NCBI GenBank assembly: GCA_934096315.1
Contig: CAKOLT010000002.1
Coordinates: forward strand, 4,108-68,107
DNA from: an uncultured Bacilli bacterium
GTDB taxonomy: Bacteria; Bacillota_I; Bacilli_A; RF39; UBA660
Reading direction: 5' to 3'
DNA: 64,000 nucleotides
Under the pieces are notes generated by a model. The model saw only the letters and a list, made by a program, of their open reading frames with translations, was not told the DNA's origin and ran no database searches. Made by a program: the position numbers and the translations under genes. Positions within the stretch are counted from its first letter, which is position 1; the number at the start of each line of letters is the position of its first letter. Below are positions 1 through 64,000 of the stretch, piece after piece.

Positions 1-108
1 GATTTAGCAGAAAGTACTCTTCAGGGTAAATTAGAAGAATTACATAACACAAAAATAAAAATAATAGTTACAACTCAAAATAAGGAAACGGAGCTAGTAG
101 AAATATGA
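1..108 (+). CDS. 3' end of an unidentified CDS entering from upstream (partial)
   Basis: Frame 1 is open from the window edge to TGA at 106-108 (...NKETELVEI*). The stop overlaps the rlmH ATG (ATGA). Too short to identify. Confidence 0.3.
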   Translation, partial: DLAESTLQGKLEELHNTKIKIIVTTQNKETELVEI

Positions 109-539
109 TAAAAATAATAGCAATTGGCAAACTAAAGGAAAACTACTTAAAAGAAGCATGTCAAGATTATATACAAAGAATTAATAAGTATCATAAAATA
201 AATATTATAGAATTACCTGATACCAATATTATAAAAGAAAAAGAAGAAATAAAAAAACATATAGCCCCAAGAGACTATATAGTAACCTTAGAAATTGAAG
301 GAAAAAATCCCACTAGTCCAGAATTAGCACAAAAAATAGATAAAACATTTATTGATTATCCATGCATAACATTTGTAATAGGATCCTCAGAAGGTCTACA
401 TGATGAAATAAAAAAACTAAGTAATTATAATTTATCATTTTCTAACTTAACATTTCCACACGGACTATTTAGAATAATCCTACTAGAACAAATATATAGA
501 AGTTTTAAAATATTAAATGGGGAAACATATCATAAATAA
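105..539 (+). CDS. rlmH: 23S rRNA (pseudouridine1915-N3)-methyltransferase RlmH (SPOUT family)
   Basis: 144-aa ORF. The N-terminus is MIKIIAIGKLK. The C-terminal ...LSFSNLTFPHGLFRIILLEQIYRSF matches the conserved RlmH end as I remember it. Confidence 0.85.
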   Translation: MIKIIAIGKLKENYLKEACQDYIQRINKYHKINIIELPDTNIIKEKEEIKKHIAPRDYIVTLEIEGKNPTSPELAQKIDKTFIDYPCITFVIGSSEGLHDEIKKLSNYNLSFSNLTFPHGLFRIILLEQIYRSFKILNGETYHK

Positions 540-575
540 AAGCACTTTCCACACCTACTGTGGATAGTGCTTTTA
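538..575. terminator. bidirectional intrinsic terminator between rlmH and PFOR
   Basis: AGCACTTTCCACA (541-553) pairs with TGTGGATAGTGCT (559-571), a 13-bp stem with 1 mismatch. An A-run lies upstream and TTT downstream, between convergent genes. Confidence 0.6.
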
Positions 576-593
576 CATTACAGTTATCAACAG

Positions 594-3500
594 TTATTGT
601 TGATAACTTTTTTCAAGGCTTTTATAATAATTATATCTATTAATAGCCCATTTTTTTTGTTTGTCTAATAAAGATAAACTATCATCATTCAAATTATTAA
701 ATCTATTTTCCCCTTTTAAGAAATCACTATACAAATCAAAATCAACATCCTTAGAATCCATAATAAATTCATTATTCAGAGGATTATATCTAAAAGTAAG
801 GAAATAACCACATTTTGTAGCTAAATATGCATCACTCAAACTATGTTCCATTCCAGTCTTAATACCATGTTCAATACATGGAGCATAACAAATAATCATA
901 CTTGGGCCATTATAGCTACTAGCCTCTTGTAAAGCCTTAAGATATTGTTCTTTATCATAACCAATATTACAACAAGCAACATAAACATGAGGATAACTCA
1001 TAATTATTCTAGCAAGATCCTTTTTATAATTAACCTTTCCTCCTGCTGTAAATGAAGCAATAGATCCAATATTACTAGACTTCGAAGATTGACCTCCAGT
1101 ATTAGAATAAACCTCTGTATCAAGCACAAGCACATTAATATTATTATTAGTAGACATTACGTGATCAAGTCCTCCAAACCCAATATCATAGGCAAACCCA
1201 TCACCTCCAACTACCCACATACTCTTCGGAGTTATAAATTCCTTATATTCAAGAAGATACTTATGCTTATTATAATCTATATTCCTCATAACTTCCAAAC
1301 AAGTTTCAAAATCATTACAATTATTTAGCCATTTATCAAAAATTTCCTCTTTATTATTAATCATATATTCTTTAATTTTTTCCCTTTTATAATTTATTCC
1401 TGTAAGAATACCAAGACCAAACTCACTATTATCCTCAAATAAAGAATTAGCCCAAGACACAGAATATGGCATAGAAGGAACACTAGCCCCATATATAGAA
1501 GAACAACCAGTAGCATTTGCAATAATTAAATTATTGGAAAACATTTGTGTCAGATTTTTAATATATGGTGTTTCCCCACAACCACCACAAGCTCCACTAA
1601 ATTCAAATTTAGGCATAATAAAACCAATATTTCTAACATTCATAATTTTGCTATTAACACTTTCATTAATATTATTGGCAAGTAATTTATCAAAAACTTC
1701 TTGTTTAAATACATTTCTATCATAGTTTTTCATAACTAACGCTTTATTACCCATTTTTCCAGGACAATTATTAACACAAAGTCCACAACCAGTACAATCT
1801 TTATAGGATATACCAATCATATAGCCTTTTCCTTTAGGATTAATACAGGTAATTCCATCTTCAGTAACATCAGGAAGTACAAATGGTCTAATAACACCAT
1901 GAGGACATACAAAAGCACATCTATTACATTGTATACAATTCTCTTTTACCCAGCAAGGTACCACTTCTGCAATACCTCTCTTTTCATACTTACTATTACC
2001 ACCCTCAAAAATTCCACTATCCATATCTTTAAACACACTAACAGGAAGACTATCACCCTTTAAATTACTAATAACATCTTCAAATCTCATATCAATATTT
2101 TCGCTATATTTAATATTAACAAAATCCTTCGGAACTTCAATCTCTCTTAAATGATCAAGAGAAAGATCTACAATCTTATTATTAATAGCAATAACCTCTT
2201 CACCCTTATATTTAAAACGATTAATATTATGATCTTTAATAATCTTTTTAACACTATCAATATCAAGCTTATTTATAATTTTAAAAATACAAATTTCCAT
2301 ACAAGTACTAATCTTATTTTTAAGACCAATTCTATTAACTAAACCATAAGCATCTATAACAAATACTTTAATTTTCTTTTTTCCAAGTAAATATTTAGCT
2401 TTATTAGGTAAACTATTGATAAATTTATCACCATCAATATCAGTATTAACAATTAAAGTACCGCCATCCTTTATATTATCAAGAATATCATACTTATACA
2501 TATAACTATCCTTTGAAACTACAACTAAACAAGGGTTTTCAACATAATAAGCCCCTAGAATAGCATCATCACTTATCTTAATATGACTTCGGGTAACACC
2601 GCCACTTTTTTTAGAATCATATTGAAAATACCCTTGAACAAAACTATTAGTATTATCCCCAATAATCTTAATAATATCTTTAGAAGTTGAAACCATACCA
2701 TCAGAACCATACCCATATATTAAAAATTCTGTATTAGTATTATCCAATTTAAAACTATTATCAATAGGAATACTAAGGTTTGTAACATCATCATTAATAC
2801 CAACAGTAAAATTATGATGAGCATTATCACTATTAAGAAAATCAAAAACTGATTTAATATCTTTTGGAGTAACATTCTTAGAACTTAAACCATATCTTCC
2901 CCCAATAATCATAACATCATGATTTTTTAACACACCACATACATCCATATAAAGTGGTTCTCCAACACTACCAAACTCTTTAGTCCTATCTAGTACAGCA
3001 ATTCTTTTAACACTCTTAGGAATTACACTATTAAAGTACCCACTGCTAAAAGGTCTATATAAATGTACCTCAATTAAACCATACTTTTTACCATTTTTAT
3101 TAAGATAATTAATAGTTTCCCTAATAGTTCCACAAACAGATCCCATTGCAACAATTATACTATCAGCATTATCATCACCATAATAATTAAAAGGTTTATA
3201 ATTAGTTCCTGCAATATCATTAAATTTTTCCATATATTCATAAACTATACTTTTAGCATTATCATAATACATATTACGCACTTCTGTATTTTGAAAATAA
3301 ATATCTTCATTTTGTGCCGTACCTCTTGTATTAGGCTTATCAGGATTAATTCCCTTATTTCTAAAATTTTTAAGACAATCAAAATCAATAAGTTTGGCAA
3401 CTTCATCTTCATTAATTAATTTAATTTTATCAATCTGATGGCTTGTTCTAAATCCATCAAAAAAATTAATAAATGGAAGACTAGATTTAATTGCACTTAA

Positions 3501-3968
3501 ATGTGCAATATTAGCCATATGGTATGCTTCGCTTGGACTACTAGAGCAAAGCATACAAACTCCAGTATTACGAACAGCATAAATATCCTGATGATCTCCA
3601 AAAATAGAAAGAGCATGCGTAGATAAACTTCTCGCAGCAACATGTACAACTCCCGGAAGTAATTCCCCAGCCATCTTATAAAGAGTAGGAATCATAAGAA
3701 GAAGACCTTGACTCGCTGTATAAGTTGTAGCTAAACTTCCTCCCTGAAGTGCGCCATGAACAAGAGCAATAGCTCCAGCCTCACTTTGCATCTCTACAAC
3801 TTTAACTTTATTCCCAAAAAAATTATTTTTATTAGTATTAGAAATTACATCAACTTTTTCCGCCATTGGAGATGCAGGGGTAATCGGATAAATACCTGCT
3901 ATTTCTGTAAAATTATAAGAAACTATACCAACAGCTTCATTAGCATCCATAGTTTTATATTTAGTCAT
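594..3968 (-). CDS. nifJ: pyruvate:ferredoxin (flavodoxin) oxidoreductase (PFOR)
   Basis: 1124 aa, single chain. Two 4Fe-4S ferredoxin motifs (CIQCNRCAFVCPH, CTGCGLCVNNCP). TPP-binding region WVVGGDGFAYDIGFGGLDH. N-terminal MDANEAVGIVSYNFTEIAGIYPITPASPM is typical of PFOR. Confidence 0.92.
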   Translation of the reverse strand: MTKYKTMDANEAVGIVSYNFTEIAGIYPITPASPMAEKVDVISNTNKNNFFGNKVKVVEMQSEAGAIALVHGALQGGSLATTYTASQGLLLMIPTLYKMAGELLPGVVHVAARSLSTHALSIFGDHQDIYAVRNTGVCMLCSSSPSEAYHMANIAHLSAIKSSLPFINFFDGFRTSHQIDKIKLINEDEVAKLIDFDCLKNFRNKGINPDKPNTRGTAQNEDIYFQNTEVRNMYYDNAKSIVYEYMEKFNDIAGTNYKPFNYYGDDNADSIIVAMGSVCGTIRETINYLNKNGKKYGLIEVHLYRPFSSGYFNSVIPKSVKRIAVLDRTKEFGSVGEPLYMDVCGVLKNHDVMIIGGRYGLSSKNVTPKDIKSVFDFLNSDNAHHNFTVGINDDVTNLSIPIDNSFKLDNTNTEFLIYGYGSDGMVSTSKDIIKIIGDNTNSFVQGYFQYDSKKSGGVTRSHIKISDDAILGAYYVENPCLVVVSKDSYMYKYDILDNIKDGGTLIVNTDIDGDKFINSLPNKAKYLLGKKKIKVFVIDAYGLVNRIGLKNKISTCMEICIFKIINKLDIDSVKKIIKDHNINRFKYKGEEVIAINNKIVDLSLDHLREIEVPKDFVNIKYSENIDMRFEDVISNLKGDSLPVSVFKDMDSGIFEGGNSKYEKRGIAEVVPCWVKENCIQCNRCAFVCPHGVIRPFVLPDVTEDGITCINPKGKGYMIGISYKDCTGCGLCVNNCPGKMGNKALVMKNYDRNVFKQEVFDKLLANNINESVNSKIMNVRNIGFIMPKFEFSGACGGCGETPYIKNLTQMFSNNLIIANATGCSSIYGASVPSMPYSVSWANSLFEDNSEFGLGILTGINYKREKIKEYMINNKEEIFDKWLNNCNDFETCLEVMRNIDYNKHKYLLEYKEFITPKSMWVVGGDGFAYDIGFGGLDHVMSTNNNINVLVLDTEVYSNTGGQSSKSSNIGSIASFTAGGKVNYKKDLARIIMSYPHVYVACCNIGYDKEQYLKALQEASSYNGPSMIICYAPCIEHGIKTGMEHSLSDAYLATKCGYFLTFRYNPLNNEFIMDSKDVDFDLYSDFLKGENRFNNLNDDSLSLLDKQKKWAINRYNYYKSLEKSYQQ

Positions 3969-4036
3969 ATTTATTCACCTCACATTAATTATATTATATT
4001 TTTAACAATTTTACAAACAAAAAGAGATTATTTAAA

Positions 4037-4726
4037 TCAATCTCTATTATTACTAGCAAATATTAATACATACCTAAATATCTCCAAGAAAGTGGATAAA
4101 AGAGCAGCAACGTAAGTATAGGCAGCAGCCTTAAGCATTTTATTACTACCATCTAACTCTTCCCCAGAAAGAATATTTAAATTATCTAACTCTCTCTTCC
4201 CTCTTCTCGAAGCATCAAACTCAACAGGCAAAGTAACAAGTTGAAATACTAACATCGCAATTAGTAAAATGATTCCTATAAGCATCCAATCCATCATCCA
4301 GAATATTAAACCAACCCCAATGACAATATATCCAAGTTTAGTAGATAAATTAACAAAAGGAACAAGCATAGATCTAATTCTCATAAAAGAATATCCTTCT
4401 TTATCTTGAATAGCATGACCGCATTCATGTGCAGCTACACCATTAGAAGCTACTGTGGAACCATGAAAAATATCACTAGACAATCTAACTACCTTTCTTT
4501 TAGGATCATAATGATCTGTAAGTTGTCCCTTAACTTCAACAACATGAACATCTTTAAGTCCATTTTTATCAAGTATTTTTCTAGCAACATCAAACCCACT
4601 CATACCTCTTCTAGTTTGAACTGACTTATATTTTTTATAATTAAAACTTATAAATATTTGTGCAACAACTGTTATTAAAAAACCAATTAAAGGCAAAATA
4701 TAATACCAATAAATACTATTTTCCAC
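4037..4726 (-). CDS. membrane zinc metallopeptidase, YugP / Zn_peptidase_2 family
   Basis: HECGH zinc motif, LTDHYDP motif, N-terminal and central TM helices, 229 aa. Confidence 0.8.
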   Translation of the reverse strand: MENSIYWYYILPLIGFLITVVAQIFISFNYKKYKSVQTRRGMSGFDVARKILDKNGLKDVHVVEVKGQLTDHYDPKRKVVRLSSDIFHGSTVASNGVAAHECGHAIQDKEGYSFMRIRSMLVPFVNLSTKLGYIVIGVGLIFWMMDWMLIGIILLIAMLVFQLVTLPVEFDASRRGKRELDNLNILSGEELDGSNKMLKAAAYTYVAALLSTFLEIFRYVLIFASNNRD

Positions 4727-4736
4727 TTTTTATCAC

Positions 4737-6137
4737 CTATCCTATCTTATAAATAGTGCCCTCTCTAGTATCCTTAATAATAATACCCTTACTATTAAGT
4801 TCTTCTCTTATACTATCGGCCTTATCATATTCTTTATTTTCTTTATAAATTCTTCTTTTTTCAATCATATCTAAAATATATTTTTCTAAATCACTATCAA
4901 TATCATCATCTGCATGCTTAAGTAAATCTAAAGAAAGTACACTATCAAAGTCTTTAACTAAATATAATTTACTCTCATCATTAAGAGATTTATCCTTAAG
5001 CATATCATAGAGTACCGTAAGGGCACTGGCAGTATTAAGATCATCATTCAAACAATCTTTAAATTTACTTTTATATATACTAACTAAATTATTATCAATC
5101 TTATTATTGTTATCATTAAGTTCTAAAATTTTAGCTTTAAGTTTATTATAACTATTATTAGTATTATCCAAAGCTTCAAAAGAAAACTCTAAAGTCTTTC
5201 TATAATGGCTTTGTAAACAAAACAGCCTATAAACTAAAGGATTGTACCCTTTTTCAATAAGTAAATCAAGTGTTAAAAAATCACCCCTACTTTTACTCAT
5301 TTTTCCAGACTTATCATTCAAATGTTCTGAATGAAACCACCAATTACACCATTTTTTGCCAGTATAACTTTCACTTTGAGCAATTTCATTAGTATGATGT
5401 GGAAAAATATTATCAACTCCCCCACAATGAATATCAAGTGTATCCCCTAAATACTTCATTGAAATACAAGAACATTCAATATGCCATCCTGGATATCCAA
5501 CACCCCACGGACTATCCCATTTAAGTTCCTGGTTAAGAAATTTCGATTTTGTAAACCAAAGAACAAAGTCAGTCTTATTTTTTTTATTTCCATCTTCTAA
5601 AACATCATCTCTTACCCCTACTAACAAAGAATCAGCATCATGATTTGTTAGTTTATAGTAATTATCTAATTTAGAAGTATCAAAATAAACATTATCCCCA
5701 CTGATATAAGCATATCCCTTTTCTAGTAATTTACTTATAACCTTAATATACTCATCAATTTCTTTAGTAGCAGGAATTACCGTCTCAGGCCATTTAATGT
5801 TAAGTCTTTTACAATCATTTTTAAAATGATCAGTATAAAACTCTGCAATTTCCATAACACTTTTATGTTCTCTCAAGGCACCCTTTAACATTTTATCTTC
5901 TCCGCTGTCAGCATCACTAGTTAAATGACCAACATCAGTAATATTCATAACCCTTTTAACATTATAACCATTATAAACAAAAACTTTTTCAAGAATATCT
6001 TCCATAATATAAGTTCTAAGATTCCCAATATGAGCAAAATGATACACAGTTGGACCACATGTATACATCTTAACAGTGTTTCCGCAAATAGCAGTAAACT
6101 CAGAAATATCCCTTGTTAAAGTATTATATAATCTCAT
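4737..6137 (-). CDS. cysS: cysteine--tRNA ligase
   Basis: Class I HIGH (FAHIGNLRTY) and KMSKS motifs; CGPTVY. I place the start at ATG 6137 (MRLYNTLTR...), which is preceded by GGGGGAG. The track start at 6185 would overlap gltX by 38 nt. Confidence 0.92.
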   Translation of the reverse strand: MRLYNTLTRDISEFTAICGNTVKMYTCGPTVYHFAHIGNLRTYIMEDILEKVFVYNGYNVKRVMNITDVGHLTSDADSGEDKMLKGALREHKSVMEIAEFYTDHFKNDCKRLNIKWPETVIPATKEIDEYIKVISKLLEKGYAYISGDNVYFDTSKLDNYYKLTNHDADSLLVGVRDDVLEDGNKKNKTDFVLWFTKSKFLNQELKWDSPWGVGYPGWHIECSCISMKYLGDTLDIHCGGVDNIFPHHTNEIAQSESYTGKKWCNWWFHSEHLNDKSGKMSKSRGDFLTLDLLIEKGYNPLVYRLFCLQSHYRKTLEFSFEALDNTNNSYNKLKAKILELNDNNNKIDNNLVSIYKSKFKDCLNDDLNTASALTVLYDMLKDKSLNDESKLYLVKDFDSVLSLDLLKHADDDIDSDLEKYILDMIEKRRIYKENKEYDKADSIREELNSKGIIIKDTREGTIYKIG

Positions 6138-6147
6138 CTCTCTCCCC

Positions 6148-7575
6148 CTAACTATTAAGCCTTTCTTTAATTCTATCTTCTCCAATTAAATATATACATT
6201 TACTAAGTTCTGGTCCATGCATAATACCAGTACATTTAATTCTGATAGGCATAAACAACAGTTTTCCTTTTACTGCAAGACCATCTTTAGTATTATTAAT
6301 TGCTTTTTCTATGTTATCAATATTCCATATAGTGATGTTATTTATTTCATTTTTAAAAAATCTGATAACATTACCTACTCCATCTTCATTCATAAACTCC
6401 TTACAATCTTGGTCTAAAACATATTCATCATTAAAGAAAATTTTTGCAAGCGTAACAATTTCCTTTCCATATTTAAGCTCCTTTTGATATAAAGTAAGTA
6501 AAGTATTAATCCACTCTTCACTCTTGCTACTAATATCATATGCCTCACTTAAAAAAGGTAAACATAACTTTCTCAAACCATCAATATTTAATTTCTTTAT
6601 ATATTCATGATTAACCCATTCTAATTTTTTAATATCATAACTACTTGGACTCTTACCAATTCTTTTTGGATCAAACTCTTTAATAAGTTCTTCCATACTA
6701 AATATTTCATTATTATTACTAGGACTCCATCCTAATAAAACAAGATAATTAACAATTGCCTCTGGTAAAAATCCCATATTATATAAATCCATAAAGTTAG
6801 CATCACCATTTCTTTTAGAAAGCTTTGTTCCATCTTCCCCAAGTACCATAGCAACATGAATATAAACAGGTTTTTCCCATCCAAAAGAATCATACAGTAA
6901 ATTATATTTAGCAGTTTGATCTAAATATTCCTTTCCCCTAATAACATGAGTAATTTTCATCAAATGGTCATCAATTACATTAGCAAAGTTATAAGTAGGA
7001 TAACCATCAGATTTAATTAGAATCTGATCTTCAAGTACATTATTATCAATTTTAATTTTACCATACACAATATCATCAATAACAGTATACCCATCCTTTG
7101 GCATAGCCTGTCTAATAACAAACTTTTCACCATTACTAATTCTTTTCTCTATCTCATCCTTACTAAGGTTTTTACACTTACCATTATACATATAAGGAAC
7201 ATTTCTTTTACTTGCTATATCTCTTTGCCTATTAAGCTCATCCTCAGAACAAAAACAGTAATAAGCTTTGCCTTCTGAAACCAATTTTTTAGCATAATCA
7301 ATATATATATCTTTACGCATACTTTGTACATATGGGCCATATTCACCAGGATTTTCTGGTCCCTCATCAATTTCAAAACCACATAGTTTTAAAGTATCAT
7401 AAATAAACTTAGTAGCACCTTCAACTTCTCTTTCTTTATCAGTATCTTCAATTCTAAGTATAAACTTACCACCTGCATTTTTTGCAGTCAGATATTCAAA
7501 AATTGCAGTCCTTAGGTTACCAATATGCATATACCCCGTTGGACTCGGTGCAAATCTAGTTCTAACGTTACTCAT
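6148..7575 (-). CDS. gltX: glutamate--tRNA ligase
   Basis: RFAPSPTGYMHIGNLRTA (HIGH) and KLSKR motifs; 475 aa. The TAG stop lies 10 nt before the cysS ATG. Confidence 0.92.
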   Translation of the reverse strand: MSNVRTRFAPSPTGYMHIGNLRTAIFEYLTAKNAGGKFILRIEDTDKEREVEGATKFIYDTLKLCGFEIDEGPENPGEYGPYVQSMRKDIYIDYAKKLVSEGKAYYCFCSEDELNRQRDIASKRNVPYMYNGKCKNLSKDEIEKRISNGEKFVIRQAMPKDGYTVIDDIVYGKIKIDNNVLEDQILIKSDGYPTYNFANVIDDHLMKITHVIRGKEYLDQTAKYNLLYDSFGWEKPVYIHVAMVLGEDGTKLSKRNGDANFMDLYNMGFLPEAIVNYLVLLGWSPSNNNEIFSMEELIKEFDPKRIGKSPSSYDIKKLEWVNHEYIKKLNIDGLRKLCLPFLSEAYDISSKSEEWINTLLTLYQKELKYGKEIVTLAKIFFNDEYVLDQDCKEFMNEDGVGNVIRFFKNEINNITIWNIDNIEKAINNTKDGLAVKGKLLFMPIRIKCTGIMHGPELSKCIYLIGEDRIKERLNS

Positions 7576-7815
7576 AGTAACACCTCCATATGCAATAATT
7601 ATATCAAAAAAATGAAATAAAATCTATATAATTATATAACTAAATTGTGAAATTAATGTGATATTTATCCACTTAAAGTGGCTATTTAATATATATTAAA
7701 AATAAAATTTTTTAATAGTTACTAAAAGATAATAAAGTTTTTAAAATAATATAAAGCAATTATCTTTAAATAAATAGGAAATTATGATAAAATATACAAA
7801 AAGGAGAATTCATGC

Positions 7816-10032
7816 ATGAAAACAGAATTACTATCACCCGTTGGGAATAAAGAAATGCTATATCAAGTAATTCATAATGGAGCAGACGCTGTATATCTAG
7901 CAGGCACAAACTATGGAGCCAGAAAATATGCCCAAAATTTTACAAATGAAGAATTAAAAGAAGCTGTCAACTATGCACACTTATATAATGTAAAAGTGTA
8001 TGTAACCATAAACACAATGATTTATGAAGAAGAAGTACAAGAATTATTAGAATACGTTAAATATCTTCAAGAGATAAATGTTGATGCACTTATCATATCT
8101 GATATTGGAATGATAAATTTAATTCACCACATATATCCCAATATGGACATGCATGCTTCTACCCAATGCCATATACAAAACAAAGATTCCGTAGAATATT
8201 ATAAAAAATTAGGAACTACACGGGTCGTATTTGCCAGAGAGACATCAATAGATACTATAAAAAGTATCCCAGATAACATAGAAAAAGAAATATTTATCCA
8301 CGGAGCACTATGTATTTGTTATTCGGGATGTTGCCTATTTAGTAGCATTACTACAGAAAGAAGTGGTAACAGAGGATCGTGTACCGCCCCATGTCGAAAA
8401 AAATACAATTTAGTAAAAGATGGAACACCAATAATGACAAAAGGAAAATATTTATTAAGTACAAAAGACCTAAATACTACATCCAAAATAAACGAAATAC
8501 TAGAACTTTCGCCAGCTTGTTTAAAAATAGAGGGCCGTATGAAGTCACCCCAATATGTGGGGTATGTTACTAGTATATATCGAAAACTAATAGATAACTA
8601 TTACCAAAATAAAAATATTGCTACGACTAATGAAGAAAATAAAAATTTAAAGAAATTGTATAACAGAAAATTTACAACGGGATATCTTTTTAATGACCAT
8701 ATTCTAAATCCATACATTCCAAACAACAACGGCGTGCATATTGGAAATGTAGTGGATATAAATAAAAAATATATTAAAATAAAATTAATAGATGAGTTAA
8801 ATCAGGAAGACGGACTAAAGTTTTTTCCATCTGATAAAGGACTAATAGTAAATAAACTATATAATAACAACTATAAACTAATAAATTCATCTAAAGCAAA
8901 CGACATAATATATATAGAAAACAAAATTGATTTAATAACAAAAGATAAAGTATTAAAAACAATAGATAAAAAATTAAATAAATCTTTGGAAAAAATAAAT
9001 CCTAAAAAAATACCTATTGATATAACACTAGATGCTTATTTAAACGAACGTGCAGTTATAACATTAATACATGATAAAATTAAAATATCAGTAACAAGCC
9101 CCACAGTCATTGAAAAAGCATTAACAAAAGAGACAAAGAAAGAAGAAATAATAAAACAATTAATAAAGTTAGGAGACACACCATATTATCCCAATCAAAT
9201 AAAAATAAATATAGATAACAATATATTTATACCAATGGGAATAATAAATAGTTTAAGAAGAGAGGCAATAAGCAAAATCAATAAAGAACGTTTAGAAAAT
9301 CATAGAGAAAAAATAATAAATACATATAAATTGCCATCTGCACAAATGGCACCACCGCAAAAAAATACAATAAGCATGTTAATAAGAAATAAAGAACAAC
9401 TAGAAACAGCAGTAAATTTAAAAATTGACAATATTTATACAGAAGATTACAAACTATATCAAAAATATAAAAACAGTATTAACATATATTACAAAATTTC
9501 AAGAATAGAAGACACATACCCACAATTTACAAATGAAAAAATCATGGTATCAGATTATGGAGCCTTCAATCATTATAAAGATAGTAACACAGTTATTACA
9601 GATTACACAATGAATATTGCCAATAACCCCTCTGCCATCTTACTAGATAATCAGGGAGCAAAAAAAATAACTCTATCAATTGAACTAAACATATCACAAA
9701 TCAAAAATATAAGTAATAAAATAAACACAGAAATAGTAATTTATGGAACACCAGAACTAATGGTAATAAAACCTAATTTAATAAATGAATACACAAATAA
9801 TAATGAAAAAAGTAAATACTATTTAAATGAGAATAATAAATATTATCAGATAATAATAAAAAACAATCACACATACATATATAATTACAAACCAGTAGAT
9901 AAAATAAATGAGATAAAAACCCTAATAAAATATGGTATTAAAAATTATCGTATAGATTTATTAGACGAAAAACCAGAAGAAATAAAGAAAATAATACACA
10001 AAATAAGAAAGGAATTAAATAATAATGAATAA
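7816..10032 (+). CDS. peptidase U32 family protein (long form with C-terminal extension)
   Basis: N-terminal ELLSPVGNKEMLYQVIHNGADAVYLAG...GARKYA. Cys-rich CICYSGCCLFSS...GNRGSCTAPCR, typical of U32/PrtC-like proteins. 738 aa. Confidence 0.8.
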   Translation: MKTELLSPVGNKEMLYQVIHNGADAVYLAGTNYGARKYAQNFTNEELKEAVNYAHLYNVKVYVTINTMIYEEEVQELLEYVKYLQEINVDALIISDIGMINLIHHIYPNMDMHASTQCHIQNKDSVEYYKKLGTTRVVFARETSIDTIKSIPDNIEKEIFIHGALCICYSGCCLFSSITTERSGNRGSCTAPCRKKYNLVKDGTPIMTKGKYLLSTKDLNTTSKINEILELSPACLKIEGRMKSPQYVGYVTSIYRKLIDNYYQNKNIATTNEENKNLKKLYNRKFTTGYLFNDHILNPYIPNNNGVHIGNVVDINKKYIKIKLIDELNQEDGLKFFPSDKGLIVNKLYNNNYKLINSSKANDIIYIENKIDLITKDKVLKTIDKKLNKSLEKINPKKIPIDITLDAYLNERAVITLIHDKIKISVTSPTVIEKALTKETKKEEIIKQLIKLGDTPYYPNQIKINIDNNIFIPMGIINSLRREAISKINKERLENHREKIINTYKLPSAQMAPPQKNTISMLIRNKEQLETAVNLKIDNIYTEDYKLYQKYKNSINIYYKISRIEDTYPQFTNEKIMVSDYGAFNHYKDSNTVITDYTMNIANNPSAILLDNQGAKKITLSIELNISQIKNISNKINTEIVIYGTPELMVIKPNLINEYTNNNEKSKYYLNENNKYYQIIIKNNHTYIYNYKPVDKINEIKTLIKYGIKNYRIDLLDEKPEEIKKIIHKIRKELNNNE

Positions 10033-10570
10033 AGGAAAATTTATAGTAATATCAGGACCAAGTGGAGTAGGCAAAGGAACAATTGTAGAACAATTAAAAA
10101 AATTACTTCCTATTCACTATTCAGTATCAATGACCACAAGACCACCTAGAGAGGGGGAACAAGATAAAATAAATTATTATTTTGTCACAAAGGAAGAATT
10201 TCAAAAACAAATAGAACAAGGAAATCTATTAGAGTATGCTATTTATAACAATAATTACTATGGAACTCCAAAAGATAAAATAGAAGAAAAATTAAATCAT
10301 GGCATTAATGTAATAAGTGAAATAGAAATTCAAGGAGCACTACAAATAAAAAAAATATATCCAGAAGCGGTACTAATATTTATTGCACCCCCAAGTATAG
10401 AAGAGTTGAAAAAAAGGTTAATAAGCCGTGGAACGGAAACAAAAGAAAAAATAGAGCAAAGAATTAACATAGCCAAAGAAGAATTAAAGCAATCCATTAT
10501 TTATGACCATATAATTACAAACTATGATGTAGATGTTGCTACAGAAGAAATATACGATATATTGAAATAA
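10025..10570 (+). CDS. gmk: guanylate kinase
   Basis: P-loop GPSGVGKGT, SMTTRPPREGE, YYGTPK. 181 aa. The start overlaps the U32 stop by 8 nt. Confidence 0.93.
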   Translation: MNKGKFIVISGPSGVGKGTIVEQLKKLLPIHYSVSMTTRPPREGEQDKINYYFVTKEEFQKQIEQGNLLEYAIYNNNYYGTPKDKIEEKLNHGINVISEIEIQGALQIKKIYPEAVLIFIAPPSIEELKKRLISRGTETKEKIEQRINIAKEELKQSIIYDHIITNYDVDVATEEIYDILK

Positions 10571-10736
10571 AAAAGTCTAAAAATTAGAAAATGATAACAA
10601 CTAGTTACCTTCTGATACGTTTAATGTAAAAAACATTACAAATAACGGGAAAGCAGGAATATTTAAATAAAGTGTGATATCATTAAGTCACAACATAAAA
10701 GTGCAAGCAATGTCGAAAAGAGTCGACCCAAAATAC

Positions 10737-10766
10737 TTGCATTTAAGAGTAAACTCGATGTATAAT
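10737..10766 (+). promoter_or_regulatory. sigma-A-like promoter for the cold-shock gene
   Basis: TTGCAT (10737-10742), 18-nt spacer, TATAAT (10761-10766). Confidence 0.5.
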
Positions 10767-10803
10767 ATAACCGTAATGGATTACAGATTGTGAGGTGGAT
10801 GTT

Positions 10804-11022
10804 GTGACAGGTTCTGTAAAATGGTTTAATAATGAAAAAGGCTACGGATTCATAGACCAGGTTAATGGAGAAGACATTTTCGTACATTATTCAGCAATTA
10901 AACACGAAGGCTACAAAACTTTATGCGAAGGCCAAAAAGTTAAATTCGAACTTATAGAAACCCCTAAGGGACTACAAGCAGTTAACGTAGTTGGCTTATC
11001 AGAAGTAAAAGTGGAGCAGTAA
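10804..11022 (+). CDS. cold-shock protein (CspA family)
   Basis: ...[16 protein letters not shown]...DIFVHYSAI carries the RNP1/RNP2 motifs. I prefer GTG 10804, which lies 5 nt after GAGGTGG, over the track start at 10795. Confidence 0.9.
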
Positions 11023-11025
11023 CCG

Positions 11026-11055
11026 GATTAACAGTGTAAAACTGTTAATCTTTTT
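11026..11055 (+). terminator. intrinsic terminator after csp
   Basis: GATTAACAG (11026-11034) pairs with CTGTTAATC (11042-11050), followed by TTTTT. Confidence 0.7.
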
Positions 11056-11100
11056 CTTGCTCAAAATACTAAATTATGATATCATAATATTGGAGGAAAT

Positions 11101-12501
11101 ATGAAACAGTATGATGTAGTAATAGTAGGTGCAGGACCTGCAGGACTATTTTGTGCATATGAATTAGTCGAAAATAATAAAAATCTAAAAATCCTGCTTA
11201 TAGATAAAGGAAAAAGGGCAGAAAATAGGGTATGTCCTATGAACAAATATAAAACAGAATGCAAAAATTGTAATCCATGTGGCATATTATCAGGCTATGG
11301 CGGAGCCGGCACGTTTTCAGACGGTAAACTAAATTTTATACCAAAATTAGGAAAATCTGATTTATTTAAATATATGAGTGAATCCGAAGCATATAACTTA
11401 ATAGATGACACAGAGGAAATATTTAATAAGTTTGGCATGGACGCTGAAGTTTACCCAAGCAATTTACAAGAAGCAAATGCAATAAAAAATAAAGTATCAA
11501 TTGAGGGACAAAGATTACTTATAATAAAGCAAAAACATTTAGGAAGTGATCACTTACCAAAATATATAACAAACTTTACTAACTATTTAGAAAAAGCGGG
11601 TGTAACAATTCTCGAAAATGCTGACGTAATTGATATAGAAAGTATAAAAGAGAAAGAACACATTATAACGTACACAGTAAATAAGATCCAAGATAAAGTA
11701 AAAGGCAAAAATATAGTTGTAGCCCCCGGAAGAACTGGTGCAAAATGGATACAGGAATTAGCAGACAAATATAAGTTACCTTACAATTCATTAAGTATAG
11801 AAATAGGAGTCAGGGTAGAAGTCAGAAAAGAAATAATGGAAAAAATATGTAATGTAATATATGATCCGACAATATTTATAAAAACGAAAACGTATGGTGA
11901 CGAAATAAGAACCTTCTGTACAAATCCTGGAGGGTTTGTTTCAAAAGAAAATTATTACGGATATATATGTGTAAATGGTCACTCATTAAAAGAAGTAAAA
12001 TCAAATAATACCAACTTTGCATTTATAACAAAAGTAACACTAACGGAACCAGTAACAAATACAAGAGAATATGGTGAATCAATTGCAAGAATAGCTAACG
12101 TTCTCGGAGATTCCAAACCAATTATTCAAAGACTAAGAGATTTAAGAATAGGCAGAAGAAGTGAATGGAGTAAAATAAATAAAGGTTTTATCGAACCAAC
12201 ATTAAAAGACTGTGTAGCAGGAGATCTGGCACTCATTCTCCCATATAGAACATTAACAAATATTCTTGAAGGATTAGAACAATTAGATAAAATAATACCG
12301 GGTGTAAACAATGATGAAACACTATTATATGGTCCAGAAATAAAATTCTTCAGCAATGAAATTGAAACAGATAATAATTTTAAAATAAAAGGGTATAATC
12401 TATACTGTATTGGAGACGGAGCTGGTAAATCAGGAAATATAGTAACTGCAGCAGCAACAGGTTTAGTCGCAGCAAGAAGTATATTAAAAGACACAGATTA
12501 A
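11101..12501 (+). CDS. FAD-dependent oxidoreductase (COG2509-like uncharacterised dehydrogenase)
   Basis: Dinucleotide-binding YDVVIVGAGPAGLFCAYEL. Cys cluster CPMNKYKTECKNCNPCG. GGAGTFSDGKLN. C-terminal GDGAGKSGNIVTAAATG. Confidence 0.7.
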   Translation: MKQYDVVIVGAGPAGLFCAYELVENNKNLKILLIDKGKRAENRVCPMNKYKTECKNCNPCGILSGYGGAGTFSDGKLNFIPKLGKSDLFKYMSESEAYNLIDDTEEIFNKFGMDAEVYPSNLQEANAIKNKVSIEGQRLLIIKQKHLGSDHLPKYITNFTNYLEKAGVTILENADVIDIESIKEKEHIITYTVNKIQDKVKGKNIVVAPGRTGAKWIQELADKYKLPYNSLSIEIGVRVEVRKEIMEKICNVIYDPTIFIKTKTYGDEIRTFCTNPGGFVSKENYYGYICVNGHSLKEVKSNNTNFAFITKVTLTEPVTNTREYGESIARIANVLGDSKPIIQRLRDLRIGRRSEWSKINKGFIEPTLKDCVAGDLALILPYRTLTNILEGLEQLDKIIPGVNNDETLLYGPEIKFFSNEIETDNNFKIKGYNLYCIGDGAGKSGNIVTAAATGLVAARSILKDTD

Positions 12502-12546
12502 CATCTATTCTTTGTCTTTTTATATTCTATATAAACTAGAAAGGAA

Positions 12547-15500
12547 ATGAAAATGAACATAAATGAATTAATACTAAATTTTGAAAATACCTCTAAAAAA
12601 GCAGCAAAAAAAATTATTGAAAATAAGGAAACAAATATATCATATGAAGATATCAGTAATTTTATAAACAAGTACCCAAAATTTTCAAAGATAATAGCTA
12701 CAAATATGCACACTAATGAAATAATAAAAATAATGATAAACCCATTACCAGAAGAATTATCAACATTATCAAAAAAAATAATTGATAAGTCATTAAAATA
12801 TAATCATAATTTTACAAACTCAGACTATCAAGAATTATTTAAATTCATTTCTCTTGAAAAATATTGTAAAAAAACATTTGGAGTCAAATATACAACTCTA
12901 TTCATTGAACAATTAAAAAAATTACCCCCTGATTATATTTATAACTCAGATATGCCCATAAAAATCATTTTAGAAGAAGATATATTTTTAACTATCAGTC
13001 AGGTGGGATTAGAAAACATAAATGAATTTAATAGAGAATGTGAAAACTGTTTTGCAAAAAATAATTATAATTTATTAAGAATATTATCTGAAAAATCAAA
13101 ATCAATAAACGTAAACAGATTATCACAAACAAATCCAATAAATATAAAGATAAACCCCCCAATTTCAAAAGAACAGTTATATGAGCTTATGCAAAAAATA
13201 GTTTTTTGCGGTATATATAATAATAAATTAAATTCAGTATTTAAAAATATTAATGGTAAATTTAGAAATGAAAATCAAGATTTATTTCTAGAATCAAACT
13301 GTCCAGAAGACTTACAAAAGTTATTTTACGAAAAAAGTTTAACTCCAGAATATATAAACGAACACAAAGAGTATATCACTTATTTAGAAAATAAAAACTT
13401 AGCAGCAGTCTTCAAACCCCTTTATATAACAATAAATGGAGCAAAAATAAATATTTACTCATATTTAATGTCAAAATTAGGAACAAAAACAGCTCTAAAT
13501 TTTATCAGTAATTACTCACATATATTAACAAATACCCTAACTAATATTAATACATATACTCATATATGGAAAGAAAATTATGAACCAAGATTACATGATG
13601 TAATTCTAAAAGATGACAATTTTACCTCTTTCATTGAATCATTAATTCAAACGTATAAAAATAGGGTAATAGAACTTGGAATCAAATATAAAATGGAGCC
13701 ATCTCTATTTATGCAATATCAAGATTTATACTTACCCGAAGATGCTCCTCAAGAATTAAAAGAAGCATTATACAACCGTAAGATTACAAGTGAGTTTCTA
13801 AATAGCCATCCAGAATATCTTCCCTACTTAAAAAATATAAATCCAAAACTCTTAATAAAATATATATCAAAACAAACACCATATGGAAAAACAGATTTAA
13901 TCACAATACTTTCAAAAATATTAAATAAAGAAGAAACACTAAAATTTATAATAACATATGGTAACTACATAGAAAAGTATATAAGCAAAATACCATTGAG
14001 TGAGGACTTAACAAAGCAGCAACTATATGATAAGGTAGATGCAGAATTAAAAGATTTAATTACATATAACAAAATCACTTGTGATAAGTATATACAACCA
14101 ACCATGCAAAGAAAATACCAAACAATGTTTTTGCCCCAAAACGTACCAATAGAACTACAACAAAAATTTCAAGCACGAACATTAACTATTGAAGACTTTG
14201 TGCAAAACAAAGATTATTTATCATATTTTACAAATACTAATATATTGTTATCAATGCCAACAGAAAATATTTGGTTATTACCACTTTTTGATGAAAATAA
14301 TCCGGTAAAATCAAACCATATAATAATTAAGATTCTTTTAATTCAGCAGAAACTGAATGATAAGTCTCTAAAAGCGGTTTTAAACAATTACATCGTAACA
14401 AATAAAGAAAAATTAACTACAGCTCATCTAAATGAAATAGTAGAAACATTAAATCAATTATCATCTTCAAGTTTAAAAGAAATAAAAACAATTTCTCTTC
14501 CACTGGCAAGAAATATAATAACAATGCCAAACCCACTTAAGTCATTTCAAGAAATAGAAAATATTTTTAAATTAAATACATTACCAACAGTAGGAAAGGT
14601 ATATTCAATTTTTAATATTCTGCATCCAGACTTTAAAGATTATTCATTTTCTGAAACAAAAAAAAATCCAAATCAAGTATTTTCACCTGTATTAAAAAGT
14701 CAAAACAATAAAGAACGTAAAAAAACAATTTTAACAGATTTAATAAAATCATCACTAGGATCAAATAATGAATCCCTAAAAGAATATATAAATACAATTA
14801 ATGATGCAGATAAAGTATATGAAACGGCAAAATTGCACGGTATAGATTACAAAGAATTAAAAATTGAGGAGCAAGAAGTACTAAAAAGATATTATGACTA
14901 TATAATAACATTATATTATAGTATTTCAGAAGACAAAGGAAAAATTTTTAAACAGACTGGAAGTCCGATAAAAGACATCGAAAAATTAGAGACATTATTT
15001 TTAATAAATAAGGAAAGTAATGTCCCACTTAAAGATAAAATAATAAGTACTCTATGCTCTGGATTAGGTATTAATACTTTAGAGCAAGCACAAAATTACA
15101 TAACAGAAAAAATCTCAAAAGCCGATAAAAGAGGTAGAGAATATGCAGAAAACAAAAAATTTAACATTGAAAAGGGCGATTTTATAAAAGCTGTAAACAT
15201 TGATTATTTTGAAAAGTTATTAGAAAATGGTATAAATGCAAACGATTTTCTAGCGGAATTATCCAAAACGGATGCTACTCCATTAGACACAGATCTTTCA
15301 AGAGTTCATACTTTAAAACCCACAATAAATGAAACAATAGATCAAAAAAATAAAGATGCTGGATTTTTCGGAGATGCATATATCATACTAAAAAATAACC
15401 CTAATAAAATAGCAGTAACAAAATCAACTATATTAGATGTTGACACCGCAATTCCATTTGACAAAACGAAAGGAAAATTAGAAGCATTTCAAAATGGCCC

Positions 15501-15732
15501 AATTAAAGAAACAACAACGGCTTATGGAATAAGAACAGGATTTTCATCTTCTGATATAGATTATATTATCTTTGATGAAAAAAATCCTCACTTAGACAAA
15601 TTAATTGATCCAATATCTAAGTGCGGTTTCTATATTCCAATTATATCTAAGCAAACTGGTAAATTAATATTTACACCAGAAACATATGATAGTGCAAAAG
15701 AACAAACAGACCTATCCCATCGTAAGAAGTAA
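12547..15732 (+). CDS. large hypothetical protein (1061 aa) with internal repeats; no family recognised
   Basis: A 3.2-kb uninterrupted frame in AT-rich DNA. SD-like AGAAAGGAAA sits before the ATGs at 12547/12553. No signal peptide or TM helix seen. Confidence 0.6.
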   Translation: MKMNINELILNFENTSKKAAKKIIENKETNISYEDISNFINKYPKFSKIIATNMHTNEIIKIMINPLPEELSTLSKKIIDKSLKYNHNFTNSDYQELFKFISLEKYCKKTFGVKYTTLFIEQLKKLPPDYIYNSDMPIKIILEEDIFLTISQVGLENINEFNRECENCFAKNNYNLLRILSEKSKSINVNRLSQTNPINIKINPPISKEQLYELMQKIVFCGIYNNKLNSVFKNINGKFRNENQDLFLESNCPEDLQKLFYEKSLTPEYINEHKEYITYLENKNLAAVFKPLYITINGAKINIYSYLMSKLGTKTALNFISNYSHILTNTLTNINTYTHIWKENYEPRLHDVILKDDNFTSFIESLIQTYKNRVIELGIKYKMEPSLFMQYQDLYLPEDAPQELKEALYNRKITSEFLNSHPEYLPYLKNINPKLLIKYISKQTPYGKTDLITILSKILNKEETLKFIITYGNYIEKYISKIPLSEDLTKQQLYDKVDAELKDLITYNKITCDKYIQPTMQRKYQTMFLPQNVPIELQQKFQARTLTIEDFVQNKDYLSYFTNTNILLSMPTENIWLLPLFDENNPVKSNHIIIKILLIQQKLNDKSLKAVLNNYIVTNKEKLTTAHLNEIVETLNQLSSSSLKEIKTISLPLARNIITMPNPLKSFQEIENIFKLNTLPTVGKVYSIFNILHPDFKDYSFSETKKNPNQVFSPVLKSQNNKERKKTILTDLIKSSLGSNNESLKEYINTINDADKVYETAKLHGIDYKELKIEEQEVLKRYYDYIITLYYSISEDKGKIFKQTGSPIKDIEKLETLFLINKESNVPLKDKIISTLCSGLGINTLEQAQNYITEKISKADKRGREYAENKKFNIEKGDFIKAVNIDYFEKLLENGINANDFLAELSKTDATPLDTDLSRVHTLKPTINETIDQKNKDAGFFGDAYIILKNNPNKIAVTKSTILDVDTAIPFDKTKGKLEAFQNGPIKETTTAYGIRTGFSSSDIDYIIFDEKNPHLDKLIDPISKCGFYIPIISKQTGKLIFTPETYDSAKEQTDLSHRKK
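13279..14256 (+). repeat. three divergent ~45-aa intragenic repeats inside the 1061-aa ORF
   Basis: The three copies are DLFLESNCPEDLQKLFYEKSLTPEYINEHKEYITYLENKN (from nt 13279), DLYLPEDAPQELKEALYNRKITSEFLNSHPEYLPYLKNIN (13723) and TMFLPQNVPIELQQKFQARTLTIEDFVQNKDYLSYFTNTN (14122). Shared pattern: L-x4-P-x-[ED]-L-x6-8-[LI]-T-x-E-x4-5-[ED]-Y-[IL]-x-Y-[LF]-x-N-x-N. Confidence 0.6.
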
Positions 15733-15781
15733 CAAATCTCATAATTCTACATATAATAAACCAGTAAATTAGGAGGTTTAT

Positions 15782-16573
15782 ATGATAGAATTATTTATAA
15801 ATTTAAACCCAGTATTACAAGCATTAATAGCATGTTTATTTACTTGGTCAGTAACTGCACTAGGAGCAGCACTTGTAGTTTTCTTTAAAAAAGTAAACAA
15901 AAATATATTAGATGCAATGCTAGGATTTTCGGCGGGCGTAATGATTGCAGCTAGCTTCTGGTCTCTATTATCTCCAGCTATAAACCTAGCAGAAACACTA
16001 AAAATGAATGTTATGATGGTGGTAACAATATCATTCATTCTAGGTGGATTACTCCTCTTTTTAGGAGACAAAATATTTAATAAATTAGAATTAGAAAACA
16101 AAGACAACAATATAAAAAAAAGTATAATGCTAATATCATCAATAACTCTGCATAACATACCAGAGGGACTTGCAGTAGGAGTCGCTTTTGGAACAATAGC
16201 ATATGGTCTAGAAGGTGCAACCTTAACATCAGCATGCTTACTAGCACTAGGAATAGGTATCCAAAATTTTCCTGAAGGAACTGCAGTCAGTGTACCACTA
16301 AGAAAATATGGACTAAGCCGTAAAAAATCATTCTTTTATGGCCAGTTAAGTGCAATAGTAGAACCAATATCCGGAATAATTGGTGCAATATTAGCCCTAA
16401 AAATTAGAACTCTTTTACCATTCTTATTATCATTCGCAGCCGGAGCCATGATCTATGTAGTAGTAGCAGAACTCATACCAGAAAGTCAAAGTAATAAAAG
16501 AAAGGACCTAATGGCAATGTTTACCATAATAGGTTTTAGTTTAATGATGGTATTAGATGTAATGTTAGGATAG
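15782..16573 (+). CDS. ZIP family metal (zinc) transporter
   Basis: Multi-pass membrane protein with HNIPEGLAVG and QNFPEG motifs typical of ZupT/ZIP. AGGAGG SD. Confidence 0.85.
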   Translation: MIELFINLNPVLQALIACLFTWSVTALGAALVVFFKKVNKNILDAMLGFSAGVMIAASFWSLLSPAINLAETLKMNVMMVVTISFILGGLLLFLGDKIFNKLELENKDNNIKKSIMLISSITLHNIPEGLAVGVAFGTIAYGLEGATLTSACLLALGIGIQNFPEGTAVSVPLRKYGLSRKKSFFYGQLSAIVEPISGIIGAILALKIRTLLPFLLSFAAGAMIYVVVAELIPESQSNKRKDLMAMFTIIGFSLMMVLDVMLG

Positions 16574-16582
16574 GAGGAAAAA

Positions 16583-16702
16583 TTGAAAAAAGTACCATAC
16601 GTATTAACGCTTATTTTATTATTACTATTTCTATCAGGATGTTCTAATAATAAAATAAATGATGAAGAAATAGAAAGAATAGAAAACATCATAAATAATT
16701 AA
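16583..16702 (+). CDS. small putative lipoprotein (39 aa, TTG start); below the ORF-track size cutoff
   Basis: AGGAGG (16572-16577) lies 5 nt before TTG 16583. Translation is LKKVPYVLTLILLLLFLSGCSNNKINDEEIERIENIINN* with lipobox LFLSGC. The frame ends at the terminator. Confidence 0.5.
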   Translation: MKKVPYVLTLILLLLFLSGCSNNKINDEEIERIENIINN

Positions 16703-16723
16703 GGGGATATAACCCTTTTTTTT
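16701..16723 (+). terminator. intrinsic terminator after the ZIP / lipoprotein unit
   Basis: AAGGGG-ATATAA-CCCTT hairpin followed by a T8 run. Confidence 0.65.
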
Positions 16724-16750
16724 ACAATATTCATTAATTTATGGTATAAT
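16722..16750 (+). promoter_or_regulatory. sigma-A-like promoter (extended -10)
   Basis: TTACAA (16722-16727), 17-nt spacer, TGG-TATAAT (TATAAT at 16745-16750). Confidence 0.55.
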
Positions 16751-16769
16751 AATAATGGAGGAAGTAACA

Positions 16770-18266
16770 ATGAAAAAAGGTTTTAATAATGAATTATATG
16801 TAGAAAAACAAGCAAAAATTATTGAAGAGAGAATAAAAACATTTAATGGAAAACTATATCTTGAATTCGGAGGTAAATTATTTGACGATTACCACGCTAA
16901 AAGAATACTTCCAGGGTTTGAATTGGATTCTAAAATAAAATTACTTGAAAAATTCAAGGAACAGTCAGAAATAATATTTTGCATAAATGCAAATGATATT
17001 GCAAGAAAGAAAATAAGGGCGGATTATGGAATAACATATGATATGGAATTAATTAGACTAGCCAAAATTTTAAAAAGCAAAGGACTTAAAATTAATAGTG
17101 TTGCCATAAATTTATATGATAACCAAGCAGGGGTAGATTTATTTGAAGATAGATTACACTCACTAGGCATAAAAACATACAGATTTACTCCCACTAAAGG
17201 ATATCCAACTGATGTAGAAATAATAGTAAGTGAAGAAGGGTACGGAAAAAATCCATACATCAAAACAACCAAACCACTAGTGGTTGTAACCGCTCCAGGT
17301 CCTAACAGTGGCAAACTAGCAACATGTTTATCACAACTATATCATGAATATAAGCACAAAGTAAAAGCAGGTTATGCGAAATTTGAAACATTTCCCGTTT
17401 GGGATTTACCACTTGACCACCCAGTAAATATTGCTTATGAAGCAGCAACAGCAGACTTAAATGATAAAAATATGGTAGATCATTTTCATTTAGAAGCATA
17501 TGGAAAAGTTGCTGTAAACTATAACAGAGATCTTGAAGTATTTCCTGTGCTTGAGGCAATCTTGAAGAAAATTACAGGAAAAAAAATATATTCTTCTCCA
17601 ACAGACATGGGTGTAAACACTATAGGACAATGCATAACTAACGATAAAATTGTAAGACAAGCTGCAAATAAAGAAATAATAAGAAGATATTACAAAGCCT
17701 TAACGGATTTCAAATTGGGAAGAACAGATTCATCTGTAGTTCAAAACATAAAATTACTACTAAATAATAGTGGATTAGATGTAGATCTACTTCCCGTGAT
17801 AAACTCAGCAATTACAAAACAAGCAGTATCAAATAAGCGTTCCGCCGCAATAGAATTAAAACCGGGAAAAATAATTACAGGTAGAGAAACAGAAATCTTT
17901 ACACCAGTAAGTAGTACTATTTTAAATGCTATTAAAACATTGGCAAAAATAAAAGATGAAATATATTTAATAACTCCGGAAGTACTTAATAATATATTAA
18001 CAATAAAAAAACAAATAGAGCCAGAAAACTATTTACTAACATTAAATGAAGTATTAATTGCCTTATCATCAAGTGCTACAACAAATCCATTAGCGAATAA
18101 AGCCTTAAAAGAATTAGAAAAATTGTCAAACCTAGACCTACATGCAACATATATTATAGAAAATGGAGATTTAAAGATATTAAGAGACTTAAAAATAAAC
18201 TTTACATCCGAACCAGAATTTTATAATGAAAGAATATTCAAAAAACAGTCTTCTAAAAATAAATAA
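16770..18266 (+). CDS. UPF0371 / DUF1846 family protein
   Basis: GKLYLEFGGKLFDDYHAKRILPGF, VVVTAPGPNSGKLATCLSQLYHE, AGYAKFETFPVWDLPLDHPVNIAYEAATADL and AVNYNRD match my memory of the UPF0371 family. Start moved to ATG 16770, after GGAGGAAG. Confidence 0.85.
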   Translation: MKKGFNNELYVEKQAKIIEERIKTFNGKLYLEFGGKLFDDYHAKRILPGFELDSKIKLLEKFKEQSEIIFCINANDIARKKIRADYGITYDMELIRLAKILKSKGLKINSVAINLYDNQAGVDLFEDRLHSLGIKTYRFTPTKGYPTDVEIIVSEEGYGKNPYIKTTKPLVVVTAPGPNSGKLATCLSQLYHEYKHKVKAGYAKFETFPVWDLPLDHPVNIAYEAATADLNDKNMVDHFHLEAYGKVAVNYNRDLEVFPVLEAILKKITGKKIYSSPTDMGVNTIGQCITNDKIVRQAANKEIIRRYYKALTDFKLGRTDSSVVQNIKLLLNNSGLDVDLLPVINSAITKQAVSNKRSAAIELKPGKIITGRETEIFTPVSSTILNAIKTLAKIKDEIYLITPEVLNNILTIKKQIEPENYLLTLNEVLIALSSSATTNPLANKALKELEKLSNLDLHATYIIENGDLKILRDLKINFTSEPEFYNERIFKKQSSKNK

Positions 18267-18504
18267 ATGCCTCAAAAAGGTTACAAATAAATAAAAATAA
18301 TAGCTATAACATTCCAAAAAATAAAAAGCTGGTAATAGTATATAACAAAAAATATGTTTTTGCATACCATTTGTTAAAAATTAGTTATTTAAGCAATATG
18401 TCATCCGAAATTCAATTAGCATAACAAAAAAAGTATAAGTCTTTAATTAAGAACATATATGTGTATTTACTTTTAAAGGTTACTAATTATATAGAGAAGA
18501 TGAA

Positions 18505-18555
18505 TTGGAAAAGTAAAATAATATCAACCTATAAGGTAAAATTTTACTTTTCCAA
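18505..18555. repeat. perfect 15-bp inverted repeat with 21-nt spacer in a long non-coding gap
   Basis: TTGGAAAAGTAAAAT (18505-18519) and ATTTTACTTTTCCAA (18541-18555). No T-run follows on either strand. Confidence 0.9.
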
Positions 18556-18586
18556 CTAAAAATCCTAGAAAAAATGCAAAATATGC

Positions 18587-18615
18587 TTGACAATAACCAT
18601 GTTATGTAATAAAAT
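18587..18615 (+). promoter_or_regulatory. sigma-A-like promoter for secE-nusG
   Basis: TTGACA (18587-18592), 17-nt spacer, TAAAAT (18610-18615). Confidence 0.6.
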
Positions 18616-18666
18616 GTACTTAAGCACGGCATGTGTTTTTATTTTAGAAAAATATGGAGGTAAATT

Positions 18667-18897
18667 ATGTCAAAAGAACAAAGCCAAAAACAGGCCAAAA
18701 ACAAATCAAAAGAAAATATTTTTAAAAAAATCACAAAATACTTTAAAGGTGTAAAAAAAGAAATGGGAAGAATAAAATGGACCAGTGGCAAAGATATGAT
18801 AAAATATTCAGCTGCAGCCTTAACTTTCGTAATATTCTTCTGCTTATACTTTTATGTAGTAGAGTTAGCATCAGCATTTATAAGGAGCCTAATATAA
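18667..18897 (+). CDS. secE: preprotein translocase subunit SecE
   Basis: 76 aa. Basic N-terminus, then ...KGVKKEMGRIKWTSGKDMIKYSAAALTFVIFFCLYFYVV (a single C-terminal TM helix). Positioned directly before nusG. Confidence 0.85.
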   Translation: MSKEQSQKQAKNKSKENIFKKITKYFKGVKKEMGRIKWTSGKDMIKYSAAALTFVIFFCLYFYVVELASAFIRSLI

Positions 18898-18898
18898 T

Positions 18899-19435
18899 AT
18901 GAAAAAAGAGTGGTATGTAGTAAATACAGTAAGTGGGTACGAATATAAAGTACAAGAAAAATTAGAAATGATGATTAAAAACTCAAGTGAAATTGGACAG
19001 AGTATCTTTAGAGTAATCGTTCCAGAACAAGAAATAGTGGAATACAAAGATGGCCAGAAAAAAACCAAAAAGAAAAAAATGTTTCCAGGATATGTACTTG
19101 TAGAAATGATTATGTCCGATGAAATATGGTTTGTTGTAAGAAATACTCAAGGTGTAACAGGCTTTATTGGTTCTTCAGGAAAAGGAGCAAAACCAATACC
19201 ATTGTTACCATCAGAAGTAGATAGAATATTATCTACAATGGGTATGAATAGAATGGATTTAGAAAATGATCTTCAAGAAGGCAAAAAAGTTAAAATAATT
19301 TCCGGTCCATTCAAAGACATGATTGGTAAAATAGAAACGTACGATTTAGAAAAGAAAAAAGTAAACTTACTACTAGATTTATTTGGTCAAGAGACATCAG
19401 TAGAAGTAGAATTATCACAAATTGAAAATTTATAA
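18899..19435 (+). CDS. nusG: transcription termination/antitermination factor NusG
   Basis: KEWYVVNTVSGYEYKV..., FPGYVLVEM, and a C-terminal KOW domain (GKKVKIISGPFKDMIGKIE). Confidence 0.93.
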   Translation: MKKEWYVVNTVSGYEYKVQEKLEMMIKNSSEIGQSIFRVIVPEQEIVEYKDGQKKTKKKKMFPGYVLVEMIMSDEIWFVVRNTQGVTGFIGSSGKGAKPIPLLPSEVDRILSTMGMNRMDLENDLQEGKKVKIISGPFKDMIGKIETYDLEKKKVNLLLDLFGQETSVEVELSQIENL

Positions 19436-19445
19436 ATAAAATGTA

Positions 19446-19474
19446 TTGAAAAAAATGAAAAAATGTGTTATTAT
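19446..19474 (+). promoter_or_regulatory. sigma-A-like promoter for rplK-rplA (extended -10)
   Basis: TTGAAA (19446-19451), 17-nt spacer, TGT-TATTAT (TATTAT at 19469-19474). Confidence 0.55.
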
Positions 19475-19510
19475 TTAAGACATGGCTGTGTATTATTATA
19501 TAGTTAAATA

Positions 19511-19548
19511 AGTGGGAGGCGCGGACAAAGCTAATAGAACCACTCGCG
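19511..19548 (+). promoter_or_regulatory. putative L1-binding autoregulatory leader (23S rRNA L1-stalk mimic)
   Basis: AGUGGGAGGCGCGGACAAAGCUAAUAGAACCACUCGCG in the rplK 5'UTR. AGUGG pairs with CCACU. GUGGGAGGC ... GAACCAC resembles the 23S L1-stalk strands GGUGGGAGGC...GAAAUACCACC as I recall them. Confidence 0.5.
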
Positions 19549-19574
19549 AAAATAAAATTTAGGAGGTGTTTTTC

Positions 19575-19994
19575 GTGGCAAAAGAAATAACTAGAAAAAT
19601 CAAATTACAAATTCCCGCAGGAAGAGCAACACCAGCTCCACCAGTAGGTACCGTTTTAGGACCAGCAGGAATTAACTTACAAGAATTCTGCACAAAGTAT
19701 AATGATGCAACAAAAGACAAAATGGGAGATGTACTACCAGTAGAAATATCAATCTATGATGATAGAAGTTTTACATTTGTAGTAAAAACCCCACCAGCAG
19801 CATTTTTACTTAAGAAAACTGCAGGCATAAAGTCTGGAGCAAGTAAAGGTGAAACTGTTGCAACAATCACAAAAGAACAATTAAAACAAATAGCAGAAAC
19901 AAAAATGCCCGATTTAAATGCTAACGATGTAGAATCAGCAATGAAGATCATTGAAGGAACTGCACGTAACATGGGAATAAAAATAGAAGAGTAA
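19575..19994 (+). CDS. rplK: 50S ribosomal protein L11
   Basis: [42 protein letters not shown] 19575 lies 8 nt after AGGAGG; the track start at 19566 is an over-extension. Confidence 0.95.
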
Positions 19995-20067
19995 AATAAA
20001 ATATCATATAGGTTAATACCTATGTGGAAGGATAAAAAAGTCCGCATAACCACATAAGGAGGTAATT

Positions 20068-20763
20068 ATGAAAAAAAGCAAGAGATATATAACAAATACC
20101 CAAAAAGTAGAAAAAAATAAGTTATATACAAACGAAGAAGCCGTAAAACTAGTAAAAGAAACATCAAACGCAAAGTTTGACAGTACTATTGAAGTAGCAA
20201 TGAATCTAAACTTAGATGTTAAAAAAGCAGATCAACAACTACGTGGAGCAGTAGTACTTCCAAACGGAACAGGAAAAAGTAAGAAAATATTAGTTTTAGC
20301 CAAAGGAGATCAAGCAAAAGCAGCAAAAGAAGCTGGAGCAGACTATGTTGGAGACATGGACATGATTACAAAAATAGAAAAAGAAAACTGGTTTGACTTC
20401 GATGTAATTATTGCAACACCAGAAATGATGCCATCTCTAGGTAAAATAGGTAAATTACTTGGACCAAAAGGATTAATGCCTAATCCTAAAACAGGAACAG
20501 TAACTACAGATATAGCAAAAGCAGTTGCTGAAACTAAAAAAGGAAAAGTAAATTATCGTACGGATAGTTTTGGAAACATCCATGGAGTAATCGGAAAAGC
20601 TAGTTTTACTGAAGAAGCTTTAAATGAAAACCTAAAAGCATTCGTAAATGTAATACTTAAAGCAAAACCAACTACAGTTAAAGGTGTTTATGTTAAAAAT
20701 ATAACTATATCATCTACTATGGGTCCTGGAATTAAAATTGACATAAATTCATTTGACAAATAG
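20068..20763 (+). CDS. rplA: 50S ribosomal protein L1
   Basis: 231 aa. [49 protein letters not shown]. Confidence 0.95.
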
Positions 20764-20799
20764 TGTGAATTAGTATATAATATAAATCAATCAAAGAAA

Positions 20800-20890
20800 A
20801 ATTATGCCAAAGACAGTAAGGACGAAAGTTTAAAAATCTTACCGAGGAATAAATATCTTTTTTATCCCTCGAATTGAGGGATTTTCTTTA
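20800..20890 (+). promoter_or_regulatory. L10 (rplJ) leader with transcription-attenuator hairpin
   Basis: GACAGTAAGG...CTTACCGAGG stem. Terminator ATCCCTC (20864-20870) pairs with GAGGGAT (20876-20882), followed by TTTCTTT. An alternative CGAGG (20843-20847) / CCTCG pairing could act as an antiterminator. Position and layout fit the Firmicute L10 leader. Confidence 0.55.
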
Positions 20891-20913
20891 GGCATAAAGA
20901 AAGGAAGGAAACT

Positions 20914-21405
20914 GTGGCAAATACAAAGATAATTGAAGAAAAAAGCAATATAGTATCTGAAATAAAAGATAGACTACAAGAAGCAAAATCAATCGTACTA
21001 TTTGACTACCGTGGGTTATCAGTAGCAGAAGTTACAGAACTTAGAAAGAAACTAAGAGAAAACGGTTCTGACTACAAAGTATATAAAAATACTTTAACAA
21101 AAAGAGCAGTCGAACAAGCAGGATTACAATTAGAAGAATACCTAACAGGACCAAACGCAATTTCATTTGGAACTGACGAGTTATCAATAGTAAAAATATT
21201 AAGCGATTTTTCTAAAGACCACAAAGCTTTAGAATTAAAAGCAGGTATCATTGATGGAAAAGTAGCAAATTCTGAAGACTTAGCAAAATATGCATCTATT
21301 CCATCACGTGAAGGATTACTTACTATGTTAGCTGGTGGACTAATTGGAACTGTAAAAGACTTAAGTATTGCACTTAACTTATTAGCAGAACAAAAGGAAA
21401 ACTAA
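20914..21405 (+). CDS. rplJ: 50S ribosomal protein L10 (GTG start)
   Basis: 163 aa. SIVLFDYRGLSVAEVTELRKKLRENGSDYKVYKNTL. Confidence 0.95.
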   Translation: MANTKIIEEKSNIVSEIKDRLQEAKSIVLFDYRGLSVAEVTELRKKLRENGSDYKVYKNTLTKRAVEQAGLQLEEYLTGPNAISFGTDELSIVKILSDFSKDHKALELKAGIIDGKVANSEDLAKYASIPSREGLLTMLAGGLIGTVKDLSIALNLLAEQKEN

Positions 21406-21641
21406 TGAGAATGTACGATAAAGATGATGAAATAATAGAGGGAATGAAGAAATATCTAAAAAGCCTAAAACATCTGGCAGAAATAGACCCTATATCAGCA
21501 AGAAAAGAATCAACAGAAGCCCTTCAAAGAATGGGACTAATTGATGAAAATTTAAAATACAAATATCCATACAATGGAGAAAGGCCAAAAGGTAATGACT
21601 TTACCTACGGTCCAAAAATAAAAATTAAAGGAGGAAAATAA
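21405..21641 (+). CDS. hypothetical 78-aa protein encoded in the rplJ-rplL spacer
   Basis: The ATG shares its A with the rplJ TAA. The frame is open to TAA 21639-21641, 1 nt before the rplL ATG. AAGGAAA lies 5 nt upstream. The other two forward frames stop at 21406-21408 and 21419-21421. Confidence 0.55.
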
Positions 21642-21642
21642 A

Positions 21643-22008
21643 ATGGCAAAATTAACAAGAGAAGATTTTATCAGTGCTTTAAAAGAAATGACAATTCTTG
21701 AAATCAAAGATCTAGTAGATGCAATGAAGGAGGAGTTTGGTGTAGATCCAACTGCAGTAGCAGTAGCAGCAGCACCTCAAGCAGCAGCAGAAGAAGGACC
21801 ATCAAAAGTAAATGTAGTATTAACTTCAGCTGGTTCAAATAAAATTCAAGTAATTAAAATAGTAAGAGATCTAACTGGATTAGGATTAAAAGAAGCAAAA
21901 GAAATAGCAGATAATGGCGGAAACGTTAAAGAAGGCATTGACAAAGAAGAAGCAGAAAAAATCAAAGCACAATTCGAAGAAGCTGGAGCTTCAGTTGAAT
22001 TAAAATAA
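21643..22008 (+). CDS. rplL: 50S ribosomal protein L7/L12
   Basis: 121 aa. Ala-rich hinge [16 protein letters not shown] and C-terminal domain [21 protein letters not shown]. Confidence 0.95.
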
Positions 22009-22009
22009 T

Positions 22010-22036
22010 GAAAGTCAAAAAAAGACTTTCTTTTTT
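22010..22036 (+). terminator. intrinsic terminator after rplL
   Basis: GAAAGTC (22010-22016) pairs with GACTTTC (22024-22030), followed by TTTTTT. Confidence 0.75.
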
Positions 22037-22158
22037 AATAACTATAGATAATCTTCTTCAAAAACAAGCAAAATTAATCTAAAAAAGAAATAAAAAACCC
22101 AATTATTTAAAAAAACACAATTTTTTCACAAATTTATTAAAAAAATCAAAAAAACTTA

Positions 22159-22187
22159 TTGACTTCTTACCATAATTCTGCTAACAT
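22159..22187 (+). promoter_or_regulatory. candidate sigma-A-like promoter for rpoBC
   Basis: TTGACT (22159-22164), 17-nt spacer, TAACAT (22182-22187). Confidence 0.4.
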
Positions 22188-22256
22188 TATATATTGGTTA
22201 CACATCTTTTTTGATGTATAAAATATATAAAAATTTAGGTATTGGGGTGAAAATTA

Positions 22257-25200
22257 ATGGCTTATAAATTAAAGCAAAGCGGAGATTATAGAAAAAGAAG
22301 AAATTTTTCTATGATAAAAAATTCATTAGAACTTGATAATTTATTACAAATTCAAAAAGAATCATATCAATGGTTTGTTACAGAAGGGGTAAAAGAAGTA
22401 CTTGAAGACTTTTCACCAATAGAAAGTTTTTCAGGAAGCTTAACATTAGAATTCGGAGAGTATGAGTTTGATACTCCACGATATTCTATAAAAGAATGTA
22501 AAGACAGGCAAGTAACATATGCTGCACCACTTAAAGTCCAAACAAGACTATTTAACAATGAAACAGGAGAAGTAAAGGAACAAGAAATATTTCTTGGAGA
22601 CATGCCTTTAATGACAGAAAGTGGATCATTCATAATTAACGGAGCGGAAAGAGTTGTAGTATCTCAATTAGTAAGATCACCAAGTGTATATTTTTCAAAG
22701 GAATTAGATAAAAATGGAAAACCAACTTTTTCGTCAAAAATTATTCCTACTAGAGGAACATGGCTAGAATATGAAATAGATGCTAAAGATGTAATCTATG
22801 TAAGAATTGATAGAACAAGAAAGGTTGCATTAACTACTTTAATTAGAGCCTTTGGATTATCATCAAATGAAGAAATATTAGAATTTTTTGATAACAATAA
22901 ATACATACAAAACACTATAGAAAGAGACTCAACTAAAAACACAGATGAAGCACTAATAGAAATATACGAAAAATTAAGGCCAGGAGAGCCAACAACACTA
23001 GACTCATCAAAAAACCAATTAATAACAAGATTTTTTGATAATTTTAGATACGATTTAGCCAAAGTAGGTAGATATAAATTTAACCAAAGACTAAATATAA
23101 CAGATCGTTTACTAAACAATAAAATTGCTCAAGATATTATCGTGGATGGTGAAACAATAGTAACAGATGGAACACTTATAACAAAAGAAGTACTAGAAAA
23201 ATTAACACCATATTTAGAAGGACCAAACGGTTATGGAAGAATGGAAGCTCCTGCAAATAAAGAATTAAACACAGATAACATAGTGCAAGTATTATATGTA
23301 TATTCTAACAATGAACCAGGTAAAAAAGTAAAAATAATAGGAAATGACCAAACACTAGATTTAAAAATACTAACAATTTCAGACTTTATTGCATCTGTCT
23401 CATATTACTTAAATCTATTTGAAGGAATCGGTAAAGATGATGAAATAGACCATTTAGGAAACAGAAGAATAAGACAAGTTGGTGAACTTTTACAAAACCA
23501 ATTCAAAATAGGTTTTAGTAGAATGGATAGAGTAATTAGAGAAAGAATGACTACTCAAGACATGGAAACTGTAACACCAAAAACACTAATTAACATAAGA
23601 CCAGTAACAGCAGTCATTAAAGAATTTTTTGGTAGTAGCCAATTATCTCAATTCATGGATCAAGTAAATCCAATTGCGGAATTAACACATAAAAGAAGAC
23701 TATCCGCATTAGGACCAGGAGGACTATCACGTGATAGAGCAGGTATGGAAGTACGTGACGTAAACTCCTCACACTACGGAAGAATATGTCCAATAGAATC
23801 ACCAGAAGGACAAAACATAGGACTAATAACATCATTAGCTAGTTATGCAAAAGTAGATGAATATGGATTTATTCAAACACCATATAGAAAAGTAGAAAAT
23901 AAAAAATTAACAGACGAAGTAGTATATCTAACTGCAACAGAAGAAGAAGATTATTACATATCTCAGGCAACTGTAAATGTAAATGATAACATGGAAATTA
24001 CTGACCAAACAGTAGCAGGAAGATATCGCGGAGAAAACGTAATAATCCCTGTAGACAAAGTTGACTACATAGATGTATCTCCTCAACAAGTAGTGTCTGT
24101 AACAACAAGTTTAATACCATTCTTGGAACACGATGATGCAACTCGTGCCCTAATGGGAGCAAACATGCAACGTCAAGCACTACCATTACTAACAACTGAA
24201 GCACCATTTGTTGGAACAGGAGTAGAATACATCGCTGCCAAAGATTCAGGAGCAGTAGTAGTAGCTAAAGCAGACGGAATAGTAGAATACGCAGATGCTA
24301 AAAAAATTATAGTTAAAAATGCTAAAGGTAAAGACAACTATACTTTAACAAACTTTGAACGTTCTAACCAAGGTGAAACAAACAACCAAAGACCAATCGT
24401 AAGAAAGGGAGATAGCGTAAAAAGAGGACAAATAATTGCTGATGGACCAAGTACAGATAAAGGAGAGCTAGCCCTTGGAAAAAATGTAGTAGTAGCCTTT
24501 ATGACATTTAACGGTTATAACTTCGAAGACGCCGTAATTATGAATGAAAGACTAGTAAAAGATGACGTTTACACATCTTTACACATAGAAGACTACGAAT
24601 TACAATGCCGTGATACAAAATTAGGACCAGAAGAAATAACAAGAGATATACCAAACGTAAGCGAAGAATTACGTAAAAATCTTGATGCAAACGGTATAAT
24701 AAGAATAGGAACAGAAGTAAAAGAAGGAGATATTCTTGTAGGTAAAGTAACACCAAAAGGTATGGCTGATTTAACAAGCGAAGAAAAACTACTACATGCA
24801 ATATTCGGTGAAAAAACAAGAGAAGTAAGAAATACATCATTAACAGTTCCTCACGGAGGAGAAGGTATAGTCCATGATGTAAAAGTATATACAAAGAAAG
24901 ATAACGACGATCTTCCAAGCGGAGTAAGTAAAGTCGTAAGAGTATATATAATCCAAAAAAGAAAAATACAAGTCGGAGATAAAATGGCCGGAAGACACGG
25001 AAATAAAGGTGTAATATCACTAATATTACCACGTGAAGACATGCCATATTTACCAGATGGAACTCCAGTAGATATAATGCTAAATCCACAAGGTGTACCA
25101 TCACGTATGAATATTGGACAAATACTAGAATTACACTTAGGAATGGCTGCCAAAAAATTAAATGTCCATGTTGCAACACCTGTATTAGATGGTGCTAAAA

Positions 25201-25910
25201 AAGATGATATTGCAGAAATGATGAAAGAAGCAGGTATGGATGAAGACGGAAAAACAGTTTTATACGATGGTAGAACTGGAGAACCATTTGACAATAGAAT
25301 AAGTGTCGGTGTTATGTATATGATTAAATTACATCACATGGTTGATGATAAATTACATGCACGTGCTACAGGACCTTACTCATTAGTAACACAACAACCA
25401 CTAGGAGGAAAAGCCCAATTCGGAGGTCAAAGATTCGGAGAAATGGAAGTATGGGCACTGGAAGCCTATGGAGCAGCACATGTACTACAAGAAATACTAA
25501 CATATAAATCTGATGATGTCCTAGGACGTGTGAAAGTATATGAATCAATAGTTAAAGGAACAGCCTTACCATCACCAGGATTACCAGAATCATTCAGAGT
25601 ATTAATAAAAGAATTCCAAGCATTAGGACTAGATATATCAGTAATTAATAATGATGATGAAATTATAGATATGAGACAGTTAGAATCTGATGAAGAAGAT
25701 GACGACATAGTAATTGAAGAAATACCAAAGTCAAACCCATTCAGAGATACTGACGATGATGACGAAGATGATGAATTCGATGATGGCGAATTACCAGAAG
25801 AAGACGAAGATGAACTTGAAGATGAAATAGAATATGCTAAAATGGAAAACGAAGAATACGAAGAAGCACTAAACGATATTAACGAAGATAATCAAGGAGG
25901 TGAAATCTAA
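22257..25910 (+). CDS. rpoB: DNA-directed RNA polymerase subunit beta, with a long acidic C-terminal tail
   Basis: 1217 aa with canonical beta motifs ([45 protein letters not shown]). 40 of the last 75 residues are D/E by hand count. Confidence 0.97.
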
Positions 25911-28900
25911 TGATAGAAGCAAATAAATTTAAAGCACTAAAAATATCAATAGCATCACCTGAAAAAATCAGATCATGGTCATATGGAGAAGTCCAAAAAC
26001 CAGAAACAATAAATTACAGAACCCTAAAGCCTGAAAGAGATGGACTATTCTGTGAAAAAATCTTTGGACCCACTAGAGATTATGAATGTAGTTGTGGAAA
26101 GTATAAAAGATTAAGATACAAAAATATAGTCTGTGACAGATGTGGTGTAGAAGTAACTAAATCTAAAGTCAGAAGAGAAAGAATGGGACACATAGATTTA
26201 GCTACTCCCGTAACCCATATATGGTACGTAAAAGGAATACCATCATATATAGGATTATGTTTAGATATGTCTCCTAGAGATCTAGAAGAAGTAATATACT
26301 TTGTATCTTATGTAGTAATAGATCCAGGAAGTACGACATTAGTTAAAAAACAAACTCTATCTGATAAAGAATATCGTGTATATTATGAAAAATACGGAAA
26401 TACATTTAAAGTTGGCATGGGGGCAAGTGCAATAAAAGAATTACTACAGGAAGTAGATGTAAACAAAGAACTTGAAGAAATCCAAAAAGAACTTGAAAAT
26501 GCAACTGGTCAAAAAAGAATAAGACTAGTAAAAAGACTAGACGTATTAAACTCATTTGCCACTTCAGGAAATCGCCCTGAATGGATGGTATTAGACGCTC
26601 TACCAGTAATTCCTCCAGAATTAAGACCAATGATTCAATTAGATGGTGGAAGATTTGCTACTTCAGATTTAAATGATCTATATCGTAGAGTAATTAACAG
26701 AAATAATAGATTGAAAAAACTTATTGAATTAGGAGCCCCTTCTATAATCATTCAAAACGAAAAAAGAATGCTTCAAGAAGCAGTTGATGCCCTATTTGAT
26801 AATGGAAGAAGAGGAAGAAGCGTAACCGGAGCAGGAGGAAGAGCCCTAAAATCATTATCAAGTATGTTAAAAGGAAAACAAGGAAGATTTAGACAAAACC
26901 TATTAGGTAAACGTGTGGATTATTCAGGACGTTCTGTTATCGTGGTTGGGCCAGATCTAAAAATGTATCAATGTGGAATACCAAAAGAAATGGCTCTAGA
27001 ACTATTTAAACCACATGTAATAAATGGATTAGTATCAAGAGAAATAGCTAATAATATTAAATCTGCTAAAAGAATGATTGAAAACCAAGATCCTAAAGTA
27101 TGGGATATTGTAGAAGACGTTATAAAGGAATACCCTGTAATGTTAAACCGTGCCCCAACTTTACATAGATTAGGTATCCAAGCATTTGAGCCAAAACTAA
27201 TATCAGGAAAAGCAATTAGACTGCACCCACTTGTAACAACACCATTCAATGCCGATTTCGATGGTGACCAAATGGCAGTCCACGTACCATTATCAGAAGA
27301 GGCTAAAGCGGAAGCAAGGATACTAATGCTCGGAGCAAATAACATTTTAAGTCCTAAAAATGGGCAACCAATAGTAACACCATCTCAAGATATGGTATTA
27401 GGTAATTACTATATCACTATGGAAAAAGCAGGTTTAGATGGAGAAGGAAGAGTATTTAAAAACACAAATGAAGCTCTAATGGCATACAATAGACGCGAAA
27501 TAACACTACACACAAGAATAATAATACCTGTCAATTCATTTAAACATAAAGTATTCTTAGATTGTCACAAAAACAAATACTTAGTAACAACTGCAGGAAA
27601 AATACTATTTAATGAAATATTACCAGACTCATTCCCATATATAAATGAGCCAACAGATGAAAACATAGAAAAATGCGTATCAAGTAAATTCTTTATAAAT
27701 TATGGAGAAAACATTCAAGAAAAACTAAAAGAAATACCTTTGTCCTCTCCATTTAAAAAAGGAACACTTGAAAAAATAATTGCTCAAATGTTCAAAAAAT
27801 ACAAAACAACAGAAACATCAATAATGCTTGATAAACTAAAAGATTTAGGGTTCAAATATTCTACTTATGCAGGAATAACAATCGCAGCATCTGACGTTGT
27901 AAGTAGTAAAAATAAACCACAAATAATTGAAAACTCAGAAAAAGAAGTAGAAAAAATTAACAAACAATACAAACGTGGTTTAATTACAAACAAAGAAAGA
28001 ACAGACCTAGTTATTGAAGTATGGAATAAAGCTAAAAAAGACATAGAAAAAGAACTAGAAAGTTATGCAAAATCAAGAGAATACGAAGATAACCCAATCT
28101 TTATAATGATGAATTCCAAAGCTCGTGGATCAATATCAAACTTCGTCCAATTAGCAGGTATGCGTGGTATAATGGCTAAACCAAATGGAGAACCAGTAGA
28201 AATACCAATTAAATCATCATTCCGTGATGGATTATCAGTATCAGAATTCTTCTTATCAACACACGGTGCTCGTAAAGGAAGTGCAGATACAGCCCTAAAA
28301 ACAGCCGATTCAGGATATATGACAAGAAGACTTGTAGACGTTGCACAAGATATAATAGTAAGAGAAGACGACTGCGGAACAATACAAGGTGTAACAGTAA
28401 GTGCCTTTAAAGACGAAAAAGACGGAATTATTGAACCTTTATATGATAGAATTCTTGGAAGATATACAAATAATAAAGTAGTAAATCCAGAAACAAAAGA
28501 AGTCATAATTGAAAAAGGAGAATTAATAACTGAAGCAATAGCAGACAAAATAATAAAAGCAGGTATTGAAGAAGTAGAAATAAGAAACGTCTTAACATGT
28601 AAAACAGAACACGGTGTATGCCGTAAGTGTTATGGTAGAAACCTTGCAACTGGTAACATTGTTGAAATCGGTGAAGCTGTAGGAACAATGGGAGCTCAGT
28701 CAATCGGAGAACCAGGAACACAGTTAACAATGCGTACATTCCACACTGGAGGTGTTGCCGGAGCAGATATCACTCAAGGTTTACCACGTGTTGAAGAACT
28801 ATTTGAAGCAAGAACTCCAAAAGGAAAAGCATTAATTTCAGAAATAAATGGAACAGTCCATAAAATAGAAGAAACATCAGGAAAATATAAAATATATATT

Positions 28901-29542
28901 AAAAATGCTAACGAAATAAGGGAACATGTAACAATATACGGAGCAAAACTTCGTGTAGAAAAAGGAGATAAAGTATCAGCAGGAGACAGACTTACTGAAG
29001 GTAATGTCTCTCCAAAAGAATTACTTGCAGTTACAGATCCAAACACAGTACAACAATATATATTAAAAGAAGTCCAAAAAGTATATCGTTCTCAAGGTGT
29101 TGATATAAATGATAAACACGTAGAAATAATAGCAAGAAGAATGATATCTCAAATAAGAATAATGGATGCTGGAGATACCTTGTTCTTACCAAGTACTACA
29201 GTATCAATTAGAGAGTTTACCGAAGGAAACAAAGAAGTTATATTACAAGGTAAAAAACCAGCAATTGGGCAACCAATATTACTAGGTATAACAAAATCAT
29301 CATTACAAACAGATTCATTCCTAGCTTCTGCATCCTTCCAAGAAACAACAAGAATATTAACAGAAGCATCTGTCAAAGGTAGAGTAGACAATTTACATGG
29401 TTTAAAAGAAAACGTAATAATTGGTAAACTAATACCTGCAGGAACTGGAGCTAAAGAATACATGGATATAGGATATTCGTTAGAAAAGGAATTCTTTGAC
29501 GACGAACCATCAGAAGCTTTAGAAGAAGAATTTTTAGATTAA
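25910..29542 (+). CDS. rpoC: DNA-directed RNA polymerase subunit beta'
   Basis: 1210 aa. Zn-finger [23 protein letters not shown] and catalytic [12 protein letters not shown]. The start overlaps the rpoB stop (TAATG). Confidence 0.97.
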
Positions 29543-29584
29543 GGATTTATATAAGCCTTTTTCTTAATTATATGGAGGAGTACA

Positions 29585-30094
29585 ATGAGTAAATTAGAAG
29601 AATTAAACGAATTAAAAAAAATATATGAAACTATCAAAGAAAGCATATCCCCCGAAATAAAACAAACCCTAGAAGAAAAATTAGAAAAAATGGAAGAAGA
29701 AGTACATATTCTAAATATTAGATCTGAATATGATAACATAATAACATTACTAGATGAATTAGTTTTATATGATATGGAATCATTAGAAACATTAACATGG
29801 CATCACTATACAAAAACAAGTAAAAAAACAAGAATAAATGAAGGTCAGTTAAATGAATTACTACAAACATATCAAAATACAACAATTTCACCTCAAATAA
29901 AAATGGAAATAAATGGAGAAATTGATTCAAAACTAATAACTAAAATAAAATTACTTACTACCTGCCTAGAAAATATACTTCAAGCTCCTAGTGCAATCAT
30001 AGAGACTTCTTTATATGAAATAAATCCTGATTTCTTAGAAATTATTAAAAGATTACTTCAAAAAAATAAGAAAAAGCAAAAATGTAAAAAATAA
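29585..30094 (+). CDS. hypothetical protein (169 aa), coiled-coil-like N-terminus and basic tail
   Basis: GGAGGAG SD 5 nt upstream. Lies 42 nt after rpoC with no convincing terminator between them. No family recognised. Confidence 0.5.
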   Translation: MSKLEELNELKKIYETIKESISPEIKQTLEEKLEKMEEEVHILNIRSEYDNIITLLDELVLYDMESLETLTWHHYTKTSKKTRINEGQLNELLQTYQNTTISPQIKMEINGEIDSKLITKIKLLTTCLENILQAPSAIIETSLYEINPDFLEIIKRLLQKNKKKQKCKK

Positions 30095-30172
30095 AACCAT
30101 TTTTGTTTTTTCATATATAATTAATGTTTCACACTTATAGGCGTCTAACATACACTATTAATGGAGGTAAAT

Positions 30173-30415
30173 ATGAGTTTTAATGATAACTTTTTTGATA
30201 AAATAAAGAAGAAAACCAACGTTGATAAAGAAACTATTTTATCACTAGCAAGTAAACTACAACAAGGTAACATGAAAGATGAAAAAACTTTAAAGGAAGT
30301 AATTAGTGAAATATCAAGAATGACAGGAAGAGAGGTATCTAAAGAAAAAGAACAAAAAATTATTGATGCTGTAATCAATGATAAAGTTCCCCAAAATTTA
30401 GATAAATACCTATAA
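30173..30415 (+). CDS. stage VI sporulation protein F (SpoVIF)-like small protein
   Basis: NFFDKIKKKTNVDKETILSLASKLQQGNMKDEKTLKEVISEISRMTGREVSKEKEQKIIDAV resembles the SpoVIF family pattern as I recall it. ATG 30173 follows GGAGG. Confidence 0.5.
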   Translation: MSFNDNFFDKIKKKTNVDKETILSLASKLQQGNMKDEKTLKEVISEISRMTGREVSKEKEQKIIDAVINDKVPQNLDKYL

Positions 30416-31053
30416 TGGATAACATAACAATTGGAATAGTTGCTCGTGATGAAAAAATAGGAAAAACCACCTACCAAGTAGTATCTCAAAACATACTCAA
30501 ATATTTAGACAACAAATGCAATTACATAGGTCTAATCACCCACTCAAAAGATTACATTGATAAAGAACTATTAGAAATATGTGATGGAATAATAATACAA
30601 GGAGGAAGTGAAATATCACCTTACCATTACCAAATAGTTAATCACTGTATAAAGACAAAAACACCATTATTAGGAATATGCATGGGACATCAGATACTAG
30701 GACTATACTCAAACACAAAAGACGAATTATCATTAATAAATGTCCAAAACCACAACTCAGAAAATATAACCCATAACATAAACATAACTCCAGGCACAAT
30801 TTTACATCGTCTCTTCGGCTCAAACCTCACTACAAACACCAGACACAACTATGCATTAGAAACAGTAACAAAACCCTTCAAAGTTATTGCTAAAAGTGAT
30901 GATAACGTAATTGAAGCCTTAGAATATACTGCAAACGGAAATTATCTTTTAGGAGTCCAGTGGCATCCTGAAGACATGAATAACATGGATAACATTTTTA
31001 TAGATTTTACCAGAGCAGCCTTACTAAATAAAACAAATAAAAACCTATCATAG
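30415..31053 (+). CDS. class I glutamine amidotransferase-like hydrolase (peptidase C26 / gamma-glutamyl-GABA hydrolase family)
   Basis: Nucleophile elbow LLGICMGHQILG and LGVQWHPE. 212 aa. Confidence 0.8.
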   Translation: MDNITIGIVARDEKIGKTTYQVVSQNILKYLDNKCNYIGLITHSKDYIDKELLEICDGIIIQGGSEISPYHYQIVNHCIKTKTPLLGICMGHQILGLYSNTKDELSLINVQNHNSENITHNINITPGTILHRLFGSNLTTNTRHNYALETVTKPFKVIAKSDDNVIEALEYTANGNYLLGVQWHPEDMNNMDNIFIDFTRAALLNKTNKNLS

Positions 31054-31061
31054 GTTTTTTT
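31039..31061 (+). terminator. intrinsic terminator overlapping the amidotransferase stop codon
   Basis: AACCTA (31042-31047) pairs with TAGGTT (31051-31056), followed by a T-run. The loop is short, at 3 nt. Confidence 0.5.
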
Positions 31062-31063
31062 AT

Positions 31064-31091
31064 GTATATTAATTCATAAAACACATAGTAT
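31064..31091 (+). promoter_or_regulatory. possible sigma-E-type promoter for spoIVA
   Basis: GTATATT (31064-31070), 13 nt, CATAGTAT (31084-31091). Compare the sigma-E consensus ~ATATT / CATACA-T. spoIVA is sigma-E dependent in B. subtilis. Confidence 0.3.
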
Positions 31092-31147
31092 TTAATGAAA
31101 AGGAAAAGAGGTGAATACTTATTTCAAATAATTTTGAAATAAAAAAT

Positions 31148-32617
31148 ATGGATAAAATAGATGTTATTAAAAACATAGGAAAAAGAACCAAAGGAGAAAT
31201 ATATCTAGGGGTAGTCGGAGCTGTAAGAACCGGAAAAAGTACATTTATAAGAAAATTTATGGAAACATTAGTTATCCCTAACATAGTAGATGAAGATGAG
31301 AAAAAAAGAACTTTAGACGAATTACCTCAAGCAGCTGCAGGTAAAACAATAATGACTACAGAACCAAAATTCGTCCCAGCAAGTGCTACCAAGATAAAAG
31401 TAGAAGACTTCACTGCATCAATTAGAATGATTGATTGTGTTGGCTACATAGTACCTAGTGCAAAAGGATATGAAGATGAAAATGGACCAAGATATGTAAT
31501 GACACCATGGTATTCTGAAGCAATCCCCTTTGTTGAAGCTGCTGAAATAGGCACGGAAAAAGTAATAAAAGACCATTCCACTATAGGAATAGTAGTCACT
31601 ACAGACGGGTCAATCACAGATTTACCAAGAAGTGATTATGAAGATGCCGAAGAAACAGTAATATCAGAATTACAAAGCATAGGAAAACCATATATAGTAA
31701 TACTAAACTCAGCTCATCCAATGTTACCAGAAACAGAAAAATTATCTGACGAATTAAAAGAAAAATACAATGTCCCAGTAATACCCCTAAATGTTGAAAA
31801 CATGCAAGAAAGAGACATGTACAACATATTAAAAGAAGCCCTATATGAATTTCCAGTAGAAGAAGTCGTAATTAATATGCCTGAATGGATCGCAGTCTTA
31901 AACCATGACCATTACCTAAAAAAAGAATACATAGAAAAAATAAAAGAAAGTATTATGCCTATAAATAAACTTAAAGATGTAGACAAAATAGTAAAACACT
32001 TTACAGATTCAGAATATATCTCCAAAGCATACTTATCAGAAGTAGATGGCTCCGAAGGAATAGTAACAGTTAACCTAGAATCTCCAGATAACCTATATAG
32101 TGAAGTACTAAATAGCATAATAGGACAAAATATTAATTCCAAAGCGGATTTACTATACCTATTTCAAGATTTCCAAGAAGCTAAAGAAGAATATGATCAA
32201 ATAAAAAATGCTCTAAAAATGGTAAAACAAACCGGATACGGTGTAGCTTCTCCAACACTATCTGATATGAAACTAGATAAACCAGAAATAATTAAACAAG
32301 GATCAAGGTACGGAGTAAAACTAAAAGCTAAAGCCCCATCCATACATATGATAAAAGTCGAAGTAGAAAGTACATTTGAGCCAATAATAGGTAGCGAACT
32401 ACAATCTAAAGAATTAATAAACTCCTTAACTAAAGAAGAAGAAGGAAATAACATATGGAAAAGTGAAATATTTGGACGTAGCCTTGAAGTAATAGTCCAA
32501 GAAGGAATCCAAGCAAAATTAGCAATGTTACCAGAATCAATAAGGTTTAAACTTTGCCAAACATTAACAAAAATAATCAATAAAGGAAGTAATACAATGA
32601 TAGCAATAGTTATCTAA
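31148..32617 (+). CDS. spoIVA: stage IV sporulation protein A (spore-coat morphogenetic ATPase)
   Basis: IYLGVVGAVRTGKSTFIRKFME, AAGKTIMTTEPKFVP, ALKMVKQTGYGVASP, APSIHMIKVEVES and C-terminal ...GSNTMIAIVI track B. subtilis SpoIVA end to end. Confidence 0.94.
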   Translation: MDKIDVIKNIGKRTKGEIYLGVVGAVRTGKSTFIRKFMETLVIPNIVDEDEKKRTLDELPQAAAGKTIMTTEPKFVPASATKIKVEDFTASIRMIDCVGYIVPSAKGYEDENGPRYVMTPWYSEAIPFVEAAEIGTEKVIKDHSTIGIVVTTDGSITDLPRSDYEDAEETVISELQSIGKPYIVILNSAHPMLPETEKLSDELKEKYNVPVIPLNVENMQERDMYNILKEALYEFPVEEVVINMPEWIAVLNHDHYLKKEYIEKIKESIMPINKLKDVDKIVKHFTDSEYISKAYLSEVDGSEGIVTVNLESPDNLYSEVLNSIIGQNINSKADLLYLFQDFQEAKEEYDQIKNALKMVKQTGYGVASPTLSDMKLDKPEIIKQGSRYGVKLKAKAPSIHMIKVEVESTFEPIIGSELQSKELINSLTKEEEGNNIWKSEIFGRSLEVIVQEGIQAKLAMLPESIRFKLCQTLTKIINKGSNTMIAIVI

Positions 32618-32756
32618 AGTATTACTTTTTTAAATATTTATATGTATAATTAGCCATTTTTTCATAAAAAGACTTGATTTTATTATATTTTCGTGGTATC
32701 TTTAAATAGTAAGCAAGATAAATACTGCTTGCAATTAAATAATGGAGGTAGAAAAA

Positions 32757-33029
32757 ATGACAAAAACAAATTTAGTAGAATTTATTGTTGAAAAAACTGA
32801 TTTACCTAAAGCAGAAGCTACAAAAGTATTAGATGCTGTATTAGAAGGAATCACTGAAGGATTAAAAAAAGAAGGAAAAGTATCTCTAGTAGGATTCGGA
32901 ACTTTTACTTCAAAGAAAAGAGAAGCAAGAACTGGACGTAATCCATTAACTGGAGAAGAAATTAAAATTGCAGAACGTATGGTTCCAGGCTTCAAAGCAG
33001 GCAATAAATTAAAAGATGCATTAAACTAA
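32757..33029 (+). CDS. hup: DNA-binding protein HU
   Basis: MTKTNLVEFIVEKTDLPKAEATKVLDAV...GFGTF..REARTGRNPLTGEEIKI. ATG 32757 follows GGAGG. Confidence 0.92.
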   Translation: MTKTNLVEFIVEKTDLPKAEATKVLDAVLEGITEGLKKEGKVSLVGFGTFTSKKREARTGRNPLTGEEIKIAERMVPGFKAGNKLKDALN

Positions 33030-33046
33030 TAAGACTAATGTTTCCT

Positions 33047-33080
33047 AAACCATTGACAAAGAATTGTCAATGGTTTTTTA
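33047..33080 (+). terminator. intrinsic terminator after hup
   Basis: AAACCATTGACAA (33047-33059) pairs with TTGTCAATGGTTT (33064-33076), a perfect 13-bp stem, followed by TTT. Confidence 0.8.
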
Positions 33081-33157
33081 AAACATAGTATAATTATAAC
33101 AAAAATAAGAAATAATCCCTTTTCTATGATATAATAAACAAAGAAAGAAGGAATAAA

Positions 33158-34138
33158 ATGTTTAAAATAGGAAATATTGAAATAAAAAACAATATAGTTT
33201 TAGCCCCCATGGCAGGAATATGTAACAGTGCTTTCAGAAAAATAATAAAAGAAATGGGCTGTGGTCTAATTTATGCCGAAATGGTAAGCGATAAAGCATT
33301 AATATATAATAGCAAAAAAACAATGGACATGCTCTATTTCGAAGATAAAGAAAGACCCATTGCTCAGCAAATCTTTGGAAGTGACAAAGAATCATTTGTC
33401 CAAGCTGCAAAATTAGTATATGAAACAGTAAAACCAGATATAATAGATATAAATATGGGTTGCCCTGTACCCAAGATAGCGGTCAAATTGCAAGCCGGAG
33501 CAGCACTTCTAAAAAATCCATCTTTAATAAAAGAAATAGTAACAGCAGTAGTCCAAGCAGTACCAATTCCCGTAACAGTAAAAATAAGAAGTGGCTGGGA
33601 TAACAATAGCATAAATGCTGTAGAAGTCGCAAAAATAATTGAAGAATCTGGAGCATCTGCTATAACTATTCACCCCCGTACCAGAAGTGCAGGATACAAA
33701 GGAAAACCAGATTTAGAAATAATAAAAAAAATAAAAGAAACAGTATCAATTCCCGTAATAGGAAATGGTGATATAACAGACATAGAAAGTGCCAAAAAAA
33801 TGTTTGAAGTAACCAAATGTGACGCTATAATGATAGGAAGAGCCACTCTCGGGAATCCCTGGATAATAAAACAACTAGTAACATATTTTGATACCGGAGA
33901 AATATTACCCCCTCCAACTAATGAAGAAAAAATAGATCTTGCATTAAAACACCTAGATTATCTTCTTAAACAAAAAAATGAAAAAATATCAGTTCTAGAA
34001 ATGAGAAGCCATATAGCATGGTATTTAAAAGGAATGCCTAATACAGCATTAGTTAAAAACAAGTGCTTTAAAGCAGAAACAGAAGCAGAACTAAAAACTA
34101 TACTAAATGATTACAAAAAAGAATTAAATATTTATTAA
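33158..34138 (+). CDS. dusB: tRNA-dihydrouridine synthase B
   Basis: LAPMAGICNSAFRKI, DINMGCPVPKI, AITIHPRTR, NGDI. 326 aa. The position before lysS matches Bacilli. Confidence 0.9.
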   Translation: MFKIGNIEIKNNIVLAPMAGICNSAFRKIIKEMGCGLIYAEMVSDKALIYNSKKTMDMLYFEDKERPIAQQIFGSDKESFVQAAKLVYETVKPDIIDINMGCPVPKIAVKLQAGAALLKNPSLIKEIVTAVVQAVPIPVTVKIRSGWDNNSINAVEVAKIIEESGASAITIHPRTRSAGYKGKPDLEIIKKIKETVSIPVIGNGDITDIESAKKMFEVTKCDAIMIGRATLGNPWIIKQLVTYFDTGEILPPPTNEEKIDLALKHLDYLLKQKNEKISVLEMRSHIAWYLKGMPNTALVKNKCFKAETEAELKTILNDYKKELNIY

Positions 34139-34205
34139 AATAGAAAGCAAAAACTATTTAAATCTACCAAAAAATATGATACAATAGTATAGAAACGGAG
34201 GAAAA

Positions 34206-34787
34206 ATGAATACAAGTTTTTTTACAAGAGCATCAGCTTATATTATAGATGCCATTATAGTACTAATAATACTAAATATTATAACAATAGGAGTTCCAAC
34301 AAACAATTCATATAACGAAAAAATTACAGAGTTAACAAAACAATTATCAAACGGTGAAATAACAACTCAAGAATACTATGACCAGTACGCTGACGTATAT
34401 TACGATCTCCAAAAATCAAATACTGTAGTGAATGTAATATCAATAATACTAACAATAGCATATTTCATAGTATTTCAATACCTAAACAAAGGTCAGACTA
34501 TAGGTAAAAAACTATTTAACTTAAAAATAGTAAGTACAGATGAAAAACCAATAAAACTCTCACAAATAATAATAAGAAGTATATTTATTTACAGCCTAAT
34601 ATCAGCAATATTAAACATAATATTTGTATACATAATAGGCAAAGACTCTTATTATATGGTAAGCACTATCACAACCATGATAGATACCTTACTTATCCTT
34701 ATAACAGTAATATTTATACTATTTAGACAAGATAAAAGAGGAATACATGATGTAATTGCTAAAACAAAAGTAATAAAAGAAATTTAG
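34206..34787 (+). CDS. RDD family membrane protein
   Basis: RASAYIIDAIIV..., ...GQTIGKKLFNLKIV..., ...RGIHDVIAKTKVI. Contains TM helices. Confidence 0.7.
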   Translation: MNTSFFTRASAYIIDAIIVLIILNIITIGVPTNNSYNEKITELTKQLSNGEITTQEYYDQYADVYYDLQKSNTVVNVISIILTIAYFIVFQYLNKGQTIGKKLFNLKIVSTDEKPIKLSQIIIRSIFIYSLISAILNIIFVYIIGKDSYYMVSTITTMIDTLLILITVIFILFRQDKRGIHDVIAKTKVIKEI

Positions 34788-34798
34788 GAGGAAAAGAA

Positions 34799-36253
34799 AT
34801 GAAGTACACAGAACAAGAATTAGTAAGAAGAGAAAAACTTAAAAATATACCAAACCCGTATCCTGAAAAATACGAGATAACTCATGAATTAAAAGACGCA
34901 AGAAACCTAGAAGATGGAAGCAGTGATGTAAAAGTCGCAGGTAGAATAATTTTAATGCGTAAAATGGGGAAAATGTCATTTATAACTATTGGGGATATTG
35001 AAGGAAAATTACAAGTCTCACTAAAATTAGATCTATTAGGAGAAGAAAAATACAACTTCTTTAAAAACAATATAGATATTGGAGACTTTATTGGAGCAGA
35101 TGGAGAAATATTTACAACCCATACTGGAGAAAAAACATTAAGAGCATCAGATTTCACTTTCCTTGGAAAGGCACTAAAACCACTCCCAGAAAAATTTCAT
35201 GGATTAGAAGACATAGAAACCATTTATCGTCAAAGATATGTAGATTTAATAATGAATGAAGACGCTAGAGACAAATTTCTATTTAGAAGCAAATTCATAA
35301 AAGAAATAAGAAAGTATCTAGATAACCTAGGATACATTGAAATAGAAACCCCAATATTACTAAATAAAGCAAGTGGAGCTACAGCAAGACCATTCATAAC
35401 ACATCATAATGCCCTAGATGTAGACCTATACCTAAGAATTGCCCCAGAAACATATCTAAAAAGAGCAGTAGTAGGAGGATTTACCAAAGTATATGAAGTA
35501 GCTAGATGTTTTAGAAATGAAGGAATGGATGCAACACACCTACAAGACTTTACAATGCTTGAAGCTTATGGAGCATACCTAAATTATCAGGATAACATGA
35601 AATTAACAAGAGAAATGCTCCAAACAATAATTTCAAACATATTTGGTACTCTAAAAATAAATTTTGGGGACAAAGAAGTAGACCTAAGCGGAGAGTGGGA
35701 AGCTATATCATTTAGAGACTTACTTTTAAAATACTGTGATATAGACTTAAATATATATGACACAAAAGAAAAATTATTAGACAAAATAAAAGAACAAAAA
35801 ATAGATATAGACAGTGAAGTACCACTAGAAAACCTAGGATATGGAAATCTAGTAGATCAGTTATATAAGAAAGTAGCAAGACCAAATATAGTTAACCCAA
35901 TATTCTTAACAAAACACCCTATAGACTTATCACCACTAGCAAGAGCAAATGACGAAAACCCTAATATAACAGACAGATTCCAATTAGTTATAAATGGAGC
36001 AGAAATAATAAATGCATATTCCGAATTAGTAGATCCAACTGAGCAACAAAAAAGACTTCAAAAACAAGCAGAGTTAAAAGAAAAAGGCGATGAAGAAGCT
36101 ATGCCAATGGATACAGAATACATCGAAGCAATGGAATATGGAATGCCACCAATAAGTGGTTGGGGTATGGGAATAGATAGATTAGTACAATTATTAACCA
36201 ATTCCAAAAACATTAAAGACGTAATAATGTTCCCATTAATGAAGAAAAAATAA
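34799..36253 (+). CDS. lysS: lysine--tRNA ligase (class II)
   Basis: OB-fold N-terminus (VKVAGRIILMRKMGKMSFITIGD), class II motifs (FRNEG, GWGMGIDRL). 484 aa. Confidence 0.93.
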   Translation: MKYTEQELVRREKLKNIPNPYPEKYEITHELKDARNLEDGSSDVKVAGRIILMRKMGKMSFITIGDIEGKLQVSLKLDLLGEEKYNFFKNNIDIGDFIGADGEIFTTHTGEKTLRASDFTFLGKALKPLPEKFHGLEDIETIYRQRYVDLIMNEDARDKFLFRSKFIKEIRKYLDNLGYIEIETPILLNKASGATARPFITHHNALDVDLYLRIAPETYLKRAVVGGFTKVYEVARCFRNEGMDATHLQDFTMLEAYGAYLNYQDNMKLTREMLQTIISNIFGTLKINFGDKEVDLSGEWEAISFRDLLLKYCDIDLNIYDTKEKLLDKIKEQKIDIDSEVPLENLGYGNLVDQLYKKVARPNIVNPIFLTKHPIDLSPLARANDENPNITDRFQLVINGAEIINAYSELVDPTEQQKRLQKQAELKEKGDEEAMPMDTEYIEAMEYGMPPISGWGMGIDRLVQLLTNSKNIKDVIMFPLMKKK

Positions 36254-36317
36254 ACAACTAGTTAAATAACGTGCAAAAAATACAAAAATATGGTATTATT
36301 ATTGTGAGGAGGTTAAA

Positions 36318-37742
36318 ATGAAAAAAAATAGTTTATTTAAATTCCTAGGAATATTATTATTAATAGTATTAGTATTAACATATATTATCCCAGGAAGAAG
36401 CAATACCATTAGTTATTTAGGATTAGGAGACCTATTTCTAAATTATTTACAATCATTCTATTATTTCTTTGATACAGCTCTATTTATACTAGTAATAGGA
36501 GGTTTCTATGGATTATTAAATAAAACAGGAGCCTACAAGAAATTATTAGATGCTATTGTAACAAAAGTAAAACCTAAAAGTAAAAAGTTTATATTTCTAA
36601 CAGTAATTATCTTTGCTGTATTAGAAGCATTAACAGGAATGACAATGAATCTATTAGTATTTGTACCATTTGTAATATCAATAATACTATTATTAGGATA
36701 TGACAAATTAGTAGCAATATCATCTACTATTGGTGCAATATTAATTGGTTTCATCGGAGGAATATTTGTAGCATTTAGAGACCCTAGTAATTACTATGGC
36801 GTAACATACACAACATTTGAAAAATTAGTAGGATTAGATAAAAACTTTGTTAATATATTCCCTAAATTATTACTTTTATTAGCATCAATAGGTTTACTAA
36901 TATATTATATATCAAGACACATAAAAAATGTCCAAGATAAAAAAGTAAAATACGAACTAAATGATGGCACAGATATTCTAATAGCAGAAGTTAAAGGAAA
37001 TTATAAAAACTTAAAAGTATGGCCACTTATAACCATTTTAAGTATAATATTAGTATTATTAATACTAGGATTCTTCCCATTTGAAACACTATTTGGGGTA
37101 ACAGTATTTAATGACTTCCATACATGGCTTACAGGCCTTACTATAAAGAAATTCGAAGTATGGAATAACATAATATCTGCAAACTTCCCTGCCTTTGGTA
37201 ACTGGGCTTCTCTAGGAAATTATATGATGACAATGATAATTTTAATACTATTTGCACTATTAGTAAAAATAGTATACAAAATAAAATTATCAGACGCACT
37301 AGAAGGATTCACAGATGGAATGAAAAAAATGTTACCAACAGTATGTCTAGTAATACTATCATGTGCAGTATTAGTATGTACATACAATAATGGTTTCATG
37401 GAAACTATAATAACAAAAGCAGGTGACTTTAACCTTGGAATTTCATCTTTAATAGCCCTACTAGGTAGCTTATTAAATGTAGACTTATACTATACTGCTT
37501 CAAGTACATTCTTACCAATGGTAAATGCATTTTCAGATAAAACAAACCTAGAACTAGTAGCTATTTTATTCCAAAGCCTATATGGATTTATAAATCTAAT
37601 TGGTCCAACAAGTTTATTACTAATAATTGGATTATCATATTTAGATGTACCATATACAACATGGCTAAAATATATTTGGCGTTTTGCTCTATACCTATTT
37701 ATCTTAATATTTATAGTAGCACTAATAGTAATATTAGTATAA
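36318..37742 (+). CDS. polytopic membrane transporter, YfcC / DcuC-like family (tentative)
   Basis: 474 aa with more than 10 TM helices. The N-terminal LTYIIPG..., ILVIGGFYGLLNKTGAYKKL and LLLGYDKLVA segments resemble YfcC-family proteins. Confidence 0.5.
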   Translation: MKKNSLFKFLGILLLIVLVLTYIIPGRSNTISYLGLGDLFLNYLQSFYYFFDTALFILVIGGFYGLLNKTGAYKKLLDAIVTKVKPKSKKFIFLTVIIFAVLEALTGMTMNLLVFVPFVISIILLLGYDKLVAISSTIGAILIGFIGGIFVAFRDPSNYYGVTYTTFEKLVGLDKNFVNIFPKLLLLLASIGLLIYYISRHIKNVQDKKVKYELNDGTDILIAEVKGNYKNLKVWPLITILSIILVLLILGFFPFETLFGVTVFNDFHTWLTGLTIKKFEVWNNIISANFPAFGNWASLGNYMMTMIILILFALLVKIVYKIKLSDALEGFTDGMKKMLPTVCLVILSCAVLVCTYNNGFMETIITKAGDFNLGISSLIALLGSLLNVDLYYTASSTFLPMVNAFSDKTNLELVAILFQSLYGFINLIGPTSLLLIIGLSYLDVPYTTWLKYIWRFALYLFILIFIVALIVILV

Positions 37743-37758
37743 ATGTCATAACTAAAAG

Positions 37759-37806
37759 AGAGTTTAGAAAAGTGAATCAATATTGATTCGCTTTTAAACT
37801 CTTTTC
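37759..37806 (+). terminator. long hairpin terminator after the transporter gene
   Basis: Core palindrome GAATCAATATTGATTC (37774-37789) is extended by AGAGTTTAGAAAAG / CTTTTAAACTCT, then TTTTC. Confidence 0.6.
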
Positions 37807-37812
37807 TAATGC

Positions 37813-37844
37813 AAATAAAAAATATCCACAGCCACTGTGGATAT
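37813..37844 (-). terminator. intrinsic terminator for rpmB
   Basis: ATATCCACAG (37822-37831) pairs with CTGTGGATAT (37835-37844). On the minus strand the hairpin is followed by TTTTTATTT. Confidence 0.65.
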
Positions 37845-38026
37845 TAATTGTCTTTCTTTAAACTTCTAATTTCTCTGGCACTAAGTCTAACAGTCATAGA
37901 CTTACCATTTTTATCTACAACCTTAACAGGCTGTAAATTAACCTTTTGACTCTTTTTAGTAGCCTTTAAACAGTTAGGTCTGTTATTAGCACGATTAGTC
38001 TTTTTATTTGATAAATTAATTGCCAT
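37844..38026 (-). CDS. rpmB: 50S ribosomal protein L28 (divergent)
   Basis: 60 aa and very basic. ...NRANNRPNCLKATKKSQKVNLQPVKVVDKNGKSMTVRLSAREIRSLKK aligns by eye with L28 (...GNNVSHA.NKTKR.F.PNLQKVRV...V.VSARALKSGK). GAGGAGGG SD. Confidence 0.65.
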   Translation of the reverse strand: MAINLSNKKTNRANNRPNCLKATKKSQKVNLQPVKVVDKNGKSMTVRLSAREIRSLKKDN

Positions 38027-38057
38027 TTATATCCCTCCTCAAACTAAATGTATATTA

Positions 38058-38086
38058 ATTTTACTATAAAAAAGCCGTTAAGTCAA
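38058..38086 (-). promoter_or_regulatory. sigma-A-like promoter for rpmB
   Basis: On the minus strand: TTGACT (38086-38081), 17-nt spacer, TAAAAT (38063-38058). Confidence 0.5.
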
Positions 38087-38104
38087 TAAAAACAGGAAAA
38101 AATC

Positions 38105-38803
38105 TCATAATTGCTTGTTATTTTTCAAAAATTCTCTTAAAATTTTCGTAGTAGCCCTCTTTTCAATTCGAGAAACATAACTTCTAGAAATACCCATCTC
38201 TTTAGCTATTTCTTTTTGAGTAATTTCATTATTACCATCTAACCCATATCTCTTAATCAAAATATCTCTCTCCCTATCCGTCAAAACCTTTAAATATTCT
38301 TTTAAAAAAACTATATTATCATTTTTATAAATTTCCTCAATAAAATCAGTTTCTGGAGTCTTTAAAATATCCAAAATAGTTATCTCATTACCTTCCTTAT
38401 CATAACTAATCCCATCATATAAACTAATATTTTTACTATTCTTTTTATCAGCCCTAAAGTACATAAGAATTTCATTCTCTATACACTTAGCAACATAAGT
38501 AGTAAGCTTAACCTTCTTATTTAATGAGTAAGTATCAATACCCTTAATAAGACCAATAGTACCAATACCAATCAAATCATCAACATCATGTTCACTCGTT
38601 TCAAACTTTTTAACAATATGAGCCACTAACCTAAGATTATGCTCAATAAGTTTACTTCTTGCCTCCCCATCACCATTCTTAGCCTTTATAATACACTCTT
38701 CTTCTTCTTCCTTTTCCAAAGGCATAGGAAAAATATTATTAGAATAAGAACCAGTAAATAAATTCATATTCTCTATAAGAGTATTAAGTATATTAAATAA
38801 CAT
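38105..38803 (-). CDS. sigK: RNA polymerase sporulation sigma factor SigK (pro-form, uninterrupted)
   Basis: NNIFPMPLEKEEE..., LIEHNLRLVAHIVKKFE, GIGTIGLIKGIDTYS, CIENEILMYFR and EIAKEMGISRSYVSRIEKRA match B. subtilis SigK better than SigE/G. Start ATG 38803 lies 5 nt after GGAGG. Confidence 0.85.
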   Translation of the reverse strand: MLFNILNTLIENMNLFTGSYSNNIFPMPLEKEEEEECIIKAKNGDGEARSKLIEHNLRLVAHIVKKFETSEHDVDDLIGIGTIGLIKGIDTYSLNKKVKLTTYVAKCIENEILMYFRADKKNSKNISLYDGISYDKEGNEITILDILKTPETDFIEEIYKNDNIVFLKEYLKVLTDRERDILIKRYGLDGNNEITQKEIAKEMGISRSYVSRIEKRATTKILREFLKNNKQL

Positions 38804-38954
38804 AACAACCTCCATTAAATTATAATACATAAAAACAAAAAATATGAAAATTTGACAATATTCTATTTTTATGATAATATATAATCACAATTTATTTAAA
38901 TCAATTGACAAAACTAATTTTTTTTGAGAAAATTATAATAGAGGTGATGTAAGT

Positions 38955-39281
38955 ATGTATCAAGATAGAATTTCCTTATCAATACAAGATATACTTGACA
39001 AAGAATTCAAAGTAGACGCCCGTGGTTATAGGCTTCAAGAAGTTGACAAATTCTTAGATATTATAATAAAAGATTACAACGAGTTTGACAATATAATAAG
39101 AAGCTATGATAGAGAAAGAAAAAAACTAATTGCAGAAAATAATGCCCTAAAACAAGAAATACATAATTTAAAATCAAGCATATCTGCAATTAAAACAGGA
39201 GAAAAAGAAATAACAAATGTAGATTTGATAAGAAGAATATCCCAACTAGAAAAAATAATTTTCGGCAAAGAAAAAGAATAA
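38955..39281 (+). CDS. gpsB: cell-cycle protein GpsB (DivIVA-domain)
   Basis: LSIQDILDKEFKVDARGYRLQEVDKFLDIIIKDY plus C-terminal NVDLIRRISQLEKIIFG (compare B. subtilis NFDILKRLSNLEKHVFG). Lies next to rnpB, as in B. subtilis. Confidence 0.85.
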   Translation: MYQDRISLSIQDILDKEFKVDARGYRLQEVDKFLDIIIKDYNEFDNIIRSYDRERKKLIAENNALKQEIHNLKSSISAIKTGEKEITNVDLIRRISQLEKIIFGKEKE

Positions 39282-39282
39282 T

Positions 39283-39626
39283 TTTATCTGGACAAACGCT
39301 GCAGATTCCTGTAGAGGAAAGTCCACGCTCGCACTGTCTGTGATGACAGTAGTGTTTGTGCATAGGGAAAAAATAACCTATGGCAGTATTTACTGACGGC
39401 GGATATTATACCTAAAGAAATATTCCATGGTATAAATCATAAAGTGCCACAGAGACGAGTTATTTAGAAATAAATAAGTGAAACGAGGTAAACCCCACAA
39501 GCGAGAAACCCAAATTACGGTAGGGGAACCACCCAAAGAGAAACGAATCTAATGGTGGATGGTTAAAACCATAGATAAATGTTTGTCGCCTTTATTAAGG
39601 TACAGAACGTGGCTTATAAGATAATA
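39283..39626 (+). ncRNA. rnpB: RNase P RNA, type B (Firmicute type), compact (~345 nt)
   Basis: GCUGCAGAU...CUGUAGAGGAAAGUCCACGCUCGCAC, GUAGUGUUUGUGC, AAAGUGCCACAGAGACGA, GGUAAACCCCACAAGCGAGAAACCCAAAUUACGGUAGGGGAACC and ACAGAACGUGGCUUA. The P1 ends are UUAUCU / AGAUAA. Exact ends are +/- a few nt. Confidence 0.9.
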
Positions 39627-39642
39627 TTATTATAAAAGGAAG

Positions 39643-40119
39643 ATGAAAATGAAAGAAATTGGAATAAAATTAAAAGAAAAAAGGGAAGAAAATGGTTTAA
39701 CGGTTGATGAAGCCGCCGAGGACCTCAAGGTCAGACCAACACAATTACTAAATCTTGAAGAAGGTAAAAAAGAAGAATTTCCTGATGTATTATTTTTAAA
39801 ATACTTAATAAGGGATTATTCTAAATATTTAGGATTAGATGGTGAAGAAATGGTCGATGAATTTAACGAATTTCTCTTTGACTTTACCTCAAAGATACCA
39901 CTAGAAGAAATAGAAAAAGCCAAAGAAGAAAAAAAGAAAGAAAACCCCAAAATACCTTCACCATATACCTCTTTCGAACAAGAAAAATATAAAATACCAA
40001 AAATTGCTATTATAATAACAGTCCTTATATTAATAATTTTTGGTGTTTACTTGATAGCAAGTAATATAGAATCAAATGATTTCCAAAAAGATAACGTAAC
40101 GTATGTAATAGGGAGGTAA
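39643..40119 (+). CDS. RodZ-like HTH membrane protein (YmfM-like, short)
   Basis: N-terminal XRE-type HTH (IGIKLKEKREENGLTVDEAAEDLKVRPTQLLNLEEG) and a single TM helix near the C-terminus. Lies directly before pgsA, like B. subtilis ymfM. Confidence 0.6.
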   Translation: MKMKEIGIKLKEKREENGLTVDEAAEDLKVRPTQLLNLEEGKKEEFPDVLFLKYLIRDYSKYLGLDGEEMVDEFNEFLFDFTSKIPLEEIEKAKEEKKKENPKIPSPYTSFEQEKYKIPKIAIIITVLILIIFGVYLIASNIESNDFQKDNVTYVIGR

Positions 40120-40121
40120 AA

Positions 40122-40715
40122 ATGAATAAGGCAAATAAAATAACAATATCAAGAATAATAATGTCAATAATAATAATAATATTGTTACTATTTCCATTCT
40201 ATAGTTTTGGAATAAATTTCCCAAAATACGTAGTAAACAGTAGCACAATAATTGACCTAAAATACATAATAGCGGGAATTATATTTATAATTGCATCCCT
40301 AACTGATTTCCTAGACGGTTACATAGCCAGAAAATATGACATGGTAACTGACTTTGGAAAAATGGTAGATGCAATTTCAGACAAAATGCTAACCAACTCA
40401 TTAATGATAATATTAGCATGTAATGGAATGATTGCCCCAATAATAGTAGTAGTATTTGTAGTAAGAGACATAATAGTAGACTCAATAAAAATGCTAATAG
40501 GAAACAAAGGAAAAACAGTAGCAGCTATCCCAATAGCCAAAGTAAAAACCGCTACACTTATGGTAGGACTAACATTAACCCTATTCTACAATTTACCGTT
40601 TGAATTAGTAGGACTTAGAGTATCAGAATACCTATTAATAATTTCCTGCATTCTTGCGGTAGTATCAGGAATAAAGTACTACAATATGGCAAAAGAATAT
40701 ATAGTAACAAAGTAA
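40122..40715 (+). CDS. pgsA: CDP-diacylglycerol--glycerol-3-phosphate 3-phosphatidyltransferase
   Basis: CDP-alcohol phosphotransferase motif DFLDGYIARKYDMVTDFGKMVDAISDK. Confidence 0.9.
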   Translation: MNKANKITISRIIMSIIIIILLLFPFYSFGINFPKYVVNSSTIIDLKYIIAGIIFIIASLTDFLDGYIARKYDMVTDFGKMVDAISDKMLTNSLMIILACNGMIAPIIVVVFVVRDIIVDSIKMLIGNKGKTVAAIPIAKVKTATLMVGLTLTLFYNLPFELVGLRVSEYLLIISCILAVVSGIKYYNMAKEYIVTK

Positions 40716-40743
40716 CTTTAGTAATAAAAACTAAAGTTTTTTT
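40715..40743 (+). terminator. intrinsic terminator after pgsA
   Basis: ACTTTAG (40715-40721) pairs with CTAAAGT (40731-40737), followed by TTTTTT. Confidence 0.7.
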
Positions 40744-40770
40744 CTAACAAAAATTACCACTCTATCAGTA

Positions 40771-40799
40771 TTGACAAAGCATACAAACTATAATATAAT
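40771..40799 (+). promoter_or_regulatory. consensus sigma-A promoter for recA
   Basis: TTGACA (40771-40776), 17-nt spacer, TATAAT (40794-40799). Confidence 0.7.
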
Positions 40800-40825
40800 G
40801 AAAATGTCACTGTAAGGGAGGAAAA

Positions 40826-41830
40826 ATGAACAAAACAGAAGAAAAAACATTAGCCCAAATACTAGAGGACATTGAAAAACAGTTTGGAAAAGGATCAATA
40901 ATGCGTCTAGGAGACAACAAAAAACAAGAGATAGAAGTTTCCCCAACAGGTTCAATTTCCTTAGATTTAGCCTTAGGTGTTGGAGGCTATCCCAAAGGTA
41001 GAATAATTGAAATATATGGTCCAGAATCATCTGGGAAAACAACTATTGCCTTGCACGCCATAGCAGAAGTCCAAAAAAACAATGGTAAAGCCGCATTCAT
41101 AGATGCCGAACACGCACTAGATCCAATATATGCTTCGAATCTAGGAGTAAACACAGATGAATTACTACTATCACAACCAGATACTGGGGAACAAGCATTA
41201 GAAATATGTGATGCCCTCGTAAGAAGTAATGCTCTAGACATAATTGTAATAGATTCTGTTGCAGCCCTAGTACCAAAAGCAGAAATAGAAGGTGAGATGG
41301 GAGACAATCAAGTTGGACTCCAAGCAAGACTCATGAGTAAGGCTCTAAGAAAATTATCCGGAACTATCAATAAAACAAATACAATAGTAATATTTATAAA
41401 TCAATTAAGAGAAAAAGTAGGAATTATGTATGGAAACCCAGAAGTAACAACCGGAGGAAAAGCCTTAAAATACTATTCATCAATTAGATTAGACGTAAGA
41501 AGAGCAGATCAAATAAAAGTAAATACATCAGAAATAATTGGAAATAAAACAAATATTAAGGTAGTAAAAAACAAAGTAGCACCTCCATTTAAGATTGCCA
41601 CCGTAGAAATAATTTATGGAGAAGGCATTTCAACTATTGGAGAAATAATAGATTTATCCGTAAAATATAATATAATAGAAAAAGCAGGAGTATGGTATTC
41701 ATATAAAGCAAATAAAATTGGTCAGGGAAAAGAAAATGCAAAAAGATTCTTAAAAGACAACCCAGAAATTTTAAAAGAAATAGAAAAAAAATTAAGAAAT
41801 AAATTAGGGTTAAATTGCTCAAAAGAGTAA
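40826..41830 (+). CDS. recA: recombinase RecA
   Basis: [23 protein letters not shown] (Walker A), [19 protein letters not shown]. 334 aa, with no intein-sized insertion. Confidence 0.97.
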
Positions 41831-41871
41831 CACTAAAATGTAAAATTTTAGTCAATTACCCTCTTTTTTTT
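41823..41871 (+). terminator. terminator after recA (compound hairpin + T8)
   Basis: Inner stem ACTAAAAT / ATTTTAGT. Outer AGAGTAA / TTACCCTCT carries a bulge. Followed by TTTTTTTT. Confidence 0.55.
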
Positions 41872-41880
41872 GAATATGAC

Positions 41881-41909
41881 TTGACAACTCCATCAAATAT
41901 TATTACAAT
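41881..41909 (+). promoter_or_regulatory. sigma-A-like promoter for rny
   Basis: TTGACA (41881-41886), 17-nt spacer, TACAAT (41904-41909). Confidence 0.6.
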
Positions 41910-41956
41910 AAAAATGTAGGCAATTAAAACCTACACTAAAAAGATTGGAGGTACCA

Positions 41957-43510
41957 ATGGATGGTAATATAATCTCCATTATAACGTTTGTTCTTGGACT
42001 AGTAATCGGAGTAGCAGTAATATTAATATATAAAGCAATCCAAACAAAAAAAACAGGAAAAACTGCAGACTCTATTATAGATAAAGCAAAAAAAGAAGCA
42101 GAAAAACATAAAAGAGATACTATATTAGAAACAAAAGAAGAAGTACACAGATTAAAACTTGATTCTGAAAAAGAAATTAAAGAAAAAAAGAACGAAATCA
42201 AAGAATCAGAAGAAAGACTATTACAAAGAGAAAATAATATAGACAGAAGAGATTTAGCAATGCAAAAAAGAGAAACAAACCTAGAAGATAGAGAAAGATC
42301 TCTTTTAAAAAAGCAAGAAGAAATTCAAGAAACAAAAGAAAAAATGGAGGAAATAAAAAGACAAGAATTAGAAGAATTAGAAAAAATAAGTAAACTTACA
42401 GAGGAAGAAGCAAAAAAAGCCATAATGAAAATGGTAGAAGAAAAAACATCCAAAGAAATAGTAGCTTATATTAAAGAAAAAGAGGAAGAAGCAAAATTAG
42501 AAGTAGACACAAAAGCCAAAGAATTACTAATAAGTTGCATGGAAAAATATGCTGCAGACGTAACAAACGAACAAACAGTATCAGTAATTACTTTACCAAA
42601 TGATGAAATGAAAGGAAGAATCATTGGTAGAGAGGGAAGAAATGTAAGAACTATAGAATCAGTAACCGGAGTAGACTTAATAATAGATGATACACCAGAA
42701 GCAATAGTAATATCTAGTTTTGACCCATTAAGAAGAGAGATTGCAAAACTAACATTAGAAACTCTTATTAAAGATGGAAGAATACATCCAACAAGAATAG
42801 AAGAAGTCTATAATAAAATGTGTAATGAAGTAAATCAAAGAATAAAAGAATATGGAAAAAATGCTATATATGAATTAGGAATATCCAAAATGGATCCTAA
42901 ACTAGTAGAAATAGTAGGAAAATTACACTTTAGAAGTAGTTTTGGTCAAAATGCTCTAAATCATTCTATGGAAGTAGCAAACATTTCTGGTATAATAGCA
43001 GGAGAAATTGGAGAAAGAGTAAACTTGGCTAAACGTGCCGGATTACTCCACGACATAGGAAAAGCAATTGACTACGAAATGGAAGGTAGCCATGTCCAGG
43101 TAGGAATGGATATTGCCAAAAAATATGGAGAAGACGAAGTAGTAATAAACTCAATTGCTTCTCACCATGGCGATTATCCAGCAACAAGCATTATAGCAAC
43201 AATCGTAAGTATTGCAGACACATTATCAGCTTCACGCCCTGGGGCAAGAAATGACTCTTCAGACATCTATTTCCAAAGATTAGAAAAACTAGAAAAGATA
43301 GGAAATGACATTCACGGAGTTGAAAAAACCTATGCAATTCAAGCAGGAAGAGAATTAAGAGTAATCGTAAAACCAGAAGAAGTAGATGATCTAACTGCCC
43401 ATCAAATAGCAATAGATATTAAAGAAAAAATAGAATCAGAAATGCAATATCCAGGTACTATTAAAATAACCGTAGTAAGAGAAACAAGGGCAACAGAAGA
43501 GGCTAAATAG
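41957..43510 (+). CDS. rny: ribonuclease Y
   Basis: N-terminal TM helix, long K/E coiled coil, KH domain (GRIIGREGRNVRTIE) and HD domain (LLHDIGKA). ATG 41957 follows GGAGG. Confidence 0.94.
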   Translation: MDGNIISIITFVLGLVIGVAVILIYKAIQTKKTGKTADSIIDKAKKEAEKHKRDTILETKEEVHRLKLDSEKEIKEKKNEIKESEERLLQRENNIDRRDLAMQKRETNLEDRERSLLKKQEEIQETKEKMEEIKRQELEELEKISKLTEEEAKKAIMKMVEEKTSKEIVAYIKEKEEEAKLEVDTKAKELLISCMEKYAADVTNEQTVSVITLPNDEMKGRIIGREGRNVRTIESVTGVDLIIDDTPEAIVISSFDPLRREIAKLTLETLIKDGRIHPTRIEEVYNKMCNEVNQRIKEYGKNAIYELGISKMDPKLVEIVGKLHFRSSFGQNALNHSMEVANISGIIAGEIGERVNLAKRAGLLHDIGKAIDYEMEGSHVQVGMDIAKKYGEDEVVINSIASHHGDYPATSIIATIVSIADTLSASRPGARNDSSDIYFQRLEKLEKIGNDIHGVEKTYAIQAGRELRVIVKPEEVDDLTAHQIAIDIKEKIESEMQYPGTIKITVVRETRATEEAK

Positions 43511-43540
43511 TCTTCTTCTTTTAATTAACAAGGAGGGAAC

Positions 43541-44506
43541 ATGGGATTATTTAATAAAATAAAAAACATATTTAAAGAAGAACCACAACAAACTGAAAAA
43601 TACGAAAAAGGATTAACAAAAACCAGAAAAGAGTTTGTCTCTCAATTAAGTAATTTATCAAAAAAATATAAATTCATAAATGATGATTACTTCGAAGAGT
43701 TAGAAGACATCCTAATAATGTCAGATATAGGAATAAATACAGTAATGAAATTCGTAGACAAACTAAAAGACAGAGTAAAAAGAGAAAAAATAACAGACAC
43801 AGATTACCTAAAAGAAATAATAATAGACGAACTATTAATAATGTATGTTGAAGGAAGTGTAGTAAGCAGTAAAATAAATTATAGTAAAACTTCTCCAACC
43901 GTTATCCTCTTTGTAGGAGTAAATGGTGTAGGCAAAACAACAACAATAGGTAAAATAGCAGATAAATTAAAAAAAGAAGGTAAAAAACCATTATTAGTAG
44001 CGGGTGACACATTTAGAGCAGGGGCAATAGAACAACTAGAAAAATGGGCTGAAAAAATTGATGTCCCTATTGTAACCTCAAACTCAAAAGACCCAGCTAG
44101 CGTAATATATGATGGAATAACAAAAGCCAAACAAGAAGATAGTGATGTTATATTAATAGATACCGCCGGAAGATTACAAAACAAAACAAACTTAATGCAA
44201 GAATTAAGTAAAATAAATAAAGTAATTCAAAAACAAATACCAGACGCTCCCCATGAAACATTATTAGTAATAGATTCAACTACAGGACAAAATGGAATAT
44301 CTCAAGCCAGATCATTTAAAGAAATAACAAATATAACAGGTATTGTATTAACAAAGCTAGATGGTACCGCTAAAGGTGGTATCGTCCTAGGAATAAAAGA
44401 AGAAATAGGAATACCAGTAAAGTTTGTAGGACTTGGAGAAAAAACCGAAGACTTAGAACCATTTGATATAGAAAAATACATTTATGGTCTATTTAAAGAT
44501 CTATAG
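43541..44506 (+). CDS. ftsY: signal recognition particle receptor FtsY
   Basis: GVNGVGKTTTIGK, DTAGRL, TKLDGTAKGG. 321 aa (NG domain with a short N-terminus). Confidence 0.94.
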   Translation: MGLFNKIKNIFKEEPQQTEKYEKGLTKTRKEFVSQLSNLSKKYKFINDDYFEELEDILIMSDIGINTVMKFVDKLKDRVKREKITDTDYLKEIIIDELLIMYVEGSVVSSKINYSKTSPTVILFVGVNGVGKTTTIGKIADKLKKEGKKPLLVAGDTFRAGAIEQLEKWAEKIDVPIVTSNSKDPASVIYDGITKAKQEDSDVILIDTAGRLQNKTNLMQELSKINKVIQKQIPDAPHETLLVIDSTTGQNGISQARSFKEITNITGIVLTKLDGTAKGGIVLGIKEEIGIPVKFVGLGEKTEDLEPFDIEKYIYGLFKDL

Positions 44507-44518
44507 AAAGGATAAAAT

Positions 44519-44779
44519 ATGAACAATAAGGAAACAAAAAAATTAGAAAGGAATATCTGTATATTATTAGGAGTCTTATTTATTATATCCCTAATAGGAA
44601 CCATTAAGACTATGGCACTATTTCCAACAACCCTATTATTACTATCACTTGAATTATTTACCATAGCATACTTTAACAAAAACAATAAAGAAAATAAAAA
44701 TAAAGTGATAATACTATTTACCTTAGGAATCTGTCTAGTAGTCTTTGCAACATTCTATACAGTAATAAAAACAATATAA
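44519..44779 (+). CDS. hypothetical small membrane protein (86 aa, ~3 TM)
   Basis: AAGGA SD. Hydrophobic segments ICILLGVLFIISLIG, LFPTTLLLLSLELFTIAYF and VIILFTLGICLVVFATFY. The stop overlaps the ylxM ATG (TAATG). Confidence 0.5.
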   Translation: MNNKETKKLERNICILLGVLFIISLIGTIKTMALFPTTLLLLSLELFTIAYFNKNNKENKNKVIILFTLGICLVVFATFYTVIKTI

Positions 44780-45084
44780 TGGAAGAAAGAAACAACCTAA
44801 TAATCCTATATGACTATTACCAAGGACTACTAACAAACAAACAAAAACAATATTTTGAACTATACTATTTTGATAATCTATCATTATCAGAAATGTCAGA
44901 AAACTTAAACATAAGTAGAAATGCTATCCATAAAGTATTAAAAAATATTACCAATAAATTAAATTTTTATGAGGAGACACTAAAAATAAAAGCAAAAAGT
45001 GATAAATTAAAAAAAATAACTGCCAGTATTAATGATAAAGAATTACAAGATAAAATAAAAAAAATATATGAGGAGGATATATGA
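44779..45084 (+). CDS. ylxM: YlxM (UPF0122) putative SRP-associated HTH protein
   Basis: LYDYYQGLLTNKQKQYFELYYFDNLSLSEMSENLNISRNAIHKVLKN is the classic YlxM sequence. Confidence 0.87.
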   Translation: MEERNNLIILYDYYQGLLTNKQKQYFELYYFDNLSLSEMSENLNISRNAIHKVLKNITNKLNFYEETLKIKAKSDKLKKITASINDKELQDKIKKIYEEDI

Positions 45085-45248
45085 AAGATAAAGTACCACT
45101 AAATAAATTAAATAAAAACAAAAAGTACTTTTATTATAATCTAAATAAAAGAACTACCGGAGGTTTTGCAGACGCAGCATTTTTATCTTCATTAATACTA
45201 ACAACTGGATTATGGATTATAATCATCACATTCCTAGGAGGTAAATAA
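45081..45248 (+). CDS. hypothetical 55-aa C-tail-anchored membrane peptide; below the ORF-track cutoff
   Basis: The ATG overlaps the ylxM TGA (ATGA), with GGAGG 4 nt upstream. Translation is MKDKVPLNKLNKNKKYFYYNLNKRTTGGFADAAFLSSLILTTGLWIIIITFLGGK*. Its TAA overlaps the next ATG (TAATG). Confidence 0.4.
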   Translation: MKDKVPLNKLNKNKKYFYYNLNKRTTGGFADAAFLSSLILTTGLWIIIITFLGGK

Positions 45249-46162
45249 TGAACAACAACATATTAAATAGATATGCAGACAATCTAACCTTAATAAATTA
45301 CATAACAAACCCAGCTATTGCCAGAGAAAAAGAAATAAAACAAGTAATACTTACGCTCTTAACCCCAGAAAAATCAGCAATTCTAGTAGGTAAACCAGGT
45401 ATAGGTAAGACCGCAATAGTAGAAGGACTTGCCTATAAAATTCAAAGAAACGATGTACCAGATATTTTAAAAGGATATCAAATATATAGAATAAATGTAA
45501 CAGCCCTAGTCGGAGAAATTCAAGGAGAAAACAGAGTATTAAAATTAATTGAAGAACTAAAACAACAAACAAGAATAATACTCTTTATAGATGAAATACA
45601 CACACTAATAGGATCCTCAAACGAAAAAGCCTTAGACCTAGCAAATATGTTTAAAGAAGGATTAAGTAGAGGTAGTATTAAACTAATCGGAGCAACAACC
45701 ACCGCAGAATATGATAGATACATAGTAAGAGATAAAGCCTTCTTAAGAAGATTCGAAAAAATAGAAGTAGAAGAACCAACAAGTGAAATGTGTATACAAA
45801 TATTACTTCAAACATTACCAAAAATAGAAAAACAAACCGGGGTAATATTACCATACACAGAATTTATAAAACAAAAAATAATGACATTCATAGTAAATAT
45901 GACTAGTGAATATAAAAGAGTCTACGAAATATCATCAAGATATCCAGATATAGCCTTAACAATAGTAAGACAAGCATTTTCCAACGCAATGTATGAAAAT
46001 AGCAGAAAAGTAGGATTCAAAAACATATATGATGCAGTAAGAACCACAAAAGCAGTATACCCAGATGTAATAAAAAAAGAATTAGTAAACTTTAAAGAAA
46101 TATTCAAAGACGAATTATTGCAGGAAAATGTCCAAGTAGATCCAGATAATTATCTATCATAA
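45248..46162 (+). CDS. stand-alone AAA+ ATPase resembling the D1 (NBD1) module of ClpA/B/C-Hsp100
   Basis: Walker A GKPGIGKTAIVEGLA, Walker B ILFIDEIHTL, sensor-1 LIGATTTAEY, FLRRFEKIEVEEP. No N-domain, M-domain or D2. The KYRGEFE pore-loop position reads EIQGENR. Confidence 0.8.
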   Translation: MNNNILNRYADNLTLINYITNPAIAREKEIKQVILTLLTPEKSAILVGKPGIGKTAIVEGLAYKIQRNDVPDILKGYQIYRINVTALVGEIQGENRVLKLIEELKQQTRIILFIDEIHTLIGSSNEKALDLANMFKEGLSRGSIKLIGATTTAEYDRYIVRDKAFLRRFEKIEVEEPTSEMCIQILLQTLPKIEKQTGVILPYTEFIKQKIMTFIVNMTSEYKRVYEISSRYPDIALTIVRQAFSNAMYENSRKVGFKNIYDAVRTTKAVYPDVIKKELVNFKEIFKDELLQENVQVDPDNYLS

Positions 46163-46195
46163 AAAAATAAGCATTTTAAGTAATGCTTATTTTTT
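46163..46195. terminator. bidirectional intrinsic terminator between convergent genes
   Basis: AATAAGCATT (46166-46175) pairs with AATGCTTATT (46182-46191), a perfect 10-bp stem. It is flanked by an A-run and a T-run and contains the stop codon of the minus-strand gene. Confidence 0.75.
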
Positions 46196-46450
46196 ATCTT
46201 CCTCAGTCATATCACTATAGTTTATAGTAAACACTCCAAGAAGAGCAGTTTTTAACTTATCATCATTAACAACCTCTACATACTCTTCCCCGCCATCATT
46301 AATACATTTGAAAAACAAATGATTATCAGAAGGCTTATCATCCTTATCAATCTCAGTTGCAAGAAAATATCTATTACCCTCAAATAAAGAATCATCAAGT
46401 AGTAAATATTCTTTATTATTATCAAGTTTAATTATATTATTAACATTCAT
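46187..46450 (-). CDS. small acidic protein, possibly DUF1292-like
   Basis: 87 aa. The layout (short beta-like N-terminus, ...GNRYFLATEID..., acidic centre, EEYVEVVNDDKL..., acidic tail) resembles DUF1292/YrzB-type proteins. The assignment is weak. Confidence 0.4.
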   Translation of the reverse strand: MNVNNIIKLDNNKEYLLLDDSLFEGNRYFLATEIDKDDKPSDNHLFFKCINDGGEEYVEVVNDDKLKTALLGVFTINYSDMTEEDKK

Positions 46451-46468
46451 ACTATAATAACACCCTTT

Positions 46469-47998
46469 CTATTTTCCTCTTCCCATCTTTTTATCAAGTT
46501 CTTCTAAATCTTCTTGAGCACTACTTGCAAGCTCAGTATAAGGATCATTTGTACCTCTACCATTATATACATTTTTTAATGGCTCAGTTTTTAAAGCTTC
46601 CTCAACAGTATCACTAACTTCCTCTTTAGTCTCTTCCTCAGAAACATCTATATGTGCTCCATGACCACCAGATTTCATCAAATCATCCCAGTGAGGATCC
46701 TTTTCAGTAAGCGGAGTCTTTGGAGAATAAGGTTTATCAGTATCTACAAGTAGATCTGGTCCTCCATCAGAAGTCTTAGACCTATCTTCATCACGTTCTT
46801 CTTCATAATCCTCTTCATCATCATAATAATAATCATCTCTATTTCTCTTTAGCCCACTAATGAAACCTTTAACTTTACTACCAAAACCTCTTAATCCTTG
46901 GAATGAAGTCTTATCTTCACTAGAACTTTCTTGTAAAGTTGCATCCTTATTTAGTGCTAGTTTATTATGGACTGCATTAGCAATACTATAAGCACTAACT
47001 CCAGCAGCAGCTGAAACAGCACTAACTAAAGCACCCTTACCTAATATTGCACCTGCTCCAAAAGTCCAAACACCAGTTTTAGCAGCATATGTTGCTCCAA
47101 TAATATTACCAAGAGCAACATTATTAGCATGTAGTGCATTCATAAGACCAATATTACCAACTTCTTTAGCAATCCACCAGTTAACAGAATTAGTAGCCAT
47201 AAGTGTAGGAATCACACCAGCTGCAAGAGTAAATACTGTAGCTGCAATAGCAGCAAGAGCTATACCAATAATAATCTGTCTTTTATGTTTATTTAACCAA
47301 TTACATACTCTACTACCAGTAACTTTCATTCTTCCACTAGTCTTATCAGCATCATCAGTTTTTCCACTATCTACTTTTGGACTCTCTTCTGGAACATTAT
47401 CCCTAATCTCACTCTTATCCTCATCTCTAGTCTCATCTTTAGTAGCTTCGTCACCCTTAGCAGGCCCATCATCATGTTTGCTGTCCTTTTCGCTTTCAGT
47501 TTTAGAACTTAGTAATTCCTTAGTCTCCTCTAAATTCTTAATCATAGCATTAATCTCCCCAACTACTTCTCCATATTTACTAGTAGGAAGTTCTGGAAGA
47601 TCTGGAAAATCTTCCTTTAAAGTTTGACCATAAATACTACGTTGTAAAGATTGTAAATAACTGATAACATCATCAAAATTATTACCCTTACCCTTAATAC
47701 TCTCCTTAACAGCAGTTAAGAAAGTCTTAGCTTTTTCATCATTTATTTTATTTTTTTCTTCACGAGCCTCTTTCTCTTTTCTTGAAATAAACTCACCATA
47801 CTTATAATTCTCAAGTCTTTTTGCAATTTCACGAGATTCTTCAGGAAGTAATCCCACGCTATTTAAAGAAACACTATCCATATGATTATCATAATACATA
47901 ATCATAGACTCAATATAATTAGAAGCAACCTCGTAACGCATATTATTAGCTTTTTCAATAACATTATTAACAATATCGTTAATTCTTTCAGTATTCAT
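46469..47998 (-). CDS. hypothetical membrane protein (509 aa) with acidic low-complexity arms
   Basis: AAGGAGG SD. TM helix at aa 241-267 (QIIIGIALAAIAATVFTLAAGVIPTLMA). Gly/Ala-rich hydrophobic block at aa ~280-345. D/E/K-rich stretches at aa ~165-225 and ~385-509 (DDYYYDDEEDYEEERDEDR). Confidence 0.6.
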   Translation of the reverse strand: MNTERINDIVNNVIEKANNMRYEVASNYIESMIMYYDNHMDSVSLNSVGLLPEESREIAKRLENYKYGEFISRKEKEAREEKNKINDEKAKTFLTAVKESIKGKGNNFDDVISYLQSLQRSIYGQTLKEDFPDLPELPTSKYGEVVGEINAMIKNLEETKELLSSKTESEKDSKHDDGPAKGDEATKDETRDEDKSEIRDNVPEESPKVDSGKTDDADKTSGRMKVTGSRVCNWLNKHKRQIIIGIALAAIAATVFTLAAGVIPTLMATNSVNWWIAKEVGNIGLMNALHANNVALGNIIGATYAAKTGVWTFGAGAILGKGALVSAVSAAAGVSAYSIANAVHNKLALNKDATLQESSSEDKTSFQGLRGFGSKVKGFISGLKRNRDDYYYDDEEDYEEERDEDRSKTSDGGPDLLVDTDKPYSPKTPLTEKDPHWDDLMKSGGHGAHIDVSEEETKEEVSDTVEEALKTEPLKNVYNGRGTNDPYTELASSAQEDLEELDKKMGRGK

Positions 47999-48018
47999 AT
48001 ATACCTCCTTCTAACAAA

Positions 48019-48047
48019 ATAATAACATATTTCGTACTAAAAGTCAA
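48019..48047 (-). promoter_or_regulatory. sigma-A-like promoter for the 509-aa gene
   Basis: On the minus strand: TTGACT (48047-48042), 17-nt spacer, TGT-TATTAT (TATTAT at 48024-48019). Confidence 0.55.
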
Positions 48048-48050
48048 TTT

Positions 48051-48077
48051 TTTTAAAAAGGAACTATAAAAGTTCCT
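48051..48077 (-). terminator. intrinsic terminator after the 227-aa gene
   Basis: AGGAACT (48059-48065) pairs with AGTTCCT (48071-48077). On the minus strand the hairpin is followed by TTTTT. Confidence 0.65.
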
Positions 48078-48089
48078 CCTGTAAAAATA

Positions 48090-48773
48090 TTAGTGACTTA
48101 TAACTCTTCCTTTTTTTGATATATCATTAGAAACAGTCATTTTTTCATCAATTTCTCTTTGAGATAACATTGTAGAATCAGCAACCTCACAAGCTACTCT
48201 TAACGCAATATCCATATCTTTAATAAGTTTTTTATCCTTAAGACCATTAAATAAACAGTACTCTAAAGTATCAAGACCATTTCTGAAATTATCAAGTAAC
48301 CACTGATTATTAAAATCATCTCTAAAGTTATAAGTAAAGTCAATTGAACTACCATCAATTATTAGTCCAGCACTCTTTTCAGTATTCTTATCATTAGAAT
48401 ATGGAGCTTTTTTACCATCACGGTAAAATGCACTATTAAAAGTAGCCAAAAAGATAACTGAATAAAATACTCTATAATCTACTAATAAATCTCTAGGATT
48501 CTTACCAGCAAATTCTTCTACTTTATAATCGCAAGGTTTTGAAGCTAAATAAGCAACATTACCAGTTTTCATGAAATTACGTAGTGCACTTACACAAACC
48601 ATGGTAGAAAAAAGTTTTTCCATAGAAGTTAAAGCATAATTAATTGCCTCACCATTATAAATAATCTCACTAAACTTACCCTTACCTACAGTAGCATCAT
48701 TATCATTAGAAGAATACCAATTAGGCACCATATAAGATTTAATAGAATCAGCAAACATAGTTCTTTGTGTCAT
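48090..48773 (-). CDS. hypothetical soluble protein (227 aa), no family recognised
   Basis: Strong SD (GAGAGGGGGTGGAAG), its own consensus promoter and its own terminator. No TM helix or signal peptide seen. Confidence 0.6.
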   Translation of the reverse strand: MTQRTMFADSIKSYMVPNWYSSNDNDATVGKGKFSEIIYNGEAINYALTSMEKLFSTMVCVSALRNFMKTGNVAYLASKPCDYKVEEFAGKNPRDLLVDYRVFYSVIFLATFNSAFYRDGKKAPYSNDKNTEKSAGLIIDGSSIDFTYNFRDDFNNQWLLDNFRNGLDTLEYCLFNGLKDKKLIKDMDIALRVACEVADSTMLSQREIDEKMTVSNDISKKGRVISH

Positions 48774-48805
48774 ATTCTTCCACCCCCTCTCAACAAACTA
48801 ACCAA

Positions 48806-48834
48806 ATTATACCACAAAATACTACAATTGTCAA
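48806..48834 (-). promoter_or_regulatory. perfect consensus sigma-A promoter with extended -10
   Basis: On the minus strand: TTGACA (48834-48829), 17-nt spacer, TGG-TATAAT (TATAAT at 48811-48806). Confidence 0.7.
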
Positions 48835-48918
48835 CAAAAAATGCAAACAAACATTTTATTAAATAATATTAACCTATTTCAAATAGTGGAATATACTATT
48901 ATGAAGTAAGGAGGAATA

Positions 48919-49920
48919 ATGAAAAAAATAATAAAAGGCATCGTAATTCTTTTAATAATCTTCTTAATAAGTATCTTTGTATACGACAGGAAAAACGAAG
49001 AAAAAAGCGAACTTACAAAATTAACTTTAGCAGAAGTAACACATAGTGTATTTTATGCCCCTCAATATGTAGCCCTATCCCTAGGATACTTTGAAGAAGA
49101 AGGATTAGATGTAGAATTAGTTTTAACAAGTGGTGCAGATGCGGTAATGTCTGCAGTGCTATCCGGAGATGTAGACATTGGCTTTTCCGGAACCGAAGCC
49201 ACAATATATGTATATAATGGTGGTGAAAAAGATTACATAATGACATTTGCGGGATTAACACAAAAAGATGGTAGCTTTTTAGTCTCAAGAAATAAAATAG
49301 ATAATTTCACTTTAGATGATTTAAAAGGAAAATATGTAATAGGAGGACGTGTCGGAGGAATGCCTGAAATGACCTTTGAATGGGCACTAAAAAGTAATAA
49401 TATAGATCCCCAAAAAGATTTAACAATAGATACTTCAGTAGCATTCCCAGCAATGGAAGGTGCATTCATCGGTGGTATCGGGGATTTTGTAACCTTATTT
49501 GAACCAAATGCTACATCGGTAGAAAAAGCCGGCTTAGGATATATAGTAGCTTATGTTGGTGATTTAGGAGGTAATGTACCATATACAGCATATAATGCCA
49601 GAAAAAGCTATATAGAAAATAATCCAAAAGTAATAAAAGGTTTCTCTAATGCCATAAATAAAGCTTTAAAATATGTCCAAGATAATACAAGTGAAGATAT
49701 TGCAAAATTAATACTAGACCAATTTCCAAACACTAGTTTAGAAGATATGATAACAATAGTAGACAGATACAAAACAGCAGAAGCTTGGAAAAAGAATATA
49801 ACCATAAATGAAGAAGAATGGAAACATATTCAAGAAATAGTAATTAGTGCTGGAGAATTAGACCAAATGGTAGATTATGACAAATTAATATATAACAAAT
49901 ATTTCCAAAATTATGAATAA
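48919..49920 (+). CDS. ABC transporter substrate-binding lipoprotein-like protein (NMT1/THI5-like, NitT/TauT family)
   Basis: N-terminal signal/anchor, then LTLAEVTHSVFYAPQYVALSLGYFEEEGLDVEL, typical of SsuA/ThiY-like binding proteins. Confidence 0.82.
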   Translation: MKKIIKGIVILLIIFLISIFVYDRKNEEKSELTKLTLAEVTHSVFYAPQYVALSLGYFEEEGLDVELVLTSGADAVMSAVLSGDVDIGFSGTEATIYVYNGGEKDYIMTFAGLTQKDGSFLVSRNKIDNFTLDDLKGKYVIGGRVGGMPEMTFEWALKSNNIDPQKDLTIDTSVAFPAMEGAFIGGIGDFVTLFEPNATSVEKAGLGYIVAYVGDLGGNVPYTAYNARKSYIENNPKVIKGFSNAINKALKYVQDNTSEDIAKLILDQFPNTSLEDMITIVDRYKTAEAWKKNITINEEEWKHIQEIVISAGELDQMVDYDKLIYNKYFQNYE

Positions 49921-50659
49921 CATACTAAAAGTCCAAAACTTAAAAAAAATCTACCACAGTAAAAAAGAGGAAGTATTAGCAATAGAAAACATAAATTTTG
50001 ATGTAAAAAAAGGGGAGTTCATTGCAATAGTAGGACCGTCAGGATGCGGTAAATCTACCCTTCTTGGAATTTTATGTTCCCTAGAAGAACCATCCGGAGG
50101 AGAAATTATTTATGACAAAAATATTAAAATAGCATATATGCTCCAGGAGGATTGCCTTTTTGATTGGTTAACAATATTAGATAACTGTCTTTTAGGCTTA
50201 AAAGTTCAAAACAACATAACCAAAGAAAATAAAGAAAAAGTATTAGAGCTACTTAATACATATGGCTTAAAAGAATTTATTAATAGTTACCCAAAAAGTC
50301 TTTCTGGGGGAATGAGACAAAGAGTAGCCTTAATTAGAACACTTGCTACAAACCCTGATATAATATTATTAGACGAACCATATTCTGCTTTAGATTATCA
50401 AACAAGACTAGCAGTCTCAGATGATGTGTATAAAATAATAAAAAAAGAAGCTAAAACTGTTATAATGATAACTCATGACATTTCGGAAGCCTTAGCAATG
50501 GCTGATAGAGTAATAGTGCTATCAGAAAGACCTGCTAAAATAAAAAAAATATTTGAAATAAATTTAACAGGAAAAACAACTCCTATAGAAAATAGAAAAT
50601 GTCCAGAGTTTGCCAAATACTATGATGAAATATGGAAGGAAATAGATATTAGTGTATAA
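49913..50659 (+). CDS. ABC transporter ATP-binding protein (NitT/TauT family)
   Basis: Walker A GPSGCGKST, signature LSGGMRQRV, Walker B ILLDEP. Overlaps the binding-protein gene by 8 nt. Confidence 0.9.
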   Translation: MNNILKVQNLKKIYHSKKEEVLAIENINFDVKKGEFIAIVGPSGCGKSTLLGILCSLEEPSGGEIIYDKNIKIAYMLQEDCLFDWLTILDNCLLGLKVQNNITKENKEKVLELLNTYGLKEFINSYPKSLSGGMRQRVALIRTLATNPDIILLDEPYSALDYQTRLAVSDDVYKIIKKEAKTVIMITHDISEALAMADRVIVLSERPAKIKKIFEINLTGKTTPIENRKCPEFAKYYDEIWKEIDISV

Positions 50660-51437
50660 AAACGAACATCAAAGATATCTAGCAAAACTAAGAAAAAAAA
50701 ACTTTTTTATAAAAATAACACAATTGCTAATAATTATTCTATTCTTAATATTTTGGCAAATCCTATCAGATAAAGAAATAATAAATCCTTTCATTGCATC
50801 ATCCCCCAAAAAAGTATTAGAAACAATAATAAACTTATACAATACAAATAGTTTATTTAATCATATTTGGGTCACGGTGTATGAAACATTAATAAGTTTT
50901 TCTACAGGAACAATACTAGGTATAATAATTGCAATTTTAATGTGGCGTAGTCCTTTTCTGGCTAAAGTTTTAGACCCATATTTAACTATTCTAAATAGTT
51001 TACCAAAAGTAGCTTTGGGTCCAATAATAATAATATGGGCTGGAGCAGGAACAAAATCAATAATAATAATGGCACTACTAATATCACTAATAATAACTAT
51101 AATAACAGTATACAACGGTTTTATGAGTACTGATATAAACAAAATTAAACTTTTAAAATCACTAAAGGCTACAAAACATCAAATATTAAGATTGTTAATA
51201 CTGCCAGGTAGTTATCAAACAATTATAAGCAGTTTAAAAATAAATATAAGTATGTCATTAATCGGAGTAATTATGGGAGAATTCTTAGTATCAAAAAAAG
51301 GAATAGGATACCTTATAATGTATGGATCACAAGTATTTAATCTTAATCTTGTAATTTCTGGAATAATAATATTAATAGTAGTATCATACTTAATGTACAT
51401 ACTAGTTACATTTCTAGAAAAAAAATTAATAAAATAA
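50652..51437 (+). CDS. ABC transporter permease (NitT/TauT family)
   Basis: 6-TM BPD-type permease with an EAA-like loop (LKSLKATKHQILRLLILPG). Overlaps the ATPase gene by 8 nt. Confidence 0.87.
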   Translation: MYKNEHQRYLAKLRKKNFFIKITQLLIIILFLIFWQILSDKEIINPFIASSPKKVLETIINLYNTNSLFNHIWVTVYETLISFSTGTILGIIIAILMWRSPFLAKVLDPYLTILNSLPKVALGPIIIIWAGAGTKSIIIMALLISLIITIITVYNGFMSTDINKIKLLKSLKATKHQILRLLILPGSYQTIISSLKINISMSLIGVIMGEFLVSKKGIGYLIMYGSQVFNLNLVISGIIILIVVSYLMYILVTFLEKKLIK

Positions 51438-51443
51438 ATCACC

Positions 51444-51471
51444 AAAAAACAGATGCTAACCATCTGTTTTT
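51444..51471. terminator. bidirectional intrinsic terminator
   Basis: ACAGATG (51449-51455) pairs with CATCTGT (51461-51467), flanked by A5 and T4. Confidence 0.75.
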
Positions 51472-52110
51472 AAGCGATAAAATGAAGTATCATAAAAAAG
51501 TGAAATATACTACCTGCTAAAACGAAAAAATGGAATATACTATGCATATATTTTTTCTTTTACCAATAGCATATAAACCGGCACCAATAGTATAACAAAT
51601 ACCTCCGATGACAAGAAACAAAATTTCATATTTATCCATGGCCCCAAATAGAGGGTTATAACATACAAGACAAGACCATCCAAGTAGTAAATGCAGTATT
51701 ACAGAAATAAAACTATACTTATCCACATCAATACAAGTAAGAACAATACCAACAATTGTAATTAACCAAACTATACCAAACCAAACCCATCCAAAAGCAC
51801 CCCCAATTAAAGCAAGGGTAATCGGAGTAAATGTCCCAGCTACCAAAAGATAAACATTACAATGATCGATAACCCTCATAACACCCTTAGCTTTCAAATT
51901 TTTAGAAAGACCATGATATATACAGGATATTAAATAAAGAAGAATCATTGTAGAACCATAAATTGAAGTGGTAACAACACTAATTGCATTATTACAATTA
52001 ACAATTAAGATAACAAGACCAGAAATACTAAGAAGTGCCCCTAGTCCATGTGAAATAGAATTTATAAGTTCCTCACTAAGTGAATAGTCAGGTATTCTAA
52101 TTTTTCCCAT
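51470..52110 (-). pseudogene. hemolysin III / PAQR family membrane protein, reading frame broken in an A6 run near the 3' end
   Basis: The track ORF 51517..52110 ends ...AIGKRKNICIVYSIFSF*. The -1 frame from the A-run (plus-strand T6 at 51551-51556) reads KYMHSIFHFFVLAGSIFHFFMILHFIA* to TAA 51470-51472. That restores the conserved His-containing last TM helix of the family. Confidence 0.7.
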
Positions 52111-52177
52111 ATTTTCCTCCTCATAGTAGTATTATACTATACATTTGACAAAACAAATATGAAATTTTTGTGAAAAT

Positions 52178-52204
52178 TTAGCAATCTATATTGACAAGTG
52201 CTAA
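52178..52204 (+). promoter_or_regulatory. CIRCE-like inverted repeat (HrcA operator) overlapping the htpG promoter
   Basis: TTAGCAATC-N9-AAGTGCTAA versus the consensus TTAGCACTC-N9-GAGTGCTAA, with one mismatch per arm. Confidence 0.6.
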
Positions 52205-52219
52205 AAATAGTGATATAAC
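52191..52219 (+). promoter_or_regulatory. sigma-A-like promoter for htpG
   Basis: TTGACA (52191-52196), 17-nt spacer, TATAAC (52214-52219). The -35 lies inside the CIRCE spacer. Confidence 0.55.
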
Positions 52220-52246
52220 TAAATTGTAAAAGAAAAAAGGAGGACA

Positions 52247-54139
52247 ATGGAGGTAAAAATGAAAAAACAATTTAAATCTGAATCAAAAAAAATACTTGAC
52301 ATGATGATTAATTCAATTTATACGAATAAGGAAATATTTTTGAGAGAATTAATTTCAAATGCAAGTGATGCTATTGATAAACTATACTATCAATCGCTTA
52401 CAAATAACAAAGTAAATGTTGACAAAGACAAGTTAGCTATTGAATTAATTGTGGACAGAGACAAAAATACTCTAACAATCAAAGATAATGGAAATGGTAT
52501 GAGTAAAGAAGAATTAGAAAACAACTTAGGAACAATAGCCAAAAGTGGTTCTTTAGAATTTAAAGAAAATAATAAGGAACAAAAAGATGTAAACATAATT
52601 GGACAGTTCGGAGTAGGATTTTATTCTGCTTTTATGGTAAGCTCCAAAATAGAAGTACTATCCAAAAAAGCTGGGGAAAAAGAAGCATATTTATGGACAT
52701 CTGAGGGAGCAGACGGATACACAATAACCCCAAGTAATAAGGAAGAAAATGGTACAAATATAACATTATATTTAAAAGAGGATACTGACAGTGAAAAATA
52801 TAGCGAACTATTAACAGAGTATCGTATAAGAAGTATTATAAAGAAATATTCAGATTATATACGTTATCCAATAAAAATGGAAGTAGAAAATAATAGACTA
52901 AAAGATGGTAGTGACAGTGAATATGAAACCTATAAAGAAGTAGTAACACTAAACAGCATGGTACCACTTTGGAATAAAGAAAAATCAAAAATAAGTGAGG
53001 AAGAATATAACAATTTCTACATGGATAAATTTAGTGATTTTCAAAATCCACAAAAAGTTATCCACTATTCTGTTGAAGGAATGTGTAACTACAAGTGTAT
53101 ACTATTTATCCCATCACATGCTCCATATGATTTCTACACCAAGGAATACAAGAAAGGCTTAAGTTTATATACAAATGGTGTTCTAATTATGGATAAATGT
53201 GAAAGTTTATTACCAGATTATTTTAGCTTTATAAAAGGAGTAGTAGACACAGATGATCTATCATTAAATATTTCTAGAGAAACATTGCAAAATGATTATA
53301 AAGTAAAACAAATAGCAAAAAATATAGAAAATAAAATAATAAAAGAATTAAAAAATCTAATGAAAGAAGATTTTAATACTTACAAAGATATATTTAAAAA
53401 CTTTGGAGCAGGAATAAAATATGGAATCTACAGCACATATGGTGCAGAAAAAGAAAAACTACAAGATTTATTAATATTTTATTCAGCTGAAAAAAAAGAT
53501 TATATCACTCTAAAAGAATACACAGAAAAGATGAAAAAATCTCAAAAGGAAATATATTATGCATGTGGTGAAAACAATGATAAAATAGATAGTTTACCAC
53601 AAGTAGAACAAGTTAAAAATAAAAACTATGATATTCTATATTTAACAGAATATGTTGATGAATTCGCACTGCAAGCCTTAAGAGAATTTGATGGTAAAAA
53701 ATTCACAAATGTTTCAGATAGTAATTTAGATTTAAATACAAAAGAAGAAAAAGAAGAACTAGAAAAATTAAATAATAATAATAAAGAAATGCTAGAGGCA
53801 ATGAAAGAAAGTCTCCCAGAAATTACTAAAATTGAATTTACAGGAAAATTAACTAATCACCCAGTATGCTTAACAACAAAAGGAAATATTTCAATTGAAA
53901 TGGAAAAAGTAATTAATGCTATGCCTGAGGGTGATAAGATACATGCAGAAACGGTACTTGAAATAAACAAAAACCATGAAATATCAAAGAAACTACAAGA
54001 ATTATACAAGAAAGATAAAGAAATGTTAGCAAAATACACTAAAATACTTTATTCTCAAGCAAGATTAATCGAAGGATTACCAGTAGAAAATCCAACAGAA
54101 ATAAGTAATTTAGTTGTAGATATAATATCTAAAAAATAA
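52247..54139 (+). CDS. htpG: molecular chaperone HtpG (Hsp90)
   Basis: FLRELISNASDAIDKL, GQFGVGFYSAFMV. 630 aa. The alternative start ATG 52259 is equally plausible. Confidence 0.95.
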   Translation: MEVKMKKQFKSESKKILDMMINSIYTNKEIFLRELISNASDAIDKLYYQSLTNNKVNVDKDKLAIELIVDRDKNTLTIKDNGNGMSKEELENNLGTIAKSGSLEFKENNKEQKDVNIIGQFGVGFYSAFMVSSKIEVLSKKAGEKEAYLWTSEGADGYTITPSNKEENGTNITLYLKEDTDSEKYSELLTEYRIRSIIKKYSDYIRYPIKMEVENNRLKDGSDSEYETYKEVVTLNSMVPLWNKEKSKISEEEYNNFYMDKFSDFQNPQKVIHYSVEGMCNYKCILFIPSHAPYDFYTKEYKKGLSLYTNGVLIMDKCESLLPDYFSFIKGVVDTDDLSLNISRETLQNDYKVKQIAKNIENKIIKELKNLMKEDFNTYKDIFKNFGAGIKYGIYSTYGAEKEKLQDLLIFYSAEKKDYITLKEYTEKMKKSQKEIYYACGENNDKIDSLPQVEQVKNKNYDILYLTEYVDEFALQALREFDGKKFTNVSDSNLDLNTKEEKEELEKLNNNNKEMLEAMKESLPEITKIEFTGKLTNHPVCLTTKGNISIEMEKVINAMPEGDKIHAETVLEINKNHEISKKLQELYKKDKEMLAKYTKILYSQARLIEGLPVENPTEISNLVVDIISKK

Positions 54140-54161
54140 AAAATTGAAAGGAGATGGTACT

Positions 54162-54542
54162 ATGTTACCAAGAAGAATATTTTTAGATAATATGTTAGAA
54201 GATTTAAATAAAGAGGAAGGCATGAAATGTGATATCTACGAGAAAAAAGGAATAATTCACATTGAAATGGATATTCCAGGATTCGAAAAAAAAGATATTA
54301 AAGTGGAAATGCACAAAGGAACACTTACAATTACTGCCGAGAAAAATGAGGAAGAAAAAGTAGAAAATGACAAAAAGTATTTAAGAAGAGAAAGAAGTTA
54401 TTATGGAAAATACCAAAGATCATTCTATCTAGGAGAAGTCAAAGAAAATGAAATAGAAGCTCACTTCAATAATGGTATTCTGAAAGTAACTGTTCCAAAA
54501 GAAGATGCAAATACTCATAAAAGACAAATAGAAGTAAAATAA
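54162..54542 (+). CDS. Hsp20 / alpha-crystallin small heat-shock protein
   Basis: Alpha-crystallin domain (IEMDIPGFEKKDIKVEMHKGTLTITAEK...FYLGEV...IEAHFNNGILKVTVPK). ATG 54162 follows AAGGAGA. Lies 22 nt after htpG. Confidence 0.88.
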   Translation: MLPRRIFLDNMLEDLNKEEGMKCDIYEKKGIIHIEMDIPGFEKKDIKVEMHKGTLTITAEKNEEEKVENDKKYLRRERSYYGKYQRSFYLGEVKENEIEAHFNNGILKVTVPKEDANTHKRQIEVK

Positions 54543-54559
54543 GGACGCAAATCCTTATT

Positions 54560-55282
54560 TTATTTTACTCTTAAATGTTTAAATACATCCTTAAGTTCTT
54601 TGTTAATTACTAAGTCTGCAATATTATCATACTTAGTACTATCCCGATTAACAATAACCAAATATTTTCCTTTAAAAAATTCAATAAGATTACAAGCGGG
54701 ATACACAGTAAGAGAACTTCCTAAAATAATTAGCATATCACACTTACTAACTGCTGATACAGACTCCTTCAAAATATGATCATCAATTGCCTCCCCATAT
54801 AGCACAACATCAGGTTTTACTATCCCACCACATTCACATCTACAAGTCCCACTTCCACCAAAAACATATTCAGCAGTATAAAATTTTTTACATTTCATAC
54901 AATAATTGCGATAAACACTACCATGAAATTCTAAAACATTTTTATTACCTGCTAGAACGTGAAGACCATCAATATTCTGTGTAATAATACACTTAAGTTT
55001 ATTTTCTTTCTCTAAATTATATAAATACTCATGTACAATATTTCCTTTTTTATGCAAAACATTCATTTTTTCTCTATAAAACTCATAAAACAAAGAAGTA
55101 TGATTCATAAAAAAATCATGACTAAGAATAACCTCAGGAGGATATTTATATTTCATCATAAAAAGCCCATTATTACTCCTAAAATCTGGAATACCACTTT
55201 CTGTACTAACTCCAGCACCAGTAAATACAACAATATTATTACATTCATTTATCATTTTTTGTAATTTTTCTATTTTATCCAA
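54560..55282 (-). CDS. cobB: NAD-dependent protein deacylase (Sir2 family)
   Basis: GAGVSTESGIPDFRS, QNIDGLH, Zn ribbon CMKCKK...CRCECGG. 240 aa. Confidence 0.88.
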   Translation of the reverse strand: MDKIEKLQKMINECNNIVVFTGAGVSTESGIPDFRSNNGLFMMKYKYPPEVILSHDFFMNHTSLFYEFYREKMNVLHKKGNIVHEYLYNLEKENKLKCIITQNIDGLHVLAGNKNVLEFHGSVYRNYCMKCKKFYTAEYVFGGSGTCRCECGGIVKPDVVLYGEAIDDHILKESVSAVSKCDMLIILGSSLTVYPACNLIEFFKGKYLVIVNRDSTKYDNIADLVINKELKDVFKHLRVK

Positions 55283-55338
55283 AATATCACATCCTAAAAA
55301 AATTATACATCAAAAATTTAAAAAAATAAATATTTATA

Positions 55339-55367
55339 TTGACAATTATAATTTATAGTAATATACT
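55339..55367 (+). promoter_or_regulatory. sigma-A-like promoter of the cadC-cadA operon
   Basis: TTGACA (55339-55344), 17-nt spacer, TATACT (55362-55367). Confidence 0.6.
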
Positions 55368-55373
55368 AATAAT

Positions 55374-55393
55374 AGTTGAATAAACATTCAACT
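55374..55393 (+). promoter_or_regulatory. perfect 8-4-8 palindrome, candidate ArsR/SmtB (CadC) operator
   Basis: AGTTGAAT-AAAC-ATTCAACT lies between the -10 and the SD of the repressor gene. Confidence 0.6.
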
Positions 55394-55406
55394 GTAAGGA
55401 GTTAAT

Positions 55407-55769
55407 ATGTCTAAAAATGAATTTATATGTGACTGTAATATAATCCATAAAGAAGCAGTCAACGAGGTTTTAAAAATTATACCTCCATTAGAAACATTTA
55501 ATAAATTAGCTAAATTATATAAATTGGTCGGAGATGCAACAAGATGTAAAATACTATTTATTCTAGATAAAAAGGAAATGTGCGTATGTGATATAGCAAA
55601 TGTATTAAACATGACAAAATCTGCTGTATCACACCAACTAGCAACATTAAGAACAAGTGGTATTGTAAAATGCAGAAAAATAGGAAAAGAAGTATATTAC
55701 GAATTAGATGATGACCATATAAAACAATTATTTGAAATTGCATTAGAACATATTAATCATCAAAAATAA
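55407..55769 (+). CDS. cadC: ArsR/SmtB family metalloregulator, CadC-like
   Basis: N-terminal Cys pair (FICDC) plus EMCVCDIANVLNMTKSAVSHQLATLR. Compare S. aureus CadC ELCVCDIANILGVTIANASHHLRTL. Confidence 0.8.
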   Translation: MSKNEFICDCNIIHKEAVNEVLKIIPPLETFNKLAKLYKLVGDATRCKILFILDKKEMCVCDIANVLNMTKSAVSHQLATLRTSGIVKCRKIGKEVYYELDDDHIKQLFEIALEHINHQK

Positions 55770-55785
55770 GAAAGAAGGTAAAAAA

Positions 55786-56013
55786 ATGAAAAATTATAAA
55801 TACAAAATAGAGGGACTAGATTGTGCTAACTGTGCTGTAGAATTAGAAAATGAATTAAATAAATTACAAACAGTAAATAATCTAACAATAAACTTCATTA
55901 TGCAAAAAATGACATTTACATGTAAAGAAGAAAATATAAAGAATACAATAAAAGAAATAGAAAAAGTTATAAGAAAAGAAGAACCAGATGTAACTATAGA
56001 GGAATTAGAATGA
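55786..56013 (+). CDS. stand-alone heavy-metal-associated (HMA) domain protein
   Basis: YKIEGLDCANCAVELENELNKL carries the CadA-type CANC metal site. 75 aa. The stop overlaps the ATPase ATG (ATGA). Confidence 0.8.
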   Translation: MKNYKYKIEGLDCANCAVELENELNKLQTVNNLTINFIMQKMTFTCKEENIKNTIKEIEKVIRKEEPDVTIEELE

Positions 56014-57860
56014 CAAAAAAAATGAAAAAGGATCTAAAAAAAATAATAATATCAATATTATTATTAATTCCAGCTTTACTAATAAGTTCAAAAATTAAAA
56101 TAATACTATTTCTTTGTTCATATATAGTTGTAGGGTATAATATAATAATAAAAGCATTCAAAAACATAAAAAGAGGAAAAGTTTTTGATGAAAACTTTTT
56201 AATGACAGTAGCAACTCTTGGGGCATTACTAATTGGAGAATTACCAGAAGCAGTAACTGTTATGCTATTTTATCAAATAGGAGAATTATTCCAAAGTTAT
56301 GCTGTAGGTAAATCAAGAAATTCAGTAATAGAACTAATGAGTATTAAACCAGATTATGCAAACGTAATTAGGGAAGATAAATTGCAAAAAATATCTCCTG
56401 AAGAAGTAGAAGTAGGGGAAATAATAGAAATCAAACCAGGAGAAAAAATTCCTCTAGATGGTATAATTACTGAAGGAGAAACACAGTTAAACACATTTGC
56501 AATAACTGGAGAATCAGTTCCAAGATTAGCAAAAGTAAAAGATGAAGTAATAAGTGGGTGTATAAACACAGAATGTAAAATAAAAGTAAAAGTTACAAAA
56601 AAATTTAAAGAATCCACAGTAAATAAAATATTAGAGTTAGTGGAAAATGCTAGTAGCAGAAAATCAAAATCTGAAAACTTTATAACAAAGTTTGCAAAAT
56701 ATTACACTCCAATAGTAGTTATCTGTGCACTTCTTCTTGCAATTATCCCTCCAATTGTATTAAACGAACAATTTAACATATGGATCTATAGAGCATTGTC
56801 ATTTCTAGTGGTATCCTGTCCATGTGCTCTAGTAGTGTCAATTCCCTTAAGTTTTTTCGGAGGAATTGGAGCCTCTTCAAAACTAGGAGTACTAATTAAA
56901 GGTAGTAACTATTTAGAAGCATTATCAAATACTGAAATAATAGTATGCGACAAAACAGGCACTCTAACTGAGGGAGTATTTGAAGTAATAGAAGTCTTAC
57001 CTCAGGAAATAAGCAAAGAAGAACTTTTAAAATATGCTAGTTATGCCGAATGCTACTCAAACCATCCAATATCAAAATCAATTCAACAAGCATATGGCAA
57101 AAAGATAAACTCATCCAAAGTAAAAGATATAAAAGAAATATCAGGAAAAGGAATAAAGGCAGTAATAGGGGGTAAAAATGTTCTTGTGGGGAATGAAAAA
57201 TTAATGCAAGAAAACAACATAAAAATTGTTAAATCACAAAACATTGGAACAATTATCTACGTATCAATAAACAATAAATTTTCTGGATCAATAACAATAT
57301 CAGACAAAATAAAAGATGACTCCTACAAAGCAATAGAACTATTCAGAAAAGAAAATGTAAAGCAAATAGTAATGTTAAGTGGAGACAAAGAAGAAGTTAG
57401 CAAACAAGTTTCTGAAAAACTGAAATTAAACAAACACCATTCAGAGTTATTGCCACAAGATAAAGTAAAAATAGTAGAAGAATTGCTAAAAGAAAAATCT
57501 CCAAAAGGAAAACTTGTCTTTATCGGGGACGGAATAAATGATGCTCCAGTATTAGCATTATCTGATATAGGCGTAGCAATGGGAGCTTTAGGATCAGATG
57601 CAGCTATTGAAGCCGCAGATATAGTAATAATGAATGACGAACCATCAAGGCTAGCAAGTGCAATAAAAGTATCACAAAAAACAATGAAAATAGTAAAAGA
57701 AAATATAGTACTTGCAATCACAATAAAAATACTAGTATTAATATTATCGGCACTGGGTATAGTCACAATGTGGGCAGCAGTTTTTGCCGACGTTGGTGTT
57801 TCAATACTAGCAATTCTAAATGCATTAAGGCTACTTACAATAAAACAAAGATTGGAATAA
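56010..57860 (+). CDS. cadA: heavy-metal (Cd/Zn/Co-type) translocating P1B-type ATPase lacking a fused HMA domain
   Basis: CPC motif (SCPCALVVS), DKTGTLT, GDGINDAP. 616 aa, starting directly at the first TM region. Confidence 0.9.
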   Translation: MTKKMKKDLKKIIISILLLIPALLISSKIKIILFLCSYIVVGYNIIIKAFKNIKRGKVFDENFLMTVATLGALLIGELPEAVTVMLFYQIGELFQSYAVGKSRNSVIELMSIKPDYANVIREDKLQKISPEEVEVGEIIEIKPGEKIPLDGIITEGETQLNTFAITGESVPRLAKVKDEVISGCINTECKIKVKVTKKFKESTVNKILELVENASSRKSKSENFITKFAKYYTPIVVICALLLAIIPPIVLNEQFNIWIYRALSFLVVSCPCALVVSIPLSFFGGIGASSKLGVLIKGSNYLEALSNTEIIVCDKTGTLTEGVFEVIEVLPQEISKEELLKYASYAECYSNHPISKSIQQAYGKKINSSKVKDIKEISGKGIKAVIGGKNVLVGNEKLMQENNIKIVKSQNIGTIIYVSINNKFSGSITISDKIKDDSYKAIELFRKENVKQIVMLSGDKEEVSKQVSEKLKLNKHHSELLPQDKVKIVEELLKEKSPKGKLVFIGDGINDAPVLALSDIGVAMGALGSDAAIEAADIVIMNDEPSRLASAIKVSQKTMKIVKENIVLAITIKILVLILSALGIVTMWAAVFADVGVSILAILNALRLLTIKQRLE

Positions 57861-57870
57861 ACCAATCTTT

Positions 57871-58602
57871 TTAAATATCAATAGTTCTTTTAATTTCTGT
57901 AACATATTTCTTTTTCAAAAACGTTATAACAGAAGTATAAACATCTTCTTTTCTATTACCAGTGAAGCAATCATGATTAACACCTTTAATATTAAGTAAA
58001 ATATTAACCCGTGACTTAACAGAATTATGCACATATTGACAACTTTCAATAGGAACAATCTTATCATTAGTGCCATGAATGATTAATATTGGCACAGTAA
58101 TATTTTTTGGACAATCATGATACTTATCAGTAAGTTTAGTAAATTGCATAGCAGTCGTAATAGGAACCTTAAATATCCTAGAAACAACAGTATGCATATC
58201 AAGTCCTCCAAAAATTTCAGGACTCTTCTTTAAACTAGTTAAAACATCAATTTTACCATTTTTAAAATACATATATCTAAATGCCGGAGCAGCCAAAACA
58301 ACTTTCTTGACATACTTATTATATTTATTAGCAATATGACACGCAATAACTCCACCCATACTATGTCCAACAACATAAATATTTTTATATCCAACACTAA
58401 TAAGTTTTTCCATTCTCTTTTCTGCAGCACTTATCCAATCGTTATAAGTAACACTTGCAATAAAAGTCTTATCATGACCAGGCAAAACAAATGTAAAAAC
58501 ATCAAAAGAAGAAACATACTGTAGTTCATTATAAAGTTCTCCATAATCATAAGAATTACCTGCAAATCCATGTATTAACAAAATAGCTTTTCTAAAAATC
58601 AT
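57871..58602 (-). CDS. alpha/beta hydrolase (esterase/lipase-like)
   Basis: HGFAGN..., nucleophile elbow GHSMGG, C-terminal ...VNHD. 243 aa. Confidence 0.8.
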   Translation of the reverse strand: MIFRKAILLIHGFAGNSYDYGELYNELQYVSSFDVFTFVLPGHDKTFIASVTYNDWISAAEKRMEKLISVGYKNIYVVGHSMGGVIACHIANKYNKYVKKVVLAAPAFRYMYFKNGKIDVLTSLKKSPEIFGGLDMHTVVSRIFKVPITTAMQFTKLTDKYHDCPKNITVPILIIHGTNDKIVPIESCQYVHNSVKSRVNILLNIKGVNHDCFTGNRKEDVYTSVITFLKKKYVTEIKRTIDI

Positions 58603-58632
58603 AACATCACCAATAACATTTTAACAAAAAAA

Positions 58633-59733
58633 TTATTTAATTGCTAGTTTTTTCCTCTTTTTTTTAAAAAAAGCTCCCACTGTTAATAAAATCATAATAG
58701 GTAATATACTAAAACAAATATATGGATATACCTTGTCAACAAAATTATTAAAAACTGTATTACTTTTGAAAGATAAATTACAAAGAATAAAAATAACTAG
58801 AGAAGAAGACCAAGCAACAATAGGATTAGGTTTATCATTAGAATTATGCTTAATACTAATAGTAATAAAATAAATTAATAAAGAAACATAACCTATTGCC
58901 CCTAAAATCCATTGCATAGCAACTAAATTTTCAATTCTATCAATAAAATTCATGAAAGAAATTTTTTGCAGCACTACATATTCAGGATACTGATAAGCTC
59001 CAATTAAGTATTTTCCAAGTACACCAATAGTAAACAAAATAACAAGAAAAACTATAAATATAGATAAAGAATATAGGATAATTCCACTCTTCGCAATATT
59101 ATGCTTATCCACTAAATTATTAAATGGAATAGATAAAAGTATAAATAAAGGAAATATGTTAGTACATGAAATAATTAGACTACTACTAATAATTTTATTA
59201 ACTCCATTATTCATAATAGGCAAGAAATTATCAATTTTAAAATGAGGAATAAGTCCAACAACTGCAATCAAAAATAACAATAAATTTATAATAAGAATTA
59301 TAAAACCAACCCTAGAAACAACTTGAAACCCTTTACACACGTTTATAGTAATAACAATAATCATAAGAAGAGACACGACAAATAATGGAGTTCTAATTAA
59401 ATATTGTGAAGAAACAAAGTTAGAAATACTAAACATATTTGTAAGAGCAATAATTATACAAATAGCAATTAAAACATAATTAATAATGTTTCCAAATAAT
59501 TTTCCAAAAACATCTTTAGAAACATCACATATAGATAAATTATGATTATAATTACCCAAATAATAAAGCATAAACAAATAAAGAAATCCAATTAATCCCA
59601 TAAAAATTATACAAAAATAACCATCGTTATTAACCATTTTAAATATAATATGAGTTCCAATACCTGCAACTGCACCAATTATTGGAAAAACCATTAAGCA
59701 TACAAGTTGTAAACAATTAATCTTCCATTTCAT
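58633..59733 (-). CDS. spore germination protein, GerAB/GerKB-type permease subunit
   Basis: 366 aa with ~10 TM helices. It is the last gene of an A-C-B germinant-receptor operon and overlaps the C gene by 17 nt. Confidence 0.8.
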   Translation of the reverse strand: MKWKINCLQLVCLMVFPIIGAVAGIGTHIIFKMVNNDGYFCIIFMGLIGFLYLFMLYYLGNYNHNLSICDVSKDVFGKLFGNIINYVLIAICIIIALTNMFSISNFVSSQYLIRTPLFVVSLLMIIVITINVCKGFQVVSRVGFIILIINLLLFLIAVVGLIPHFKIDNFLPIMNNGVNKIISSSLIISCTNIFPLFILLSIPFNNLVDKHNIAKSGIILYSLSIFIVFLVILFTIGVLGKYLIGAYQYPEYVVLQKISFMNFIDRIENLVAMQWILGAIGYVSLLIYFITISIKHNSNDKPNPIVAWSSSLVIFILCNLSFKSNTVFNNFVDKVYPYICFSILPIMILLTVGAFFKKKRKKLAIK

Positions 59734-60889
59734 AAATACCTCCTAAGCCATTACCTTTAGCAAAAAGATTTACATCGGAATTAACTTCCAACTTAATATT
59801 ACGAAAATATTCATCCCAATTGTCCTTAATTTTATTATAATATTTATTATTCTTTTTATAGTACAAATCCTCTATCCCATATATATCACTATCATATTTT
59901 TCCATAATATCCTTAAAAGCTGATTTAATCATTTTTTCAATACTTTTATTTAAATCATTATTCATTTTTTCAATAACTTTAGGTTTAGTTAAATCAAGTT
60001 TACAATTAACTTCCGCAATAGCCCCTCTCCCTTTAATGTTAAGAATAATCTTACCATCTTTTTTAGCATCCAAACTACTCTTAACATCAGTTAAATCAGC
60101 AATAGCATAATTACTATCATCACAATTATATCTAATTATTGTCTTATTTAAATTACCAATGATAAAACTATAAGAAAGACTTTCTTTTTCAGACAAATAC
60201 CCTCTAAATTTATTATTCTTAAATACACTCATTGTAGAAATTCTAACATTGGCATTATAGTTTGACGTTTTTAAATTTTCTGTATCTTCTCCTCCATTTT
60301 TATTGCCTATAATTTCTAAAGAAGGAATAGTAATTTCCATTTTTGGATTTAAATATTTGTTAAGTAAATCACTAAACTTAACTATCTCATTCATTCCTAG
60401 TATATTATCACTATCTAGTAAACTATTTGCAATATCTTCACTAGAAAGATTAACTAAAGGAGTAATAACCTCAAGTACATCACGAGGATTACTATCTTTA
60501 CTAATAAGTACAAAAAATTCATTTCTAACATCTGGGTTTCTATATATAAAATCAACAACATTAGCTAAATGATTTTTAGCAACCTCTTCGCTTAATACCA
60601 AAACCTTTAAATGAGAAGCATATAACCTCTTTGATGTAATTAGAGTAGCCTTTCTCGCAGACTCCTCAAGACTTATTGCAGGGCTATCATAAACAACAAA
60701 ACTAGCCTGTTCAAATCCGTTACTATTATTGTTATTATTAGAATTAACTATTTGATAAGAAACCTTATATTCACCATCACTATAATCAATACTAAATGCA
60801 GAAATAATAGCAATATCATTAAGTTCCTCATAGTTATAACAACCAGTAAGAAGTAGCACAATTAAACATATAAAAATATTTTTTCTCAT
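59717..60889 (-). CDS. Ger(x)C family germination lipoprotein
   Basis: Lipobox LLLTGC, followed by YNYEELNDIAIISAFSIDY, typical of GerAC. 390 aa. Confidence 0.85.
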   Translation of the reverse strand: MRKNIFICLIVLLLTGCYNYEELNDIAIISAFSIDYSDGEYKVSYQIVNSNNNNNSNGFEQASFVVYDSPAISLEESARKATLITSKRLYASHLKVLVLSEEVAKNHLANVVDFIYRNPDVRNEFFVLISKDSNPRDVLEVITPLVNLSSEDIANSLLDSDNILGMNEIVKFSDLLNKYLNPKMEITIPSLEIIGNKNGGEDTENLKTSNYNANVRISTMSVFKNNKFRGYLSEKESLSYSFIIGNLNKTIIRYNCDDSNYAIADLTDVKSSLDAKKDGKIILNIKGRGAIAEVNCKLDLTKPKVIEKMNNDLNKSIEKMIKSAFKDIMEKYDSDIYGIEDLYYKKNNKYYNKIKDNWDEYFRNIKLEVNSDVNLFAKGNGLGGIYEMED

Positions 60890-62331
60890 GATTTATCACC
60901 AATTTTAATTTCATTATTAGACAAATATTTAACTCTTTTATAATTACCCTTTTCAGAAGTTTTAATTATACTATTTTTAAGACCCGCAATATATGTTGGA
61001 ACAAATGGCATTAAATATGGTTTTCCAAAAGACTTCAAACTTGATATTTTAATTATATAATAAGTAAAAGCAAGAACAAGTCCATACATTCCCATAAAAG
61101 AAGCCGCTACCATAAAAAATAATCTATACCATCTAAGTCCATTAATTAGTTCCTGTTCTGGAAATGATAAAGATGCAATGGAAGTAAGTGCAATAACAAT
61201 AATCATTATCGGAGACACTAATCCAGCATTAACTGCAGCTTCCCCCAAAATAAGAGCCCCTACAATTGAAAGTGCACTCGAAGTAAAACTTGGAATTCTA
61301 AGATCACTTTCTCTTAAAATTTCAAAAGCAAGTATCATAATTAAAGCTTCAAAAAAAGCTGGAAATGGAATATTATTCCTCTGTGCAGCAAAATTAATAA
61401 TCAAAAGAGTAGGAATCATTTCCTGATTATATGTAGTAATTGCAATATAAAAAGCAGGAGTTAAAAGAGCAATATAAAAAGCAATGTATTTAACAATTCT
61501 TGTAAAAGATACATTAACACCTTTATTATAACGATCTTCAATATTTATAAAATAATCATTTAAAAGACCAGGAATAACCAGAGCAAATGGAGAATTATCA
61601 ATAATAATAACCACTTTACCATTTAATAAGGCATCACATGCAATATCAGGCCTCTCCGTAGTAATAATTGTAGGAAATACCGATTTATTTTCTTTTTCAA
61701 TTAAATTTTTAATATCTCCAGAATTCGTAATACCATCAATATCAATTTTTTCCAGTTTCTTTTTTATATCATTAACAAGATCATCATACGCAATACCATT
61801 TATATGAAGTAAACTAACTTTGGTACTAGTATACTTCCCAATTTTAAAATCTGTAACCCATAAATTAGCAGTTTTTATTCTTCTGTAAACAAGACCAATA
61901 TTAGTTTCTATATTTTCATTAAAACTATCCATCGCACCCCTGACACTATTTTCAGTAAGTGGTGAAGTAATTCCTCTACTTAAATCTTTACGAGTTTCTA
62001 ACGCCAAAGGTTTATTATTATCAACTAAAATAATACTAAAACCACTATTCAAATAATAAATTAATTCATCATAATTATTAATAACCTTAACTTTAAAATT
62101 ATCTATATCATTTAATATAACATCATATAATTTTCTTTTTTTAATGCCCTTATCTTCAATTAAGTCTAAACTTCTAATAACAAAATCACTAATCCCGCTA
62201 CTTGAAGATATACTATCATTGAAAATAATATAAACTAGACATTTACTTATATATTTTTTCCTAAAAACAATATTACCATTATTATTAGTATCCTTTTTAA
62301 TTTTATTAATAATATTTTCTACATCCCACAT
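60886..62331 (-). CDS. spore germination protein, GerAA/GerKA-type subunit
   Basis: 481 aa. Soluble N-terminal domain and C-terminal TM block with PIMIIVIALTSIASLSFP...LRWYRLFFMVAA, typical of the A subunits. Confidence 0.87.
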   Translation of the reverse strand: MWDVENIINKIKKDTNNNGNIVFRKKYISKCLVYIIFNDSISSSSGISDFVIRSLDLIEDKGIKKRKLYDVILNDIDNFKVKVINNYDELIYYLNSGFSIILVDNNKPLALETRKDLSRGITSPLTENSVRGAMDSFNENIETNIGLVYRRIKTANLWVTDFKIGKYTSTKVSLLHINGIAYDDLVNDIKKKLEKIDIDGITNSGDIKNLIEKENKSVFPTIITTERPDIACDALLNGKVVIIIDNSPFALVIPGLLNDYFINIEDRYNKGVNVSFTRIVKYIAFYIALLTPAFYIAITTYNQEMIPTLLIINFAAQRNNIPFPAFFEALIMILAFEILRESDLRIPSFTSSALSIVGALILGEAAVNAGLVSPIMIIVIALTSIASLSFPEQELINGLRWYRLFFMVAASFMGMYGLVLAFTYYIIKISSLKSFGKPYLMPFVPTYIAGLKNSIIKTSEKGNYKRVKYLSNNEIKIGDKS

Positions 62332-62465
62332 AAAACCACCATTTGTATTATTACCATTAATTAAAATATTATGTAGTTATAAAATAATTAATTGTAAACT
62401 AATTCAAAAATCTTGTAACTGTTTTAAAAATATGATAAACTATTTTTAGAAAAGATGGTGGGACA

Positions 62466-63710
62466 ATGACAAGAAAAACTAAAAATACAGACCAAGAAAA
62501 AAATAAAAAAAGTAAAAGAAATAAAAATTCATATTCGTTTGAAGAAGTATTTATCATTATGATAATATCACTGGTAATTGGCTTTTTTACATGCTTTTCA
62601 TTAAATAGAATATTATATGGAAATTATGACTACAAAATAATTTCAAAAGATTTAAAAAAATTTATTTCTGCTTACCAAACAGTAATTAAGAATTATCCAA
62701 AAGAACTTGACAAAGAAAAATTAGTAGAAAATGCTATTGAGGGTATGTTAAATTCAATCGGTGACAAATACACAACATATAATGACATAGAAAATACAAA
62801 TTCTTTTAATGAAACTGTAAGTGGTACCTACGAAGGTATTGGATGCTTAGTGTCAACTACTGAAGATGGAATAAAAGTTATCGAAGTTTTCGAAGATAGT
62901 CCAGCAAGCAAAGCCTCATTAAAAGAGGGAGATATTATAAAAGAAATAGATAATGAAGATTTTACATCAAAAACAAGTAATGACATGTCAGAGTATGTAA
63001 AGAACGCTACAAACAAGGAAATAAAACTTTTAATTGTACGGGATGGAGAAGAAAAAGAAATAAAGATTAAAAGAAAAAAAGTTGAAGTGCCAACCGTAAC
63101 AGGAAAAGTCTATGAAGTAGAAAACAAAAAGATAGGATATATAGATATCTCAATATTCTCATCAGTAACCGACAAACAATTTAAAGAAAAACTAAAATCT
63201 TTAGAAAAAGAAGATATAAAATGTTTAGTCATAGATGTAAGAGATAACAGCGGTGGTTACTTAAACGTAGTAACAAATATTTCCAATATAATTTTAGAAA
63301 AAGGAAAGACAATATATAAAATAGAAAAAAGCAAAAATAATGTAAACGAAAAAAAGGACACAACCAAGGAAAAAAGAACATATCCAATAGCTATTATAGT
63401 AAATTCATCCAGTGCTTCTGCATCAGAAATATTAGCATCTGCAATTAAAGAAAGTTATGGAGGGTTTGTCGTAGGCACTAATACATATGGAAAAGGAACA
63501 GTGCAACAAACCATGAAATTAGAAGATGGAAGTATGATAAAGTACACAATAGAAAATTGGTTAACTCCAAATGGAAATTGGATAAATGAAGTAGGGGTTA
63601 CCCCAACAAATTATGTAGAATTGGAAGAAACATATTACGAAAATCCAATTCCTGAAAATGACAATCAATTGCAAGAATCACTACTTTTAGTGGCCAAAAA
63701 CCAGAAATAA
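62466..63710 (+). CDS. S41 family C-terminal processing peptidase (with PDZ domain)
   Basis: N-terminal TM anchor, PDZ domain (GIKVIEVFEDSPASKASLKEGDIIKEID), DVRDNSGGY, SASASEILA, GTNTYGKGTVQ. Confidence 0.88.
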   Translation: MTRKTKNTDQEKNKKSKRNKNSYSFEEVFIIMIISLVIGFFTCFSLNRILYGNYDYKIISKDLKKFISAYQTVIKNYPKELDKEKLVENAIEGMLNSIGDKYTTYNDIENTNSFNETVSGTYEGIGCLVSTTEDGIKVIEVFEDSPASKASLKEGDIIKEIDNEDFTSKTSNDMSEYVKNATNKEIKLLIVRDGEEKEIKIKRKKVEVPTVTGKVYEVENKKIGYIDISIFSSVTDKQFKEKLKSLEKEDIKCLVIDVRDNSGGYLNVVTNISNIILEKGKTIYKIEKSKNNVNEKKDTTKEKRTYPIAIIVNSSSASASEILASAIKESYGGFVVGTNTYGKGTVQQTMKLEDGSMIKYTIENWLTPNGNWINEVGVTPTNYVELEETYYENPIPENDNQLQESLLLVAKNQK

Positions 63711-63733
63711 GCATAAAAAAGCTTATTTTTTTT
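63707..63733 (+). terminator. intrinsic terminator after the S41 peptidase gene
   Basis: ATAAGC (63707-63712) pairs with GCTTAT (63721-63726), followed by T7. Confidence 0.65.
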
Positions 63734-63840
63734 AACAAATCAGAAAAAAATGTAACCAAAACGGTAACAAATTCAAAAAAGTGTGATATAATATCAGTGA
63801 ATTTTGTCGAAAGGAAAAAAAAGCCGAAAGGAAGAGTAAA

Positions 63841-64000
63841 ATGTTAAGGTTCATAATATGTGAAGACAAACAAAGAGATTCAGAAAGAACAAGATTAGTA
63901 ATAAATAGGGCGATGGCAAAGTATGAAATAGATTATAGGATAACAGCATATCCTGGATTAACCACTGAGCTAGAAAGATTTATTGAGACCAACGACGAAC
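63841..64000 (+). CDS. 5' end of a probable response-regulator receiver domain protein (partial, runs off the window)
   Basis: ATG 63841 follows AAAGGAAGAG. MLRFIICEDKQRDSERTRLVI... resembles the start of LytTR/other receiver domains. Too short to be sure. Confidence 0.35.
   Translation, partial: MLRFIICEDKQRDSERTRLVINRAMAKYEIDYRITAYPGLTTELERFIETNDE

What the first reader, a model, noticed from the sequence alone, without database searches (positions are those of the whole stretch)
21405..21641. A 78-codon ORF exactly fills the rplJ-rplL spacer and is translationally coupled to both ribosomal genes
**Seen:**
- The rplJ stop TAA (21403-21405) shares its last A with an ATG.
- That frame stays open for 78 codons to TAA 21639-21641, 1 nt before the rplL ATG at 21643.
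- The rplL Shine-Dalgarno AAAGGAGGA lies within the ORF's last codons (…KIKIKGGK*).
- An AAGGAAA SD-like element sits 5 nt upstream of the ORF ATG, inside rplJ.
- The other two forward frames stop immediately, at 21406-21408 and 21419-21421.
- Rough estimate, with an assumed stop frequency of ~1 in 12 triplets for DNA this AT-rich: a chance open frame of 78 codons has probability on the order of 1e-3.

**Established:** L10 and L7/L12 form the stalk complex. rplJ-rplL are normally adjacent with a short non-coding spacer, and they are co-regulated through the L10 leader, which is present here upstream.

**Inference:** A small K/E-rich, probably helical protein ([78 protein letters not shown]) would be made in step with the stalk proteins. 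It could be a stalk- or ribosome-associated factor, or a domesticated insertion. I recognise no family for it.
Basis: partly seen in the sequence, partly recalled or inferred. Interest (0 to 1): 0.75.

Follow-up and report, generated by a model that had tools for sequence, protein, structure and literature searches.

The report
Small gene inserted between rplJ and rplL
The 78-codon frame between the genes for ribosomal stalk proteins L10 and L12 is a real gene from an unnamed family of small proteins, inserted recently in this gut bacterium's lineage; two other lineages have independently gained a small gene at the same junction, and what the protein does is unknown.

Summary
ORF 21405-21641 overlaps the rplJ stop (TAATG) and ends 1 nt before the rplL ATG. 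It contains the rplL Shine-Dalgarno sequence. A chance open frame of this length has probability about 1e-3.

It is a real gene. A profile built without it scores it at 56.8 bits (E 9e-20). It belongs to an unannotated family: 71 hits among 1.84 billion representatives, with no Pfam, NCBIfam, PHROG or PADLOC model. The predicted fold is a helical hairpin, a GxxDxxG turn and a conserved PYNG...DFxxGP tail.

It is not a conserved stalk component. All close relatives have a 12-40 nt non-coding spacer. The insert spans about 21406-21619. The ancestral 23-nt spacer with the Shine-Dalgarno sequence survives at 21620-21642 and encodes the last six residues.

The same junction was hit at least three times:
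- the window species;
- a sister pair carrying a different subfamily of the same family;
- a third clade carrying a DUF1653 gene, a family also found on phages and plasmids.

Other family members lie just downstream of lysS.

One promoter, the L10 leader and one terminator frame rplJ-X-rplL, so the gene is co-transcribed and probably translationally coupled. Function is unknown. A link to translation is possible (about 0.25-0.3); a hitch-hiking mobile small gene is at least as likely.

The parts
20753..20781 (+). Sigma-70-type promoter of the rplJ-X-rplL unit (TTGACA, 17 nt, TATAAT; 12 of 12 matches)
   Evidence: Consensus scan. It is the only full-consensus site on the + strand between rplA and rpoB. 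It is a pattern match, not shown to be functional.
20789..20896 (+). L10 leader (Rfam RF00557), including a terminator-like hairpin at 20864-20882
   Evidence: cmscan gives 63.2 bits against a gathering score of 44, E 8e-9.
20914..21405 (+). rplJ (ribosomal protein L10, 163 aa, GTG start)
   Evidence: Pfam Ribosomal_L10, E 3.8e-30. ORF table.
21394..21400 (+). Shine-Dalgarno-like AAGGAAA inside the last rplJ codons; the AGGA core ends 6 nt before the X ATG
   Evidence: Read from the sequence. All three species that carry an X-family insert have the AAG-GAA version (window, L045, L113). Among insert-free species, 13 of 72 have any AGGA/GGAG/GAGG in the last 15 nt of rplJ.
21405..21641 (+). X: 78-codon gene for a small protein of an unannotated family (helical hairpin, GLID turn, [17 protein letters not shown] tail)
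   Evidence: ORF. Profile search of 1.84e9 representatives gave 71 hits at E<=1e-3. A leave-one-out HMM scores X at 56.8 bits. AlphaFold2 mean pLDDT is 79, with helices at 3-27 and 29-42. It is called as a gene on 22 metagenome contigs of the same species, always as rplJ-X-rplL.
21406..21619 (+). Inserted DNA (about 214 nt) that is absent from all close relatives
   Evidence: The nearest relatives have spacers of 12-40 nt. Junctions were compared. The right-hand boundary is approximate to within 2 nt.
21620..21642 (+). Retained ancestral rplJ-rplL spacer with the rplL Shine-Dalgarno sequence (AAAGGAGGA, 21627-21635); it now encodes X residues 73-78 and the X stop
   Evidence: 23 of 23 nt are identical to the spacer of relative L018 (taaaaaattaaaggaggaaaataaa), and it is close to the spacers of L022, L020 and L013.
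21643..22008 (+). rplL (ribosomal protein L7/L12, 121 aa)
   Evidence: Pfam Ribosomal_L12_N, E 2.2e-16, and Ribosomal_L12, E 1.5e-26.
22010..22030 (+). Terminator-like hairpin followed by a T run, ending the rplJ-X-rplL unit
   Evidence: Consensus scan. No terminator-like site lies between rplJ and rplL.

Best explanation
X is a genuine small-protein gene that was inserted, in this species' own lineage, exactly between the rplJ stop codon and the ancestral rplL leader.

Shown:
- It belongs to a conserved but unannotated protein family.
- Its relatives lack it.
- The ancestral 23-nt spacer with the rplL Shine-Dalgarno sequence is intact at its 3' end. That spacer supplies the last six codons and the stop.
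- One promoter, the L10 leader and one terminator frame rplJ-X-rplL.

Inferred:
- X is transcribed only as part of the rplJL mRNA, so it falls under the L10-leader feedback.
- Ribosomes finishing rplJ start X at the overlapping TAATG, helped by an AAGGA in the last rplJ codons.
- rplL is then started either by ribosomes terminating 1 nt upstream or afresh on its own strong Shine-Dalgarno sequence.

The protein is predicted to be a two-helix hairpin followed by a short turn and a conserved extended peptide (PYNG...DFxxGP). AlphaFold cannot place that peptide. The same module is found at the C-terminus of unrelated proteins, including membrane proteins. My reading is that it is a docking or adaptor module whose tail folds onto a partner.

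The partner is unknown. The genomic positions of family members (rplJ-rplL twice, directly after lysS in a whole clade) make a component of the translation apparatus the leading candidate. I put that at only about 0.25-0.3.
For: Coding status:
- A profile of X plus the L045 ORF found 71 proteins at E<=1e-3 and 7 at E<=1e-10 among 1.84e9 representatives.
- An HMM built without X scores X at 56.8 bits, E 9e-20, aligned over residues 8-72.
- Shared motifs are visible in alignments A2-A4.
- Family members downstream of lysS evolve at dN/dS of about 0.2-0.3 in most pairs.

Insertion:
- 72 of 75 measurable relatives have spacers of 12-62 nt, and the nearest ones have 16-28 nt.
- 23 nt of the ancestral spacer are retained.
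- The tree places the window among insert-free species.

Operon embedding:
- L10 leader.
- One consensus promoter, one terminator after rplL, and none inside X.

Coupling:
- The TAATG overlap is read from the sequence.
- L045 and L113 have TAA-T-ATG, and L051 and L060 have TAATG.
- AAGGA is present in all three X-family carriers, against 13 of 72 insert-free species.

Fold: two AlphaFold2 models agree on helix-helix-turn followed by a low-confidence but conserved tail.

Module behaviour: the X-domain is fused to a CDP-alcohol phosphatidyltransferase, to transmembrane proteins and to unknown N-terminal domains.

Translation-linked contexts:
- P0014 and P0005 lie between rplJ and rplL.
- P0101, P0094, P0104, P0079, P0111, L109 and L112 lie after lysS.
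- The neighbouring synthetase is confirmed as lysS by NCBIfam.
Against: - There is no expression data of any kind.
- Within-species polymorphism in X is uninformative: 4 synonymous and 6 non-synonymous sites, a pN/pS of roughly 0.4 by my rough site count. The sample was also found through the intact protein, so disrupted alleles could not have been seen.
- X deviates from the family at several near-invariant positions (NPE to DPI, loss of the G in the DxxG turn, R to Y in DFTRGP) and has lost the native C-terminal tail. Some decay cannot be excluded.
- The orthologous pair in the same junction (L045 and L113) evolves fast, at dN/dS 0.64 against 0.11 for rplJ.
- The lysS-linked loci are one clade, so they count as one event rather than seven.
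- Other members sit in unrelated contexts: VanZ/PBP, an nrdG-like neighbour, and a phage-like contig.
- There is no similarity to L10 or L12 or to any solved or viral structure.
Confidence: 0.8

Rival explanations
1. Hitch-hiker. X is a small gene of mobile-element origin that landed in a permissive, highly expressed junction. It is kept, or merely tolerated, for reasons unrelated to the stalk or to translation, for example a phage-derived moron-like gene. The recurrent hits on rplJ-rplL reflect where an insertion does no harm (after a stop codon and before an intact Shine-Dalgarno sequence), not a functional link.
For: - The junction was also invaded by an unrelated family, DUF1653 (Pfam E 4e-17).
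- Homologues of that DUF1653 gene sit in 17 phage records, including human faecal phages at up to 51% identity, and in 20 plasmids.
- One X-family member (P0030) lies in a phage-like contig next to RtcB and several PHROG families.
- Some lysS-linked family genes have dS far below that of the adjacent lysS (0.17 against 0.83), and gene order around them varies, which suggests recent movement.
- The insertion is restricted to single species or sister pairs.
Against: - The X family itself was not found in GenBank phages, in plasmids or in IMG/VR.
- It has no PADLOC or PHROG family.
- The same family reached the same junction twice, from different subfamilies, and holds a conserved place after lysS while its neighbours change. 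That is more than a random landing would predict.
Confidence: 0.45
2. Decaying insert. The DNA came from a real gene, but in this species it is a neutral remnant that happens still to be open.
For: - It has lost its native C-terminus and carries substitutions at near-invariant family positions.
- Within-species variants hit conserved residues, such as G69D in P0004 and Y52C in P0003.
- pN/pS is not clearly below 1.
Against: - The frame is intact on 22 contigs from many samples.
- In DNA this AT-rich, a 78-codon frame closes quickly without selection (P about 1e-3 for a random sequence).
- The core motifs are all retained, at 56.8 bits.
- The start overlaps the rplJ stop and an SD-like AAGGA is present.
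Confidence: 0.1
3. Chance ORF in an unusually long non-coding spacer, for example a regulatory RNA.
For: - Close relatives have only a short spacer.
- No annotated family matches.
Against: - It is homologous to dozens of independent small proteins.
- No Rfam family lies in 21405-21641.
Confidence: 0.02
4. C-terminal extension of L10, made by a programmed -1 frameshift into the X frame. That frame is open from 21378, upstream of the ATG.
For: The X frame is open for nine codons upstream of its ATG, overlapping the end of rplJ.
Against: - By my reading, there is no X_XXY_YYZ slippery heptamer in the last rplJ codons (GAA CAA AAG GAA AAC TAA).
- Family members elsewhere are free-standing proteins that start at the equivalent methionine.
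- L045 and L113 have a 1-nt gap and a different frame relation.
Confidence: 0.02

Closest known systems
Unannotated small-protein family found here (representatives P0006-P0008, P0081, P0101; about 60-100 aa)
   Same: X matches a profile of these proteins at 56.8 bits when X is left out. It shares the two-helix hairpin, the G(I/L)(I/L)D turn and the PYNG...DFxxGP tail.
   Different: - X lies between rplJ and rplL, whereas the best-sampled members lie after lysS.
- X lacks one residue of the DxxG turn.
- X has replaced the native tail by six residues read from the rplL leader.
- The family has no name, no Pfam or NCBIfam model, and no literature found.
DHYxDHDPYL subfamily in the same junction (P0005 in L045, P0014 in L113-L115)
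   Same: It occupies the same position between rplJ and rplL, with the same near-overlap with the rplJ stop, the same AAGGA in rplJ, and a homologous N-terminal hairpin.
   Different: It has a different C-terminal motif. Its nearest relatives are different: P0030 and P0060 rather than P0006-P0008. It sits in a separate clade of the ribosomal-protein tree whose insert-free relatives surround it. I therefore regard it as an independent insertion.
DUF1653 (PF07866) genes in the rplJ-rplL junction of L051 (Clostridium sp. CAG:1193) and L060
   Same: It has the same junction, the same TAATG overlap, a similar size (74-81 aa), and the rplL Shine-Dalgarno sequence retained at the 3' end. It is under purifying selection, at dN/dS 0.16.
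   Different: It is an unrelated protein family. X has no Pfam hit. DUF1653 has homologues on phages and plasmids, which the X family does not.
Canonical rplJL operon with its L10 leader (as in Bacillus subtilis and E. coli)
   Same: The leader RNA, rplJ followed by rplL, a strong separate Shine-Dalgarno sequence for rplL and a terminator after rplL are all present.
   Different: The canonical operon has only a short non-coding spacer: about 66 nt in many species according to PMC13001810, about 60 nt in the Bacillus-type loci and 12-40 nt in the close relatives. Here a third cistron fills the spacer.

Membership tests
Unannotated helical-hairpin/PYNG small-protein family (defined here) | Significant match to a family profile built without the candidate | tested here: met
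   hmmsearch of alignment A4 minus X against X gives 56.8 bits, E 9e-20, over residues 8-72. The search of 1.84e9 representatives seeded with X returns the family.
Unannotated helical-hairpin/PYNG small-protein family (defined here) | Core motifs: L..G(I/L)(I/L)D..G turn and PYNG(x7)DFxxGP tail | tested here: met
   X reads [31 protein letters not shown]. The invariant columns P29, A32, E38, L40, G44, N57, G58, F66 and G69 are present. One residue of the turn is missing and R68 is Y.
Unannotated helical-hairpin/PYNG small-protein family (defined here) | Predicted two-helix hairpin followed by a short turn and an extended tail | tested here: met
   AlphaFold2 models of X and of P0101 have the same elements.
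Unannotated helical-hairpin/PYNG small-protein family (defined here) | Position directly downstream of lysS (seen in the best-sampled clade; not necessarily defining) | tested here: not met
   The window's lysS (34799-36253) is followed by a membrane protein, and the family HMM finds only X in the window.
DUF1653 (PF07866) | Pfam profile match above the gathering score | tested here: not met
   X has no Pfam hit at E<=1. The ORFs at the same place in L051 and L060 do match, at 62.9 and 58.4 bits against a cut-off of 23.5.
Ribosomal stalk proteins L10 / L7-L12 | Sequence or profile similarity to Ribosomal_L10, Ribosomal_L12_N or Ribosomal_L12 | tested here: not met
   No Pfam hit. hhalign of the family alignment against L12 and L10 alignments gives probabilities below 1%.
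Ribosome- or stalk-associated factor (functional class) | Physical association with the ribosome or the L10(L12)n complex | not testable with these tools
   No multimer prediction or experimental data is available. Only the genomic association is known.
L10 leader (Rfam RF00557) controlled operon | Covariance-model match above the gathering score, upstream of rplJ | tested here: met
   63.2 bits against 44, at 20789-20896, with the full model 1-138 matched.
Known anti-phage defence or toxin-antitoxin components | Match to a PADLOC model | tested here: not met
   There are no hits for X or for five other family members at E<=0.1. HipA_C and Fic genes lie near some lysS-linked members, but in variable order and not in all loci.
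Phage protein families (PHROGs) | Match to a PHROG profile | tested here: not met
   The best hit is E 0.32 for X and 0.13 for P0005. Ten fusion proteins have no hits.

The most novel reading that the evidence does not exclude
The rplJ-rplL junction is a selected docking place rather than just a permissive one. Under this reading, the X family and DUF1653 are new accessory factors of the L10(L12)n stalk or GTPase-associated centre in reduced-genome gut Bacilli. They would be made in fixed proportion to the stalk proteins through the L10 leader and translational coupling, and X would bind through its conserved PYNG...DFxxGP peptide.
Probability: 0.15. Interest if true: 0.8.

Novelty: new variant of a known kind. 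Interest (0 to 1): 0.55.

Why it matters
rplJ-rplL is one of the most conserved and tightly regulated gene pairs in bacteria. L10 and L12 must be made at about 1:4 and are controlled together through the L10 leader.

A third cistron wedged between them is unusual in three respects. It is translationally coupled to rplJ. It reads through the rplL ribosome-binding site. And it has arisen at least three times from two protein families within one group of uncultured gut bacteria.

This does two things:
- It defines an unannotated family of small proteins found mainly in metagenomes.
- It gives a concrete hypothesis to test: either a new stalk- or translation-associated factor, or a clear example of small mobile genes colonising the most highly expressed operons of compact genomes.

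Either outcome bears on how small proteins are gained and how much disturbance ribosomal-protein operons tolerate.

Tried and rejected
- **Word-indexed protein searches.** Searches with X and with the L045 ORF found only themselves. The family appeared only in the exhaustive profile search.
- **Family libraries.** Pfam, NCBIfam, PHROGs and PADLOC gave nothing significant for X or the family.
- **Structure comparisons.** The PDB sequence profile gave only a designed PPR protein at E 5e-4, with no stretch that passed on its own. Foldseek against PDB and BFVD gave nothing below E=1.
- **L12 mimicry.** I tested whether the hairpin imitates the L12 N-terminal dimerisation domain. hhalign against L12 and L10 was negative.
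- **Mobile elements.** IMG/VR was scanned with the family alignment, with P0030, with P0019 and with a back-translated PYNG...DFTRGP pattern, and found nothing. GenBank phages and PLSDB plasmids found nothing for X, P0030 or P0081.
- **Metagenome scan.** The scan with A3 failed because no stretch was conserved enough. The repeat with A4 gave only 5 loci.
- **Spurious hits.** Four large repeat proteins in the profile hit list are spurious low-complexity or repeat matches: P0009 (plectin repeats), P0048, P0054 and P0075.
- **Within-species dN/dS.** There were too few sites, and the sample was ascertained through the intact protein.
- **L10-X frameshift fusion.** I found no slippery site on reading the sequence.
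- **Literature.** I found no paper describing a gene between rplJ and rplL, and only one incidental mention of DUF1653.

Full report
**1. The observation**

The sequence is as described.
- rplJ (GTG 20914, Pfam Ribosomal_L10 E 3.8e-30) ends with TAA at 21403-21405.
- The last A of that stop is the first base of an ATG.
- That frame is open for 78 codons to TAA at 21639-21641.
- rplL (Pfam L12_N and L12) starts at 21643.
- AAAGGAGGA (21627-21635) lies in the last codons of the ORF.
- AAGGAAA (21394-21400) lies in the last codons of rplJ.
- The other two forward frames close at 21406-21408 and 21419-21421.

The window is 29% G+C. With its base composition, the probability of 77 open codons is 1.0e-3. 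Shuffling the spacer gives 1.45e-3.

**2. It is a coding gene**

The annotated libraries gave nothing.
- Pfam, NCBIfam and PHROGs have no family for it.
- The word-indexed search found only the protein itself. That search returned a cluster of four variants on more than 20 metagenome contigs, always in the order rplJ-X-rplL.

Relatives of rplJ in one genome per species were the first lead. Three species have a spacer of about 230 nt instead of about 20 nt. One of them (L045) holds an ORF at the same place that aligns with X. BLASTP gives E 3e-4 for that single comparison.

A profile of X plus that ORF was then scored against 1.84 billion representative proteins.
- It returned 71 proteins at E<=1e-3, and 7 at E<=1e-10.
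- Most are 58-100 residues long.
- They share clear motifs: Y(L/I)..LK.L...NPE.AKK.A.E.L.R.G(I/L)(I/L)D..G.L..PYNG..V...DFTRGP.

A profile built from 30 of these proteins, with X left out, scores X at 56.8 bits (E 9e-20) over residues 8-72. A chance ORF is therefore excluded.

Four large proteins in the hit list are spurious repeat matches.

**3. It is a lineage-specific insertion, not a conserved stalk gene**

Among 75 species with measurable junctions, 72 have spacers of 12-62 nt. The window's nearest relatives (L10 67-78% identical) have 16-28 nt.

The last 23 nt before the rplL ATG in the window (21620-21642, aaaaattaaaggaggaaaataaa) are identical to the whole 3' part of the spacer of relative L018. 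They are close to those of L022, L020 and L013.

About 214 nt (21406-21619) were therefore inserted directly after the rplJ stop. The inserted gene lost its own tail. It now reads six codons (KIKGGK) and its stop from the ancestral rplL leader.

X has a G+C content (31%) and GC3 (0.215) close to those of its neighbours. The other family loci I fetched are equally AT-rich, at 26-28%.

**4. The same junction was hit at least three times**

I built a neighbour-joining tree on L11+L1+L10+L12 (685 columns). It places the carriers in three separate clades, each surrounded by insert-free species.
- The window species, alone.
- L045 plus L113, which are sisters.
- L051 and L060, whose close relatives L046 and L048 lack the insert.

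L045 and L113 carry a different subfamily of the X family, with a DHYxDHDPYL tail.
- Its nearest relatives are P0030 and P0060.
- X's nearest relatives are P0006-P0008.
- Two independent captures are therefore more parsimonious than one ancient capture followed by many losses.

L051 and L060 carry an unrelated DUF1653 gene (Pfam E 4e-17 and 9e-16).
- It has the same TAATG overlap.
- It evolves at dN/dS 0.16, like rplJ.
- DUF1653 homologues occur in 17 phage records, including human faecal phages at up to 51% identity, and in 20 plasmids.

**5. Where the rest of the family lives**

- **Downstream of lysS.** Seven related loci lie directly downstream of lysS, confirmed by NCBIfam TIGR00499. The gaps are 26-156 nt, or one HipA_C gene intervenes. 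The genes further downstream vary (HipA_C, Fic, DUF378, a large surface protein). These loci are one clade (lysS 70-93% identical), so they count as one event with conserved synteny.
- **Between rplJ and rplL.** P0014 is there on three contigs.
- **Other contexts.** One member lies between VanZ and a PBP. One lies between an nrdG-like and a recX-like gene (both neighbours named from my reading of their sequences). One lies in a phage-like contig next to RtcB.
- **Not found.** The family is absent from GenBank phages, plasmids and IMG/VR and from PADLOC.
- **This window.** The window's own lysS (34799-36253) has no such gene after it, and X is the only family member in the window.

**6. The protein**

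Two AlphaFold2 models (X, pLDDT 79; P0101, pLDDT 76) agree on the architecture.
- Two helices form a hairpin (3-27 and 29-42 in X).
- A short beta-turn follows at GLID.
- The strongly conserved PYNG...DFxxGP stretch comes next, at low confidence.

A conserved sequence that cannot be folded on its own is typical of a peptide that orders on a partner.

The module also occurs at the C-terminus of larger proteins:
- a CDP-alcohol phosphatidyltransferase (P0053);
- transmembrane proteins (P0051);
- several proteins with unknown N-terminal domains.

It also occurs as tandem repeats (P0028, P0036). No solved or viral structure and no PDB sequence resembles it. It is unrelated to L10 or L12.

**7. How it most likely works**

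Shown:
- There is a full-consensus promoter (20753-20781).
- The L10 leader is at 20789-20896, with its attenuator-like hairpin.
- There is no promoter- or terminator-like site between rplJ and rplL on the + strand.
- There is a terminator-like hairpin at 22010-22030.

Inferred:
- X is made only from the rplJL mRNA, so it follows the L10(L12)n feedback on the leader. That feedback is established knowledge for RF00557 and was not tested here.
- The TAATG overlap and the AAGGA 6 nt upstream let ribosomes that finish rplJ start X.
- All three X-family carriers have this AAG-GAA, against 13 of 72 insert-free species with any SD-like core there. That amounts to two independent events, so support is weak.
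- rplL keeps its own strong Shine-Dalgarno sequence 7 nt before its ATG. Ribosomes terminating X 1 nt upstream can also serve it.

Function is not established. I commit to a docking or adaptor protein. I put a translation-apparatus partner at 0.25-0.3 and the mobile hitch-hiker reading at about 0.45.

**8. Selection**

- Within the species, X has 4 synonymous and 6 non-synonymous polymorphic sites, rplL has 5 and 5, and rplJ has 24 and 13.
- That sample is too small, and it was found through the intact protein.
- L045 against L113 gives dN/dS 0.64 for the X-like gene, against 0.11 for rplJ and 0.20 for rplL.
- The lysS-linked genes give about 0.2-0.3 in most pairs.
- Overall the family is constrained but fast-evolving. 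The motifs carry most of the constraint.

**9. Comparison with what is known, and verdict**

The canonical operon has a short non-coding rplJ-rplL spacer: about 66 nt in many species (PMC13001810) and 12-62 nt here. I found no paper describing a gene at this position.

The gene belongs to an unannotated family, the junction has been captured repeatedly, and the ancestral leader has been reused as coding sequence. The stalk-factor interpretation is untested, and the absence of the gene from all close relatives argues against any core role.

I rate it a new variant of a known kind, namely an accessory gene embedded in a ribosomal-protein operon. Interest is 0.55.

Noticed in passing
L051:3492-3716 and L060:3492-3737: An unrelated small gene (DUF1653, Pfam E 4e-17 and 9e-16) occupies the same rplJ-rplL junction in Clostridium sp. 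CAG:1193 and a Hadza-gut MAG, also with a TAATG overlap. In L060 the ORF has no stop before the rplL ATG and runs 3 nt into rplL. Homologues occur in human faecal phages and on plasmids.
   Followed up: partly
L102, L116, L118 (family gene against the adjacent lysS): Between some species, the small family gene has a far lower synonymous divergence than the lysS next to it: dS 0.17-0.20 against 0.79-0.85. Its order relative to a HipA_C gene also differs. This suggests recent exchange of the small gene between species.
   Followed up: no
L102:2905-3795, L116:4414-5274, L118:2435-3040: Short HipA_C-type kinase genes (286-296 aa) or a Fic gene lie next to lysS and the small family gene in several gut metagenome loci. 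HipA-type kinases are known to target aminoacyl-tRNA synthetases (from my own knowledge). Whether these target LysRS, or relate to the small protein, is open.
   Followed up: no
L120:2351-2533: A 60-aa family member of the DHDPYL type sits in a phage-like contig, in a run of small same-strand ORFs after an RtcB ligase, with several PHROG matches.
   Followed up: partly
window 25650-25910 (3' end of rpoB, 22257-25910): RpoB (1217 aa) ends in a long, extremely acidic tail, roughly its last 110 residues from ...[13 protein letters not shown]... through ...[25 protein letters not shown]... I have not compared it with relatives.
   Followed up: no
window 38105-38830 (-): A sporulation-type sigma factor. 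The best NCBIfam match is SigK (296 bits, above the subfamily cut-off of 252), followed by SigE. This is notable if the organism is one of the reduced-genome gut Bacilli.
   Followed up: partly
window 39284-39621 (+): RNase P RNA of class B (290 bits), which fits a Bacilli or Mollicutes-type organism.
   Followed up: no
window 21036-21156 compared with L093: One same-species contig (L093) carries a dense block of differences inside rplJ, about 25 sites in 120 nt including 10 amino-acid changes. The rest of the locus is nearly identical. This looks like a recombination tract or an assembly chimera.
   Followed up: no
L113:4673-5257: In the species that carries the DHDPYL-type insert, rplL is followed by a methyltransferase gene (MTS/PrmA-like Pfam hits). 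This gene is not present after rplL in the window.
   Followed up: no
window 33158-36253: The window has dusB (33158-34138), an ORF with no NCBIfam match that looks like a membrane protein (34206-34787), then lysS (34799-36253), followed by a 474-aa membrane protein. There is no X-family gene after lysS here, unlike in the lysS-linked clade.
   Followed up: yes
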